DNA of 54,492 nt from Oscillospiraceae bacterium. GTDB taxonomy: Bacteria > Bacillota > Clostridia > Oscillospirales > WRJC01. Positions 1 to 54,492 of this stretch are shown here, piece by piece. The first letter of the stretch is position 1; each line of letters begins with the position of its first letter. The position numbers and the translations under genes are program-made. Under the pieces are notes generated by a model. It was not told the DNA's origin and ran no database searches. It saw nothing but the letters and a program-made list of their open reading frames with translations. The DNA lies in the NCBI GenBank assembly GCA_009777355.1, contig WRMA01000003.1, positions 1 through 54,492 of the forward strand. Reading direction: 5' to 3'.

Positions 1-798
1 TATTCTCGAATACAGCGGAATATCGTCCGCGCGCAGCCCGTCCGGATAGCCTTCCCCGTTCATCCGCTCGTGATGATGCCTCACGCCTTTTTTTATATCT
101 TCGTTAAAATTAATATTATTGCTTATCATCTCCTGAGAATATACCGGATGTTTTTTTACGAGTTCATAATCGTCTTCGCCGAGTTTTCCCGGAAAATCCA
201 GAATCTGCGAGGGTATTCTCGTTTTTCCCACGTCGTGCACCAGCCCGAGCAGAACCAGCTCCTGCGTCTGTCTTTTGCCGAAACCGAGCCACTTCGCCAT
301 GAGTCCGTTTATTATCGCGACGTTCGTGCTGTGCCTGTATAAATACTCGTCGACTTCGTTGCCCGCGTTTATACACTGGAACAGCTCCGCCGGGTCTGTC
401 ACGTCTATGCGTTTTATAACCGATTTTCCCGCGTCGCTCGCCTGCTGATACGGCACGCTGTCCGTCACCTGAGATACCGTGAGCATATTTTCCGTTTCTG
501 TTTTAAGGGCAGAATAACCCGTCGTATTCTCGAATTTCTTCTGTTTCGATTCCTTCGGTATGCCCCTGTTCACGAGTTCCCGGCGTACTTCGGAGCTTAC
601 TTTTATATTATGCTGCGAATCGTTGAAATTTTTCAGTCTGCTAATCAGCGTATCAGTCAGAGTAATTCCCTTAGCGACCAAAAGCAGTTTCCCGTTGTAG
701 TTATAAATATCGTCCTGCGCGACCATTCCCGGGTATAAATATCCGATAGATATAGTTTCCAGTACCTTTTCTTCGCCAAAATCAAATCCGAACGGCAT
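1..798 (-). CDS. HD-GYP domain cyclic-di-GMP phosphodiesterase (3'-partial, runs off window start; absent from ORF track)
   Basis: Manual translation from ATG at 798 (RBS GAGAGGGG upstream): MPFGFDFGEEK...YLYRHSTNVA...LVHDVGKTRIP...KHPVYS...HHHERMNGEGYPDGL...IPLYSRI; HD and HHExxxGxGYP motifs. Confidence 0.9.
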   Translation of the reverse strand, partial: MPFGFDFGEEKVLETISIGYLYPGMVAQDDIYNYNGKLLLVAKGITLTDTLISRLKNFNDSQHNIKVSSEVRRELVNRGIPKESKQKKFENTTGYSALKTETENMLTVSQVTDSVPYQQASDAGKSVIKRIDVTDPAELFQCINAGNEVDEYLYRHSTNVAIINGLMAKWLGFGKRQTQELVLLGLVHDVGKTRIPSQILDFPGKLGEDDYELVKKHPVYSQEMISNNINFNEDIKKGVRHHHERMNGEGYPDGLRADDIPLYSRI

Positions 799-851
799 CC
801 GAAATCCCCTCTCAATCACAATTCTAATTTATAATTTTAATTTTTATTATT

Positions 852-986
852 AGACTTCTTACGAAATTAAAATCCTGATTGTAGGGGCGCGCATTGCGCG
901 TCCGCAAAACCAACGCAGTTTTGACGTTTTTCAGACGGACGGCCAATGGCCGCCCCTACATGGTAACGTGATTTCGCAAGAGGTCT
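852..986. mobile_element. MITE-like element (AGAC-type termini) carrying an inverted pair of GTAG REP-like hairpins (family A)
   Basis: Ends AGACTTCTTACGAAA / TTTCGCAAGAGGTCT flanked by ATT...ATT; internal GTAGGGGCGCGCATTGCGCGTCC...GGACGGCCAATGGCCGCCCCTAC; near-identical copy at 12546-12680. Confidence 0.8.
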
Positions 987-988
987 AT

Positions 989-1648
989 TCAAATCTTTAC
1001 GAATCCGCATAAATCATTCAGAAAGCATTTCCCGCACTCCGGATTTTTCGCTTTGCAGTATTCCCTGCCGAACAATACCAACCTGTGGCAGAAATTATTC
1101 GATTCCTCGGGAGGTATAATTTCAGCGAGCCGTTTTTCAGTCAAATACGGATTACTTGTACCGCCGCATAAACCAAGACGGTCAGATATTCTTATGCAAT
1201 GGGTATCGGTTACGATTGCGGGTTTGCCGAAGATATCCCCCCTGATTAAATTCGCGATTTTACGCCCGATTCCCGGAAGTTTAAGCAAATCGTCCATTTC
1301 TTCGGGAACACGGGAGTCAAATTCTTCGAGCAGCATACGGCACATGTCTTTTATATTTTTCGCCTTTGTTTTATATAACCCGCACGAAAATACCGCCTTT
1401 TCGAGTTCTTCCGTATCCGCGTCCGCAAAATCCTCTATCGACCCGAACCGTTTAAACAAATCTTTCGAAACCGCGTTTACCCTCGCGTCGGTACACTGGG
1501 CCGCGAGTCTCGCCATAATCAGCAGTTTATACGGCTCTCTGCGATATTCGAGCGAACAGTCCGCAGCGGGATAGTATCCTTTCAGCCTGTCTATTATAAT
1601 ATCTACTCTGTTATCCGTATTTTTATTTATATTATTATTATTTTTCAT
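989..1648 (-). CDS. nth: Endonuclease III (HhH-GPD DNA glycosylase/AP lyase)
   Basis: AQCTDARVN, HhH LPGIGRKIAN, VTDTHCIR, C-terminal 4Fe-4S motif CKAKNPECGKCFLNDLC. Confidence 0.95.
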   Translation of the reverse strand: MKNNNNINKNTDNRVDIIIDRLKGYYPAADCSLEYRREPYKLLIMARLAAQCTDARVNAVSKDLFKRFGSIEDFADADTEELEKAVFSCGLYKTKAKNIKDMCRMLLEEFDSRVPEEMDDLLKLPGIGRKIANLIRGDIFGKPAIVTDTHCIRISDRLGLCGGTSNPYLTEKRLAEIIPPEESNNFCHRLVLFGREYCKAKNPECGKCFLNDLCGFVKI

Positions 1649-1673
1649 GTTCTATTTTATATTTTTATATAAA

Positions 1674-2939
1674 TTAATACAACGGATACTTATCGCAAAG
1701 TTTATTGACTTCGTCTCTTATATAATCCGCCTTGTTTTCAAAATCCGCCGCCGCAAGCTTAAATAACTTCGCGATTACCGGCATATCCTCTTCACAAAAT
1801 CCCCGCGAGGTCGCAGCCGGAACTCCCACTCTTATCCCGCTTGTAACAAACGGCGACAGAGGTTCGTTGGGTATCGTGTTTTTATTGACTGTTATATAAA
1901 CCTCGTCAAGACGTTTTTCAAAGTCCTTGCCCGTAGTATTATATCTTCTCAGGTCAACAAGCATAAGATGATTGTCTGTTCCTCCGGAAACCAAATCAAA
2001 ACCCTCGCTTATTAAACTTTCGGACAGAACTTTCGCGTTTCTTATTATTTTATTCTGATAAATCTTAAACCCCGGTTCGAGCGCTTCTCCGAAGCAAACG
2101 GCTTTTGCAGCGATTATATGCATCAGCGGGCCGCCCTGTATCCCGGGGAATACGGCTTTGTTTATCTTCTTTGCAATTTCCTCATCGTTTGATAATATCA
2201 TGCCTCCGCGAGGCCCTCTCAAAGTCTTATGCGTGGTAGTCGTGACAACGTCGGCATACAAAACGGGGTTTTGATGTAATCCGGCGGCGACAAGACCGGC
2301 GATATGCGCCATATCGACCATTAAGTACGCGCCGCATTTTTCGGCAATCTCCCCGAATCTCTCAAAATCAATAAGCCGCGGGTACGCAGTCGCTCCCGCG
2401 AGTATCATCTTCGGTTTGTGTTTCATTGCGAGAGCTTCAACTTTATCGTAATTTATCAAATGGGTATCGTCCTCAACCCCGTAGGGAATAAAATTATAAT
2501 ACGCGCCCGAAATATTAACGGGGCTTCCGTGCGTCAGGTGTCCTCCGTTTGCGAGGCTCATGCCCAAAACGGTATCTCCGGGCTGCAGGAGTCCGAAATA
2601 GACCGCCGTATTCGCCTGGGCGCCGCTGTGCGGCTGAACGTTCGCGAATTTCGACCCGAAGAGCTTGTTCGCCCTCTCTATCGTTAAGCTTTCCACTTCG
2701 TCCACACATTCGCACCCGCCGTAGTATCTTTTCCCGGGATAGCCTTCGGCATATTTATTGGTGAGAACTGTTGCGGCGGCGGCAAGCACCGCCGGAGAAA
2801 CAAAGTTCTCTGAAGCGATAAGCTCTATATTTCTTTTCTGACGTTTAATTTCCTTTTCGACGAGAGCCGCGAGCTTTGAGTCGCGCGATTTCAGAAAATC
2901 AAGATTATTTTCAACAAAATTCATATTTATTTTCTCCAT
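1674..2939 (-). CDS. glyA: Serine hydroxymethyltransferase
   Basis: [32 protein letters not shown]-lysine motif [14 protein letters not shown]. Confidence 0.98.
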
Positions 2940-3002
2940 TTTTTAATTCATACGGGCGAAATTCAGACAAATACGCGAATCGTCCCGCAGTCCGCAATTT
3001 TA

Positions 3003-3030
3003 ATTATATCACAAAAATATTTTTTGTCAA
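3003..3030 (-). promoter_or_regulatory. sigmaA-type promoter for glyA-nth
   Basis: TTGACA-16 bp-TATAAT with extended TG on the minus strand. Confidence 0.6.
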
Positions 3031-3146
3031 TAGCTAAAAACATTTTTTCCTTATATTATCTTGAAAAATAATTATTTATATGTTAATATATAAACGGAAC
3101 AAAAAATTACATAAATTTTTACGATGGGGGGAGTATAATATTTAAA

Positions 3147-4085
3147 ATGCGGATATCCGATATATCTATATCAAAAGAACCGGTTTTATTATCGCGCGAT
3201 TATATAAGAAAACTGTTTGATTTTGACGGCAGAGCGAAAGAAAGAGACACGAACAAAGGCGATTTCGGGAAGCTTCTCGCGGTATGCGGCTCAAAAAACA
3301 TGACGGGGGCGGCGTTTTTCGCCGCGGCGGGAGCTTTACGCTGCGGAGTCGGTCTTCTATATCTCGCGTCCGAAGAAAAAGCCCTCGATATTTTACAGAC
3401 AAAATTAAACGAGCCTATTTTCGTTCCTGTTAATTTTGAAAAGCCCGAAGAGATTATAAAAATCCCGGAGAATATCAAGCCGTCGGCCGTTTTAATCGGT
3501 CCGGGTCTCGGAGTTGAAAACAGCCTTAAATTCACGAACGCTTTATTAGATTTGTTTAAACAAAACTATAATATCAATAAAATTATAAAATCAGTTATTT
3601 TTGACGCGGACGGCATAAATTCTCTCTGCCTGAATATAAATATACTGGAGACGTTATCAAGCGTAACTGAAATAATACTGACTCCCCACCCGGGCGAGAT
3701 GGCAAGGCTTTGCATAGCCGCGAAATTCGACGGGGTAAACTCTCCGGACGACGTACAAAAAAACAGAGTTAATATCGCGTCCGTTTTCTCCCGGAGATAT
3801 AACTGCGTACTCGTCCTAAAAGGCGCAAACACAGTTATATCGGGGAAAAACGGCGATATATATATAAATCCCACCGGCAATCCCGGAATGTCGAAAGGCG
3901 GCAGCGGGGATATACTTGCGGGCATGGCGGCTTCGTACTGCGCCCAGGGGGTCGACCCCGTGATTTCAGCCTGCGCCGCGGTTTATCTTCACGGACTCGC
4001 GGGAGACTATGCCGCCCGAAGATATTCCGAGAGGGGTATGCTTCCGTCCGATATGCTCGATATAATCGGCGAACTGCAAAAATAA
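3147..4085 (+). CDS. nnrD: ADP/ATP-dependent NAD(P)HX dehydratase (YjeF C-terminal domain only)
   Basis: NKGDFGK, GAAFFAA, IGPGLG, DADG, LTPHPGEMARL, VLKGANT, GGSGDILAG. Confidence 0.92.
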   Translation: MRISDISISKEPVLLSRDYIRKLFDFDGRAKERDTNKGDFGKLLAVCGSKNMTGAAFFAAAGALRCGVGLLYLASEEKALDILQTKLNEPIFVPVNFEKPEEIIKIPENIKPSAVLIGPGLGVENSLKFTNALLDLFKQNYNINKIIKSVIFDADGINSLCLNINILETLSSVTEIILTPHPGEMARLCIAAKFDGVNSPDDVQKNRVNIASVFSRRYNCVLVLKGANTVISGKNGDIYINPTGNPGMSKGGSGDILAGMAASYCAQGVDPVISACAAVYLHGLAGDYAARRYSERGMLPSDMLDIIGELQK

Positions 4086-4145
4086 TTAATAATTAAAACA
4101 AAGGACTGTGAATTTTTTAAAAAATTTTTTCGGGGTGTTTGTTTT

Positions 4146-4817
4146 ATGAAGTCTTTTGTTAAAATTATTCTGGTTTTTCTGTGCGTATCAAATATATTTA
4201 TATCCATATTTATATCCTCCTGTACCGGAAACTCGCCGTTTGATTTATACGACGGCGAGTTTCTGGAAAAAAAACTCGCTCTGCCGTATAATATAGAGGG
4301 AGTATTGAGCCAAAACGGCGAAAGATACGATATAATAATAGAGAGTACGGCGAATATAGGCGGCGACGGTAAGATACAAAACGGAGAGTTTACGGTCAGA
4401 TTTATTTCCGGCGACGTTACCGAAGGCTTGACGGTCGAATTTTTCGAAGAGGGAGTGTTTTTATTCTTCGACGATTTGAGATTTAAGACAAACAGTGAAA
4501 TTTTCACGAATCTCGAAGCTTTGAAGTCGGCCCTTGAAACTCTGGGAGCGCCGCACATAGAAAAATACGTCGCCGACAGCGCGCCCCTCGACGGTTTGGA
4601 TATACTTGAAATCGGCGTAAAGAGTTCGGGCGGGGATATTAAGGCCTATGTAAACAAGCTCGACGGAGGGATAGTGAGGCTCGCCGAAAATTTAAACGGC
4701 ACGGATATAATACTCGACGTGAGAAAATTCGAAAACACGGCCGATATAGGCAGGAACACGGATATACAGAGCGAAGTTTTCGACGTCGCCGACGATTATA
4801 TAAACATATACGATTAA
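4146..4817 (+). CDS. Putative lipoprotein in the GerS/YdcC position upstream of alr
   Basis: Hydrophobic signal peptide ending in lipobox-like ISSC; lies between nnrD and alr; function inferred from synteny only. Confidence 0.55.
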   Translation: MKSFVKIILVFLCVSNIFISIFISSCTGNSPFDLYDGEFLEKKLALPYNIEGVLSQNGERYDIIIESTANIGGDGKIQNGEFTVRFISGDVTEGLTVEFFEEGVFLFFDDLRFKTNSEIFTNLEALKSALETLGAPHIEKYVADSAPLDGLDILEIGVKSSGGDIKAYVNKLDGGIVRLAENLNGTDIILDVRKFENTADIGRNTDIQSEVFDVADDYINIYD

Positions 4818-4860
4818 AATAAATAATAATTAGAAACAAAAAGGATAAAGAAAAAAGAGA

Positions 4861-6081
4861 ATGGAACAAAGGGCAGACAGACGGACATGGGTTGAGATTA
4901 ATCTCGGCGCAATAGAACAGAACGTCCGGACTATAAATAAAATACTGGACGGCAAATCAAAAATCATGGCTATAGTCAAAGCCGACGCTTACGGTCACGG
5001 GGCGGCGTTCGCCTCCCGGGAACTCGAGATTTGCGGCGTTGACTTTTTCGGCGTGTCTTCGCTCGACGAGGCCATGCAGTTAAGGGACGGCGGCATCTCA
5101 AAAAATATATTGATTCTCGGCTATACGAATCCCTCGGACGGAAATATAAAAAAACTTATAAAATATAATATAACCCAGACCGTTTTTGATTTCGACTATG
5201 TTAAAATAATATCGGAACGTGCAAAAATAAACGGCGGCGTTATTAAAATACACATAAAAATAGATACGGGCATGAATCGACTGGGGTTCAGATACACAAG
5301 CAAGAACAAAGATAAAAATATTATCTCTGAAATAAAACAGATAAAAGAACTTAAAAATATAATAAGCGAGGGGATTTTTACGCATTTCGCCGCCGCCGAC
5401 GATAAAAAATCAGGTTTTACAAAGGAACAGTTCGGTTTGTTTCTCGAACTTATAAACTCCCTCGAAAGAGAAAATATTTATTTTAATATAAAACACGCCG
5501 CAAACAGCGGCGCGACGTTGAATTTCAGAGAAACGCATCTGGATTACGTCCGGTGCGGTTTGATTTTATACGGGCTTTACCCTTCTAAACAAACGCAGAC
5601 TGACGCAGAATATAAAAATCAGGATTTAAAGCTTATACCCGCAATGGAGCTCAAAACTATAATATCGCAGCTCCATTCGGTTAAAGCCGGGGAAACGGTC
5701 GGTTACGGCAGGACTTATAAATCGGGCAAAGATATATTATGCGGGATACTTCCCATCGGCTACGCGGACGGATTTTCGAGACTGCTGTCAAACTCCGCGA
5801 GCGTTATAGCGCGGGGAAAACAGGTTCCGGTAATAGGCAGGGTATGCATGGACCAGAGCGTAATAGACGTTACGGACTGCGAAAACGTCAAAGCCGGAGA
5901 CATCGTGACCGTGTTCGGCTTTGACGTTTCGGGAGAGCATATACCCGTCGAACAGGCGGCGGATATGGCCGATACCATAAACTATGAGGTCGTATGCCTA
6001 ATCGGCAAGAGAGTACCCAGAATATTTTTCAAAAACGGGGAGGAAACCGGGTATTTAAATTATATAATCCCGAATAAATAA
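4861..6081 (+). CDS. alr: Alanine racemase
   Basis: AIVKADAYGHG PLP motif, HIKIDTGMNRLG, HAANSG, PIGYADG, GRVCMDQ, TINYE. Confidence 0.97.
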   Translation: MEQRADRRTWVEINLGAIEQNVRTINKILDGKSKIMAIVKADAYGHGAAFASRELEICGVDFFGVSSLDEAMQLRDGGISKNILILGYTNPSDGNIKKLIKYNITQTVFDFDYVKIISERAKINGGVIKIHIKIDTGMNRLGFRYTSKNKDKNIISEIKQIKELKNIISEGIFTHFAAADDKKSGFTKEQFGLFLELINSLERENIYFNIKHAANSGATLNFRETHLDYVRCGLILYGLYPSKQTQTDAEYKNQDLKLIPAMELKTIISQLHSVKAGETVGYGRTYKSGKDILCGILPIGYADGFSRLLSNSASVIARGKQVPVIGRVCMDQSVIDVTDCENVKAGDIVTVFGFDVSGEHIPVEQAADMADTINYEVVCLIGKRVPRIFFKNGEETGYLNYIIPNK

Positions 6082-6093
6082 TAATTATTTAAT

Positions 6094-6257
6094 AGACCTC
6101 TTTCAAAACCGAAATACGACCACCCCGCCGTCTGCGGACGGCACCCCTCCACGGAGGGGAATAGGGAATAAACGTCTGAAAGTGAGTGAAAATTCCCCTC
6201 CGCGGAGGGGTGGCGCGACGCGTAAGCGGCGTGACGGGGTGGTTTTGAAAGAAGTCC
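6094..6257. mobile_element. MITE-like element (AGAC-type termini) carrying an inverted pair of family-B REP-like palindromes
   Basis: Ends AGACCTCTTTCAAAA / TTTTGAAAGAAGTCC flanked by AAT...AAT; internal ACCACCCCGCCGTCTGCGGACGGCACCCCTCCACGGAGGGG and its inverted variant; between convergent genes. Confidence 0.75.
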
Positions 6258-6266
6258 AATATTATA

Positions 6267-7604
6267 TTATTTTTTTATTTTATTTATAAAATCGGCCAGA
6301 ACGTCGTTCATGTCGGGTTTGCCTATTTCCTGAAGGGCATATTCGACCCGGGTGTTAGGCTTGTTTATTTTTACGATTCTGTTTAAATCTATCGGGGTCG
6401 CTATAACGACGGAATCGCAGTCGGACGCGTTTATCGTTTTCTCGAGGTCGCTGATCTGCTCTTCACCGTAACCCATAGCGGGGAGAAGATTGCCTATATT
6501 CGGGTAAATCCTGTAAGTTTCAGCTAATTTGCCGACGGCGTATTCTCTCGGGTCGACGAGTTCCGACGCTCCGAAGCGTTTTGCCGCGACCGTTCCCGCG
6601 CCGATTTTCATTTCGCCGTGCGTAAGCGTAGGACCGTCTTCGACAACCAGAACTCTTTTGCCGCGTATTATATCGGGATTCTCCACGCTTATAGTAGAAG
6701 CCGCGTCGACGACTGTCGCGCCTTGATTAACTCTCGCGATATTTTCCCTGACTTTTTGTATACCCGCAAAATCCGCGCTGTCAATTTTATTTATAACTAT
6801 AATATCCGCTATGCGCAGAGTGACTTCGCCCGGATAATAAGCGAGCTCGTGACCGGGTCTGTGAGGGTCGACGACAGTAACTGTCAAGTCGGGCTGATAG
6901 AACGGGAAGTCGTTGTTTCCCCCGTCCCATAAAATAACGTCGCAGCCGTCCGGGTCGTTTTCGGCGGCGCGCAGAATCGCTTCATAGTCAACCCCCGCGT
7001 AAATAACGTTTCCTCTCGCGATATGCGGTTCGTATTCTTCCATTTCTTCTATCGTGCATTTATATTTATCCAAATCTTCTATATTCGCGAATCTCTGTAC
7101 TTTCTGTTCTTCGAGGTCGCCGTAAGGCATAGGATGTCTGATTGCGATAACTTTAAGATTATTCGCCATTAAAATTTCGGCTATGCGTCTCGACGTCTGG
7201 CTTTTTCCGCAGCCCGTGCGGGTCGCTCCGACGGCAATCACGGGCTTCGTACTCTTAATCATAGTATTTTTATGCCCCAGCAATTTAAAATCCGCGCCGG
7301 CGGCGTTTACTTTCGCACCAAGCCCCATAACAAAAGCATAAGGCACGTCGCTGTAAGAAAAAACGCACTCGTCTATATTCAAATCTTTTATAAGACGTTC
7401 GAGTTCTTTTTCCTCATATATAGGTATCCCGTCCGGATATAAATCCCCCGCGAGAGAGGCGGGATATTTTCTGCCCGCTATATCGGGGATTTGCGCGGCG
7501 GTAAACGCCTCGACTTTATAAGCGGGATTACCCCTGTAAAAAGTATTGAAGTTGTGGAAATCGCGTCCGGCCGCGCCGATGATAATAATTTTCTGCTGTT
7601 TCAT
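6267..7604 (-). CDS. COG2403 P-loop NTPase (cyclic 2,3-diphosphoglycerate synthetase-like); probable ArcE-type arginine synthetase
   Basis: GAAGRDFHNFN, P-loop TRTGCGKS, RHPMPYG, TIEEMEEYEPH, WDGGNND, EDGPTLTHG, LPAMGY; ARG boxes in its promoter support an arginine link. Confidence 0.8.
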   Translation of the reverse strand: MKQQKIIIIGAAGRDFHNFNTFYRGNPAYKVEAFTAAQIPDIAGRKYPASLAGDLYPDGIPIYEEKELERLIKDLNIDECVFSYSDVPYAFVMGLGAKVNAAGADFKLLGHKNTMIKSTKPVIAVGATRTGCGKSQTSRRIAEILMANNLKVIAIRHPMPYGDLEEQKVQRFANIEDLDKYKCTIEEMEEYEPHIARGNVIYAGVDYEAILRAAENDPDGCDVILWDGGNNDFPFYQPDLTVTVVDPHRPGHELAYYPGEVTLRIADIIVINKIDSADFAGIQKVRENIARVNQGATVVDAASTISVENPDIIRGKRVLVVEDGPTLTHGEMKIGAGTVAAKRFGASELVDPREYAVGKLAETYRIYPNIGNLLPAMGYGEEQISDLEKTINASDCDSVVIATPIDLNRIVKINKPNTRVEYALQEIGKPDMNDVLADFINKIKK

Positions 7605-7676
7605 AAAAAATTTTTCTCCTTTTTTTGTTATTTGTTATTTATTATTTGTTATATTTGATTATTTAAAAATCCGGTT

Positions 7677-7714
7677 CGCGTATTATTATACATTGATTTG
7701 AATATTTATTCAAG
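7677..7714 (-). promoter_or_regulatory. Tandem ARG boxes (ArgR operator) overlapping a sigmaA promoter of the COG2403 gene
   Basis: Minus strand ctTGAATAAATATTCAaa (7714-7697), 2-bp spacer, aaTGTATAATAATACGcg (7694-7677); promoter TTGAAT(7713-7708)-17-TATAAT(7690-7685). Confidence 0.72.
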
Positions 7715-7753
7715 AGTTTTAATTATATAATTTTATTATATTATATATAAATA

Positions 7754-8596
7754 TTATTTATATGCGATTATCTTCTCTTCGAGTTTTACTGTCTCTCTGT
7801 AAAATTCCCCGAACGTCAAATTGTCCGGCTTGGCGATTTCCGCCGTAAGATAACCGTCCCAGCCCGTATTTCTCAAAGCGGGGATAATCTTTTCAAAATT
7901 CACGTCGCCGTCAAGCAAAGCCGGCCATGTTCCGCCGCTGTTGAACCCCGAATTTCTCCTGAAATCTTTTATGTGTATATGGCTTATGCGCGGACCCAGT
8001 ATCTCTACCCAGTATTCAGACCATGAAAACGCCGCGACGTTTCCGACGTCGTAATACGCCGTTATATACCCGCAGTCTAAATTATCTATAAAATAAACCA
8101 TGTCAAAGGGCGACATAAAAAACTGATTCCAGACGTTTTCAACCCCGACTTTTATTTTATACTCTAAAATTAATTCCATGCTTGATTTTAAAAACTCAGC
8201 CGAGTTTTCATATGCGCTCTTAATCGAAATATTATTGTTTATTCCCCCGGGTACGACTAATATCCCCGACGCGCCCAGCGCTTTCGCGCAGGCGAGCTGA
8301 CGTTCAAGCAGTTTTTTGCCCAGCTCCCGGTCTTGTTTTTCCGGAGAACCCATATTCGCAATCCACCACATAGAAGTCGAGATACTCGCAACCGGCAGAT
8401 TATATTTTTCAGATATATCTTTTATATCATCAAGCTCTTTTTCAGTCGTTTCAAGCGTCAGCGAATGATTAGACGCATTTTCTTTCGAATCTATATTTAT
8501 TTCTACAGCATCAAAGCCCGCGTCTTTGATTTCCCTGAACATATCGTCAAAATTCGTTTTCGGGTCGACAGACCATGCGTTTATTGATTTCTTCAT
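7754..8596 (-). CDS. Sugar phosphate isomerase/epimerase (xylose isomerase-like TIM barrel)
   Basis: GFDAVEI, GVENVWN, YYDVGN, HIHIKDF, GDVNF, GYLTAE metal-binding pattern. Confidence 0.85.
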   Translation of the reverse strand: MKKSINAWSVDPKTNFDDMFREIKDAGFDAVEINIDSKENASNHSLTLETTEKELDDIKDISEKYNLPVASISTSMWWIANMGSPEKQDRELGKKLLERQLACAKALGASGILVVPGGINNNISIKSAYENSAEFLKSSMELILEYKIKVGVENVWNQFFMSPFDMVYFIDNLDCGYITAYYDVGNVAAFSWSEYWVEILGPRISHIHIKDFRRNSGFNSGGTWPALLDGDVNFEKIIPALRNTGWDGYLTAEIAKPDNLTFGEFYRETVKLEEKIIAYK

Positions 8597-9363
8597 GAAT
8601 TACCCCTCCCGAACATAAATTCCAATACTGACTGTATTTTTAAATCCCAGTAACTCCAGACGTGGTCTCCCTCTGATTCTTCGTAAACGAAATCAAGATT
8701 AATTTTATTTAAATGCTCCCTGAATTTAATATTATCTTCGTATAAAAAGTCTTCAGTACCGCAGCATATATATATTTTCGGTCTTAAATTTTCACTATTT
8801 GACAGTTTTTCTGACAAATAAAACAAATCGAGTTTCTCGCGTTCTTCCCCTTCGAGCTTTAATATAAACCCGAACTCGTCCTGAAGATAATCCGTTTTTT
8901 CAAGTCTGCCGAAAATATCCAGCGCGCCAGACAGCGATGCGGCCGCCGCAAATTTTTCCGGACACGAAAGCCCGAGCTTCATCGCTCCGTATCCTCCCAT
9001 AGAAAGCCCCGCCGCGTAACGGTCCTCCCTTTTATCGGACAACGGGAATAATTCCTGCATAATTTCAATTAATTCCTCTGATATAAACTTAAAATACTGT
9101 CCTCCGTTTTTTCTGTCCGAATAGAAACTCCTGTGTCCGCACGGCATAACTACCGCTACGCCGTAATTTGCGGCGTATCTTTCGATTGACGTATATCTCG
9201 TCCACGCGGTCTGGTCGTCTCCGAGACCGTGCAGAAGATACAGAGTCTTAAACGGCTTTTTGATTTCTGCTGGATTTTCGGGAGAGAACAGCGGAAGTAT
9301 AATATTCGCCCCGCAGTCCATACCCAGAACCTGCGACCTTAAGGTCACGTTTAAAACCGGCAT
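8593..9363 (-). CDS. Alpha/beta-hydrolase esterase (FrmB/tributyrin esterase-like)
   Basis: LYLLHG, nucleophile elbow GLSMGG, CGTEDFL, GDHVWSYW. Confidence 0.88.
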   Translation of the reverse strand: MPVLNVTLRSQVLGMDCGANIILPLFSPENPAEIKKPFKTLYLLHGLGDDQTAWTRYTSIERYAANYGVAVVMPCGHRSFYSDRKNGGQYFKFISEELIEIMQELFPLSDKREDRYAAGLSMGGYGAMKLGLSCPEKFAAAASLSGALDIFGRLEKTDYLQDEFGFILKLEGEEREKLDLFYLSEKLSNSENLRPKIYICCGTEDFLYEDNIKFREHLNKINLDFVYEESEGDHVWSYWDLKIQSVLEFMFGRGNS

Positions 9364-9409
9364 TATAAAAATCTCCTTTGTTAAATTTAATTATTTTATT
9401 TATTATTTT

Positions 9410-10741
9410 TTATCTGTATTTATCTTTCGCGCTGTGCCAGTCGCGTTTGATTATAGTTATTATAGGCAGTAAAAACAACGCGACGAAAGAGGCCGCGAAA
9501 CCGTTGTTATATAAATTAAGCCCCCCGTTTATATCCCCTATATACAACGCGACGTTTACGTGCATGAATCCCGCGATAAATCCCCATACCCAGCCGAACA
9601 TTCCCGCAATCGGCGCGAGTCCGCTCGCGAACAGTATAGACGTAATCTGATTCAACGCCGCCGGGTTCTCCTGATTCGCGTACGCCGACGCGACCGCGCC
9701 CAGCGCTATTGGGAACACGTTTTTTATATGCTTGCCCAAACTGCCGAATCCCGTCATAGTCAGTATCCCCGCAAGTATAGGCCCGCTGATTTGCGCGTTC
9801 AGAACCAGCGCGAGAGTCGTTCCGAAAGAACACAGAACCGCCATATTTATATATATACTGTTCGAGTACATCTCGTAATAATCCGTCGCCAGTCTGCCCG
9901 AATGGCCGTGTATCTTCAGAAACCCCGAAAAACTCTTCCTGACCCCGGACTTAAACTCTTCTGTCCTAAACTTAAATATCCCCGAAAACAAGCCTATTAT
10001 CAGCATCACCCCCGAAAGCGAATATAACAGAACCGCGAAGAAAAAATTATTCCCCCCGCTTACGTAAGACGCGGAAGTAATCTCGATTCCCAGCAGACTC
10101 TTGTAAAGAGTCGCGAGCATAGTCGCGATAAGTCCGCCGGCAAAACCCATGTTATATAAATTATACCCTCCGTGTACTTTTACTGATTCAGCCGATATTA
10201 CCGGGAAAATAAACCCCACGAAAAACCCGAGTATAACCCCCGCCGCTATTTCGAATACCGGGCTGAAAACCCCGAGAAAAGCGATTTCGCTTATAGTCGG
10301 GCTCAGCGTCGCTACGAGCATCGCCGAAAGATAATAACTCGAGAACGGCATTTTGCAGTATTTGGTAAACAGCCATACCCCTGTCGTAAGCGGCAGCATA
10401 TTAAAAACGTTCTTGCCGAAAAAAGCGAACCCGATAGACAGCCACATCGCCATTATATTAGCGCCGCCCGGTTTAACCCCAAGGCGAAGAACCATTGCGA
10501 CGCTGAAAATCCCGACGATTGAAACGTTGAGCAGAGCCGCTCCCACTCCTCCGACCTCTATGTAATCCGTAACTAAAATAGACCTCGACGTAATAATCTT
10601 TATAAACCCGCCGAAAACGTCCTCCGGAGAATCTATTATGAACGCAGCCGCCATAAAAGCCAGGTTTACGCCGAGCATGAAAATAAACGGCAGATATTCA
10701 AAATATTCAACCCCGGAAAATATACCTCGTATTTTCTTCAT
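9410..10741 (-). CDS. Multi-pass membrane protein, DUF1576-like
   Basis: Internally duplicated motifs GFAFFGKN/GFGSLGKH and GYNLYNMGFAGG/GLNLYNNGFAAS; ~12 hydrophobic segments. Confidence 0.75.
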   Translation of the reverse strand: MKKIRGIFSGVEYFEYLPFIFMLGVNLAFMAAAFIIDSPEDVFGGFIKIITSRSILVTDYIEVGGVGAALLNVSIVGIFSVAMVLRLGVKPGGANIMAMWLSIGFAFFGKNVFNMLPLTTGVWLFTKYCKMPFSSYYLSAMLVATLSPTISEIAFLGVFSPVFEIAAGVILGFFVGFIFPVISAESVKVHGGYNLYNMGFAGGLIATMLATLYKSLLGIEITSASYVSGGNNFFFAVLLYSLSGVMLIIGLFSGIFKFRTEEFKSGVRKSFSGFLKIHGHSGRLATDYYEMYSNSIYINMAVLCSFGTTLALVLNAQISGPILAGILTMTGFGSLGKHIKNVFPIALGAVASAYANQENPAALNQITSILFASGLAPIAGMFGWVWGFIAGFMHVNVALYIGDINGGLNLYNNGFAASFVALFLLPIITIIKRDWHSAKDKYR

Positions 10742-10748
10742 ATATTTC

Positions 10749-11216
10749 TTAATTCAATTCTCCCCGCATACTGCATAAACCAATAATTTTTTCCGCGGCT
10801 TCGGCTATATACTGCGCCATTGGTTTCTCTGATATCCCCATTATATTTATATTGCATTTCGACGTTAAAACGGGCACTAAAATTTTAACCGCCCCGCTTT
10901 CGCAGACCGCGCCGGCAATCAGCGGGCTGATTTCCCCTCTCATAGAGTTTGCGAAGCATATCCCGACCGCTCCGGTTATTATATCGGCCGTTTTCGCGTT
11001 ATATATAATCGCGTTCTCACCCGTCGCGGCTATATCGGCCCCGCCTTTGAGCATCGCCGCGGTCGCCGCGGAGTTTGTCCCCGCCGCCGCGATTTCAAAA
11101 TCAACGCCGCTCCTCTCTTGTTTTATATGCTTTATATTCTCGGTTATACTTCTTCCTATGCCTCCGCCCTGTCCGTCTATTACCAGTATTTTAAATATCT
11201 TTTTTGATTTTATCAT
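10749..11216 (-). CDS. DUF3842-like protein
   Basis: VIDGQGGGIG, AGTNSAATAAMLKGGA, ATGENAI, ANSMRGEISP. Confidence 0.8.
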   Translation of the reverse strand: MIKSKKIFKILVIDGQGGGIGRSITENIKHIKQERSGVDFEIAAAGTNSAATAAMLKGGADIAATGENAIIYNAKTADIITGAVGICFANSMRGEISPLIAGAVCESGAVKILVPVLTSKCNINIMGISEKPMAQYIAEAAEKIIGLCSMRGELN

Positions 11217-11220
11217 AAAA

Positions 11221-12540
11221 TTATTCCTCCGTCCTGTCTATATTTATTACCCTCAGCGTTCTCCCCGAATTCGTCCTGCCGTATACAACAAGATTTTTTT
11301 CGTCGGGCGAAAAAGAAAAATCATAAACTATATTATACAGCGACGAATAGATTAGCTTCTTCGTCTGTATATCTATAACGCTTAACTTCGTCATGATGCC
11401 GTTGGGAGACAGAGCCGCGAGATATTCCCCGTTTGAACTCACGTCTATCTGAAAATAATTAACCTGCGACCTCATTACTTCCCTCATTCTTCTCTCGCCT
11501 ATATTAAAATACCCTCCCCTGAATAAATTCCCCTGACCTGCGGAAGCGATATCCGTTCCGGGAAGAAAATAATAAAATATTATATTGTCGTTAAGAAATA
11601 TAAAATTATTCGCCTCCAGAGACGTCAACTGTTCGTTCTCTCCGGGAGAAGCCGCGGTAATTCCCGCGTTTCTCACGAAATTATCGGCGTAAAGCCTGTA
11701 AAATATACGCCGGTCGTCTCCGGACCATACGGGGGTTCTCGCGGTCAGCGACGCTCCGCCCGATTCGGCCGCGGCTATAATCTCTTTCATGTTCGACGCA
11801 TTTATAGTCATATTCGATTCCCGCGGGTTCGCGACAAAAAAACCTCTGTCCGTAGCAAGCGCGAGCGTTTCTTTGTTATTCGACAGCGACGTCTGATAAA
11901 TATTAAAATTACCCGGATAAGAATAATTATCCGTAATTCTCATTCTGCCGGTATCGAACAGAAACGCGGATTTATTATTCGAGAGGAAAAACGTTCCGTC
12001 TCCGTAATCTTTAAACGTATAGTCTTTATTCCGGAAACTTTCGATAAAATCATCCCTGACCGCCCGGTTCGCGACAGATATATTAATCTCCCCCGTCTGT
12101 CCGTCCGTATTAATCAGCGCGATTCTCATAACTTCTTCCGGTTCTTCCAATTCACTTCTTTCAGTTCCTTCAGTTCTTTCAGCTCTTCCCGAACAGAACA
12201 ATATAATATCCATATTATCCGTTATTTTTGCCGCGGCAACAGAAAGCTCCCCAAATTCCGTGTTTCTCAATCCCGAAATATTTATAATATTCTCTTCGAC
12301 CGTAAATCTTCTGTTTCCCGGAGTTCTGTCGTTTACCGTTTCGCCGTCGCCGGAAAGAGCCGTTCTGCTGCCCGCGTATTCGTCCGCGAATTTATAAATC
12401 AGGGGCGCGGTCATAATAACCGTCGCCGCAACGATTAAATACACGACGGCGTTGAGCAGTTTATTTTCCCTCGCTTCTTTTATATTATTTATATTATTAT
12501 TTTTTATACTTGTTTTTTCAAGTTTAAATTTATCATTCAT
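11221..12540 (-). CDS. Membrane-anchored hypothetical protein with probable beta-propeller (TolB/WD40-like) domain
   Basis: N-terminal TM helix; repeated blade-like motifs PVWSGDDRRI, VSSNGEYLA, FSFSPDEKNL. Confidence 0.55.
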   Translation of the reverse strand: MNDKFKLEKTSIKNNNINNIKEARENKLLNAVVYLIVAATVIMTAPLIYKFADEYAGSRTALSGDGETVNDRTPGNRRFTVEENIINISGLRNTEFGELSVAAAKITDNMDIILFCSGRAERTEGTERSELEEPEEVMRIALINTDGQTGEINISVANRAVRDDFIESFRNKDYTFKDYGDGTFFLSNNKSAFLFDTGRMRITDNYSYPGNFNIYQTSLSNNKETLALATDRGFFVANPRESNMTINASNMKEIIAAAESGGASLTARTPVWSGDDRRIFYRLYADNFVRNAGITAASPGENEQLTSLEANNFIFLNDNIIFYYFLPGTDIASAGQGNLFRGGYFNIGERRMREVMRSQVNYFQIDVSSNGEYLAALSPNGIMTKLSVIDIQTKKLIYSSLYNIVYDFSFSPDEKNLVVYGRTNSGRTLRVINIDRTEE

Positions 12541-12545
12541 TCATT

Positions 12546-12680
12546 AGACCCCTTGCGAAATTAAAATCCTGATTGTAGGGGCGCGCATTGCGCGTCCGCA
12601 AAATTAACGCAGTTTTGATGTTTTTCGGACGGACGGCCAATGGCCGCCCCTACATGGTAACGCAGTTTCGCAAGAAGTCT
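12546..12680. mobile_element. MITE-like element, second copy of 852-986
   Basis: Ends AGACCCCTTGCGAAA / TTTCGCAAGAAGTCT flanked by ATT...ATT; same internal GTAG REP doublet and spacer. Confidence 0.8.
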
Positions 12681-12866
12681 ATTCAAAACCAAAACCATCG
12701 GCTTAATATTTCTATTTTTAAATATATATTTCTATTTTATCACATAAAAAACAATATATCAAAATAATTTTTGAATATATAACAAATTATTTACACTAAA
12801 TCTATAAATAATCTGTTAGAATAGTATTAATCAAGTTTTTATTTTTAAAATTCAGGAGGATTTATT

Positions 12867-15704
12867 ATGTCCGCATCTTATTTATCTCTTTTATCTCTGT
12901 CACTCGCAGACAAACTCGCTCTTCTCCAAAGCAACACCCACGGCAACTATTCCCCGTCGCGAACGGTCAGCCAAATCGCCTACGCCCTGAAAATATCCGC
13001 CGTTGAAAACGGAAAATTCAACAAAGAAATCGAAGCCGTTATCGATTTTCTTCTCGGCGACATAAACGGCTCCGGTACTATAACTGCCCTCTCCGCAAGG
13101 CAAGCCGAGCAAAAACTCGAAGAAATCCCGGATTTAAAAAATACTGCGAAAAAAATCAGCGTGATTTGCGTTTCCCACGCTCACATAGACATGAACTGGA
13201 TGTGGGGGTATCAGGAAACCGCCGCGATTACAGTCGATACGTTCAGAACTATTCTTGACCTGATGAAAGAATATCCTGATTTTACTTACTCCCAGTCGCA
13301 AGCGTCAGTCTATAAAATCATCGAAGACCACGACCCCGATATGCTCGAGGAAATAAAAGCCAGAATCAAAGAAGGCAGATGGGAAGTTACTGCCTCGACA
13401 TGGGTCGAGACCGACAAAAATATGCCTAACGGAGAATCTCTCGCGCGGCACATTCTCTATACCAAAAGATATTTGTCAAAACTTCTCGATATAAAACCCG
13501 ATTCTATGCAGCTCGATTTTGAGCCCGACACGTTCGGACATAACTTAACCGTTCCCGAAATTTTAAACAAAGGCGGCGTAAAATATTATTATCACTGCCG
13601 GGCCTTCGACGGGGAATCAGCCTACAAATGGCAATCTCGCAACGGCGCGCAGATTATAGTCTGGAAAGACCCGTGGTGGTACAACTCCGAAATTAATTAC
13701 GACACGTTTTTTGATATGCCCAATTTCTGCAGCAAATACAAAACGGACGTTATATTAAAAGTCTACGGCGTGGGAAATCACGGCGGAGGCCCTACAAGAC
13801 GCGACGTCGAGAGAATATCGGACATGTCGACATGGCCGATTATGCCGAGTATAAAATTCGGCTCTTATCACGAGTTTTTCAAGCGTCTCGAAGCCCAATC
13901 AGACAATCTCCCCGTTATAAATCATGAATTAAACTTTGTTTTCACGGGCTGTTACACTTCTCAATCGAGAATAAAACTGTCAAACAGAATTTCAGAGGAC
14001 AGGCTTTACGAAGCCGAGGCGTTCGGCGCCGCCGCGGCTATATTCTCCGGCAAATCAAAAGCGAAAAGCTTCGAGTCCGCGTGGCAGAAAGTTCTGTTCA
14101 ATCACTTTCATGATATAATCACCGGTTCGGGCGTTATTGACACACGCGAATACGCTATGGGCGAGTTCCAGAAAGTTCTCGCAACCGCCCAGACAAACAC
14201 AACGAACGCCCTGCGCGAAATCGCGTCGAGAATCGACACGTCGTCAATAGAAGTCGAATACGACAAAAATTCCCTCTCCGAAGGCGGCGGAGTCGGCTAC
14301 GCGACCGAACACGCATCAGGCTTTAAATTCCCCCAAACAGAACGCGGCAACGGCAAAGTAAGAATCTTTCATTTATTTAACCCTACTGAATTTGAACGCG
14401 AATCCCCCGTCGAAATAAACGTCTGGGACTGGTATTACGACACTAACAGAATAAGCATAAAAGACTCCGAAGGCAATAAGTCCGAACATAAAATCACGGT
14501 AAATCAGAGCGGTTACTGGGGTCACAGTTATTTCAGGGTCGCGTTTACGGCAAAAATCCCCGCTCTCGGTTACGCGACTTATATCTTAACCGAAGAACCC
14601 AGAGGCGAACTAAATCTCGCCGCGGATTCCGGAGGACGCCTCGACTATTTTTCAGACGACAATATAATCCTCGAAAACTCCAGAATAAAAGCGACTTTTA
14701 CTAATAATATGACCCTGCATGAATTACTGGATAAAAAAACAGGAAAAAAATTATACTCTCCCCAATGCTCCCTGCGTTTTATCCAGGAAAATAATATTCA
14801 CGGCATGACTTCCTGGCGCGTGGGTCCCCGCATGAACGCCGAAGATTTAAACGGCAGCCGCAACGTAAAAGTCCATGACCATAATCTTTGGGGTATAAAA
14901 AAATGGGTAAGATATGAAATCAAATTCAAAAACTCAAAGGTAAACGTCTGCGTCGTTCTCGACGACAACAGCAAAACCCTGCGTTTTGAAATCACAGCCG
15001 ACTGGCACGAAGTCGGAAATCACGAAGCCGGCATACCACAGTTAAGCTTCTTCACTCAGCTTCAAAACGGCAAAACGTCAAGCTACAGATACGACATACC
15101 GTTCGGAACTATTGACAGGGAAGAAAAACAGCACGATATGCCCGGCAACAGTTACGCCGTCTCTCTTCCCCAAACAAACGAAGATTTACCCGTAATGCTC
15201 GCGACAGACTCGAAATACGGATTCAGGACAGCCGACAATTCTATTTCGGTCAATTTAATCCGTTCGTCGTACGACCCCGACCCGTACCCGGAATACGGCG
15301 TACATCACATGGTAATCGGCGTCGCTATACCCGACGATTTACAGAACCAAACCCTCTCAAAAATCCGGGACGAACTCGTCCACCCGACAGCCTATATCTC
15401 CGGAACGAAACACACCGGCGAACTTCCCCTCGCCGCAAGCCTGTTTAAACTATCCGGCGACGTTATTTTATCGGCCGTTAAAACCGCCGAAGATTCGAAA
15501 GACGGCAAAACAATAATAATCCGTCTTTACGACGCGAACGGCAAAGGCTCGACCGCAACCCTCGACTTCGCCAAAGAAATAGCGAAGGCAAGCGTCGTCG
15601 ATTTAAACGAAATATATAAAAAGCCGCTGAAAATCAACGGCAGCTCTGTTTCTCTCGACGTTCCGGCATACGAAGTAATAACAATATCGGCGGAGTTTAA
15701 GTAA
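12867..15704 (+). CDS. Glycoside hydrolase family 38 alpha-mannosidase
   Basis: SHAHIDMNWMW, NGESLARH, EPDTFGH, YGVGNHGGGP, GCYTSQ, NHFHDIITGS; RBS AGGAGG. Confidence 0.93.
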   Translation: MSASYLSLLSLSLADKLALLQSNTHGNYSPSRTVSQIAYALKISAVENGKFNKEIEAVIDFLLGDINGSGTITALSARQAEQKLEEIPDLKNTAKKISVICVSHAHIDMNWMWGYQETAAITVDTFRTILDLMKEYPDFTYSQSQASVYKIIEDHDPDMLEEIKARIKEGRWEVTASTWVETDKNMPNGESLARHILYTKRYLSKLLDIKPDSMQLDFEPDTFGHNLTVPEILNKGGVKYYYHCRAFDGESAYKWQSRNGAQIIVWKDPWWYNSEINYDTFFDMPNFCSKYKTDVILKVYGVGNHGGGPTRRDVERISDMSTWPIMPSIKFGSYHEFFKRLEAQSDNLPVINHELNFVFTGCYTSQSRIKLSNRISEDRLYEAEAFGAAAAIFSGKSKAKSFESAWQKVLFNHFHDIITGSGVIDTREYAMGEFQKVLATAQTNTTNALREIASRIDTSSIEVEYDKNSLSEGGGVGYATEHASGFKFPQTERGNGKVRIFHLFNPTEFERESPVEINVWDWYYDTNRISIKDSEGNKSEHKITVNQSGYWGHSYFRVAFTAKIPALGYATYILTEEPRGELNLAADSGGRLDYFSDDNIILENSRIKATFTNNMTLHELLDKKTGKKLYSPQCSLRFIQENNIHGMTSWRVGPRMNAEDLNGSRNVKVHDHNLWGIKKWVRYEIKFKNSKVNVCVVLDDNSKTLRFEITADWHEVGNHEAGIPQLSFFTQLQNGKTSSYRYDIPFGTIDREEKQHDMPGNSYAVSLPQTNEDLPVMLATDSKYGFRTADNSISVNLIRSSYDPDPYPEYGVHHMVIGVAIPDDLQNQTLSKIRDELVHPTAYISGTKHTGELPLAASLFKLSGDVILSAVKTAEDSKDGKTIIIRLYDANGKGSTATLDFAKEIAKASVVDLNEIYKKPLKINGSSVSLDVPAYEVITISAEFK

Positions 15705-15719
15705 ATAACGGCAATAAAA

Positions 15720-15820
15720 CGCCGCCCTTTAGTAATAGAGCGGGGGATTTTCAAGGGGAATCGCGGCCAATTCCCCTTGAATTTCTTTTTTGGTACTTTT
15801 TGTGAAACGACAAAAAGTAC
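15720..15820. repeat. Hairpin cluster including a family-C AT-rich palindrome; probable terminator between convergent genes
   Basis: TTCAAGGGGAAT...ATTCCCCTTGAA hairpin then TTTCTTTTTTGGTACTTTTTGT...ACAAAAAGTAC. Confidence 0.55.
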
Positions 15821-15825
15821 ACGGT

Positions 15826-16737
15826 CTACCCGTCCGCGTTGATTTTTTCAATAATCTCCTTTAAAATATCGTCGCATTCGTCGTACGGAACCTGACACGT
15901 TCCGACCTGTCTGTGTCCGCCGCCGCCGTATTTTAACATAAGCGAACCGACGTCCGTCTTCGACGTTCTGTTCAATATACTATGCCCGACGGCTATTGCG
16001 ACGTTCTGTTTGTTTCTTCCGTCGACTACCCAGAGAGATATGTTCTGTTCGGGGTATTTCGCATATATCATAAATCTATTTCCCGTATATATCGGCGAAA
16101 CGTCTCTCAAATCCGTAACGACCGCGTTCCGGTAAACTTCCGAGCGTTCGCCTATCATCTCTTTGAACATCTCCGTCTGCTCTTTATATTTCGCGATTCT
16201 TTCCTTAACGTCGGGGTCTTCGAGAATCTCGTCTATTTTTTTTGCCCTGCATTCGTCCAGCAGCTTTTCCATCAGCACGTAGTTGCTTACGCTGAAATCC
16301 CTGAATCTTCCCAATCCCGTCCTGGGGTCCATCAAAAATCCCATAAGCACCCAGCCTTCGGGCTCGAGTATATCGCCGATTTCAAGAGAACCCGAGTCTA
16401 CTTTGTCGACCGCCGCTATCATTTCTTCAAAGCAGGGCATTTTTTCTTTTCCGCCGTAATACTCGTAAACTATGCGCGCCGCGCTTTTCTCCATGCGGCT
16501 TTCGCCTTTAAATTCGACGTCCTTCACCCTCTCTTCTTCGCTTGAATGATGGTCGAACCACATTCCGCAGCCGGGAACGTACGGAACGTTAGTAAGAACG
16601 TCGTTTTCCGTGACATGGATTATCCCATCCTGTAAATCTTTAGGATGCACAAAAGTCCAGGTATCGATTACACCCAAATCTTTCAGGACGGTTCCGCAGG
16701 CAAGACCGTCGAAATCCGAACGAGTTACCAAATTCAT
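15826..16737 (-). CDS. DHH/DHHA1-family phosphoesterase (exopolyphosphatase-like / nanoRNase-like)
   Basis: TRSDFDG, WFDHH, SAAR, C-terminal GGGGH. Confidence 0.8.
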   Translation of the reverse strand: MNLVTRSDFDGLACGTVLKDLGVIDTWTFVHPKDLQDGIIHVTENDVLTNVPYVPGCGMWFDHHSSEEERVKDVEFKGESRMEKSAARIVYEYYGGKEKMPCFEEMIAAVDKVDSGSLEIGDILEPEGWVLMGFLMDPRTGLGRFRDFSVSNYVLMEKLLDECRAKKIDEILEDPDVKERIAKYKEQTEMFKEMIGERSEVYRNAVVTDLRDVSPIYTGNRFMIYAKYPEQNISLWVVDGRNKQNVAIAVGHSILNRTSKTDVGSLMLKYGGGGHRQVGTCQVPYDECDDILKEIIEKINADG

Positions 16738-16786
16738 AAAACATTTCTCCCTATTATTTTATTTATATTTTTTATATTTTTTAGAT

Positions 16787-16898
16787 AGACTTCTTTCAAA
16801 TAAATTAAACGCTACCATGTAGGGGCGGCCATTGGCCGTCCGTCTGAAAAACGTCAAAACTGCGCTAATTTTGCGGACGCGCAATGCGCGCCCCTACA
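16787..16898. mobile_element. Truncated, inverted family-A MITE/REP element fused to the 3' end of the oxidoreductase gene
   Basis: One AGACTTCTTTCAAA terminus, then reverse complement of the 852-986 core; its GTAG supplies the TAG stop at 16894-16896. Confidence 0.75.
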
Positions 16899-17934
16899 AA
16901 AAAACCTCTCTTCCTGTTTCCGCCGATTCGTAAACCGCCCTGACTATCCTCACGCTTTTAATCGCCTCCGCCGGAGTCACAAGAGGCTCCCGGTTCTCTA
17001 TGACTGCCGAAATCATATCCTCGACCTGAACGGAATGTCCGACCGCGAGAGACGGGTCGAGAGCCGCGGCGGCGCCGTTTCCTCCGCCGTAGGTTTCCAG
17101 CATATCGTTTTCCTCGAAAGAATCGCCGCCCGCAATCTTCCAGAGCTTCAGCGAATCGCCGTCTATTTCAACCGAGCCTTTCTCCCCGTACAACTGAATA
17201 TCAGTACATATCCCGGGATAACAGCAGGTCGACGACGTAAACGACGCGACGGCCCCGCTTTCGAACTTAACAATCGAAACAGTCAAATCCTCCGTTTCTA
17301 TTTTATGATTATAGACCCCCGAAACGGAAACGACGCTTTTTACGTCTCCCATAAGCCATTGCATCAAATCGACCGTGTGTACCGCCTGATTCATAAGAGA
17401 ACCCCCGCCGTCCATCTCCCACGTGCCTCTCCAGCCGCCGCTGTCGTAATAATTCTGGTCCCTGAACCATTTTACGGCGAAATTACCCAGTATAATTTTG
17501 CCGAACCTGCCTTCCTCGACGGCTTCTTTTACGGGTTTCATGACCGCGTTGAATCTATTCTGGTGAATAACCCCCGCCTTTAAACCCGTTCTTTTTGCCG
17601 CTTCTTCTATTTCCATAGCTTTTTCAACGGTAATCTCTACCGGCTTTTCTACCAGAATATGCTTGCCTTTTTCAAGAGCCCTCACAGAAAATTCTGAATG
17701 GAGACCGCTCGGAACGCACACGGATACAATATCGATATCCGTATTTTCAAGCATTTCGTCAAAAGACTTATAAGTCAGAACCCCTTCGTAGGCCTGTTTC
17801 GCAGATTCAAGTTTTTCTTCGAGCAAATCGCAGACTGCGATTAACTCCGCATTTTTCGAGTTGTATACGGCGTCGCAGTGGGCGCGTCCGATTCCCAGAC
17901 CGACGACGGCGTATCCGATTTTTTTTTCAGGCAT
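16894..17934 (-). CDS. Gfo/Idh/MocA family oxidoreductase
   Basis: VVGLGIG Rossmann motif, KHILVEKP, WRGTWEMDGGGSLMNQAVHTVD. Confidence 0.92.
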   Translation of the reverse strand: MPEKKIGYAVVGLGIGRAHCDAVYNSKNAELIAVCDLLEEKLESAKQAYEGVLTYKSFDEMLENTDIDIVSVCVPSGLHSEFSVRALEKGKHILVEKPVEITVEKAMEIEEAAKRTGLKAGVIHQNRFNAVMKPVKEAVEEGRFGKIILGNFAVKWFRDQNYYDSGGWRGTWEMDGGGSLMNQAVHTVDLMQWLMGDVKSVVSVSGVYNHKIETEDLTVSIVKFESGAVASFTSSTCCYPGICTDIQLYGEKGSVEIDGDSLKLWKIAGGDSFEENDMLETYGGGNGAAAALDPSLAVGHSVQVEDMISAVIENREPLVTPAEAIKSVRIVRAVYESAETGREVFL

Positions 17935-17996
17935 AAATATTTTCGCACCTCTCTTTAATTATTATATAAATTACAAGACCAAATTAATATTTGTAT

Positions 17997-18074
17997 TGTA
18001 GGGAACGCATTTATGCGTTCCGTGAAAACAAAAAATTATATGTATTTGCGGAACGCATAAATGCGTTCCCTACA
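17997..18074. repeat. GTAG REP doublet (family A2)
   Basis: GTAGGGAACGCATTTATGCGTTCC...GGAACGCATAAATGCGTTCCCTAC; inverted relative at 25107-25196. Confidence 0.8.
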
Positions 18075-18107
18075 ATCATATCCATCTATAATTAATCACT
18101 CTCGGAT

Positions 18108-18425
18108 TTAATTAATTCGCTTTAACGCAATATCATAAACTTCCTCGTCATTGCGCGCCGCAATAACTATAATCTCCATTATATCGCCTTTGCGAACCAA
18201 TTCGTAAACCACGCGAATACCTAACTTTTTTAAAACTATCTTACATAATCCGGTAAGATTCCGTCCTTGTTTATGACCCAGGGGCTTCCCGTAACCGCCT
18301 TCGTTTTGCGGGAGAGGGTTTTTTGAGACTTTCAGAACAGCTTTGTCAATTTGCTCTAACTGATAGTTATTAAATGCCTTCCGGTCCTTTTTCGCTTCGT
18401 CAGAATATTTAATCCGGTAACTCAT
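18108..18425 (-). CDS. RelE/ParE-family type II toxin
   Basis: Start reassigned to ATG 18425 (MSYRIKYSDEAKKD); GYGKPL, LTGLCKI, GIRVVY, IIVIAARNDEEVY; basic; overlaps upstream acidic ORF. Confidence 0.85.
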   Translation of the reverse strand: MSYRIKYSDEAKKDRKAFNNYQLEQIDKAVLKVSKNPLPQNEGGYGKPLGHKQGRNLTGLCKIVLKKLGIRVVYELVRKGDIMEIIVIAARNDEEVYDIALKRIN

Positions 18426-18696
18426 ACTCAAGCTCAACGTCCTCCTCTTCGAGCATACGGTCAATATCTTCGACAGTTAAGCCTCTCTCGGATAAAATCT
18501 CTTCAAAAGACCATTTAATCCCGTTATCATTTTTCTTGCGTTCCGCGGCAAGAGAGATTAAATAATCGTCTTCGTATTCATCGTCAAAATATCTATTATT
18601 TTTTATTATCTTACTTTTGGGATATAATTTCTTGAGATGGATATATGCCGAATTTATATCTGCGTTATCGTCAAAATTTATCGTAATTGAATTCAT
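18409..18696 (-). CDS. Putative cognate antitoxin
   Basis: Small acidic protein (EDDYLISLAAER...SFEEIL...GLTVEDID) overlapping the toxin start; start moved to ATG 18696 by RBS spacing. Confidence 0.7.
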   Translation of the reverse strand: MNSITINFDDNADINSAYIHLKKLYPKSKIIKNNRYFDDEYEDDYLISLAAERKKNDNGIKWSFEEILSERGLTVEDIDRMLEEEDVELEYELPD

Positions 18697-18735
18697 ATCT
18701 ATCATGCTCCCCCGCAATCCGCGTTAAAATCTTCC

Positions 18736-20535
18736 CTAAATCGCCTTACTGTTCACCTCTTCTAAAACATCCCTGATAAAATCGTCGGCTGCGACAGCCC
18801 CGAGTTCGCCTTTTTTGCGCGACCTCACAGAAACCGTATTATTTTCCAGTTCTTTATCCCCGACTATAAGCATATACGGGATTTTTTCGCTTTGAGCCTC
18901 CCTGATTTTATAGCCGATTTTCTCGTTTCTGTCGTCCACTTCTACCCTCAGACCCAAACCCCGCATCTTTTTATTCAAATCATACGCATAGTCATGCTGA
19001 TTACTGCCAATCGGCAGTATTTTTATTTGAACGGGCGCGAGCCACGCGGGGAACGCTCCGGCATATTTCTCGATTAATAACGCGAGCGTTCTCTCGTAAC
19101 AGCCGATTGAACTCCTGTGAATCACATACGGATTTTTCTTCGTTCCGTCCGAATCGACGTATTCCATACCGAATTTCGACGCAAGCTGAAAATCTATCTG
19201 AAGCGTAATCAGGGTATCTTCTTTTCCGTGGACGTTTTTGATTTGCAAATCGAGTTTCGGCCCGTAAAACGCGGCTTCTCCGTCCGCTTCGTAATAATCG
19301 AGCTTTAAATCGTCCAGTATAACCCTCATTCTGTCCTGTACCCTCTCCCATTCGTCCGAATCGCCGATATATTTATCTTTATTATTCGCGTCCCATTTGG
19401 AAAATCTGTAGCTTATATCCTCTTCAAGTCCTAGGGTCGTAAGCATAAATCTCGCCAAATCCAGACAGCCGGCAAACTCTTCCTCAAGCTGGTCGTCGCG
19501 GCAGGCGATATGACCCTCCGACAGGGTAAACTGCCTGACCCTTATAAGTCCGTGCATTTCCCCAGACGCTTCATTCCTGAAAAGATAGGAAGTTTCGTTG
19601 AATCTCATAGGCAAATCCCTGTAACTGCGCATTTTAGCCAGATAATACTGAAACTGGAACGGACAAGTCATAGGACGCAGAGCTAACGCTTCTTTTTTCT
19701 CCTGAACGCCGGTATTCCCGCCGTCCGCGTCTATCGCGTCGCCTACGCTGAACATACCGTCTCTGTAATGCTCCCAGTGCCCCGAGATTTTATACAAATC
19801 GCTTTTAGCCATAAACGGGGTCTTCGTCAATAAATACCCTCTCTTTTCTTCTTCGTCCTCGACGAATCTCTGAAGAATCTGTAAAACTTTCGCGCCTTTC
19901 GGCATCATAATCGGCAGTCCCTGACCTATATAATCGACTGTCGTAAAAAGCTCAAGCTCCCTGCCGATTTTATTATGGTCTCTCCTCTTCGCTTCTTCCA
20001 GCCGTTCGAGATATTCGTCAAGCGCGGCTTTATTCGGGTAAGAAACCCCGTAAATCCTCGTCAGCATTTTATTTTTTTCGCTGCCTTTCCAGTACGCGCC
20101 CGTCGCGTTCAATAATTTAAACGCCTTAACCGAACTCGTATAGTCAAGATGGGGGCCCGCGCACAAATCGACAAAATCTCCCTGTTCATAAAAAGAAACC
20201 TCCTCGCCCTCGTCCAAATCCCCGATTAACTCTATTTTATAAACCTCGCCTTTCTCCCGCATTAATTTTACGGCTTCTTCTTTCGGGAGGACAAATCTCT
20301 TTAATTTTAAATTTTCTTTTATTATTTTCTTCATCTCGATTTCGATTTTTTCCAAATCTTCAGGCGAGAACGGTTTTTCAACGTCGAAATCGTAATAGAA
20401 CCCGTTATCTATCGCCGGACCGATTGCAAGTTTCGCGTCCGGATATAATCTTTTCACGGCCTGAGCGAGAATATGCGCCGAAGTATGCCGGAAGATTTTC
20501 CTGTCTTCGGGCAGTTCAAAATTAATCTTACTCAT
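18736..20535 (-). CDS. thrS: Threonine--tRNA ligase (lacks N-terminal TGS domain)
   Basis: RHTSAH, DLCAGPH, RDHNKIG, LRPMTCP, GLIRVRQF, AAFYGPKLD, VIHRS, EKIGYKIR. Confidence 0.97.
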   Translation of the reverse strand: MSKINFELPEDRKIFRHTSAHILAQAVKRLYPDAKLAIGPAIDNGFYYDFDVEKPFSPEDLEKIEIEMKKIIKENLKLKRFVLPKEEAVKLMREKGEVYKIELIGDLDEGEEVSFYEQGDFVDLCAGPHLDYTSSVKAFKLLNATGAYWKGSEKNKMLTRIYGVSYPNKAALDEYLERLEEAKRRDHNKIGRELELFTTVDYIGQGLPIMMPKGAKVLQILQRFVEDEEEKRGYLLTKTPFMAKSDLYKISGHWEHYRDGMFSVGDAIDADGGNTGVQEKKEALALRPMTCPFQFQYYLAKMRSYRDLPMRFNETSYLFRNEASGEMHGLIRVRQFTLSEGHIACRDDQLEEEFAGCLDLARFMLTTLGLEEDISYRFSKWDANNKDKYIGDSDEWERVQDRMRVILDDLKLDYYEADGEAAFYGPKLDLQIKNVHGKEDTLITLQIDFQLASKFGMEYVDSDGTKKNPYVIHRSSIGCYERTLALLIEKYAGAFPAWLAPVQIKILPIGSNQHDYAYDLNKKMRGLGLRVEVDDRNEKIGYKIREAQSEKIPYMLIVGDKELENNTVSVRSRKKGELGAVAADDFIRDVLEEVNSKAI

Positions 20536-20566
20536 AAATATATATACACTCCTGATTTTTTTAAAT

Positions 20567-20875
20567 TTATTTTTGATATATGGTCACGCCGATTCTGTCT
20601 ATATGCTCTTTGAGGTTTTTATTTTTTATGCAGTCGTACGCCGCGACGTCAAATTTATAAGGCGTAGGCAGAATATCGAGCTGTTCGTATACTCTATGGG
20701 CTTCGATGAAATCCAAACCGCCGAAAAGAGCAATATCTATATCCGAATATCTTCTGTAATTTCCTTTCGCCCTTGAACCGTATACAACGGCTTTTGAAAT
20801 TTTTTCGTTATAGCGCATGACTTTTATAATAGATTCCAGAACATTTTCCGGAAGTCCTATATTAATCGTTTCCAA
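20567..20875 (-). CDS. Minimal nucleotidyltransferase (MNT) antitoxin, HI0073-like
   Basis: GSX10DXD motif: GSRAKGNYRRYSDID; TTG start. Confidence 0.88.
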   Translation of the reverse strand: METINIGLPENVLESIIKVMRYNEKISKAVVYGSRAKGNYRRYSDIDIALFGGLDFIEAHRVYEQLDILPTPYKFDVAAYDCIKNKNLKEHIDRIGVTIYQK

Positions 20876-20880
20876 AATTA

Positions 20881-21315
20881 TTACTCCACAACTTTCGATA
20901 AAAAATAAAAATATATTTTGTCCAGTTCACGCGTGTAATCTCCAACAATATCCGCGGTTATTTTTTTAAACTTCTCATAATCGTAGCTATGCGCCATGAC
21001 GTTGCGCGCTTCAAGCATATCTATGAAAACCTGAGCGTCGGTTTCAGCGGCGTCGAAAATACCGGATTCCGCGCACTCTTTTATGACTTTACGCGGAGAG
21101 GCTTCAGTCAGCTTCAAACCCTCGTATTCCAGATAATCTTTAAGGGTTTTCCACGCCAGTTCAAACGTAAAAATAAATCTTCCGACTATTAATTCACACT
21201 CTTCATCTGAAAAATCTTCCGCAGACTTGCTTTCCGCAATCGAGCGCAGCAGGGAAAAAGCGCGCCCGAAATTCTGAAAACGCTGCTTCCAGCGAATATC
21301 TTCGTTTAAATCCAA
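20881..21315 (-). CDS. HEPN-domain protein (HI0074-like nucleotidyltransferase substrate-binding / toxin)
   Basis: DIRWKQRFQNF, FTFELAWKTLKDYLE, SPRKVIK, RX4HXY motif RNVMAHSY; start moved to TTG 21315 behind RBS GAGGGGGG. Confidence 0.85.
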   Translation of the reverse strand: MDLNEDIRWKQRFQNFGRAFSLLRSIAESKSAEDFSDEECELIVGRFIFTFELAWKTLKDYLEYEGLKLTEASPRKVIKECAESGIFDAAETDAQVFIDMLEARNVMAHSYDYEKFKKITADIVGDYTRELDKIYFYFLSKVVE

Positions 21316-21352
21316 CCCAATCAACCCCCCTCGTAAAAAACGGCGATACTGT

Positions 21353-21381
21353 ATTTTAACATTAAAAATAATTTTTGTCAA
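21353..21381 (-). promoter_or_regulatory. sigmaA promoter for HEPN-MNT-thrS(-TA)
   Basis: TTGACA-17-TAAAAT with extended TG. Confidence 0.65.
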
Positions 21382-21463
21382 CTTAATAAACCCTGTTTTT
21401 TTATAAAAATAAGCCTCTGAAAATAAAATTTATACGATTATTCTATATTTTTGCAATTATCTC

Positions 21464-21493
21464 TTGACATTATGTATCGTTGTGTGGTAGAAT
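21464..21493 (+). promoter_or_regulatory. sigmaA promoter of the str operon
   Basis: TTGACA-18-TAGAAT with extended TG. Confidence 0.55.
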
Positions 21494-21547
21494 ATCAGGG
21501 CGTATTGTTATTTTTGCATTATATAATTGAGGAAAATTAATATTTTT

Positions 21548-21799
21548 ATGGATATAACCCGAATTTCAGACGCTGAAAAAGTCGTCGGTTTTAACCAGAC
21601 AAAAAAAGCCGTAATAAACGGCAGGGCCGAAAAAGTCTTCGCCGCCAACGACGCGGACGAACAGTTCCTTCTTCAAATAAGAAGGCTGTGCGAAGAAAAA
21701 CCCGTCGCGCTCGACGAGAGCATGACGATGGCGCAGCTCGGCTCGGCTTGCAGAATCGACGTCGGCTGCGCGGTGTGCGCGATTATCGCGCGCGCATGA
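21548..21799 (+). CDS. L7Ae/YbxF-like kink-turn RNA-binding protein
   Basis: VVGFNQTKKA, AANDAD, LGSACRIDVGCAVCA; canonical position before rpsL; ATG 21548 preferred over TTG 21527. Confidence 0.85.
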   Translation: MDITRISDAEKVVGFNQTKKAVINGRAEKVFAANDADEQFLLQIRRLCEEKPVALDESMTMAQLGSACRIDVGCAVCAIIARA

Positions 21800-21898
21800 C
21801 AGAAAAACACTTTTGAAACAACCTGAAATTTAAATCTTAAATTTCTGTTTGTATAAATTAAATTATCTATTATAAAAGAAAGAGAGGTGAAAAATTGC

Positions 21899-22321
21899 GT
21901 GCCGACTTTTAACCAGTTAGTAAGACGCGGAAGGGAAAAATCCGTTTTCAAGTCGAAGTCTCCCGTTCTTCAGAGGAGCGTGAATCTAAAGAAAAATATT
22001 ACGATAGATTTGCCTTCGCCGCAGAAAAGGGGCGTTTGCACGAAAGTGCAGACTAAAACTCCGAGGAAGCCGAACTCCGCCCTGCGCAAGGTCGCGAGGG
22101 TGAGGAGCGTAAACGGAATGGAGGTCTGGGGATATATCCCGGGAATAGGGCATAATCTGCAGGAGCACTCGGTCGTCCTTCTGAGAGGCGGAAGAGTCCG
22201 CGACCTGCCGGGGGTGCGTTACCATATCGTTAGGGGAACGCTCGACACACAGGGAGTCGCGAACCGTAAGCAGGGCCGTTCCAAATACGGCGCGAAGAGA
22301 GCGAAAGCCGCGGGCAGATAA
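21899..22321 (+). CDS. rpsL: 30S ribosomal protein S12
   Basis: [48 protein letters not shown]; GTG start behind GAGAGGTG. Confidence 0.98.
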
Positions 22322-22345
22322 AAGATTTCCAAAACAGAATAATTG

Positions 22346-22460
22346 GCGCGCTGAATAATTTAGTTTATATAAGCAGTAATTATACGGACGCCGAACGGCC
22401 GCGGAGATTTCATTTAATAAATCTTATATAAATCTGCCGCGCCGAAGTACCAATGAATTC
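22346..22460 (+). promoter_or_regulatory. Putative structured rpsL-rpsG intercistronic leader (S7 autoregulation)
   Basis: Long spacer with GGCGCG...GCGCC pairing and internal hairpins ending GAAGTACCAATGAA; role inferred from position. Confidence 0.4.
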
Positions 22461-22488
22461 AAAAATATTTGTGAAGGAGGGAAGAAGT

Positions 22489-22959
22489 GTGCCGAGAAGA
22501 GGTAATGTTCCTAAAAGAGACGTTTTGCCGGACCCGTTATATAATTCGAAATTAGTTACCAAGCTGATAAATAATATAATGCTCGACGGCAAAAAAGGCA
22601 TAGCGCAGACTATCGTTTACGACGCTTTTAAAACGGTCGAGTCGAAATCCGGGAAAAACCCGCTTGAAGCGTTCCAGAGCGCGCTCGATAATATAATGCC
22701 GTCTCTCGAAGTTAAGGCGAGAAGAATGGGCGGTTCGACTTATCAGGTTCCTATGGAAGTGCGCAACGAGAGAAGACAGACCCTCGGGCTGCGCTGGATA
22801 ACGGCGTTCTCGAGAGCGAGAGGCGAGAAGAAAATGAGCGACAGGCTCGCGGGGGAGATACTCGACGCGATTAACAACGCGGGAGCGTCCGTGAAGAGAC
22901 GGGACGATATGCACAGAATGGCGGAGGCCAACAGGGCTTTCGCGCACTACAGATGGTGA
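22489..22959 (+). CDS. rpsG: 30S ribosomal protein S7
   Basis: [37 protein letters not shown]; GTG start behind AAGGAGG. Confidence 0.98.
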
Positions 22960-23017
22960 TTTATCAGGGCGCGCAGCGCGCGTCCGCAGCAGAAAGAGAA
23001 AGAGAGAAGATTTTTTC

Positions 23018-25084
23018 ATGCCACGAGAATACAGCTTGGAAAATACCCGCAATATAGGTATAATGGCTCATATTGACGCCGGTAAGACCACTACGAGCGA
23101 GCGTATTTTATATTACACGGGAAAAACGCACAGGGTCGGCGAGGTTCACGACGGCGCGGCCACGATGGACTGGATGGAGCTTGAACAGGAGAGGGGCATA
23201 ACGATAACGTCGGCCGCCACTACCTGTTTCTGGAAAGATAACAGAATAAATATAATAGACACGCCGGGGCACGTTGATTTCACGGTCGAGGTCGAAAGGT
23301 CTCTGCGGGTTCTTGACGGAGCCGTGACCGTTTTCTGCGCTAAGGGCGGCGTCGAGCCTCAGTCCGAGACCGTCTGGAGACAGGCGGACAGATACGGGGT
23401 TCCCCGGATGGCCTATGTGAACAAGATGGATATAACGGGAGCGAATTTTTTCCGGGTTGTTTCTATGATGAAGGACCGGCTCAAAGCGAACGCCGTGCCG
23501 ATTCAAATCCCGGTAGGTTCGGAAGAAAATTTCAGGGGAATAATAGATATCGTCGAGATGAAGTCCTATATTTACGAAGACGAGATGGGCGTTAATATCA
23601 CGGTCGGGGAGATTCCGGAGGATTATATCGACAAGGCCCTCGAATACAGGGCGTCGATGGTCGAAGCGATCGCGGACGCGACTGAAGAGATTCTCGAAAA
23701 ATATCTTGAAGGAAACGAGCTGACCGAAGAAGAAATCAAGAGCGCGATAAGGCTGAACTCTATTTCCGGTAAAATAGTGCCGGTGGTGTGCGGAACGTCC
23801 TATAAAAACAAGGGCGTTCAGAAGCTTCTGGACGCGATTATAGACTATATGCCCTCGCCGGTCGATATTCCGGACGTTACGGGAATAAATCCCAGAAACG
23901 AAAAAGAAGAAACGAGAAAGACCTCGGATTCCGAATCTTTCGCCGCTCTCGCGTTTAAAATCGCGACGGACGAGTTCTTCGGCAGGCTGTGCTTTATAAG
24001 GGTATACTCGGGGACTATTAAGACCGGAGCGACTGTCTATAACGCGACGAAAGGCGAGAGGGAGCGTCTGGGAAGGCTGGTTCTGATGCACTCTAACCAC
24101 AGGCAGGACGTCGACCAGATTTACGCCGGGGATATCGCCGCAATCGCGGGAGTGAAGCACACGACGACGGGAGATACCCTGTGTATCGAAAATTCGCAGA
24201 TCGTTCTGGAGTCCATGGACTTTCCCGAACCGGTCATAAGAATCTCGATAGAGCCCAAAACTAAAGACGGCGAGAATAAAATGGGCATAGCCCTCGCGAA
24301 ACTCGCCGAGGAAGACCCGACGTTTAAAAGCTATACCGATAAAGACACGGGGCAGACGATTATCGCCGGAATGGGCGAGCTGCACCTCGAGATTATAGTC
24401 GGCAGGCTGCTGCGCGAGTTCAAAGTCGAGGCGAATATCGGAAAACCCCACGTGTCGTATAAAGAAACGGTGAAAAAGAGCGCGACGTCCGATATGAAAT
24501 ACGCGAGGCAGACGGGCGGCAGAGGTCAGTACGCCCACGTTAAGATTATGCTTGAACCTAACGAACCGGGGAAAGGCTACGAGTTTATAAACAAAATCGT
24601 CGGGGGAGTCGTTCCCAAAGAGTATATTCCGGCGGTAGACGCGGGAATACAGGGAGCGATGGACGCGGGGGTTTTAGCGGGATACAACGTCGTGGACGTA
24701 AAGGTAACGCTTCTCGACGGGTCTTACCACGAAGTCGATTCGAGCGACCTTGCGTTCAAAATCGCGGGGTCTATGGCGTTTAAAGAAGCGATGGGCAAGG
24801 CTATGCCGGTTCTCACCGAACCCGTGATGAAAGTCGCGGTGACGGTTCCCGACGATTACGTCGGCGACGTTCTGGGGGATTTGTCTTTAAGGCGCAGTTC
24901 CATACAGGGACTGGAAGCGGCGTCCGGCGCGCAGCAGGTCAACGCGACCGTGCCCCTCGCCGAGATGTTCGGCTATGTAAACGACCTGCGTTCGAGAACC
25001 CAGGGAAGAGGAACTTATACTATGGAGCCGAGCCATTACGAAGAAGTTCCGAATAATATCCAGGAAAAGCTCATAAACAAATAA
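23018..25084 (+). CDS. fusA: Elongation factor G
   Basis: [38 protein letters not shown]. Confidence 0.99.
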
Positions 25085-25106
25085 TAGTTAATAAAAATTA
25101 AAAAAT

Positions 25107-25196
25107 TGTAGGGAACGGATTTATCCGTTCCGCAACGCAGATAAATATAATTTATAATTTCTTGTTTTCACGGAACGCATAAATGCGTTCCCTACA
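25107..25196. repeat. GTAG REP doublet (family A2) between fusA and tuf
   Basis: GTAGGGAACGGATTTATCCGTTCC...GGAACGCATAAATGCGTTCCCTAC; reverse-complement relative of 17997-18074. Confidence 0.8.
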
Positions 25197-25293
25197 GGCA
25201 AAAATCCAACCCGTTGTTCGCATTAATAATTAAAATAATTAAAATAATATTTAAAGCTTAAATTTAAATAGTTTAAAGGAGGAAAACTTTAAC

Positions 25294-26499
25294 ATGGCAA
25301 AAGCTAAATTTGAAAGAACCAAGCCCCACGTAAATATAGGAACCGTAGGTCACGTCGACCACGGTAAGACCACGCTTACGGCGGCAATCACCAAGACACT
25401 GGCTATGGCTGACGGCATAAACGAATTTATGAGATACGACCAAATCGACAACGCTCCCGAGGAAAAAGCGAGAGGTATTACAATCAACACGAGACACGTA
25501 GAGTATCAGACCGAGAACAGACACTACGCGCACGTCGACTGTCCCGGGCACGCGGACTATATCAAGAACATGATTACCGGCGCGGCCCAGATGGACGGGG
25601 CGATACTCGTCGTCGGAGGAGACGACGGGCCGATGCAGCAGACGAGGGAGCATATACTTCTCGCCCGTCAGGTGGGAGTTCCCTCGATAGTCGTGTTTAT
25701 CAACAAGGCCGACTTAGTCGACGACGAAGAGCTTCTTGACCTGGTCGAAATGGAAATAAGGGATTTATTGAATCAATACGATTTCCCCGGCGACGACACG
25801 CCTATAGTGAGAGGTTCCGCGAGAAACGCTCTCGAAAGCGCGTCGACCGACACGAGCTCTCCCGAGTATAAGTGCGTGCTTGATTTGATGGCCGCGGTGG
25901 ACGCTTTTGTCCCGACTCCCGACAGAGCCGCGGACCTGCCGTTCCTGATGCCTGTCGAGGACGTGTTCTCGATTACGGGAAGAGGAACGGTCGCGACGGG
26001 AAGAGTCGAGAGGGGAACTCTCAAACTCAACGAAGAAATCGAAATCGTCGGGCTTATGGACCAGCCGAGAAAGACAGTCGCTACGGGAATCGAAATGTTC
26101 AGGAAACTTCTCGATTCGACGACCGCGGGAGACAACACGGGTATCCTGCTCAGAGGCGTGAACAAAACCGATATAGAAAGAGGTCAGGTTCTCGCTAAAC
26201 CGGGTACTATCAAGCCTCACAAAAATTTCAAAGGTCAGGTCTATGTTTTAACCGAAAAAGAAGGCGGACGTAAGAAACCGTTCTTTAATAACTACAGACC
26301 GCAGTTCTATTTCAGGACGACCGACGTTACGGGTATAATCACTCTGCCGGAAGACGTCGAAATGTGCAACCCGGGCGACAACGTCGTTATGAGCGTAAGC
26401 TTGATTACGCCGATAGCAATCGAAAAAGGACTGAGATTCGCTATAAGAGAAGGCGGAAGAACGGTAGGTTCGGGCGTCGTCGTTGAAATCGACGAGTAA
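25294..26499 (+). CDS. tuf: Elongation factor Tu
   Basis: [38 protein letters not shown]. Confidence 0.99.
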
Positions 26500-26500
26500 T

Positions 26501-26544
26501 CTTACTTTTCTTTTTATGAAAAAAGAAAAGTAAGCAAAAGAAAA
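26501..26544. repeat. Family-C AT-rich palindrome
   Basis: CTTACTTTTCTTTTT-atga-AAAAAGAAAAGTAAG-CAAAAGAAAA; also at 32401-32443 and 51262-51306. Confidence 0.7.
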
Positions 26545-26555
26545 AAGTAAAATTA

Positions 26556-26590
26556 AAGATTACCCGGTTGAAATAAATCGGGTAATTTTT
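26556..26590 (+). terminator. Rho-independent terminator of the str operon
   Basis: GATTACCCGGTT-gaaata-AATCGGGTAATT followed by T run. Confidence 0.7.
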
Positions 26591-26606
26591 GCTTGGGTGA
26601 ATTTTT

Positions 26607-27335
26607 ATGATAAGAAATATATTTTTGGACGCGGGCTATACCCTTGTTTATCCGAAGGCTCACTCCTGGTTCTATCCTACGGATTTTTTTGATTACTGCC
26701 CTCAAGATTTATTTTTAGAAATAGAAAAAAGCGAAAAATATAAAGAATTATATCTTGAAGGCTATAAGTTTCTTGACGAAAATCATTTGCTGAAAGACGA
26801 AAACGACGAATGTGAAGTCTTTGCCGGTTTCTATAAAATTATTCTAACGGCTTTTCCCGAGCTTGAAATCGGCGAAGATAAAATTAAAAAAATAGCGGAG
26901 AGTATCGTTTTTAACTATGATAAGTTTAATTTATACGGCGACGTGAAAATTATGCTTGACAAATGGAAAAGCGATGATTATAAGCTTGGGATAATATCGG
27001 ACACCTGGCCGTCTCTTGTCGGCTGCTTTAAAAATCTCGGGATTTATGATTATTTCGACGTATTTGTGATGTCGTGCGATTACGGGGTCTGGAAGCCTCA
27101 CGAAAAAATGTATCTTTCGGCTCTCGGGCCGTTAAACGCAAGGGGCGAAGAATCTGTTTTTATAGACGATTATATAGAAAATCTCGACGGGGCGTCGAAA
27201 TTTTCTATAAACCCCGTTCAAATCGCGAGAAAAGGCAATAGTTTTTCCGGAGAGTTTAATAAATCAAAAGAGGAAAAGTACCCGAAATTTGAAAATCTTC
27301 CGGAAATTGACGGATATATATCGAATATTTCGTAA
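26607..27335 (+). CDS. HAD-superfamily hydrolase
   Basis: Motif I FLDAGYTL, motif II IISDT, motif III KP, motif IV FIDDYIENL. Confidence 0.85.
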   Translation: MIRNIFLDAGYTLVYPKAHSWFYPTDFFDYCPQDLFLEIEKSEKYKELYLEGYKFLDENHLLKDENDECEVFAGFYKIILTAFPELEIGEDKIKKIAESIVFNYDKFNLYGDVKIMLDKWKSDDYKLGIISDTWPSLVGCFKNLGIYDYFDVFVMSCDYGVWKPHEKMYLSALGPLNARGEESVFIDDYIENLDGASKFSINPVQIARKGNSFSGEFNKSKEEKYPKFENLPEIDGYISNIS

Positions 27336-27357
27336 AAATATAAATAAATTCAAAATT

Positions 27358-27375
27358 TTGTTACAATTTTAACGA
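27358..27375. promoter_or_regulatory. Candidate Rex-like operator upstream of pgk
   Basis: TTGTTACAATTTTAACGA versus clostridial Rex consensus TTGTTAA-N4-TTAACAA (2 mismatches). Confidence 0.35.
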
Positions 27376-27453
27376 AAATTGCGTGTATAATATAATAGTT
27401 GTTAATAATCTAAACATAACTAATAAAATTAAAATACGAGGTGTATAAAAAAA

Positions 27454-28644
27454 ATGCAGGCGCTGAATAAAAAAACAATAGAAGACATAAACGCGCGGGG
27501 GAAAAAAGTTTTGGTACGCTGCGATTTCAACGTGCCGATAAGCGGCGGTAAAATCGACGACGTAAAGAGAATCGCCGAATCGCTCCCGACAATCAAATAT
27601 CTTGCGGGAGAAGGAGCGAGGGTTATACTGTGCTCTCATCTGGGACGTCCTAAGGGCAGGTTCGACCCGAAATTTTCGCTTAAAATAGTCGCGGAGAAGC
27701 TCGCGGAGCTTCTGGGTCAAACCGTCGCGATGGCTTCGGACGTTATCGGCGAGGACGCGAAGGCGAAGGCTTCGGCCCTTAAAGACGGGGAAATCATGCT
27801 TCTCGAAAACGTGAGATTTCACGACGAGGAAGAAAAGAACGACCCCGAGTTTTCAAAGTCGCTGGCTTCGCTCGCGGAAATTTACGTAAACGACGCTTTC
27901 GGCACGGCGCACAGGGCGCACAGCTCGACTGCGGGAGTCGCGGCTTATCTGCCGGCAGTCGCGGGGTATTTAATAAATAAAGAGATTTCAGTTATGGGCG
28001 GCGCGCTTTCAGAACCGAAAAAGCCGTTCGTCGCAATACTCGGCGGAGCGAAGGTGTCCGATAAAATCGGAGTAATAAATAATCTTTTGGGTAAAGTGGA
28101 CGCTCTGCTTATCGGCGGCGCGATGACCTATACTTTCGTCAAGGCGAACGGAGGTCAGATAGGCTACTCCCTCTGCGAAAACGATAAGTTATATACCGCG
28201 AGGGAAATCGTCGAAAAAGCAAAGGAAGCGAACGTCAGGCTGCTTCTTCCAATCGACCATTTAGCCGCGGACGCTTTCAAAAACGACGCGAACCAAAAAG
28301 AATGTTTCGGCGCGTGCATACCGGACGGATGGCAGGGTATGGACATAGGACCCGAAACGGTTAATTTATATTCGGGCGTCATAAAAGAAGCCGCGACTAT
28401 AATCTGGAACGGGCCTATGGGGGTTTTCGAGTTTGACAATTTCGCGAACGGAACAAAAGAAATCGCCAGGGCGATTTCGGAGAGCGGCGCGGTTTCGATT
28501 ATCGGCGGCGGCGATTCTGCGGCGGCTGTGGAAAAAATGGGATACGCGGACAAAGTCACGCATATATCGACCGGCGGCGGAGCGGCCCTCGAGTTTCTAG
28601 AAGGTTTGGAACTTCCCGGTATCGCGTGTTTAAACGACAGATAA
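27454..28644 (+). CDS. pgk: Phosphoglycerate kinase
   Basis: [55 protein letters not shown]. Confidence 0.99.
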
Positions 28645-28652
28645 TTTAAGAT

Positions 28653-29876
28653 TTATATTTTGGCCAGCAGACAGACCGAGTGGGCGGCTATGCCGGTTTT
28701 GTTGCCGGTAAAACCGAGGCGCTCTTCTGTTTTCGCCTTGATATTTATATCAGACTCCGGGATTTTCAGAACCCCGCTTAAATTTCTGCGTATCGCGGCT
28801 TTATAGTCTGATAGTTTCGGCTCCTGTAAAACAACGGTACAGTCGATATTTGAAATCGTATAATTATAGTCTTTCTGTATAAGCTCCGAGATTTGTTTTA
28901 ATAAAACTTCGGAGCTTATATTTTTATACTTATCGAGATTATCGGGGAAAAATTCGCCTATATCCCCGAGTCCGGCCGCTCCAAGAAGCGAATCTATAAC
29001 CGCGTGAATTAAAACGTCCGCGTCCGAATGTCCAATCAGACCGATATTATTATTGGGGATTTCGATTCCTCCCAGTATTAATTTGCGGTTTTCAGAAAGC
29101 CGGTGAACGTCGTATCCGTGACCTGTTCTATATTTAATATATTTATCCTGATTTAAAAATTCCAAGTCCTGCCTGTCCGTTATTTTTATATTATATCTCG
29201 ACGTTTCGACGATATTAACTATATGCCCGGAATTTTCGACTATTGCGCAGTCGTCGGTTATATTACTAATATTATCTTCTATGCATTTATTTAAAGCGTT
29301 TATATATAGATTTTTTCCGAAAATCTGCGGCGTTTGAACAGAGTATAATAAATTTCTGTCGGCCGTTCCGGTTATATTATTACGGGAATCTGCAAATTTA
29401 ATTGTGTCCGTTATTTTTGTTCCCGCAGTCGCCGCCCCCGTTTCAAAAGCTTTAAGCAAAACTTTTTCTATGTCTTGTTCTGAAATAAAGCATCTCGCGC
29501 CGTCGTGAACCGCGATAAAGTCTATATCTTCGCCGACTTTTTCAACCGCTTTCGCGACAGACTCGAGACGGGTTTCACCCCCGGGAATTATATTTTTGAC
29601 TTTCTTAAATTTATTTTTGTTTATAATCTCACGTATTTTTTCCGTGTCTTCGGGTCTTGACGCTATAATTATCTCGTTTATATAACCGCATAACTCAAAG
29701 ACCGTCAGAGTTTTTTCAATAACGGTCTTTTTGTTATTATTTTGATTCGTTTCTATTTCTATAAACTGCTTTGACTGCCCTGAATCGTCAAAGCCCATGC
29801 GCGAGCTTTTTCCCGCCGCCGCAATAATCGCGCAGACTTTATAATTATTATAATTATTCAGAGTCCGCATAATCAA
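28653..29876 (-). CDS. ispDF: Bifunctional IspD/IspF (MEP pathway)
   Basis: N-terminal AAAGKSSRMG, VHDGARC, VQTPQ, TDDC, KIT (IspD); C-terminal GHGYDVH, GHSDADV, GDIG, KAKTEE (IspF). Confidence 0.93.
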   Translation of the reverse strand: MIMRTLNNYNNYKVCAIIAAAGKSSRMGFDDSGQSKQFIEIETNQNNNKKTVIEKTLTVFELCGYINEIIIASRPEDTEKIREIINKNKFKKVKNIIPGGETRLESVAKAVEKVGEDIDFIAVHDGARCFISEQDIEKVLLKAFETGAATAGTKITDTIKFADSRNNITGTADRNLLYSVQTPQIFGKNLYINALNKCIEDNISNITDDCAIVENSGHIVNIVETSRYNIKITDRQDLEFLNQDKYIKYRTGHGYDVHRLSENRKLILGGIEIPNNNIGLIGHSDADVLIHAVIDSLLGAAGLGDIGEFFPDNLDKYKNISSEVLLKQISELIQKDYNYTISNIDCTVVLQEPKLSDYKAAIRRNLSGVLKIPESDINIKAKTEERLGFTGNKTGIAAHSVCLLAKI

Positions 29877-30408
29877 ACCCCAGTTTAAGAGCTTTTATAT
29901 TCATGTCAAGCAAGCGTTTTTTTGATTCGGGCAGACTTTTTTCGAGAGACGCCGCGAACTCGTCGAACGTGAAAATTCCGGTCGCCGAAATTAATTTGCC
30001 GAGCATTATAACATTCATCGGAACATTATGTTCATATGACAAATCAGTCGCTGGGATATAATATTTATTTATATCTTCTCTTTCGCTTTTTTCGCTCACG
30101 AGAGAACTGTTGCAGATTAAACAGCCGTCTTTTGCGATTGTTTTGTGAAACTTCAAATAAGACGGCAGATTCATGGCGATGAGAATATCCGGATTATCAG
30201 TCACCGGGGAGCCCATATCGCCGTCTGAAATTATAACCGTGCAGTTTGACGTTCCGCCGCGCATTTCCGCTCCGTACGACGGTATGCAGCTCACTTTTTT
30301 GTCCAGATACATTCCCGTAAGAGCGAGCTGTTTCCCTATGAACTGAACCCCCTGACCTCCAAACCCCGCCGCTATAATACTATATGTTTTAATTTTATTT
30401 TCAGGCAT
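29854..30408 (-). CDS. 2-oxoacid:ferredoxin oxidoreductase gamma subunit
   Basis: [21 protein letters not shown]. Confidence 0.9.
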
Positions 30409-31168
30409 TATTTTCCACCTCCGGTTTTTTATTTAATTCTATGTCTTTATAAACCCCAATCGGATAATACGGCATTAGATTCGTTCTCATCCATTCGAGC
30501 GATTCGACAGGAGATTTACCCCAGTTAGTCGGACAGTTAGATAATACTTCGACAATAGTAAAGCCTTTTTTCGCGATTTGATACTCGAACGCTTTTTTAA
30601 TCGCTTTTTTTGCGGCGCGTATATTTTTAACGCAGTCCGCCGAAACCCTTTCGGCGTAGGCCACGCCGTCGAGAGTAGAAAGCATTTCGCATACTCTTAT
30701 GGGCAGCCCCTGAATTTCGGCCTTTCTGCCGTAGGGCGACGTACTCGTGACTTGTCCGGGCATCGTCGTCGGAGCCATCTGACCTCCGGTCATGCCGTAA
30801 ATCGCGTTATTTATAAATATAACCGTGATATTCTCGCCTCTGGCGGCGGCGTGAACGGTTTCTGCCGTGCCTATAGCGGCGAGGTCTCCGTCTCCCTGAT
30901 AAGTGAACACGGCGTTTTCGGGATGAACTCTCTTAACTCCCGTCGCGACCGCCGGAGCTCTGCCGTGGGGCGACTGAATCATGTCGCAGTTAAAATAATT
31001 ATACGCGAAAACCGAACAGCCGACCGGCGCGATACCGACCGTTTTTCCTCTTATTTCAAGCTCGTCGAGAACCTCGGCGACCAGTCTGTGAACAACCCCG
31101 TGCATACAGCCGGAGCAGTAGTGAAACTCCCTGTCCGTCAGTGATTTTGGTCTGTCAAATACAACCAT
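30401..31168 (-). CDS. 2-oxoacid:ferredoxin oxidoreductase beta (TPP-binding) subunit, VOR-like
   Basis: YCSGCMHG, PVGCS, HGRAPAVATG, YQGDGD, NNAIYGMTGGQ, CPTNW. Confidence 0.92.
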   Translation of the reverse strand: MVVFDRPKSLTDREFHYCSGCMHGVVHRLVAEVLDELEIRGKTVGIAPVGCSVFAYNYFNCDMIQSPHGRAPAVATGVKRVHPENAVFTYQGDGDLAAIGTAETVHAAARGENITVIFINNAIYGMTGGQMAPTTMPGQVTSTSPYGRKAEIQGLPIRVCEMLSTLDGVAYAERVSADCVKNIRAAKKAIKKAFEYQIAKKGFTIVEVLSNCPTNWGKSPVESLEWMRTNLMPYYPIGVYKDIELNKKPEVENNA

Positions 31169-31296
31169 CTTTATTTATCTCCTATGTTTTAATTTTTAAA
31201 AATTATAATTATTTTAATTAATCCAGAAAATAAAATATATCTTCGGATTTAATATTTATTTCGGGGAATAATTCCGGAAATAAATTATCTATAATA

Positions 31297-32358
31297 CTAC
31301 TCCTCCAAAACTTTCGCCGCCGCGTTATATATCTCCTCGGGAGTCGTGATAATCCCGCCGGTACGTCCGAAGAAATCAACGGGTTTTTTACACCCCGCCG
31401 CGAGCCTGACGTCGTCTGTCATCTGTCCCATGTTTAACTCGCTGACTAAAAATCTCTTTGCGGTTTCCGCAATCTCCCCGAGCCTTCCGGACGGGAACGG
31501 CGAAAGGGTCACCGGTCTGAAATATCCCGCTTTTACGCCTTTGTCTTTAAGCATATTCACCGCGACTTTCGCTATTCTCGAGACGATTCCGTAAGACACT
31601 ATCACTATGTCCGCGTCTTCAGTATCAAATTCTTCGTATCTGACTTCTTTTTCGTCTATAATATTATATTTATTTTTATATCTCTCAAGCACGGCGGCTT
31701 CCAAATCTTTCGGGTCAAGATAGAGCGAGTTTATAATATTCGGCGGACGCTTGTCCGAGTGACCGGCCGCGGCCCATGTTTTTTCGGGCGGCTTATTAAT
31801 TTTTAATTTGCCGAAATCCACCGGTTCCATCATCTGACCCAGAGCGCCGTCCGTAAGTATCATGACCGGAGTCCTGTACAGGTCCGCCAAATCGAACGCG
31901 AGAACCGTATGCTCGGCTATTTCCTGAACTGAGTTGGGCGCGAGGACTATAAGCCTCATATCTCCGTGACCCATAGCCTTAGTCGCCTGATGATAATCCG
32001 ACTGCGCGGGCTGGATTCCTCCGAGTCCGGGACCTCCTCTCTGAACGTTCGCGATAACGCACGGCAAATCCGACCCGGCAATATATGATATCCCCTCCGT
32101 TTTAAGGCTGATTCCCGGGCTTGACGACGAGGTGAAAACCCTCGCTCCCGCCGCGGACGCTCCCAGAACCATATTTATTGCCGCGATTTCGCTTTCAGCC
32201 TGCAGGGAAAACCCGCCGGCCTGCGGCATTCTCGCCGCCATATATTCGGCAATCTCGTTCTGAGGCGTTATGGGGTAGCCGAAATAATACCGGCATCCGC
32301 ATTTTATCGCCGCCTCGCTCATTGCCTCGTTGCCTTTCATCAAAACCATTTCCGACAT
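31297..32358 (-). CDS. vorB: 2-oxoacid:ferredoxin oxidoreductase alpha subunit (3-methyl-2-oxobutanoate dehydrogenase VorB-like)
   Basis: KGNEA, GYPITPQ, QAESE, SSSPGISLK, RGGPGLG, ELNMGQ. Confidence 0.88.
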   Translation of the reverse strand: MSEMVLMKGNEAMSEAAIKCGCRYYFGYPITPQNEIAEYMAARMPQAGGFSLQAESEIAAINMVLGASAAGARVFTSSSSPGISLKTEGISYIAGSDLPCVIANVQRGGPGLGGIQPAQSDYHQATKAMGHGDMRLIVLAPNSVQEIAEHTVLAFDLADLYRTPVMILTDGALGQMMEPVDFGKLKINKPPEKTWAAAGHSDKRPPNIINSLYLDPKDLEAAVLERYKNKYNIIDEKEVRYEEFDTEDADIVIVSYGIVSRIAKVAVNMLKDKGVKAGYFRPVTLSPFPSGRLGEIAETAKRFLVSELNMGQMTDDVRLAAGCKKPVDFFGRTGGIITTPEEIYNAAAKVLEE

Positions 32359-32400
32359 TTACTTTTATCCTCCAAAAATCTTAAACTATTATTTTTATCG

Positions 32401-32443
32401 TTTTTCTTTTGTTACTTTTCTTTTTTCGTAAAAAGAAAAGTAA
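32401..32443. repeat. Family-C AT-rich palindrome
   Basis: Reverse complement of TTACTTTTCTTTTT-acga-AAAAAGAAAAGTAAC-AAAAGAAAAA, abutting the stop codon of the ferredoxin-subunit gene. Confidence 0.7.
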
Positions 32444-32650
32444 TTATTTATTAACCGTAATAACTATGTGCGGGCAGACGACCGCGCACATCGCGCAGGA
32501 TATGCAGGAGTCCGGGTCGGTTACTCCTACCGGGTGATAGCCTTTTTTGTTTATTTTGTTTTTGTCAGTCTCAAGAATTTTCTTCGGGCAGACTGTTATA
32601 CAGATTTCGCACGCTTTGCATTTTTCTTCGTCTATAACAATTTTTTTCAT
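32444..32650 (-). CDS. 2x[4Fe-4S] delta subunit of the oxidoreductase
   Basis: CKACEICITVCP and CISCAMCAVVCP. Confidence 0.92.
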   Translation of the reverse strand: MKKIVIDEEKCKACEICITVCPKKILETDKNKINKKGYHPVGVTDPDSCISCAMCAVVCPHIVITVNK

Positions 32651-32700
32651 AATAAATATTATTCCTTTCGTTTATTTTTTATATATTTTTTTATTTTTTA

Positions 32701-33417
32701 TCAAAACAATTTCTTCGTGTAATTTTTGATTCTGAATATATTATACTCCGGTCTGCCGGAAAAATCAAGAGTTTTATCGTCTGACATATAACTTGTTCCC
32801 AGCAGCGGGACTTTGAGCAGAGCGCTTGTCCCTTCTGCGTACCCTATAGAATCCAGAATCTCTTTTTTTGTCGTCATTACCCCGATATTGCTGTTGTTTA
32901 TAACGGAAGTTATTTTAAGATTAGATTTATATTCTATAGATTCCGCCAGAGCCGCGGCGCTTTTTGCTTCGCCCGTTAAATTCCTGTACTTGTTTATAAC
33001 GTAAATCGTCTCGACCGTTCTGCAGTCCTCGCGTTTTATATGCCCGGAGAGCATACCCAGAATCACCGCGCCGTTAGCGTCTCCCCCGACGTCTATTATC
33101 GTATGTCTTCCCACGCCCGTTCCCGAAAAAGCAGAGTAGACCTCCGGGGGAAGAGTCGAAATATCGACGTTTGTGTTCGCGAACTCCGGGGCTATAACGT
33201 CAATATCATATTCTTTCAGTTCTTTTATATTATCGGCGCTTCTGAAATACGGGTTTACCATGTCCAAATCAAAGAGAGTATAAGAAACCCCCGCAAATTT
33301 TTTTAACTTAACGGCAAGATTAAGCGCGATATTAGTTTTGCCCGCGCCGTAATGCCCGCAGATTATTATTATTTTCTTCTCCGACAAATAATTTATCAGA
33401 TTTTCTATATCTTTCAT
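32701..33417 (-). CDS. P-loop ATPase (MinD/CobQ-like) leading the VOR operon
   Basis: GHYGAGKT, DLDMVNPYFRS, DVGGD. Confidence 0.78.
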   Translation of the reverse strand: MKDIENLINYLSEKKIIIICGHYGAGKTNIALNLAVKLKKFAGVSYTLFDLDMVNPYFRSADNIKELKEYDIDVIAPEFANTNVDISTLPPEVYSAFSGTGVGRHTIIDVGGDANGAVILGMLSGHIKREDCRTVETIYVINKYRNLTGEAKSAAALAESIEYKSNLKITSVINNSNIGVMTTKKEILDSIGYAEGTSALLKVPLLGTSYMSDDKTLDFSGRPEYNIFRIKNYTKKLF

Positions 33418-33421
33418 GAAT

Positions 33422-34393
33422 CTATATCAACTCCAGCGATTTTAAAATTAAACTCCCCGCAAAAACGGTAAACGGACAAATTATTGTCGTGACCGCGACG
33501 ATTTGCCCCGCGAGTTCATAGTCGCTCCGCATATTCTTCGCCATTATATAGCTGCCGACCGCAGTCGGCGCGGCGAACAGAACAAATATAACGACGAGCG
33601 CGGCGTCCCGGAATCCCAGCAATACCGCGGGAACTACGAAAACCGCCGGACATACCGCAGTTTTAAGCAGAGACGCAACCAGCGACAGTTTTATCTTGCC
33701 TTTCAATACCTCGAACTCTACTCCCGCCCCGAGGCTTATAAGCGCGAGAGGCGCGGCGGTCCCCGCGACGTAACCTATGCTTTTCTGAATCGCAAACGGA
33801 AAGGATATTTTGAGAAGCATAAACGGCACGGCGAGAAACAACGCGATAATAAGCGGGTTTTTCACGATTCCCAAAATTATTCTTCTCACGGTTTCCCGTT
33901 TTTTTGAATTATGATTATCGTCCGAGTTTACAGCGAGTATAATAACCGCGAGAGCGTTGAACAGAGGCAGCGCGAACGGCAGAATAAGAGCGGCCGTCTT
34001 CAGACCCGAATCGCCGAATAAATTCCCCGCGAGAGGCACTCCCAGAAGCGCGAAGTTCGGACGGCATACCCCCTGTATGAACGCTCCCCTCGACGCCCTC
34101 TTCTTTATGAAAACGGGCGCGGTTAAAATCAAAATAAAAAAAGCAAGCAATAATCCCGACATACAGTAAATAACAAGATTTATATTAAATATATCCCCGA
34201 CCTCCGCGCCGTAAAGTTCGCTGAAAATATACGTGGGGAGAGCGACGTGAAAAACAAACTTATCTATTTCGCTGAAAAATTCTTTAGGGTTTTTAAACAG
34301 CCCCGTTTTTCGCTGTTTGAGGCAGAACCCCAGAATCATCATAATAACGAGGGGGAATACCGCGTTTACGCTGAAAATTATACTATCAAGCAA
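33422..34393 (-). CDS. AEC (auxin efflux carrier)-family transporter
   Basis: ~10 TM segments; FHVALP, NFALLGVP, KNPLII, APTAVGSYIMA. Confidence 0.85.
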   Translation of the reverse strand: MLDSIIFSVNAVFPLVIMMILGFCLKQRKTGLFKNPKEFFSEIDKFVFHVALPTYIFSELYGAEVGDIFNINLVIYCMSGLLLAFFILILTAPVFIKKRASRGAFIQGVCRPNFALLGVPLAGNLFGDSGLKTAALILPFALPLFNALAVIILAVNSDDNHNSKKRETVRRIILGIVKNPLIIALFLAVPFMLLKISFPFAIQKSIGYVAGTAAPLALISLGAGVEFEVLKGKIKLSLVASLLKTAVCPAVFVVPAVLLGFRDAALVVIFVLFAAPTAVGSYIMAKNMRSDYELAGQIVAVTTIICPFTVFAGSLILKSLELI

Positions 34394-34432
34394 AATTTAC
34401 GCTCCCTGATTTTATATATTTATTTATTATTT

Positions 34433-35782
34433 TTAATCCCTGTAGAAATCGCTTAGAAACTCCCCGGGTATATGCTGAAGAATCAAATTTTTTATATAAT
34501 CGTACGAGAACGCCGAATCGAACAGCGCGACGCCGTGTTCGGCGGCGAGCTCTCTCGTGTAGTCTTCGAAGCTGTAAACGCTGAAATCCAGCCGTCCGTT
34601 CTGGAATCTGTAAACCGGGAGATACAAACCCGTTCTTCCCTGCTGATATCTGTAGTGCGTAATAACCGGAATAATTTTCACGTTTTCTATTTCTGTCCCG
34701 GTATCCCCGTCTTTCACTATATCGAACTCGAGAAGTCCTCCGACCATGTTTTTCGCGCCCAGCATACCCGATATTAAATTACCCAGAGAGTATGTAACGA
34801 GGGTTTTTTTACCGTCGGAACGTTCGAGCCATACCGTTTCCTGAAGGACGTGGGGATGCATGCCTATTATTACGTCGACCCCGTTCGCGGCCATCATTTC
34901 GGCGAGATTCTTCTGCGTTTGGTTTGCGTTAAAAACGTCCTCGTCTCCCCAGTGCATAACGACGAACAGCAAATCCGCAAGAGGGCGGGCGGCTTTCACC
35001 TGCCGTTCGACCGTCGCGTAATCTATAAACGGCGCGACCATTTCGCTTTCTTCGGGCAGATACATACCGTTCGCGCCGTAAGTATAGGACAGAAAAGCGA
35101 TTGACACCCCGTCCTTTTCGTATATTCTCACGGTTTCGAAATCCTGTCTGTTCCTGAAGCCTCCGAGCTGGAGAACGGGTTGGGTATCCCAGAAATCAAG
35201 TTGATTTTCATAGCCCTTCTCCCATTTGTCAAGCATGTGATTATTCGCTATGCTCACTATATTGAACCCGGCTTCCACGAGAGCGAAGGCGTTTTCTTTC
35301 GGGGTATTGAACATGGGATAGCCCGAGTAGCCGAACTCGCTGCCGGCAATCGGGGTTTCGGCGTTGACAAGGGCGATATCGGCGGCTTTTATTATATGGG
35401 ATATATTTTTATAAATATCGCCGAAGTTAAAAATCTCGTCGTCTTTCGCTTTCGCCATAGCGTCGTCGAGCATGACCGCGTGGACGATATTATCTCCCGC
35501 GGCGATAAATTTCAGCCTTGTTTTCCCGTCCGAATCAATTATATTATTATCGCCGTTATTATTATTATTATTATCGCCGCCGTCCGTACCGTCCGCGGGG
35601 ATTGTGCCGTCGCGCGGGTTTTCTTCGGGTTGTCCGGACGACTGTTCAGGACGGTCTGACGCGGGGATAAAACCCGAAAAGTCCGGGGGAGTTCCGGAAA
35701 CGCCGCCGCAGCCAGTAAAACCGAACGCGGCGATAACGGCGGTTAAAATAAGAAACGCCGGAATTTTAATAAATTTACTCAT
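34433..35782 (-). CDS. CapA-family metallophosphoesterase lipoprotein
   Basis: Lipobox FTGC, AAGDNIVH, NAETP, IANNHMLD, MHWG, GMHPHVLQ, YSLGN. Confidence 0.88.
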   Translation of the reverse strand: MSKFIKIPAFLILTAVIAAFGFTGCGGVSGTPPDFSGFIPASDRPEQSSGQPEENPRDGTIPADGTDGGDNNNNNNGDNNIIDSDGKTRLKFIAAGDNIVHAVMLDDAMAKAKDDEIFNFGDIYKNISHIIKAADIALVNAETPIAGSEFGYSGYPMFNTPKENAFALVEAGFNIVSIANNHMLDKWEKGYENQLDFWDTQPVLQLGGFRNRQDFETVRIYEKDGVSIAFLSYTYGANGMYLPEESEMVAPFIDYATVERQVKAARPLADLLFVVMHWGDEDVFNANQTQKNLAEMMAANGVDVIIGMHPHVLQETVWLERSDGKKTLVTYSLGNLISGMLGAKNMVGGLLEFDIVKDGDTGTEIENVKIIPVITHYRYQQGRTGLYLPVYRFQNGRLDFSVYSFEDYTRELAAEHGVALFDSAFSYDYIKNLILQHIPGEFLSDFYRD

Positions 35783-35814
35783 AAAAATAACGCTCCAAAA
35801 TATATAATTATATT

Positions 35815-35843
35815 ATTATACAGCAAAATATTTTAATTGTCAA
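35815..35843 (-). promoter_or_regulatory. sigmaA promoter of the capA-like/AEC/vor/ispDF run
   Basis: TTGACA-17-TATAAT on the minus strand. Confidence 0.7.
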
Positions 35844-35857
35844 CTTAAATTTTTTGC

Positions 35858-36020
35858 TTGACAGATGCGAATAATTATGATATAATGGGGGTATAAATAC
35901 AAAGGGAGCGCTCTAACACTCCCGTTTGTACGCGTTGACCGCTTTAAAGGCGGCAGGCCTCGCGCCTGTTTATTTAATAAACGCCGCTAACCTTTGTTAG
36001 TGGGGCGACGTTTGTTCTTT
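35858..36020 (+). ncRNA. Putative small RNA cassette (type I antitoxin-like): promoter, hairpins, terminator-like end
   Basis: TTGACA-17-TATAAT (35858-35886), hairpin TACAAAGGGAG...CTCCCGTTTGTA, small hairpins, AATAAACG...CGTTTGTT stem; no sense ORF. Confidence 0.5.
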
Positions 36021-36187
36021 ATCGTTCTTATGATGTATTTCGCCGGTTCTATGAAATTTTTTTTATTATTTTTATTATTTGTATAAAAAGTTTCCAAAAA
36101 GTTAAAACGGATTTAATTAAATAGGTTTATTATGGTTTGTGAGTTAAATTATAGAATTTGTTAAAAATAATTCGGAGGTTTAAAATC

Positions 36188-37267
36188 ATGGACGCATATG
36201 AACCGTATAACCGGTATGAAAAATATTACCAGCCCGTTATTATTCTGGACTCTGAATTTAATATCGTATATAAAAACACCGCGGCGAAGCTCTTGAACAT
36301 GAAGCCCCGCGCGGGGGTGAACATAAAGAAATATACCGACTCTGAAAATATGAGAAAAATTAAAGACGCATTTGAAAATAACGACTATAAAATTTTACAG
36401 CTCGGCGAATCTTCGGCGATAAGACGCTGCGTCGCCCAGCCGGACGGTAAGAATTTCACCGCCCTGGTTTTTTACGATTCTTTGAATTTACTGCAGGACG
36501 GGGTCGAAGCGCTCGGAAAAATCGAAGAAATCGTCGTAAAATATAACGAATATAAAAAAAATCTCCCCGAATCGAAAGAGAACGGAGCTCTTTTTTACGA
36601 TAACGGCGGCGGCAGAAAAATGCTCAAAATCAACGAGCATTTCAGACGGCATGTTACAGCTCTTAACCCCCGTCTGCAAAACGCCGGGGATAATCCCGAT
36701 TACAAAAAATACTGCGAAGTCGATTTTTTTTTATCTAAATTTACGTCGAACGTCTCGCGTTATATAAATTCTTTCGGGTACAGAATAGAATTTAACGGAG
36801 ACAGCAAAATGTTTTTTTATAAATTGAACGAAGAAGATTTTCTGATTATCAATTTTATACTGGCCGCGGCGGCGCTGAAATATTCGGTTTTCAATAAAAT
36901 AAATATTGTTTTTATTACTGATTTTCTATCTGAAGCGTCGGGGATATTAAGATACGAGTTTAAGGCGGGCGGCGATTTTTTCAGAGACCGCGGCGATATG
37001 TTCTCCGCCGATTATATAAACGAAATCAAAAATATAGAATACATAGATTTTAACCTCGCCGCCCTCGCCGCGCGTAATAACGGCTTAAAACTGGATATCA
37101 GGTCGGCGGGTCCCGACGGAGACGGCATGGTGTATTTCGACGTGATTTTTCCCGCGAAACCCCTGGGCGTCAAATTTGAGCCAATAGAAGACTGTAACCC
37201 TGAAACGACGGACGAAAAAATATACGAGCTCGCAAAAACAGAGTTTTCCGGGCTGTTCGGGCAGTAA
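36188..37267 (+). CDS. Hypothetical protein: PAS-like N-terminus and degenerate histidine-kinase ATPase-like C-terminus
   Basis: QPVIILDSEFNIVYKNTAAKLL (PAS-like); AAAALKYS in an N-box-like position; ATG 36188 behind GGAGG. Confidence 0.5.
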   Translation: MDAYEPYNRYEKYYQPVIILDSEFNIVYKNTAAKLLNMKPRAGVNIKKYTDSENMRKIKDAFENNDYKILQLGESSAIRRCVAQPDGKNFTALVFYDSLNLLQDGVEALGKIEEIVVKYNEYKKNLPESKENGALFYDNGGGRKMLKINEHFRRHVTALNPRLQNAGDNPDYKKYCEVDFFLSKFTSNVSRYINSFGYRIEFNGDSKMFFYKLNEEDFLIINFILAAAALKYSVFNKINIVFITDFLSEASGILRYEFKAGGDFFRDRGDMFSADYINEIKNIEYIDFNLAALAARNNGLKLDIRSAGPDGDGMVYFDVIFPAKPLGVKFEPIEDCNPETTDEKIYELAKTEFSGLFGQ

Positions 37268-37345
37268 AATAATAAACCAAAATAAAAAAGAATATGTATA
37301 ATGTGTAAAAATTTAGAGTTATAATAAAAAAGATTCGAAAAGTTC

Positions 37346-37375
37346 TTGAAAAGCATGGGCGATATATGATAGAAT
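37346..37375 (+). promoter_or_regulatory. sigmaA-like promoter of gap
   Basis: TTGAAA-18-TAGAAT with extended TG. Confidence 0.45.
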
Positions 37376-37452
37376 AGTATTCGAGAGATTGACAAAATTT
37401 TAACGGACTGTTTATTTTATATTTAGTTTTATTATTTCAGGAGGGTTTTTAA

Positions 37453-38469
<1,017 letters not shown>

Positions 38470-38494
38470 GTTTATTTACAGACAAATAAAAACG

Positions 38495-38533
38495 CAGGGA
38501 GGACTGATTTTGAAGTTAGTTCTCCCTGATTTT
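38495..38533. terminator. Probable bidirectional terminator between gap and the amidohydrolase gene
   Basis: CAGGGAGGACTGATTT-tg-AAGTTAGTTCTCCCTG hairpin with A run before and T run after. Confidence 0.65.
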
Positions 38534-39737
38534 AAAACTGCGCAAATTTCTCCCCGTTTAGAATAATTGCGTCGATATCTGTAAGAATCTCCAGAGGATT
38601 CCCGTTATACAAAACCAAGTCGGCTCTCCTGCCTTTTTCGATTGAACCGAGTATGTCATCTATTCCCAGTATAATCGCGGGATTTATAGTGATTGCTTTC
38701 AGCGCTTCGTAAATACCGAGTCCGCCTTTTACGGCGAGAGCCGCGCAGTACGGCAGATACTGCAGGGGAGTCTCCGGGTGGTCGGTCGTTATCGCGAACA
38801 ACACGCCCGCGTCCGATAAAACTTTCGCGTTGCTTAACTCGAGGTTTTTCAGCTCCGGCTTCGACCTGTCGCATATTACCGGACCTATTATTGCTCTCGC
38901 TTTTTCTCCGGCCAGTTCTCCGGCAATTAAATGCCCGTCCGTACAGTGCACTATAACGTAATCTATGTCAAATTCCCTGCATAGCCTAACCGCCGTGAAT
39001 ATATCGTCCGCCCTGTGGGCGTGGATATGCGCGGCGATTTCTTTATCCGTCACCGGGAGCAGCGCCTCGAGCTTTATATCATATTCCGGCTCGTCGTTAT
39101 TATTGTCTTCCTCAAAAGCTTTTTTCTTCTCTCCGTATTTCTTCGCCTTATATAAATTCTCCCGGATTATCGCCGCCGTCGCCATTCTCGTTTCGGGAGT
39201 CTGGTTTTTTTCGCCGTAGCATATTTTCGGGTTCTCCCCCAGAGCGAACTTAACGCATACCGGTTCTTTTATAATTATATCTTCTATTCTGTTTATTTTA
39301 TTGTCTTTATTTTTTAAATTATAGGTTTTGATTACGGCAAACTGACCGCTAATCGGGTTCGCGCTTCCCGGACCGGACGCAACGCAGACGATACCCGCGG
39401 ACAAAGCCTCGGAAAAAGCCCGGTCCGCCGGGTTTATCGCGTCGACCGACCTCAAATGCGGCGCGCACGGGTCCGTGATTTCGTTTACGTCGTCCCCCTC
39501 GCTTCTCAAACCGTCCTCGTACATTCCCAGATGGGTGTGCGCGTCGATAAATCCCGGCAGAAGCCATTTCCCCCCCGCGTCGATTATATCCGCATTATCT
39601 ATATTCTCCCGGCTTGTATCATAATCTTTCATATCGCCGGTTTCGCCGATTATATTGCCGGAAATCCTAACGTAGCCGTTTTCGATTATCCCGGCTTCTC
39701 CCATAGTATATATTCTCGCGTTTTTTATTATCATCAT
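38532..39737 (-). CDS. Metal-dependent amidohydrolase (imidazolonepropionase-like)
   Basis: PGFIDAHTHLG, KFALGENPK, HAHRADD, VHCTDG, TTDHP, GSIEKGRRADLV. Confidence 0.9.
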   Translation of the reverse strand: MMIIKNARIYTMGEAGIIENGYVRISGNIIGETGDMKDYDTSRENIDNADIIDAGGKWLLPGFIDAHTHLGMYEDGLRSEGDDVNEITDPCAPHLRSVDAINPADRAFSEALSAGIVCVASGPGSANPISGQFAVIKTYNLKNKDNKINRIEDIIIKEPVCVKFALGENPKICYGEKNQTPETRMATAAIIRENLYKAKKYGEKKKAFEEDNNNDEPEYDIKLEALLPVTDKEIAAHIHAHRADDIFTAVRLCREFDIDYVIVHCTDGHLIAGELAGEKARAIIGPVICDRSKPELKNLELSNAKVLSDAGVLFAITTDHPETPLQYLPYCAALAVKGGLGIYEALKAITINPAIILGIDDILGSIEKGRRADLVLYNGNPLEILTDIDAIILNGEKFAQF

Positions 39738-39749
39738 AAATTTATAAAA

Positions 39750-40106
39750 TTATTTTAAATAAAATATAACCTCTTCCTGTTTTCTGTAGCCTCTGTCTCT
39801 CGCGATTCTTTCCGCGACCTCGTCGTCTTCGAAATCTTCGTTTACCTGCTGTTCGAGATAATCGTTCCGTATTCTTTTGTGATTATATTCGTTCCGTAAA
39901 TTATCGATTATTTCGTTTTGTTCCAGCGCTTTGCTTAAATTGTCGCTGAACCCGACGTATATAACGCATAGAGTCACGCATATGCAGAACGCCGCCAATA
40001 TGCCGAACCTTTTCCGTTTCCTTATTTCTCTCTCTTTCTCCGCATTATCTATGTTTGTTTTCTTTCCCGTATTTTTCGTTTTATTGATTTTCTTAACGCC
40101 GTTCAT
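39750..40106 (-). CDS. divIC: Septum formation initiator (DivIC/FtsB-like)
   Basis: Basic N-terminus, single TM, coiled coil, ERIARDRGY...EEVIF; follows yabP-yabQ. Confidence 0.7.
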   Translation of the reverse strand: MNGVKKINKTKNTGKKTNIDNAEKEREIRKRKRFGILAAFCICVTLCVIYVGFSDNLSKALEQNEIIDNLRNEYNHKRIRNDYLEQQVNEDFEDDEVAERIARDRGYRKQEEVIFYLK

Positions 40107-40162
40107 GATTGTTTACCCGTCCTTTCCGCGTTATTTGCAGTTGTTTGCGCAGTTCTGATATT

Positions 40163-40819
40163 TTATACCTTTCCCGTTGATTTTTCAATCGTTTCCTGAT
40201 TTTTTACGCTGTCTTTTTTTATGATTTGACCGAGACTTTTCGCTGTTTTTTTATGATTTTTATAATATTTCTTATATATTTTCTTGTCGGTTTTATATAA
40301 ATTGAACCCTCTCGACGCATCCAGCGTCAGTTTTCTCTTTTCTTTGATATAATTTATATCGGATTTTAATATTTTTAAAACTCCCAAAATAAAATACAAT
40401 AATTTCCTAATGTTTCTTAATATAAACAAAACCGAGTATTTTACCGGTATTACCGTTATTTTATACAAAAATCCCAAAGCCTTTTTTATAGAATCTATGA
40501 TTTTCTTCGACAGGAACATAATTATTCTGCCGATTGTTACGTGATATAAAACGAAACACATAAAACAGCCGAGCATAGAAAACCATCTGACAGTTCCCGA
40601 ATTTGTGTAGAAAACCAGTAAAATAACAGAAAACGCGGATAAAACGCAGAATATTATATCCTGAAAAAAAACTGAAAGCCATCCCGAATTGAACGCGATT
40701 CTGATTATCCTGAAAACGTCGTAGAACACCCCCAGGAATCCCCCGACGGCGCACGAAAACAAAAATATAATCCCCTGTTCCGTAACGGACAAAGACGCCG
40801 CAAACATCGACTCCCGCAA
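40163..40819 (-). CDS. yabQ: Spore cortex biosynthesis protein YabQ
   Basis: GGFLGVFYDVFRIIR, QDIIF, NSGTVRW; synteny yabO-yabP-yabQ-divIC. Confidence 0.85.
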   Translation of the reverse strand: MRESMFAASLSVTEQGIIFLFSCAVGGFLGVFYDVFRIIRIAFNSGWLSVFFQDIIFCVLSAFSVILLVFYTNSGTVRWFSMLGCFMCFVLYHVTIGRIIMFLSKKIIDSIKKALGFLYKITVIPVKYSVLFILRNIRKLLYFILGVLKILKSDINYIKEKRKLTLDASRGFNLYKTDKKIYKKYYKNHKKTAKSLGQIIKKDSVKNQETIEKSTGKV

Positions 40820-40840
40820 CCCCCTCTCGATAATTAATAA

Positions 40841-41158
40841 TTATTTAAATAATTTTGAGAAAAATTTTGAGGGTTTGCCGTCCGGATTTAAATTTTCGCC
40901 GCCCGAATAATACAGTCCGGTTATGTCTCCGTCGATATTCATGTCGCCGGTCTCCAGAGACAGCCTGCTTATGTGGAGATTAAATCCCTCGACCGTCATC
41001 TGTCCGGGTTCGGTAACCAGAACTATTATATTCTCGTTGAAATTATCCACCCTGACAACTCCCGAGATACTCATCTGTTTCCGGTTATACAAAACGACGT
41101 TGTGGATTTTGCCGCGTTTTTTTTCTTCTGGAATATTATTATTATTTATATTGTTCAT
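40841..41158 (-). CDS. yabP: Sporulation protein YabP
   Basis: HNVVLYNRKQMSISGVVRVDNFNE, GFNLHISRLSLETG, FFSKLFK; start moved to ATG 41158. Confidence 0.9.
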   Translation of the reverse strand: MNNINNNNIPEEKKRGKIHNVVLYNRKQMSISGVVRVDNFNENIIVLVTEPGQMTVEGFNLHISRLSLETGDMNIDGDITGLYYSGGENLNPDGKPSKFFSKLFK

Positions 41159-41264
41159 GACCCGCAAAACTCCTTCGAAATATATATTAAAAACCTTAAA
41201 ATATTTAAAAAAATAAAATATAGTTAATATATATGTCAGAAGAAAATTTTTCATGCGCGGGTCT

Positions 41265-41507
41265 CTAACTCAGCGCCTCGTACATATCCGGCGCGGCGGC
41301 TTTCGAGACGTGTTCTTTGATTTCGGTAACTCTGACCCTGACTTTTTTTTCGCCGAAAGAAATCTCTATTATATCGTTCTGTTTGATTTCATGCGAAGGC
41401 TTCGCGGGTTTATTATTGACCGAAACCCTGCCCCCGTCGCACGCTTCGGCGGCGACCGTACGTCTTTTGATTAAGCGCGAAACTTTTAAATATTTATCAA
41501 GCCTCAT
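41265..41507 (-). CDS. yabO: S4-domain RNA-binding protein YabO/RqcP
   Basis: MRLDKYLKVSRLIKRRTVAAEACDGGRV; start moved to ATG 41507. Confidence 0.92.
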   Translation of the reverse strand: MRLDKYLKVSRLIKRRTVAAEACDGGRVSVNNKPAKPSHEIKQNDIIEISFGEKKVRVRVTEIKEHVSKAAAPDMYEALS

Positions 41508-41559
41508 AATTTTTTTTATTAAAACCTCAATTCCGACATTTTTCGGCATTATATTTAAT

Positions 41560-41588
41560 ATGATAACATTTATTTTTAATATTGTCAA
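41560..41588 (-). promoter_or_regulatory. sigmaA promoter of yabO
   Basis: TTGACA-17-TATCAT with extended TG. Confidence 0.55.
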
Positions 41589-41614
41589 CGGTTAGGTTAA
41601 TAAAATTTTATTAA

Positions 41615-41845
41615 GGTTTTTGAACGAGTAAACAAATTATGAACAAATGTGAAAATTATCGCAGAAAGCCCTCTTTTTTAAAGAGGGTGGCAGTCGCGTA
41701 AGCGGCTGACGGGTGTTTTTTAAAATTTGATTTTGCGTACGGGGAGACGAAAACACCCGCCGTCTGCGGACGGCACCCTCTTTAAAAAAGAGGGCAAAGA
41801 ATAAATCCATTATTTGTTCACAAAAATTTAACTCATTCAAAAACC
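41615..41845. mobile_element. ~230-bp MITE (GGTTTTTGAA-type TIRs) containing a family-B REP doublet
   Basis: ~34-bp imperfect TIRs GGTTTTTGAACGAGTAAAC... / ...ACTCATTCAAAAACC; near-identical inverted copy at 44051-44280. Confidence 0.85.
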
Positions 41846-41866
41846 GTGAAATTTTATTTAAAACAG

Positions 41867-41970
41867 TTGACAAAACCGCGTCGGAGTGTTATAATAACAG
41901 ATGACATGTTATTCGTTTAGTATAAGTTAGCTATCCGTTGCGGGGATGGCTAACATACGTCGATGCAAAA
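41867..41970 (+). ncRNA. Putative short non-coding transcript convergent on tsf
   Basis: TTGACA-17-TATAAT with TG extension (41867-41895), hairpin GTTAGCTATCC-N7-GGATGGCTAAC (41926-41954), ends at the tsf terminator; no ORF. Confidence 0.4.
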
Positions 41971-41971
41971 T

Positions 41972-42006
41972 AAAAAAATATCGGGGTTACTCCCGATATT
42001 TTTTTT
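41972..42006. terminator. Bidirectional terminator after tsf
   Basis: A run-TATCGGG-gttact-CCCGATA-T run. Confidence 0.8.
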
Positions 42007-42030
42007 ATTTATTTATATATTTTTCTATCT

Positions 42031-42990
42031 CTATTTATTCCCTGTGAGCTGCGCGATTTCTTCGGCGAAATTGTCCTCGCGTTTCTGGATTCCCTCGCCT
42101 TTTTCGAATCTGTAGAACGCCGATACTTTAACTTCGCTTCCGTTCTCTTTATTATAATTATCTATATATTCTCCGACGGTTATCTTTTCTTCTTTTACAT
42201 ATCCCTGCTCTAACAGACAATTATTCTCGTAATATTTATCGACTTTGCCTTCGACCATTTTTGCAAGAATCGCGCCGCGTTTGTCTTCCGGGATTTTCTC
42301 GAGTTTTTTAACGCTGTCTTCGTCGCCGTTGATTTGCGCCGTTATTATTTCGCGCTCTTCGTCGATTACGGACTGCGGAACGTCCGATTTGTTTACATAA
42401 ACCGGGTTCATCGACGCGATTTGCAGAGTCAGGTTTTTAATCAGTTCCGAAAGCTTTGCGTCGCCGTCGGCGATATCGCCCGCGTCGACTTTTACTATAA
42501 CGCCGATTGAGCCCTTGTTGTGGATATATATTCCCAGAGTTCCCTCGACTGCGACGAAACGTCTTATCGATATATTTTCTTTTATCTGCAGAACCTGGTC
42601 TTTTAACGCTTCGTCCACGGTCACAGCGTTATCGTCTCCGAACGGTTTTGCAAGAAGTTCCGCGACGTCCGCGGGTTTGTCTTTTAATATAACTTTCAGG
42701 CAGCCCTTGACGAACTCCTGAAACTTCTCGTTTTTCGCGACGAAATCAGTCTCCGAATTTACCTCCGCCATGACTGCGACTTTAAGATTTTCGTCGTATA
42801 ATATATCGACTATTCCGTCGGCCGCTATCCTGTCCGCTTTTTTAGCCGCTACCGCGAGACCTTTTTCCCTTAATAATTTTATAGCTTCGTCGAAATTGCC
42901 GTTCGTTTCCTCGAGCGCTTTTTTACAGTCCATCATTCCCACGCCCGTTTTCTCTCTGAGAGACTTGACGTCTTTTGCGTTTACTGCCAT
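42031..42990 (-). CDS. tsf: Elongation factor Ts
   Basis: LREKTGVGMMDCKKAL, EVNSETDFVAKN, ENISIRRF, RFEKGEG. Confidence 0.98.
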   Translation of the reverse strand: MAVNAKDVKSLREKTGVGMMDCKKALEETNGNFDEAIKLLREKGLAVAAKKADRIAADGIVDILYDENLKVAVMAEVNSETDFVAKNEKFQEFVKGCLKVILKDKPADVAELLAKPFGDDNAVTVDEALKDQVLQIKENISIRRFVAVEGTLGIYIHNKGSIGVIVKVDAGDIADGDAKLSELIKNLTLQIASMNPVYVNKSDVPQSVIDEEREIITAQINGDEDSVKKLEKIPEDKRGAILAKMVEGKVDKYYENNCLLEQGYVKEEKITVGEYIDNYNKENGSEVKVSAFYRFEKGEGIQKREDNFAEEIAQLTGNK

Positions 42991-43022
42991 TTATTATAAC
43001 CTCCGGTAATTTTAAATTTTAT

Positions 43023-43808
43023 TTATATTAATTCGGCGGATTCCTCTTCGCCGTATTTTTCTCCGGGTTCGCCGCCCGTTTCAGTTTCCGAATCTTCGGC
43101 CGTTTCGCCGCCGCCGTCCATAGACTCGCCTTCCCTGCCTTCTATCAAAGCGTCGGAAACCATTGTCGCTATTAATTTTATCGCCCTGATTGCGTCGTCG
43201 TTGCCGGGTATGGGATAATCTATTTCGTCGGGGTCGCAGTTCGTGTCAACTATCGCGATTATGGGAATACCCAGTTTTTTGCCTTCCATGACGGCGTTTC
43301 TTTCTTTTCTGGGGTCGACTATAAACAAAGCTCCGGGCAGCGACGTCATGTCTTTTATGCCGCCGTAGTTGCGTTCCAAATAGCTTATTTCTTTTTCGAG
43401 AGCTATGACTTCTTTTTTGGGCAGCATATCGAAAGTGCCGTCCTCCTGCATTTTATAGAGGCTGTGCAGTCTGTTTATGCTTTTTTTAATAGTCTTGAAA
43501 TTGGTCAGCATACCTCCTGGCCATCTTTGATTGACATAGAACATGCCGCTCCTTCCGGCTTCTTCTTTTATAGACTCCTGAGCTTGTTTCTTCGTGCCGA
43601 TAAACAGCACCGCGCCGCCTTCTTCCGAGAGTTCCCGGATATATGCGTACGCCTCTTCGATTTTCCGGACGGTTTTCTGAAGGTCTATAACGTGTATACC
43701 GTTTCTTTCGGTAAAGATATACTCCTTCATTTTGGGGTTGCGTTTTCTTGTGTGGTGACCGAAATGGACTCCCGCTTCAAGAAGCTGTTTCATTGAGATT
43801 ACAGACAT
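43023..43808 (-). CDS. rpsB: 30S ribosomal protein S2
   Basis: [41 protein letters not shown]. Confidence 0.98.
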
Positions 43809-43821
43809 TTTATTTCCTCCT

Positions 43822-44000
43822 TAAGGTTATCTGCCGCAGAATCCGGCGAAAGATTTTTTAAAATTTCCGCCCGCCCCGCAAAGAAAAAATCCCACCTTTG
43901 GGGCGTAATTTATATAACTTATATAACAAAAAATCCCGCGTGAAAGTTTATTAAAATTTTTGGGATAAGCCATTATATCACAATCAAACGGCAATTTCAA
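43822..44000 (-). promoter_or_regulatory. rpsB promoter and long 5' leader (probable S2 autoregulatory RNA)
   Basis: TTGAAA(44000-43995)-17-TATAAT(43977-43972); leader CACGCGGGATT...GATTCTGCGG pairing then AACC and RBS AAGGAGG. Confidence 0.55.
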
Positions 44001-44050
44001 GTATATTTGGTTTATTTTTAAAAAAATTTTTATAAAAATAACAAAATTAG

Positions 44051-44280
44051 GGTTTTTGAACGAGTTAAATTTTTGTGAACAAATAATGGATTTATTCTTT
44101 GCCCTCTTTCGTAAAGAGGGTGCCGTCCGCAGACGGCGGGTGTTTTCGTCTCCCCGTACGCAACATCAAATTTCAAAAACACCCGTCAGCCGCTTACGCG
44201 ACTGCCACCCTCTTTAAAAAAGAGGGCTTTCCGCGATGATTTTCACATTTGTTCATAATTTGTTTACTCGTTCAAAAACC
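44051..44280. mobile_element. ~230-bp MITE, inverted copy of 41615-41845
   Basis: GGTTTTTGAACGAGT...ACTCGTTCAAAAACC; TTA on both flanks one base outside (44047-44049, 44282-44284). Confidence 0.85.
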
Positions 44281-44302
44281 GTTACGGCAAAATAATATTA
44301 TC

Positions 44303-44527
44303 TTGACATAGAGTATAATCTGTGATATTATATATTTATGTACACGGGGTAAAGTTAAAAGACAGAAAAAAATAGACCCGCCCGCACAAGGTAGTGGTCT
44401 ATTTTTCGCATTGACTCTTTGAGTTAATCGAGTTTAGCCGTACTGTTCTGTGTACGGAGAGGGGAGTTGTGAACCCCTCTCTAAATTAGTGTATCTTCAT
44501 TATATCACATCTATTCGCGTCTGTCAA
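44303..44527. ncRNA. Convergent-promoter sRNA cassette (type I TA-like; minus-strand RNA ~44490-44365)
   Basis: Plus promoter TTGACA-17-TATTAT (44303-44331); minus promoter TTGACA-17-TATAAT (44527-44499); hairpin AGAGGGGAGTTGTGAACCCCTCT; bidirectional terminator AAAAATAGACC...GGTCTATTTTT (~44366-44406). Confidence 0.55.
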
Positions 44528-44545
44528 GAGAAATTAAAAAATATT

Positions 44546-45427
44546 ATGTTCATAGAAAAAAAAGCGTACGCTAAAATAAATCTCTATTTAAAAATATTGG
44601 ATAAACTGGAAAACGGGTATCATAATATTTATACTGTCATGCAGAAAATTTCGCTGCGCGATAATATTAGAATTAATATAAATCAGGGATATAGAAATAA
44701 TATAAAAATAATCTGCGGGAATGAAAATATACCGGTCGGCGAAACAAATACGGCGTATAAAGCCGCGGATTTGTTTTTGAACTATACTAATATAAATAAT
44801 TTTGATATAGAAATAGAAATAGAAAAAAATATCCCGAGTATGGCGGGTCTGGGAGGCGGAAGTTCAGATTCCGCCTGCGTTCTTCTGGGATTGAACGAAT
44901 ATTTTGATTATGTTTTACCTGAGGATATTTTAATGGGAATCGCGTCAAAAATTGGCGCGGACGTTCCCTTTTTCGTTCATAGCAACGGGGAAACAAACTG
45001 CGCGGTATGCGAGGGAATCGGCGAAATTGTTACGCCGTATTATATAGATTTGTCAGAATTTTATTGTTTCGTCGTTAAGCCGGTTTATAATATTTCGACG
45101 AAACGAGCGTTTGAGGACTGGGACAGCTCTAATAAGCGGGCAAAGAATCAACAAAAGCCCCCTTCCCAGAAGGGGGTGTCGCGAAGCGGCGGGGGTTGGC
45201 TTCACAACGATTTCTCCGGTTTAATATTCTCACAGAACAAAAACATAAAAGAAATAAAAGATTCGTTAATAAAATCAGGAGCGGCGGCGGCTGAAATGAC
45301 CGGGAGCGGCTCGGCGCTGTTCTGCATATTTGAAGATTTAACAGACGCTGAAAAATGCCGCGCCCAAATAAATTTAAGAGACGATACGGAATTTTGCGGC
45401 ATATTTAATTTTTTGGGTAAAAAATAA
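44546..45427 (+). CDS. ispE: 4-diphosphocytidyl-2-C-methyl-D-erythritol kinase
   Basis: AYAKINLYL, GYHNI, KNIPSMAGLGGGSSD, IGADVPFF, MTGSGS; start moved to ATG 44546. Confidence 0.95.
   Translation: MFIEKKAYAKINLYLKILDKLENGYHNIYTVMQKISLRDNIRININQGYRNNIKIICGNENIPVGETNTAYKAADLFLNYTNINNFDIEIEIEKNIPSMAGLGGGSSDSACVLLGLNEYFDYVLPEDILMGIASKIGADVPFFVHSNGETNCAVCEGIGEIVTPYYIDLSEFYCFVVKPVYNISTKRAFEDWDSSNKRAKNQQKPPSQKGVSRSGGGWLHNDFSGLIFSQNKNIKEIKDSLIKSGAAAAEMTGSGSALFCIFEDLTDAEKCRAQINLRDDTEFCGIFNFLGKK
45157..45200. repeat. Family-B REP-like unit inside the ispE coding sequence
   Basis: GCCCCCTTC-cca-GAAGGGGG-TGTCGC-gaa-GCGGCG-GGGGTT; same two-hairpin architecture as the intergenic family-B units. Confidence 0.6.
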
Positions 45428-45446
45428 ATAATTTAAAAAATTTTTC

Positions 45447-45475
45447 TTGATTTGTATTAAATTATATGATATAAT
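45447..45475 (+). promoter_or_regulatory. sigmaA promoter of the ferredoxin gene
   Basis: TTGATT-17-TATAAT with extended TG. Confidence 0.55.
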
Positions 45476-45529
45476 CAAAACAATAAAGATATTTTAAATA
45501 TTAAAATTATAATTTGGAGGTAAAAGAAT

Positions 45530-45700
45530 ATGGCGCATGTTATAACCGAAGACTGCATTTCCTGCGGAGCGTGCGAGAGCGAATGTCCCGTCGAATGTAT
45601 AAAAGAAGCGGACGGCAAATATGTAATAGACAAAGAAGTATGCACCGACTGCGAAGCGTGCGCGGGAGTATGCCCCGTCGACGCCTGCAAACCCGAATAG
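45530..45700 (+). CDS. Clostridial-type 2[4Fe-4S] ferredoxin (56 aa; missed by ORF track)
   Basis: MAHVITEDCISCGACESECPVECIKEADGKYVIDKEVCTDCEACAGVCPVDACKPE; RBS GGAGG. Confidence 0.95.
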   Translation: MAHVITEDCISCGACESECPVECIKEADGKYVIDKEVCTDCEACAGVCPVDACKPE

Positions 45701-45710
45701 AAATTGAAGC

Positions 45711-45740
45711 AGGGGGGCGGATAGTAAAATCCGCCCTTGA
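45711..45740 (+). terminator. Hairpin after the ferredoxin gene (terminator or mRNA stabiliser)
   Basis: GGGCGGAT-agtaaa-ATCCGCCC stem with weak U tract. Confidence 0.5.
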
Positions 45741-45760
45741 TTTATAAAAGAGTATCGATA

Positions 45761-46498
45761 ATGCTTAAACTTGAAGGTATTGACGAAAATAGTCTTCGCC
45801 GGGATAAAATCAACGACGATTTGGTTATATATCAGATTAAAGACGGGCTGCTTTTCAGCTCGGACGCTTTAATTCTGGCGGATTTTATCTGCGGCGGACG
45901 CAGATTCGGCGCATATAAAAACGCCGTCGAGCTGGGAACGGGTTCGGGAGTGATTTCGCTTTTACTCGCGAAGAGAGAAAAAATAAAAAATATTTACGCG
46001 GTTGAAATCCAGGATATTTATGTAAAACTTGCGGAATATAATACGGAAATCAATAATCTTGCAGATAAAATAAAGATAATAAAAGGCGATTTAAGAGACT
46101 GCGATAATTTATATTATAACGGGGAAAAAATAACGCCGCATACGTTCGATATGGTTTTCACGAATCCGCCGTATATAAAATACGACGGAGAAACTCCGGG
46201 AGAAGCGGGTATGCTCAGCAGTCTGGAGTATAAAAATATAGCGAGACGCGAGATAAGCTGTACTGTTTGCGGCGTGATGAAAGCCGCGGCGAGACTGCTT
46301 AAAAACGGCGGGGATTTTTATATAGTTTACAGACCCGAAAGATTAGTGGGTTTATTTTCGGCGATGCTCGATAATAATATAACGCCGAAGAAAATCGCGT
46401 TCGTATACGCGGGAAAGAGTAACGAAGCCAGTCTTGTGTTAATCAAGGGCAAACAGGGAGCGGGAGAGGGATTGGCAGTTGAAAATATATTTATATGA
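45761..46498 (+). CDS. tRNA1(Val) A37 N6-methyltransferase (TrmN6/YabB-like)
   Basis: FSSDALILA, ELGTGSG SAM motif, NPPY, ARRE, YRPERL; ATG 45761 preferred (ORF track uses TTG 45737). Confidence 0.88.
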   Translation: MLKLEGIDENSLRRDKINDDLVIYQIKDGLLFSSDALILADFICGGRRFGAYKNAVELGTGSGVISLLLAKREKIKNIYAVEIQDIYVKLAEYNTEINNLADKIKIIKGDLRDCDNLYYNGEKITPHTFDMVFTNPPYIKYDGETPGEAGMLSSLEYKNIARREISCTVCGVMKAAARLLKNGGDFYIVYRPERLVGLFSAMLDNNITPKKIAFVYAGKSNEASLVLIKGKQGAGEGLAVENIFI

Positions 46499-46740
46499 GA
46501 AATAAAATTATAGTAATTATATTTATAATATCGGCGGTATTATTCGCAGCGACGGCATACGCCGGATATATTCCGGAAGAAACAGAAATAACAGAAGTTT
46601 CAGAGTCGACAGAGCAGGAAAATTCAGCGGAAGAATCTGACAATTCGCTGGCTTTTTTCGGACTGGCTATGGTTATACTTGGCGTAACCGTTATGGTAAT
46701 GGTCACAAAAATAATGAGACGTCACGTTCAGAAATTATAG
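46495..46740 (+). CDS. Small hypothetical membrane protein
   Basis: Signal peptide (AYA), acidic linker, C-terminal TM helix and basic tail; ATGA overlap with upstream gene. Confidence 0.65.
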   Translation: MRNKIIVIIFIISAVLFAATAYAGYIPEETEITEVSESTEQENSAEESDNSLAFFGLAMVILGVTVMVMVTKIMRRHVQKL

Positions 46741-46756
46741 AAAATATATTTATTTT

Positions 46757-47383
46757 TTGAGAAGGGATATAGAAAAACAGATGGGCGCCGATTCGGGTAA
46801 AAGTTCGGGCATGAGTTCTTTTTTCGCCTTATTGTTCAGGCTGAAATATATAAACAGATGGGGGCTTATGAGAAGTTTCAGGACGGAGAACGTCTCTGAA
46901 CATTCGCTCGAGGTCGCAATGACCGCCCACGCGCTCGCGGAAATCGGCGTAACGTATTTTAACAGGGATTATAATCCGGCGAATATCGCTCTTAAAGCGA
47001 TGTATCACGACGTTTCGGAAATTTTCACGGGGGATTTGCCCACGCCTATAAAATACGGGACGGACGACATGAAAAACTGCTATAAAGCAATCGAGAAAGT
47101 CGCCGAAATAAATCTTCTGGATAAACTGCCGGAAGAATTAAAGCGGTCTTATGAGAAATTAATATTAAAACAGGAAGACTCGCGCGAATGGCGTATAGTA
47201 AAGGCGGCCGATAAATTATGCGCGTATATAAAATGCCTCGAAGAAATAAACTCCGGCAATAAAGAATTTACAAAAGCCGAAGAAGATATATATAAAACCC
47301 TTGACATAACGGGCATTGATGAGTTAAAATATTTTATGGAGAATTTTCTGCCGTATTTCAGCAACACTATAGACGAAATATAA
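46757..47383 (+). CDS. yfbR: 5'-deoxynucleotidase, HD family
   Basis: RLKYINRWGLMR, ENVSEHS, YHDVSEIFTGDLPTPIKY, KAADKLCAYIKCLEE...GNKEF. Confidence 0.9.
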   Translation: MRRDIEKQMGADSGKSSGMSSFFALLFRLKYINRWGLMRSFRTENVSEHSLEVAMTAHALAEIGVTYFNRDYNPANIALKAMYHDVSEIFTGDLPTPIKYGTDDMKNCYKAIEKVAEINLLDKLPEELKRSYEKLILKQEDSREWRIVKAADKLCAYIKCLEEINSGNKEFTKAEEDIYKTLDITGIDELKYFMENFLPYFSNTIDEI

Positions 47384-47413
47384 TATATATTAAAAAAAGG
47401 GGCGTAAATTATT

Positions 47414-48256
47414 ATGAAAATAGGGGTAATGGTTGAATCTTTCAGGAAAAGTTCGGTTGATTCTGTAGTCGGCTCGGGCAATCCCATGCGGGATTTTATT
47501 AACGGTGTGGAAAAAGCGTCTGAACTGGGAGCTTCAGGAATACAGGCGTACGCGACGTTCGGGGCGTTAAAGTTCGACGAAATAAATAAAGCGAAAATAA
47601 GCGAGGTTCTGGACATAGTAAAATCGAACGGGCTGATATTTTCGGCGGTATGCGGAGATTTCGGCGGTCACGGATTTGAGGATAAACTAAATAATATAAA
47701 AAAAGTCGAAGATTCAAAAAGGGTTCTGGATTTGGCGAAAGAGCTCGAATGTGATATCGTCACGACTCATATAGGAACGGTTCCGGACGAAGAATGTGAG
47801 AAACGCGATATTATGCGGACGGCTTGCAGGGAGCTTGCGGTTTACGCGGATTCTATAGGCTCGGCTTTCGCCGTCGAAACTGGACCCGAAACGTGCGCGC
47901 TTCTCGGCGAGTTTCTGGATTCTCTCGGAGCGATGGGAGTCAGGGTGAATTTCGACCCCGCGAATCTTGTTATGTGTGTGGCGGACGACCCCGTAAAAGG
48001 CGTTGAGACCCTGAAAAAATATATTGTTCATACCCACGCGAAAGACGGCGTAATGCTCGGCAACCGGGAGGGGTGGGAAGAGCTGCCTCTCGGACGGGGC
48101 GGAGTCGACTGGGATAATTATTTATCGGCGCTCGATAAAATCGGCTACAAAGGCTTTCTTACGATTGAACGCGAAGTCGGCGACGACCCGGAGGCTGATA
48201 TAAAGCTCGCGAAAGATTTTTTAGTTGGGAAATTAGAGAAGCTGGGCTTAAAATAA
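47414..48256 (+). CDS. Sugar phosphate isomerase/epimerase (TIM barrel)
   Basis: AVETGPE, NFDPANL, HTHAKDG, GGVDW, LTIERE. Confidence 0.88.
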
Positions 48257-48288
48257 ATTAAATTTAAATAAAAAAAGGGGTAAAAATT

Positions 48289-49140
48289 ATGCTGCCGTTT
48301 AAAATAAATCTTGATAATAAAACAGTCGCAATAACCGGAGGGGGCGGGGTTTTATGCTCTGAATTTGCGTACGCCCTCGCGGAGTGCGGCGCGAATATCG
48401 CAATTCTTGACATAAATCTTGAGAACGCTCAAAAAGTCGCGGGGCAAATAGAGAAAATAAATAGAAACGCAGTCGCGGTTAAATGCGACGTTTTAAGCCG
48501 CGAAAGTCTCGAAGAGGCCAGAGAAATTATTAAGGATAAATTCGGCACATGCGATATTTTAATCAACGGAGCGGGCGGAAATTCGCCGAAATGCACGACG
48601 ACGAGAGAATATTTGTTTGAAGAGGATATAAATAGTTCAGAGGATATTATAACTTTTTTTGATTTTCTTCCGGAGAATTTAAGATTTGTGTTTGATATAA
48701 ATTTCACCGGGATTTTTCTTACGACCCAAGTATTCGCAAAAGATATGGCGGACAAAAAAGACGGGGTTATTATAAATATTTCGAGTATGAACGCATTCAC
48801 GCCGCTGACGAAAATTCCGGCGTATTCGGCGGCGAAGGCGGCCGTGTCGAATTTTACGCAGTGGCTCGCCGTGCATTTTTCAAAGGTCGGGATAAGAGTA
48901 AACGCAATCGCTCCGGGATTTTTCGTGAGCGAGCAGAACAGGGCGCTGTTATTTGACAAAGACGGCAAGCCGACCGCGAGGGCTGATAAAATTTTAGCGG
49001 CGACGCCTATGGGACGTTTCGGTGAAGCGAAAGAACTTCTCGGGACGCTGTTATGGCTGTGCAACAGGGAAGCGTCGGGATTCGTAAACGGCGTTGTCGC
49101 GCCTGTAGACGGAGGGTTCAGCGCTTACAGCGGGGTGTGA
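48289..49140 (+). CDS. SDR oxidoreductase, D-mannonate oxidoreductase-like
   Basis: TGGGGVLC, INGAGGN, SSMNAFTPLTKIPAYSAAK, VDGGFSAYSGV. Confidence 0.88.
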   Translation: MLPFKINLDNKTVAITGGGGVLCSEFAYALAECGANIAILDINLENAQKVAGQIEKINRNAVAVKCDVLSRESLEEAREIIKDKFGTCDILINGAGGNSPKCTTTREYLFEEDINSSEDIITFFDFLPENLRFVFDINFTGIFLTTQVFAKDMADKKDGVIINISSMNAFTPLTKIPAYSAAKAAVSNFTQWLAVHFSKVGIRVNAIAPGFFVSEQNRALLFDKDGKPTARADKILAATPMGRFGEAKELLGTLLWLCNREASGFVNGVVAPVDGGFSAYSGV

Positions 49141-49182
49141 GAAAATTATCCATAAAAATCCAAAAAGGAGAGATTTATTATC

Positions 49183-50139
49183 ATGGGCAAGATAAATATA
49201 GCCGACGGCGAATATAAAAATTTCGGCAGGTGTAAAATTATATCTAATAAATTCTGCGAAATATATGTCACGACTGATATTGGTCCGAGGATTATAAAGG
49301 CGAATTTAACGGATAAAGAAAATCTTATGTTTAATGATGTTGACAGAACTATGCGCGAGGACGTTTCGTCCGTTTTCGGCGAGGGAAAATACTGGCATAT
49401 CTACGGCGGGCACAGATTATGGGTGAGTCCTGAAGATATGCCGCGGACTTATTATCCCGATAACGAACCCGTCGCGGTCAGTATCGACGATATAAACGGC
49501 AGGATATTATTTACGCCTCCGGTTCAGAAAATAAATAATTTACAGCACAGTCTCGAAATAGAGATGAGCGGAGATAAGCCGAATATTAAAGTTACGCATA
49601 AAATAGAGAATACCGGCGAAAAAGAAATAACCGGGGCAATCTGGGCGCTATCTGTTATGACGGACGGGGGAATCGTTGTTTGTCCGCAGCCAGACGAAGA
49701 CACGGGGCTTTTGGGTAACAGACTTTTGGCTTTGTGGCCTTATTCAAAAATGACCGATTCGAGAGTTAATTTTTTTGATAAATATATAACCGTCAGACAG
49801 GACGGAAACATAAGCGAAAAATTTAAGTTCGGCATAAATAATACTAAAGGCTGGCTCGCGTATTATAATCACGGGCAGATATTAAAGAAAATTTACGAGC
49901 CGAATCACAGTAATAATAAAACCTATCCAGACGGAGGAATGTCGACTGAAGTGTTCGCGAATAATTTGTTTGTCGAAGCCGAAACTTTGTCCGAACTCAG
50001 GACAATAAAGCATGGAGAAAGTATAACGCATACCGAAATCTGGGAATTGATAGAAGTAAAAGATTCTGAAACTCCGGATTTTGATTTTAACTCCAATCAG
50101 GATAAAACCGATGCGTTTGTGAGAAAATATATAATATAA
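49183..50139 (+). CDS. Conserved hypothetical protein (possible mutarotase-like beta-sandwich)
   Basis: TTDIGPRII, YGGHRLWVSPE, TYYPDN, YPDGG, HTEIW; in a sugar-catabolic run. Confidence 0.55.
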   Translation: MGKINIADGEYKNFGRCKIISNKFCEIYVTTDIGPRIIKANLTDKENLMFNDVDRTMREDVSSVFGEGKYWHIYGGHRLWVSPEDMPRTYYPDNEPVAVSIDDINGRILFTPPVQKINNLQHSLEIEMSGDKPNIKVTHKIENTGEKEITGAIWALSVMTDGGIVVCPQPDEDTGLLGNRLLALWPYSKMTDSRVNFFDKYITVRQDGNISEKFKFGINNTKGWLAYYNHGQILKKIYEPNHSNNKTYPDGGMSTEVFANNLFVEAETLSELRTIKHGESITHTEIWELIEVKDSETPDFDFNSNQDKTDAFVRKYII

Positions 50140-50163
50140 TAACAAAACTTGGAGAAGAATATT

Positions 50164-51294
50164 TTGATAGTACAGTTAGAACTGCAGGAAGCGAAAAAAG
50201 AACTCGGGGATATAATATCACAGATAAAACAACTCGGGGAAAATATAAGAATACGGGACGTTGAGAGGGAACATAAAGAATATTCGGAGAAAATAAATTC
50301 GGACGGGTTTTGGGATAATATAACGGACGCGAACTCGATTTTGAAAAAATCGAAGATTTTATCCGGGAAAATAAAAGATTTCAGAAACGTCGAAACTGCG
50401 GCGGATTCAGCCTTTGAACTTGCTTCTATGGCGATTTCTGAAAACGACGAGAGCTTAACTCAGGATATTTTACGCGAAACGTCGCGAATCAAAAAAGATT
50501 TTTCGGCTCTTGAACTCGGGATTCTTCTGGACGGAGAGTATGATTTAAATAACGCGATTATATCTATTCACCCCGGAGCGGGAGGAACGGAAGCGCAGGA
50601 CTGGGCGGAAATGCTCTACAGAATGTATATGCGCTACGCCGAAAAGCATAGCTTTAAAATAAAGACTCTCGATTATCTCGAAGGAGACGGCGCGGGAATA
50701 AAATCCGTTACTTTTTCTGTCTCGGGTTCAAACGCTTTCGGGTATCTCAAAAGCGAAAACGGAGTGCACAGGCTCGTAAGAATATCGCCGTTCAACGCGG
50801 CGGGCAAACGCATGACGTCTTTCGCGTCGGTTGAAGTGATACCCGAAATCGACGACGAGGCGTACACTAAAATAGAAATCAAACCCGAAGATTTGAGAAT
50901 CGAGTCGCACAGGGCGAGCGGCGCGGGAGGTCAGCACGTAAACAAAACAGATTCGGCTGTGCGAGTAATACACATACCGACGGGAATAACGGTCGGCTGC
51001 CAGAGCGAGAGAAGTCAGAACCAAAACAGGGAAACGGCAATCAAAATGCTTAAGAGCAGACTTCTCGAAATAAAAGAGCGGGAGCATCTGGAGAGAATCG
51101 ACGATATTAAAGGCGAGAAGTCGAATATAGAATGGGGTCATCAAATACGTTCGTATGTCTTTATGCCGTACACTCTGGTCACGGACAAACGCACGGGATA
51201 CGAAAACGGTAACGTTTCGGCCGTGATGGACGGCGATTTGGACGGGTTTATCAAAGCTTATCTTACTTTTCTTTTTGCGGAAAAAGAAAAGTAA
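50164..51294 (+). CDS. prfB: Peptide chain release factor 2, continuous ORF
   Basis: GAGGTEAQDW, SPF anticodon motif (RISPFN), GAGGQHVNK, WGHQIRSY; TTG 50164 behind GGAG. Confidence 0.96.
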   Translation: MIVQLELQEAKKELGDIISQIKQLGENIRIRDVEREHKEYSEKINSDGFWDNITDANSILKKSKILSGKIKDFRNVETAADSAFELASMAISENDESLTQDILRETSRIKKDFSALELGILLDGEYDLNNAIISIHPGAGGTEAQDWAEMLYRMYMRYAEKHSFKIKTLDYLEGDGAGIKSVTFSVSGSNAFGYLKSENGVHRLVRISPFNAAGKRMTSFASVEVIPEIDDEAYTKIEIKPEDLRIESHRASGAGGQHVNKTDSAVRVIHIPTGITVGCQSERSQNQNRETAIKMLKSRLLEIKEREHLERIDDIKGEKSNIEWGHQIRSYVFMPYTLVTDKRTGYENGNVSAVMDGDLDGFIKAYLTFLFAEKEK

Positions 51295-51306
51295 GCAAAA
51301 GAAAAA
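51262..51306. repeat. Family-C palindrome overlapping the prfB 3' end
   Basis: CTTACTTTTCTTTTT-gcgg-AAAAAGAAAAGTAAG-CAAAAGAAAAA; contains the prfB TAA. Confidence 0.7.
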
Positions 51307-51359
51307 CGGTAAAAATAAAATAATATATATTTTTTTAAAATTTTAAGGAGGAAGAATCA

Positions 51360-51686
51360 ATGAAAAAAATCAGGTCTTTTAAACTATTTGCGGGGATTGC
51401 TCTATTTGTCGATACTCTGACTTTAATAACGGTCATAATCGTTTTGTCAATCCAGAAGAAAAGCATACCGAAGGCTATAATAGCCTCCCTCGCCGCAAGC
51501 GGCGTCGTATCGGCCCTGCTGCTGCTGTCTTACAAAAAAGACGAGAAACGCAGAAAAAAACTGCGTGAAATGGACGCTTTTTATGATTACGACTACGAAG
51601 CGGCGTATAACTCGGACGTTCAGGACGACGAAGATTTCGGGCTTGACCTTGACGACGGCGTCAGACTCGTCGGAAACGACGACTGA
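51360..51686 (+). CDS. Hypothetical two-TM membrane protein with acidic tail
   Basis: Strong RBS AAGGAGG; two hydrophobic segments; D/E-rich C-terminus. Confidence 0.7.
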   Translation: MKKIRSFKLFAGIALFVDTLTLITVIIVLSIQKKSIPKAIIASLAASGVVSALLLLSYKKDEKRRKKLREMDAFYDYDYEAAYNSDVQDDEDFGLDLDDGVRLVGNDD

Positions 51687-51699
51687 TATGTTTTGTTAT

Positions 51700-51807
51700 G
51701 TAGGGCGCGGCTTCCATGCCGCGCCGTTGGCGAAAAACCCCCGAGCCGCTGATAAAAACTAACGCGAAATGGGGAAATTGCGGTCGGGCATGGAAGCCCG
51801 ACCCTAC
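51700..51807. repeat. GTAG REP doublet (family A3)
   Basis: GTAGGGCGCGGCTTCCATGCCGCGCC...GGTCGGGCATGGAAGCCCGACCCTAC. Confidence 0.75.
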
Positions 51808-51855
51808 GGTAAACATGAAAATTAATATAAAAAAATAAAAGAGAGGCAATTAAAA

Positions 51856-53256
51856 ATGCAGCGGGAAAACAACTCTAAAATAACTATGGATAAATTAGTG
51901 GCCCTGTGTAAAAACAGGGGATATATTTACGCGGGCTCTGAAATTTACGGAGGTCTCGCGAACACGTGGGATTACGGTCCGCTCGGCGTCGAATTTAAAA
52001 ACAACGTCAAAAAAGCTTGGTGGAAAAAATTTGTGAGAGAGTCTAAATATAACGTCGGGCTGGATTCTTCTATTCTACTTAATCCGCAGGTCTGGACGGC
52101 TTCGGGTCACGTCGTTAATTTCAACGACCCGTTAATCGACTGCAAAGGCTGTAAAATGCGTCATAGAGCGGATAAATTAATCGAAGAATGGGCGGAGAAA
52201 AATAATATAGACGCAAAGACGGAAACTATGCCGCACGAGGCTATGACGGAATATATAAGAAATAATAAAGTTGAGTGTCCTCACTGCAATAAGTCTGATT
52301 TTACGGATATACGCAAATTTAACATGATGTTCAAGACTTTTCAGGGAGTGACAGAGGACAGTCAGACCGAATTATATTTGAGACCGGAGACGGCGCAGGG
52401 GATTTTTATTAATTTTAAGAATATCCAGAGAACGTCGAGAAAAAAAATCCCGTTCGGGATTGCGCAAATAGGCAAATCGTTCAGAAACGAGATTACGCCC
52501 GGGAATTTTATATTCAGAACCCGTGAATTTGAACAGATGGAACTTCAGTTTTTCTGTAAACCCGATACTGATTTGGAATGGTTTGACTACTGGAAAGAAT
52601 ATTGCCGGAAGTTTTTGCTTGGCTTGGGAATAAAAGAGGAGAATTTGAAATTCAGGGACCACGCGAAAGAAGAGCTGTCGCATTATTCGAAGGCGACGAC
52701 CGACGTCGAATATCTGTTCCCGTTCGGCTGGGGTGAGTTATGGGGTATTGCGGACAGGACGGATTTTGACCTGACGCAGCACATGAATCATTCGGGAGAG
52801 AATTTAGAGTATAGTAATCCCGACGCGGGGGAGAGATTTATTCCGTATGTTATAGAACCGTCGCTCGGAGTCGAGAGACTGTGCTTGGTTTTACTGTGCG
52901 ACGCATACGACGAAGAAGAAATCGGCGAGGGGGATTCGAGGGTCGTTTTGAGACTTCACCCGTTCGTCGCGCCGGTAAAGGCGGCGGTTCTGCCGCTGTC
53001 GAAAAAATTATCTGAACCGGCAATGAAAATTTATGAAGAATTATCGAAATATTTTGCGGTAGAATACGACGACGCGGGGTCGATTGGGAAGAGATACAGA
53101 AGACAGGACGAAATCGGCACGCCGTTTTGCGTAACCGTCGATTTTGACACGCTCGAAAACGGTACGGTTACGGTCAGAGACAGGGATTTAATGTCGCAAA
53201 TCAGGATAAAATCTGATGAGCTTCGCGAATATATAGCGAAAAACACAGAATTTTAA
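51856..53256 (+). CDS. glyQS: Glycine--tRNA ligase, alpha2 (GlyRS-1) type
   Basis: [62 protein letters not shown]. Confidence 0.97.
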
Positions 53257-53298
53257 AGAAAATTTCACATATTAGGCGTTTAATTTTATAATATATGC

Positions 53299-53327
53299 TT
53301 GACATAATCATAAAATAATAATAAAAT
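53299..53327 (+). promoter_or_regulatory. sigmaA promoter of the solute-binding lipoprotein gene
   Basis: TTGACA-17-TAAAAT. Confidence 0.55.
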
Positions 53328-53383
53328 ATAAATAATTTTAATAAGTGTGAATTAATATAAATTTTATTCGGAGGATATATTAT

Positions 53384-54492
53384 ATGAAAAAAATAATTGC
53401 GTTTATGATTATTTTCGCGTTTATTTCCGCGATTTTGATTTCGTGCGGGGATAATAATACAGATGGGAATAATACCGGCGGAGACGACGTTCCCGGGCAG
53501 GACGCGCCCGGACTAGGCGGCGAAGACGAAGGAAATCCCGCGGAGGCTAAAATACTGCCCGATTTACCCGAGGACGTTCGTTATGACGGACAAACGTTCA
53601 CGTTTCTTGCCCACAAGCAGGATACCCCCGGCTGGGACTGGGTAGAGTCCGACCCGAGGGAACTCGTCGCCGAAGAAGAGAACAGCGAGCCGATTAACGA
53701 CGCCGTCTACGCGAGAAACATGGCAATCAGAGAAAAATACGGGATTGAGATAGCTATGTTTGCGGACTCGGCGGAAGATTCGATTATCAGGCGGGTCGTG
53801 AACGCGGGAGATTCTACCTACGACGCCGTTCTGATATATAATAATAACGTTCCCGGAGTCGTTACGGGGGGAGCGCTTGCGGAAGTTTCGACGCTGCCGT
53901 ATATAGATTTAAGCAAACCCTGGTGGGACCCGGGAGTAAACGGAATGTCGATAGCCAACAAACAGTTTCTTTTGGCGGGCGATTTACTGATTCTGGACAA
54001 CGAAGCGACGAACGCGATTATCTTTAATAAGGATTTGATGGCGACTCTCGGAATGGAGCTGCCGTACGGTCTCGTAAACGAAGGCAAATGGACGTTCGAC
54101 GCGATGCTCGAGATGACGAAGGACGTCGAAATGGACTTGAACGGCGACGGCGTTTTGAACTATGCCGACGACAGATTCTCGTTTATGGTGTTCAACGACA
54201 CGCTTCAGGCGTTTCTCGTCGCGGGGGGCGGACAGTTCTCGTCGAAGGACGCGAACGATATACCCTATATGAGCTTTGCGGACGAAAAGAGCCTCGCCGT
54301 TCTGGATAAGGCGATGGACTTGATGTACACGAACAGTAATCAGGGAGTATTTAACGTCCAGTCGGTAGACGCGGGCTCGGGAAACGTAACGTGGATGAGG
54401 GCGTATTACGACACGTTTTTTGAGGACAGGGCCCTGTTCATGTGGATAAGAATGAGGGTCGTCGAAGTGTTCAGGGGAATGGAGAGCAATTT
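53384..54492 (+). CDS. Extracellular solute-binding lipoprotein (ABC carbohydrate-binding type), 3'-partial; absent from ORF track
   Basis: ATG behind GGAGG; MKKIIAFMIIFAFISAILISC lipobox; INDAVYARN, PYIDLSKPWW, FNKDL, VNEGKWTFD, DLNGDG; frame open to window end. Confidence 0.85.
   Translation, partial: MKKIIAFMIIFAFISAILISCGDNNTDGNNTGGDDVPGQDAPGLGGEDEGNPAEAKILPDLPEDVRYDGQTFTFLAHKQDTPGWDWVESDPRELVAEEENSEPINDAVYARNMAIREKYGIEIAMFADSAEDSIIRRVVNAGDSTYDAVLIYNNNVPGVVTGGALAEVSTLPYIDLSKPWWDPGVNGMSIANKQFLLAGDLLILDNEATNAIIFNKDLMATLGMELPYGLVNEGKWTFDAMLEMTKDVEMDLNGDGVLNYADDRFSFMVFNDTLQAFLVAGGGQFSSKDANDIPYMSFADEKSLAVLDKAMDLMYTNSNQGVFNVQSVDAGSGNVTWMRAYYDTFFEDRALFMWIRMRVVEVFRGMESN

What the first reader, a model, noticed from the sequence alone, without database searches (positions are those of the whole stretch)
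6267..7714. ArgR-boxed stand-alone ArcE-like enzyme: candidate one-step arginine biosynthesis
Seen: a COG2403 P-loop protein with its own sigmaA promoter. The -35 lies within a perfect ARG-box core (TGAAT-AAAT-ATTCA), and the -10 lies within a second imperfect box (TGTAT-AATA-ATACG) 2 bp away. Established: tandem 18-bp ARG boxes 2-3 bp apart over core promoter elements are the ArgR/AhrC repression layout of biosynthetic genes. From recall, this family (usually annotated GTPase/cDPG synthetase) includes the reversible arginine synthetase ArcE of Thermococcus kodakarensis, described as a catabolic, ATP-conserving enzyme. No ornithine carbamoyltransferase or carbamate kinase is adjacent here. Inference: the gene is repressed by arginine and runs anabolically (citrulline + NH3 + ATP to arginine), substituting for ArgG/ArgH or salvaging citrulline.
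Basis: partly seen in the sequence, partly recalled or inferred. Interest (0 to 1): 0.82.

Follow-up and report, generated by a model that had tools for sequence, protein, structure and literature searches.

The report
Arginine-repressed one-step arginine synthetase gene
A gut bacterium that lacks the usual enzyme for finishing arginine synthesis carries a horizontally acquired one-step 'arginine synthetase' gene under the same arginine-sensing switch as its other arginine-making genes, which suggests that it uses this recently discovered enzyme to make arginine, not to break it down.

Summary
Window 6267-7604 (-) encodes a 445-aa P-loop protein with its own TTGAAT-17-TATAAT promoter. Two ARG boxes, 2 bp apart, cover the -35 and the -10. 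Only three such tandem pairs exist in the 2.0-Mb genome. The other two sit in the same register on the argC-argJ-argB and argD-argF promoters.

The genome has one ArgR, a complete route to citrulline (argCJB, argDF, carB), no carbamate kinase and no arginine deiminase over cut-off. No argG was found. In a genus mate the same ARG-box promoter drives argG-X-argH-argC; here it abuts argC directly. None of 40 relatives carries the gene, and 37 of them have ArgG.

Of 50 genomes with close homologs, 26 lack both ArgG and ArgH.

Caveats:
- An intact, xenologous argH remains, with no ARG box upstream.
- The assembly is 91% complete.
- TK2200 (ArcE) could not be fetched for direct comparison.
- Only 4 of 154 ortholog promoters show tandem boxes.
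- Anabolic ArcE was already proposed as a possibility by its discoverers in 2024.

Verdict: probably an ArgR-repressed, anabolic arginine synthetase that replaces ArgG. This is a new variant of a known kind and is directly testable.

The parts
6267..7604 (-). CDS, 445 aa (stop included): ArcE-like P-loop enzyme, candidate arginine synthetase (P0001)
   Evidence: ORF list and translation. Relatives at 70-85% identity in many phyla. AF2 model pLDDT 93.6. Nearest solved fold is cDPG synthetase at 13% identity. G133 and K134 of the P-loop are nearly invariant in alignment A2.
7616..7620 (-). Shine-Dalgarno AGGAG, 11 nt before the ATG at 7604
   Evidence: Read from the sequence.
7685..7690 (-). -10 hexamer TATAAT
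   Evidence: TTGAAT-17-TATAAT, 10 of 12.
7708..7713 (-). -35 hexamer TTGAAT
7697..7714 (-). ARG box 1 (18 bp; core TGAATAAATATTCA at 7712..7699), covers the -35
   Evidence: Exact match to TGMATWWWWATKCA, one of 4 in the genome.
7677..7694 (-). ARG box 2 (18 bp; core TGTATAATAATACG at 7692..7679), covers the -10, 2 bp from box 1
   Evidence: Tandem scan. 13 of 14 positions are identical to box 2 of the argD-argF promoter (TGTATAATAATACA). Weight-matrix score 13.2.
6119..6249 (.). REP-like palindromic repeat just downstream of the stop, with a terminator-like hairpin on the - strand (6210..6195, then a T-rich tail)
   Evidence: Terminator scan. Dozens of copies of this stretch in the two genus mates.

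Best explanation
The gene encodes an ArcE-type arginine synthetase (citrulline + NH3 + ATP <-> arginine + ADP + Pi). It was acquired horizontally together with an ArgR-controlled promoter. When arginine is plentiful, the single ArgR of this genome, loaded with arginine, binds the two ARG boxes that cover the -35 and -10 and shuts the promoter, as it would at the argCJB and argDF promoters, which have the same layout. When arginine is scarce the gene is expressed and the enzyme runs in the synthetic direction. It converts the citrulline made by ArgCJBD, ArgF and CPS into arginine in one step, and so stands in for the argininosuccinate synthetase (ArgG) that this genome lacks.

Shown: the sequence features, their specificity in the genome, the gene inventory, and the missing argG at its syntenic site.
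Inferred: ArgR binding, the sign of regulation, the enzyme activity and its direction in vivo.
For: (1) Operator. Only 3 tandem ARG-box pairs exist in 2.01 Mb: this gene, argC-argJ-argB and argD-argF. All have 20-nt phasing, box 1 over TTGMAT (-35) and box 2 over TATAAT (-10). With a matrix trained without this site it ranks 4th genome-wide, and the 3rd-ranked site is intragenic.

(2) Regulator. There is one ArgR with both Pfam domains.

(3) Pathway. argC, argJ, argB, argD and argF all score over NCBIfam cut-offs, and carB is present. No carbamate kinase was found: the only hit lies inside argB. No arcA was found. A catabolic ArcE-ArcB-ArcC chain is therefore incomplete, while the supply of citrulline is complete.

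(4) ArgG. It was not found with PF00764, with TIGR00032, or by tblastn with the genus mate's ArgG. In genus mate G001 the order is tRNA-Arg, ARG-box promoter, argG, ORF, argH, argC. In G000 the homologous promoter (alignment A1, 77% column identity) abuts argC on one contig.

(5) Distribution. A homologue was found in 0 of 40 relatives, and 37 of those 40 have ArgG over cut-off, including both genus mates.

(6) Family. Of 50 genomes with 68-81% identical homologues, 26 lack both ArgG and ArgH. Seven of these 26 have ArgB, six of those seven also have OTC, and four lack carbamate kinase (tabulated in 88). In the quick tree G000 sits in an 8-row clade (SH-aLRT 93) in which 7 of 8 lack CK and 6 of 8 have ArgB.

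(7) Tandem boxes recur upstream of some orthologues: L109 scores 29.7 with an alignable promoter, L161 20.4, and L097 (a Virgibacillus) 15.7. A score of 12 or more was reached in 4 of 154 upstream windows against 0 of 800 random windows.

(8) ArcE is reversible and supports arginine synthesis from citrulline in vivo in T. kodakarensis (abstract of PMC11032458).
Against: - An intact argH (618 bits against a cut-off of 279.5, with the GSSxMPxKxN lyase signature readable in the translation) sits on a native contig. None of the 50 homologue-bearing genomes has ArgH without ArgG. An orphan ArgH could mean that argG lies in the roughly 9% of the genome that is not assembled.
- The assembly has 143 contigs broken at repeats. 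An ARG-box pair at the very end of contig C129 faces a gap whose gene is unknown.
- The contig join tRNA-Arg/arg promoter rests on a 121-nt repeat overlap that also occurs once inside C65.
- The characterised enzyme is catabolic and its equilibrium favours citrulline + ATP (K = 10.1 at 80 C).
- Most close homologues sit in genomes with OTC and carbamate kinase and without ArgB, which points to catabolic use (16 of 50).
- 150 of 154 orthologue promoters score under 12 for tandem boxes.
- Identity with TK2200 was not measured.
Confidence: 0.5

Rival explanations
1. The enzyme and its ArgR repression are as above, but it is a second route and not the only one. argG lies in the unassembled part of the genome and works with the retained ArgH. 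The ArcE-like enzyme is an ammonia-dependent route that costs less ATP and runs in parallel.
For: - The intact argH is on a native contig.
- Completeness is 90.94%.
- The two nearest Oscillospiraceae genomes (G041, G043) carry ArgG, ArgH and the ArcE-like gene together, as do 23 of 50 genomes overall.
- No genome in the panel has ArgH alone.
- An ARG-box pair at the end of C129 faces an assembly gap.
Against: - argG is absent from its ancestral place between the promoter and argC.
- It is not next to the xenologous argH, which follows ilvE after 44 bp.
- It appears nowhere in 2.01 Mb with three different queries.
- argH has no ARG box upstream, unlike the other arg units.
Confidence: 0.25
2. 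The enzyme works catabolically, as in Thermococcus (arginine + ADP + Pi -> citrulline + NH3 + ATP). It would gain ATP or feed ornithine or carbamoyl phosphate pools. The ARG boxes would then act in some way other than arginine-dependent repression, or are fortuitous.
For: - The only characterised member is catabolic and the equilibrium favours this direction.
- 16 of 50 homologue-bearing genomes lack ArgG, ArgH and ArgB but have carbamate kinase. OTC often lies next to CK in these genomes.
- pyrB-pyrI follows the gene in Bacteroidales. This was verified in L039, and 22 of 80 loci have the same kind of neighbour. It recalls the carbamoyl-phosphate supply role reported in 2026.
Against: - G000 has no carbamate kinase and no arcA, and it has its own CPS.
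- The operator covers the -35 and -10 in the same register as two biosynthetic operons. With a single ArgR, that gives the same sign of control. That boxes over core promoter elements repress is textbook knowledge, recalled here.
- A catabolic gene shut off by its own substrate makes little sense.
Confidence: 0.12
3. The protein is not an arginine/citrulline enzyme at all. It would be a cDPG synthetase, as NCBI names its relatives, or another P-loop kinase or ligase, and the ARG-box match would be chance in an AT-rich spacer.
For: - NCBI names for relatives are 'cyclic 2,3-diphosphoglycerate synthase'.
- The best solved fold is cDPG synthetase.
- Shuffles give about 1.5 chance tandem pairs per genome.
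- No direct comparison with TK2200 was possible.
Against: - Only 13% identity and TM 0.45 to cDPG synthetase, and a sequence E-value of 6.5e-5 over about 100 residues.
- Michimori et al. describe ArcE homologues as distant relatives of cDPG synthase that are widespread in bacteria and annotated as GTPases. They list Virgibacillus and Bacteroidota among the holders. L097 from a Virgibacillus is 69% identical to the protein here.
- 26 of 50 carriers lack ArgG and ArgH, and most have OTC.
- Tandem boxes recur at orthologues.
Confidence: 0.05

Closest known systems
ArcE arginine synthetase of Thermococcus kodakarensis (TK2200; Michimori, Yokooji, Atomi 2024, PMC11032458)
   Same: Same kind of protein as the paper describes for ArcE homologues: about 440 aa, annotated as a GTPase or cDPG synthase, only distantly related to cDPG synthase, and widespread in bacteria including Bacillota and Bacteroidota. 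The reaction is reversible and can make arginine from citrulline in vivo. The authors themselves raise a biosynthetic role in organisms that lack ArgG/ArgH.
   Different: In T. kodakarensis the enzyme is catabolic, works with OTC and carbamate kinase, and the organism is an arginine auxotroph. Here there is no carbamate kinase, the route to citrulline is complete, argG is missing, and the gene has an ArgR operator like those of the biosynthetic operons. Sequence identity to TK2200 was not measured.
ArgG + ArgH (argininosuccinate synthetase and lyase), the canonical citrulline-to-arginine route
   Same: Same net conversion, and here the same regulon. In genus mate G001 argG and argH are driven by the ARG-box promoter that in G000 drives argC directly.
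   Different: The canonical route has two steps, uses aspartate as nitrogen donor and converts ATP to AMP + PPi. ArcE needs one step, uses free ammonia and converts ATP to ADP + Pi (stoichiometries as given). The folds are unrelated.
ArgR/AhrC-repressed biosynthetic arg promoters (tandem 18-bp ARG boxes over core promoter elements)
   Same: The palindromic core TGAAT-N4-ATTCA, two boxes 2 bp apart that overlap the -35 and -10, a two-domain ArgR in the genome, and the same layout at argCJB and argDF in this genome and at argG in G001.
   Different: The regulated gene is not one of the classical arg genes. Box 2 is imperfect (3 mismatches to TGMATWWWWATKCA).
Cyclic 2,3-diphosphoglycerate synthetase of Methanothermus fervidus (PDB 8oru, 8ork, 9sxb)
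   Same: Best structural match (Foldseek E 1.2e-17) and the only PDB sequence hit. It is the source of the NCBI product name for this family.
   Different: 13% identity, TM 0.45, rmsd 16 A over the whole chain. The sequence match is limited to residues 222-325 at E 6.5e-5. The hosts are bacteria and non-thermophilic archaea, where no role for cDPG is known to me (recalled).

Membership tests
ArcE arginine synthetase family (type: TK2200) | Significant full-length sequence similarity to the characterised TK2200 protein | not testable with these tools
Indirect link only: 69% identity to the homologue of a Virgibacillus (L097). The paper lists Virgibacillus natechei among ArcE holders.
ArcE arginine synthetase family (type: TK2200) | P-loop nucleotide-binding site (the enzyme uses ATP/ADP) | tested here: met
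   The motif ...TGCGKSQ... is at residues 130-136. G133 and K134 are nearly invariant in a 28-sequence alignment spanning 35-85% identity. There is a weak Pfam cobW/P-loop hit, and the fold matches P-loop kinases and GTPases.
ArcE arginine synthetase family (type: TK2200) | Only distant similarity to cDPG synthetase (the paper's outgroup) | tested here: met
   phmmer E 6.5e-5 over about 100 residues. Foldseek gives 13% identity.
ArcE arginine synthetase family (type: TK2200) | Genomic association with arginine/citrulline metabolism (OTC and carbamate kinase partners; fills the arginine-citrulline step) | tested here: met
   For the family: OTC in 41 of 50 genomes, carbamate kinase (E up to 1e-40) in 36 of 50, both ArgG and ArgH missing in 26 of 50, no arcA over cut-off in 50 of 50. 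For G000: OTC yes, carbamate kinase no, arcA no, ArgG no.
ArcE arginine synthetase family (type: TK2200) | Catalyses citrulline + NH3 + ATP <-> arginine + ADP + Pi | not testable with these tools
   Needs an enzyme assay.
ArgR (ARG-box) regulon, repressed class | Palindromic ARG-box core TGAAT-N4-ATTCA | tested here: met
   Exact core at 7712..7699, one of 4 exact TGMATWWWWATKCA sites in 2.01 Mb.
ArgR (ARG-box) regulon, repressed class | Two 18-bp boxes 2-3 bp apart | tested here: met
   Core starts are 20 nt apart. This is one of 3 such pairs in the genome, and the other two lie at argCJB and argDF.
ArgR (ARG-box) regulon, repressed class | Boxes overlap the core promoter (-35 and -10) | tested here: met
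   The -35 at 7713..7708 lies within box 1 and the -10 at 7690..7685 within box 2. The register is the same at the argC and argD promoters.
ArgR (ARG-box) regulon, repressed class | ArgR with DNA-binding and arginine-binding/oligomerisation domains encoded in the genome | tested here: met
   One gene, C94:3358-3810 (-), with PF01316 and PF02863.
ArgR (ARG-box) regulon, repressed class | Operator conserved upstream of orthologues | tested here: inconclusive
   Tandem matrix score of 12 or more in 4 of 154 orthologue upstream windows against 0 of 800 random windows. The promoter can be aligned with those of L109 and L159. 150 of 154 windows score lower.
ArgR (ARG-box) regulon, repressed class | ArgR binds and represses in response to arginine | not testable with these tools
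   Needs EMSA or footprinting and expression data. No RNA run is listed for this stretch.
Cyclic 2,3-diphosphoglycerate synthetase | Orthologue-level similarity to the M. fervidus enzyme | tested here: not met
   13% identity, TM 0.45. Local E 6.5e-5. No NCBIfam model matches.

The most novel reading that the evidence does not exclude
The orphan ArgH is not a relic. In this genome the ArcE-like enzyme, which activates citrulline with ATP and releases ADP + Pi, would also or instead accept aspartate as the nitrogen nucleophile and make argininosuccinate. It would then be an ADP-forming analogue of argininosuccinate synthetase that feeds the retained lyase. That would explain why ArgH survives without ArgG only here. 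My evidence does not exclude this, but it speaks against it: the protein is 70-81% identical to homologues in genomes that have no ArgH at all.
Probability: 0.04. Interest if true: 0.85.

Novelty: new variant of a known kind. Interest (0 to 1): 0.62.

Why it matters
Arginine synthetase was described only in 2024, and its one characterised example is catabolic. [quoted passage not shown] Whether any organism naturally uses it to make arginine is open. The discoverers raised this as a possibility, and later wrote that ArcE occurrence is unrelated to ArgG/ArgH.

This locus gives evidence of a different kind from presence/absence tables. The gene sits behind the same end-product-repression operator as the biosynthetic arg operons, in a genome where argG has been cut out of the operon. 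That makes the question directly testable by EMSA, complementation and assay.

The practical consequence concerns genome-based auxotrophy calls. A 2022 survey of gut genomes classed citrulline makers without ArgG/ArgH as arginine auxotrophs. Here 7 of 50 genomes that carry the enzyme have ArgB but neither ArgG nor ArgH.

The route also needs free ammonia in place of aspartate and one ATP equivalent less. This is of interest for arginine production strains and for nitrogen economy in gut communities.

Tried and rejected
- Direct comparison with TK2200 was not possible. The distant representatives added to the tree sat on very long branches and say nothing. The careful tree did not finish, so only the quick tree is reported.
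- Clean insertion of the gene relative to genus mates could not be shown. alr and the TIM-barrel neighbour lie on different contigs in G001 and G002, so the gene sits at a synteny break.
- The simple core search upstream of orthologues found few boxes: up to 1 mismatch in 1 of 78 genome loci with at least 150 nt of upstream sequence and in 5 of 77 metagenome loci. With the 100-nt floor the pooled count is 6 of 154 target windows against 5 of 544 control windows (Fisher p = 0.018; loci are not independent).
- The idea that arg genes flank the orthologues was rejected. Of 80 genome loci, 25 had a hit: 22 are weak ArgF-like hits (pyrB, verified in L039 only), one is a true OTC (L096), and two are ArgD-like. 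The same scan on the metagenome loci was lost with the script machine.
- arcA complementarity is inconclusive: 0 of 50 genomes over the cut-off, and 23 of 50 with weaker guanidino-family homologues.
- The gene behind the ARG boxes at the end of C129 was not identified. No contig overlaps that end, and the homologous site in G001 has no boxes.
- argH as a binning artefact was rejected. Contig C34 is syntenic with G001 over 10361-18822 at 72-77% identity.
- Expression: no RNA holder is listed.
- The protein-atlas search added only automatic names (GTPase, cDPG synthase).
- Literature: 'COG2403' gave 0 papers. 'arginine synthetase'/'ArcE' from 2024 gave three relevant papers among many author-name hits. 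The ArgR-regulon search gave nothing on point except PMC9026213. Supplements were not opened; the SI distribution figures and tables of PMC11032458 may already list close relatives of this protein.
- What I saw of each paper: PMC11032458, outline with abstract, sections 6 and 15, and passages; PMC13260591, outline with abstract and passages; PMC13763154 and PMC9026213, passages only.
Full report
THE OBSERVATION. The finding's coordinates hold a single ORF on the minus strand, 6267..7604, of 445 aa. Read on the minus strand, the 150-nt spacer before it contains cTTGAATAAATATTCAAa-tc-aaTGTATAATAATACGcg. TTGAAT (7713..7708) and TATAAT (7690..7685) are 17 nt apart, and the consensus scan lists this pair with 10 of 12 matches. 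The first 18-bp box (7714..7697) has a perfect TGAAT-N4-ATTCA core. The second (7694..7677) lies 2 bp away, with the core TGTATAATAATACG. AGGAG (7620..7616) precedes the ATG. The neighbours are alanine racemase and a xylose-isomerase-like TIM-barrel protein; neither is an OTC or a carbamate kinase.

IS IT MORE THAN CHANCE? Not by counts alone.
- In the window, the degenerate core with up to one mismatch occurs twice against 1.07 expected.
- In the whole 2.01-Mb assembly there are 4 exact cores and 3 tandem pairs. Shuffles that keep local composition give 1.37 and 1.5 on average (30 shuffles).
- The argument rests on where the sites are. The other two tandem pairs lie on the promoters of argC-argJ-argB (contig C82) and argD-argF (contig C74). 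All five of those genes score over NCBIfam cut-offs.
- All three promoters have the same build: TTGMAT as the -35 inside box 1, a 17-nt spacer, TATAAT inside box 2, and cores 20 nt apart. Box 2 of the gene studied here is identical to box 2 of the argD promoter at 13 of 14 positions.
- A weight matrix built only from the argC and argD boxes and the genus mate's argG boxes ranks this site 4th in the genome (21.2), after the two training promoters and one site that lies inside a 126-aa ORF.

THE PROTEIN.
- Pfam sees only a weak cobW-type P-loop match, and NCBIfam sees nothing.
- The protein has thousands of relatives. The closest are 80-85% identical and come from Oscillospiraceae, Synergistaceae, Treponema, Planctomycetaceae, Desulfovibrio and even Methanimicrococcus records. 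NCBI names them 'cyclic 2,3-diphosphoglycerate synthase' and JGI 'predicted GTPase'.
- That name is not supported. The only PDB sequence hit is cDPG synthetase, at E 6.5e-5 over about 100 residues. A confident model (pLDDT 93.6) matches the Methanothermus enzyme at 13% identity and TM 0.45, followed by LpxK and other P-loop kinases and GTPases.
- Michimori et al. (PMC11032458) describe exactly such proteins as homologues of ArcE (TK2200). They are annotated as GTPases, distantly similar to cDPG synthase, and widespread in bacteria including Bacillota and Bacteroidota (sections 6 and 15).

THE GENOME. The window is contig C3 of a 143-contig assembly, 90.94% complete with 0% contamination. The inventory:
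- One ArgR with both domains, in a dxs-nadK-argR...recN neighbourhood.
- argC, argJ, argB, argD and argF, and carB.
- An argininosuccinate lyase at 618 bits.
- No carbamate kinase; the only hit is the amino-acid-kinase fold of ArgB.
- No arcA.
- No ArgG, with PF00764, TIGR00032, or tblastn using the genus mate's ArgG.

IS argG REALLY GONE?
- Among 40 relatives, 37 have ArgG over cut-off, including both genus mates. None has a homologue of the gene studied here.
- In genus mate G001 the order is tRNA-Arg(CCG), a tandem-ARG-box promoter, argG, a 305-aa ORF, argH, and then argC six bases after the argH stop.
- In G000 a promoter that aligns with the G001 argG promoter, including about 75 nt of upstream spacer (alignment A1, 77% column identity), abuts argC on the same contig. 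So argG-ORF-argH are not where they are in the genus mate.
- Contig C80 ends with the same tRNA-Arg followed by a REP-like repeat. That repeat overlaps the start of C82 by 121 exact bases. This fits the same neighbourhood, but the 121-mer also occurs once inside C65, so the join is consistent and not proven.
- I put the probability that argG is truly absent at about three in four.

THE ArgH PUZZLE.
- The lyase on C34 follows ilvE after 44 bp. Neither that spacer nor the ilvE promoter carries an ARG box.
- It is 55% identical to the lyases of the genus mates, whereas argC, argJ and argB are 75-81% identical. It is 70% identical to the lyase of G041, the Oscillospiraceae genome that also holds the closest genome-collection homologue of the gene studied here.
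- The contig is native: positions 10361-18822 are syntenic with G001 at 72-77%.
- So an intact, xenologous argH outside the ArgR regulon persists without argG. Among 50 other genomes with the ArcE-like gene, none has ArgH without ArgG.
- This is the main point against 'replacement of ArgG/ArgH', and it keeps the 'argG unassembled' rival alive.

THE FAMILY AT LARGE. I searched 50 of the 80 genomes behind the genome-collection loci. The tool takes 50 loci per call, and I chose a spread, so 30 were not searched.
- Full-length ArgG in 24, ArgH in 23, and neither in 26.
- ArgB in 21, OTC in 41, and carbamate kinase in 36.
- No arcA over cut-off in any (cross-table printed).
- Sixteen genomes, mostly Bacteroidales, have no ArgG, ArgH or ArgB but do have carbamate kinase, often next to OTC. 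This is the catabolic pattern of the published pathway. In these genomes the gene is followed by pyrB-pyrI (L039 verified; 22 of 80 loci have the same kind of neighbour).
- Seven genomes have ArgB but neither ArgG nor ArgH, six of them with OTC. Four of the seven lack carbamate kinase.
- In a quick tree, G000 falls in an 8-row clade (SH-aLRT 93) that spans Bacillota, a Bathyarchaeon, Fibrobacterota and Actinomycetota records. Seven of the 8 lack carbamate kinase and 6 of 8 have ArgB. Going by their record titles, several appear to be termite-gut metagenome bins, which is my reading of the isolate names.
- One tightly conserved, horizontally mobile enzyme thus appears to be used in either direction, depending on the host's other genes.

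OPERATOR CONSERVATION.
- Most orthologues show no boxes. The tandem matrix score reaches 12 in 4 of 154 upstream windows, against 0 of 800 random 200-nt windows from the same loci.
- The positives are informative. L109 (81% identical protein) has a promoter that aligns base for base with this one (TCTTG.AT... and TGTATAAT.AT.C are invariant), with a near-perfect box 2 and a weak box 1.
- L161 has two exact cores 21 nt apart.
- L097 is the Virgibacillus, whose genome lacks ArgG and ArgH but has ArgB and OTC.
- So ArgR control is not peculiar to this genome, but it is a minority condition.

MECHANISM. The following is inference from textbook ArgR behaviour, recalled here. Hexameric ArgR loaded with arginine binds tandem boxes, and when these cover the -35 and -10 it excludes RNA polymerase. 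With one ArgR and three operators of identical build, the gene should be off when arginine is plentiful and on when it is scarce, like argCJB and argDF.

[quoted passage not shown] As a rough calculation of my own, with assumed ATP/ADP near 10 and ammonium about half of phosphate, synthesis proceeds once citrulline exceeds arginine about twofold. Repression by arginine also prevents the enzyme from draining arginine back to citrulline in a cell that has no carbamate kinase to profit from it.

NOVELTY.
- The enzyme and its reversibility are known. [quoted passage not shown]
- Their 2026 paper states that ArcE occurrence is not related to ArgG/ArgH.
- My searches found no paper on ArgR control of such a gene or on a natural anabolic case. 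Supplements were closed.
- I therefore file this as a new variant of a known kind: the known enzyme recruited into the end-product-repressed arginine regulon of a genome that has lost argG.

VERDICT.
Regulation, anabolic direction and loss of ArgG are all backed by independent computational lines. ArgH is not replaced, and the idea is not new in print.
- Confidence is 0.5 for 'ArgR-repressed anabolic arginine synthetase as the only citrulline-to-arginine route' and a further 0.25 for the same enzyme as a parallel route.
- Interest is 0.62.

Noticed in passing
window 6119-6249, 41670-41795, 44101-44225; G000 contig ends such as C80:1-121 and C82:1-121: A REP-like, GC-rich palindromic repeat of about 125 nt. 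The C82 copy gives 108 blastn hits in the assembly, 68 of them 100 nt or longer and 30 touching a contig end. The genus mates hold dozens of copies. It seems to be the main cause of the fragmented assembly. One copy supplies a terminator-like hairpin after the gene studied here.
   Followed up: partly
G000 contig C129:3700-3743 (locus L020): An exact ARG-box core (TGCATAAATATGCA) and a second core 18 nt further on lie at the very end of a contig, after a 510-aa lipoprotein gene, and face an assembly gap. No contig overlaps this end, and the homologous site in G001 has no boxes. An unknown ArgR-controlled gene may lie in the gap.
   Followed up: partly
G000 contig C34:7842-10368 (locus L004): An ilvE-argH pair with a 44-bp spacer and no ARG box. 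This ArgH is 55% identical to those of the genus mates but 70% identical to that of an Oscillospiraceae genome (G041), so it looks like a xenologue inserted into an otherwise native contig.
   Followed up: partly
L039:5001-7840, and 21 further genome-contig loci listed: In Bacteroidales-type loci the ArcE-like gene is followed on the same strand by pyrB and pyrI (aspartate carbamoyltransferase; verified by NCBIfam in L039 only). This adjacency recalls the 2026 report that the arginine synthetase pathway supplies carbamoyl phosphate for pyrimidines in Thermococcus.
   Followed up: partly
proteins P0002-P0120; loci L021-L100: The family is unusually conserved across phyla and domains: 70-85% identity between Bacillota, Bacteroidota, Spirochaetota, Planctomycetota, a Bathyarchaeon and a Methanimicrococcus record. 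This points to recent horizontal spread among anaerobes. The NCBI product name 'cyclic 2,3-diphosphoglycerate synthase' for these proteins is probably wrong.
   Followed up: partly
L161:70-115: A metagenome contig whose ArcE-like gene (73% identical) is preceded by two exact ARG-box cores 21 nt apart (TGAATTTTTATGCA and TGAATATTTATTCA). This looks like an independent case of ArgR control.
   Followed up: partly
G000 contig C10:32096-32130: The third-best tandem ARG-box score in the genome (22.5) lies inside a 126-aa ORF on the opposite strand. It is probably chance, but it was not examined further.
   Followed up: no
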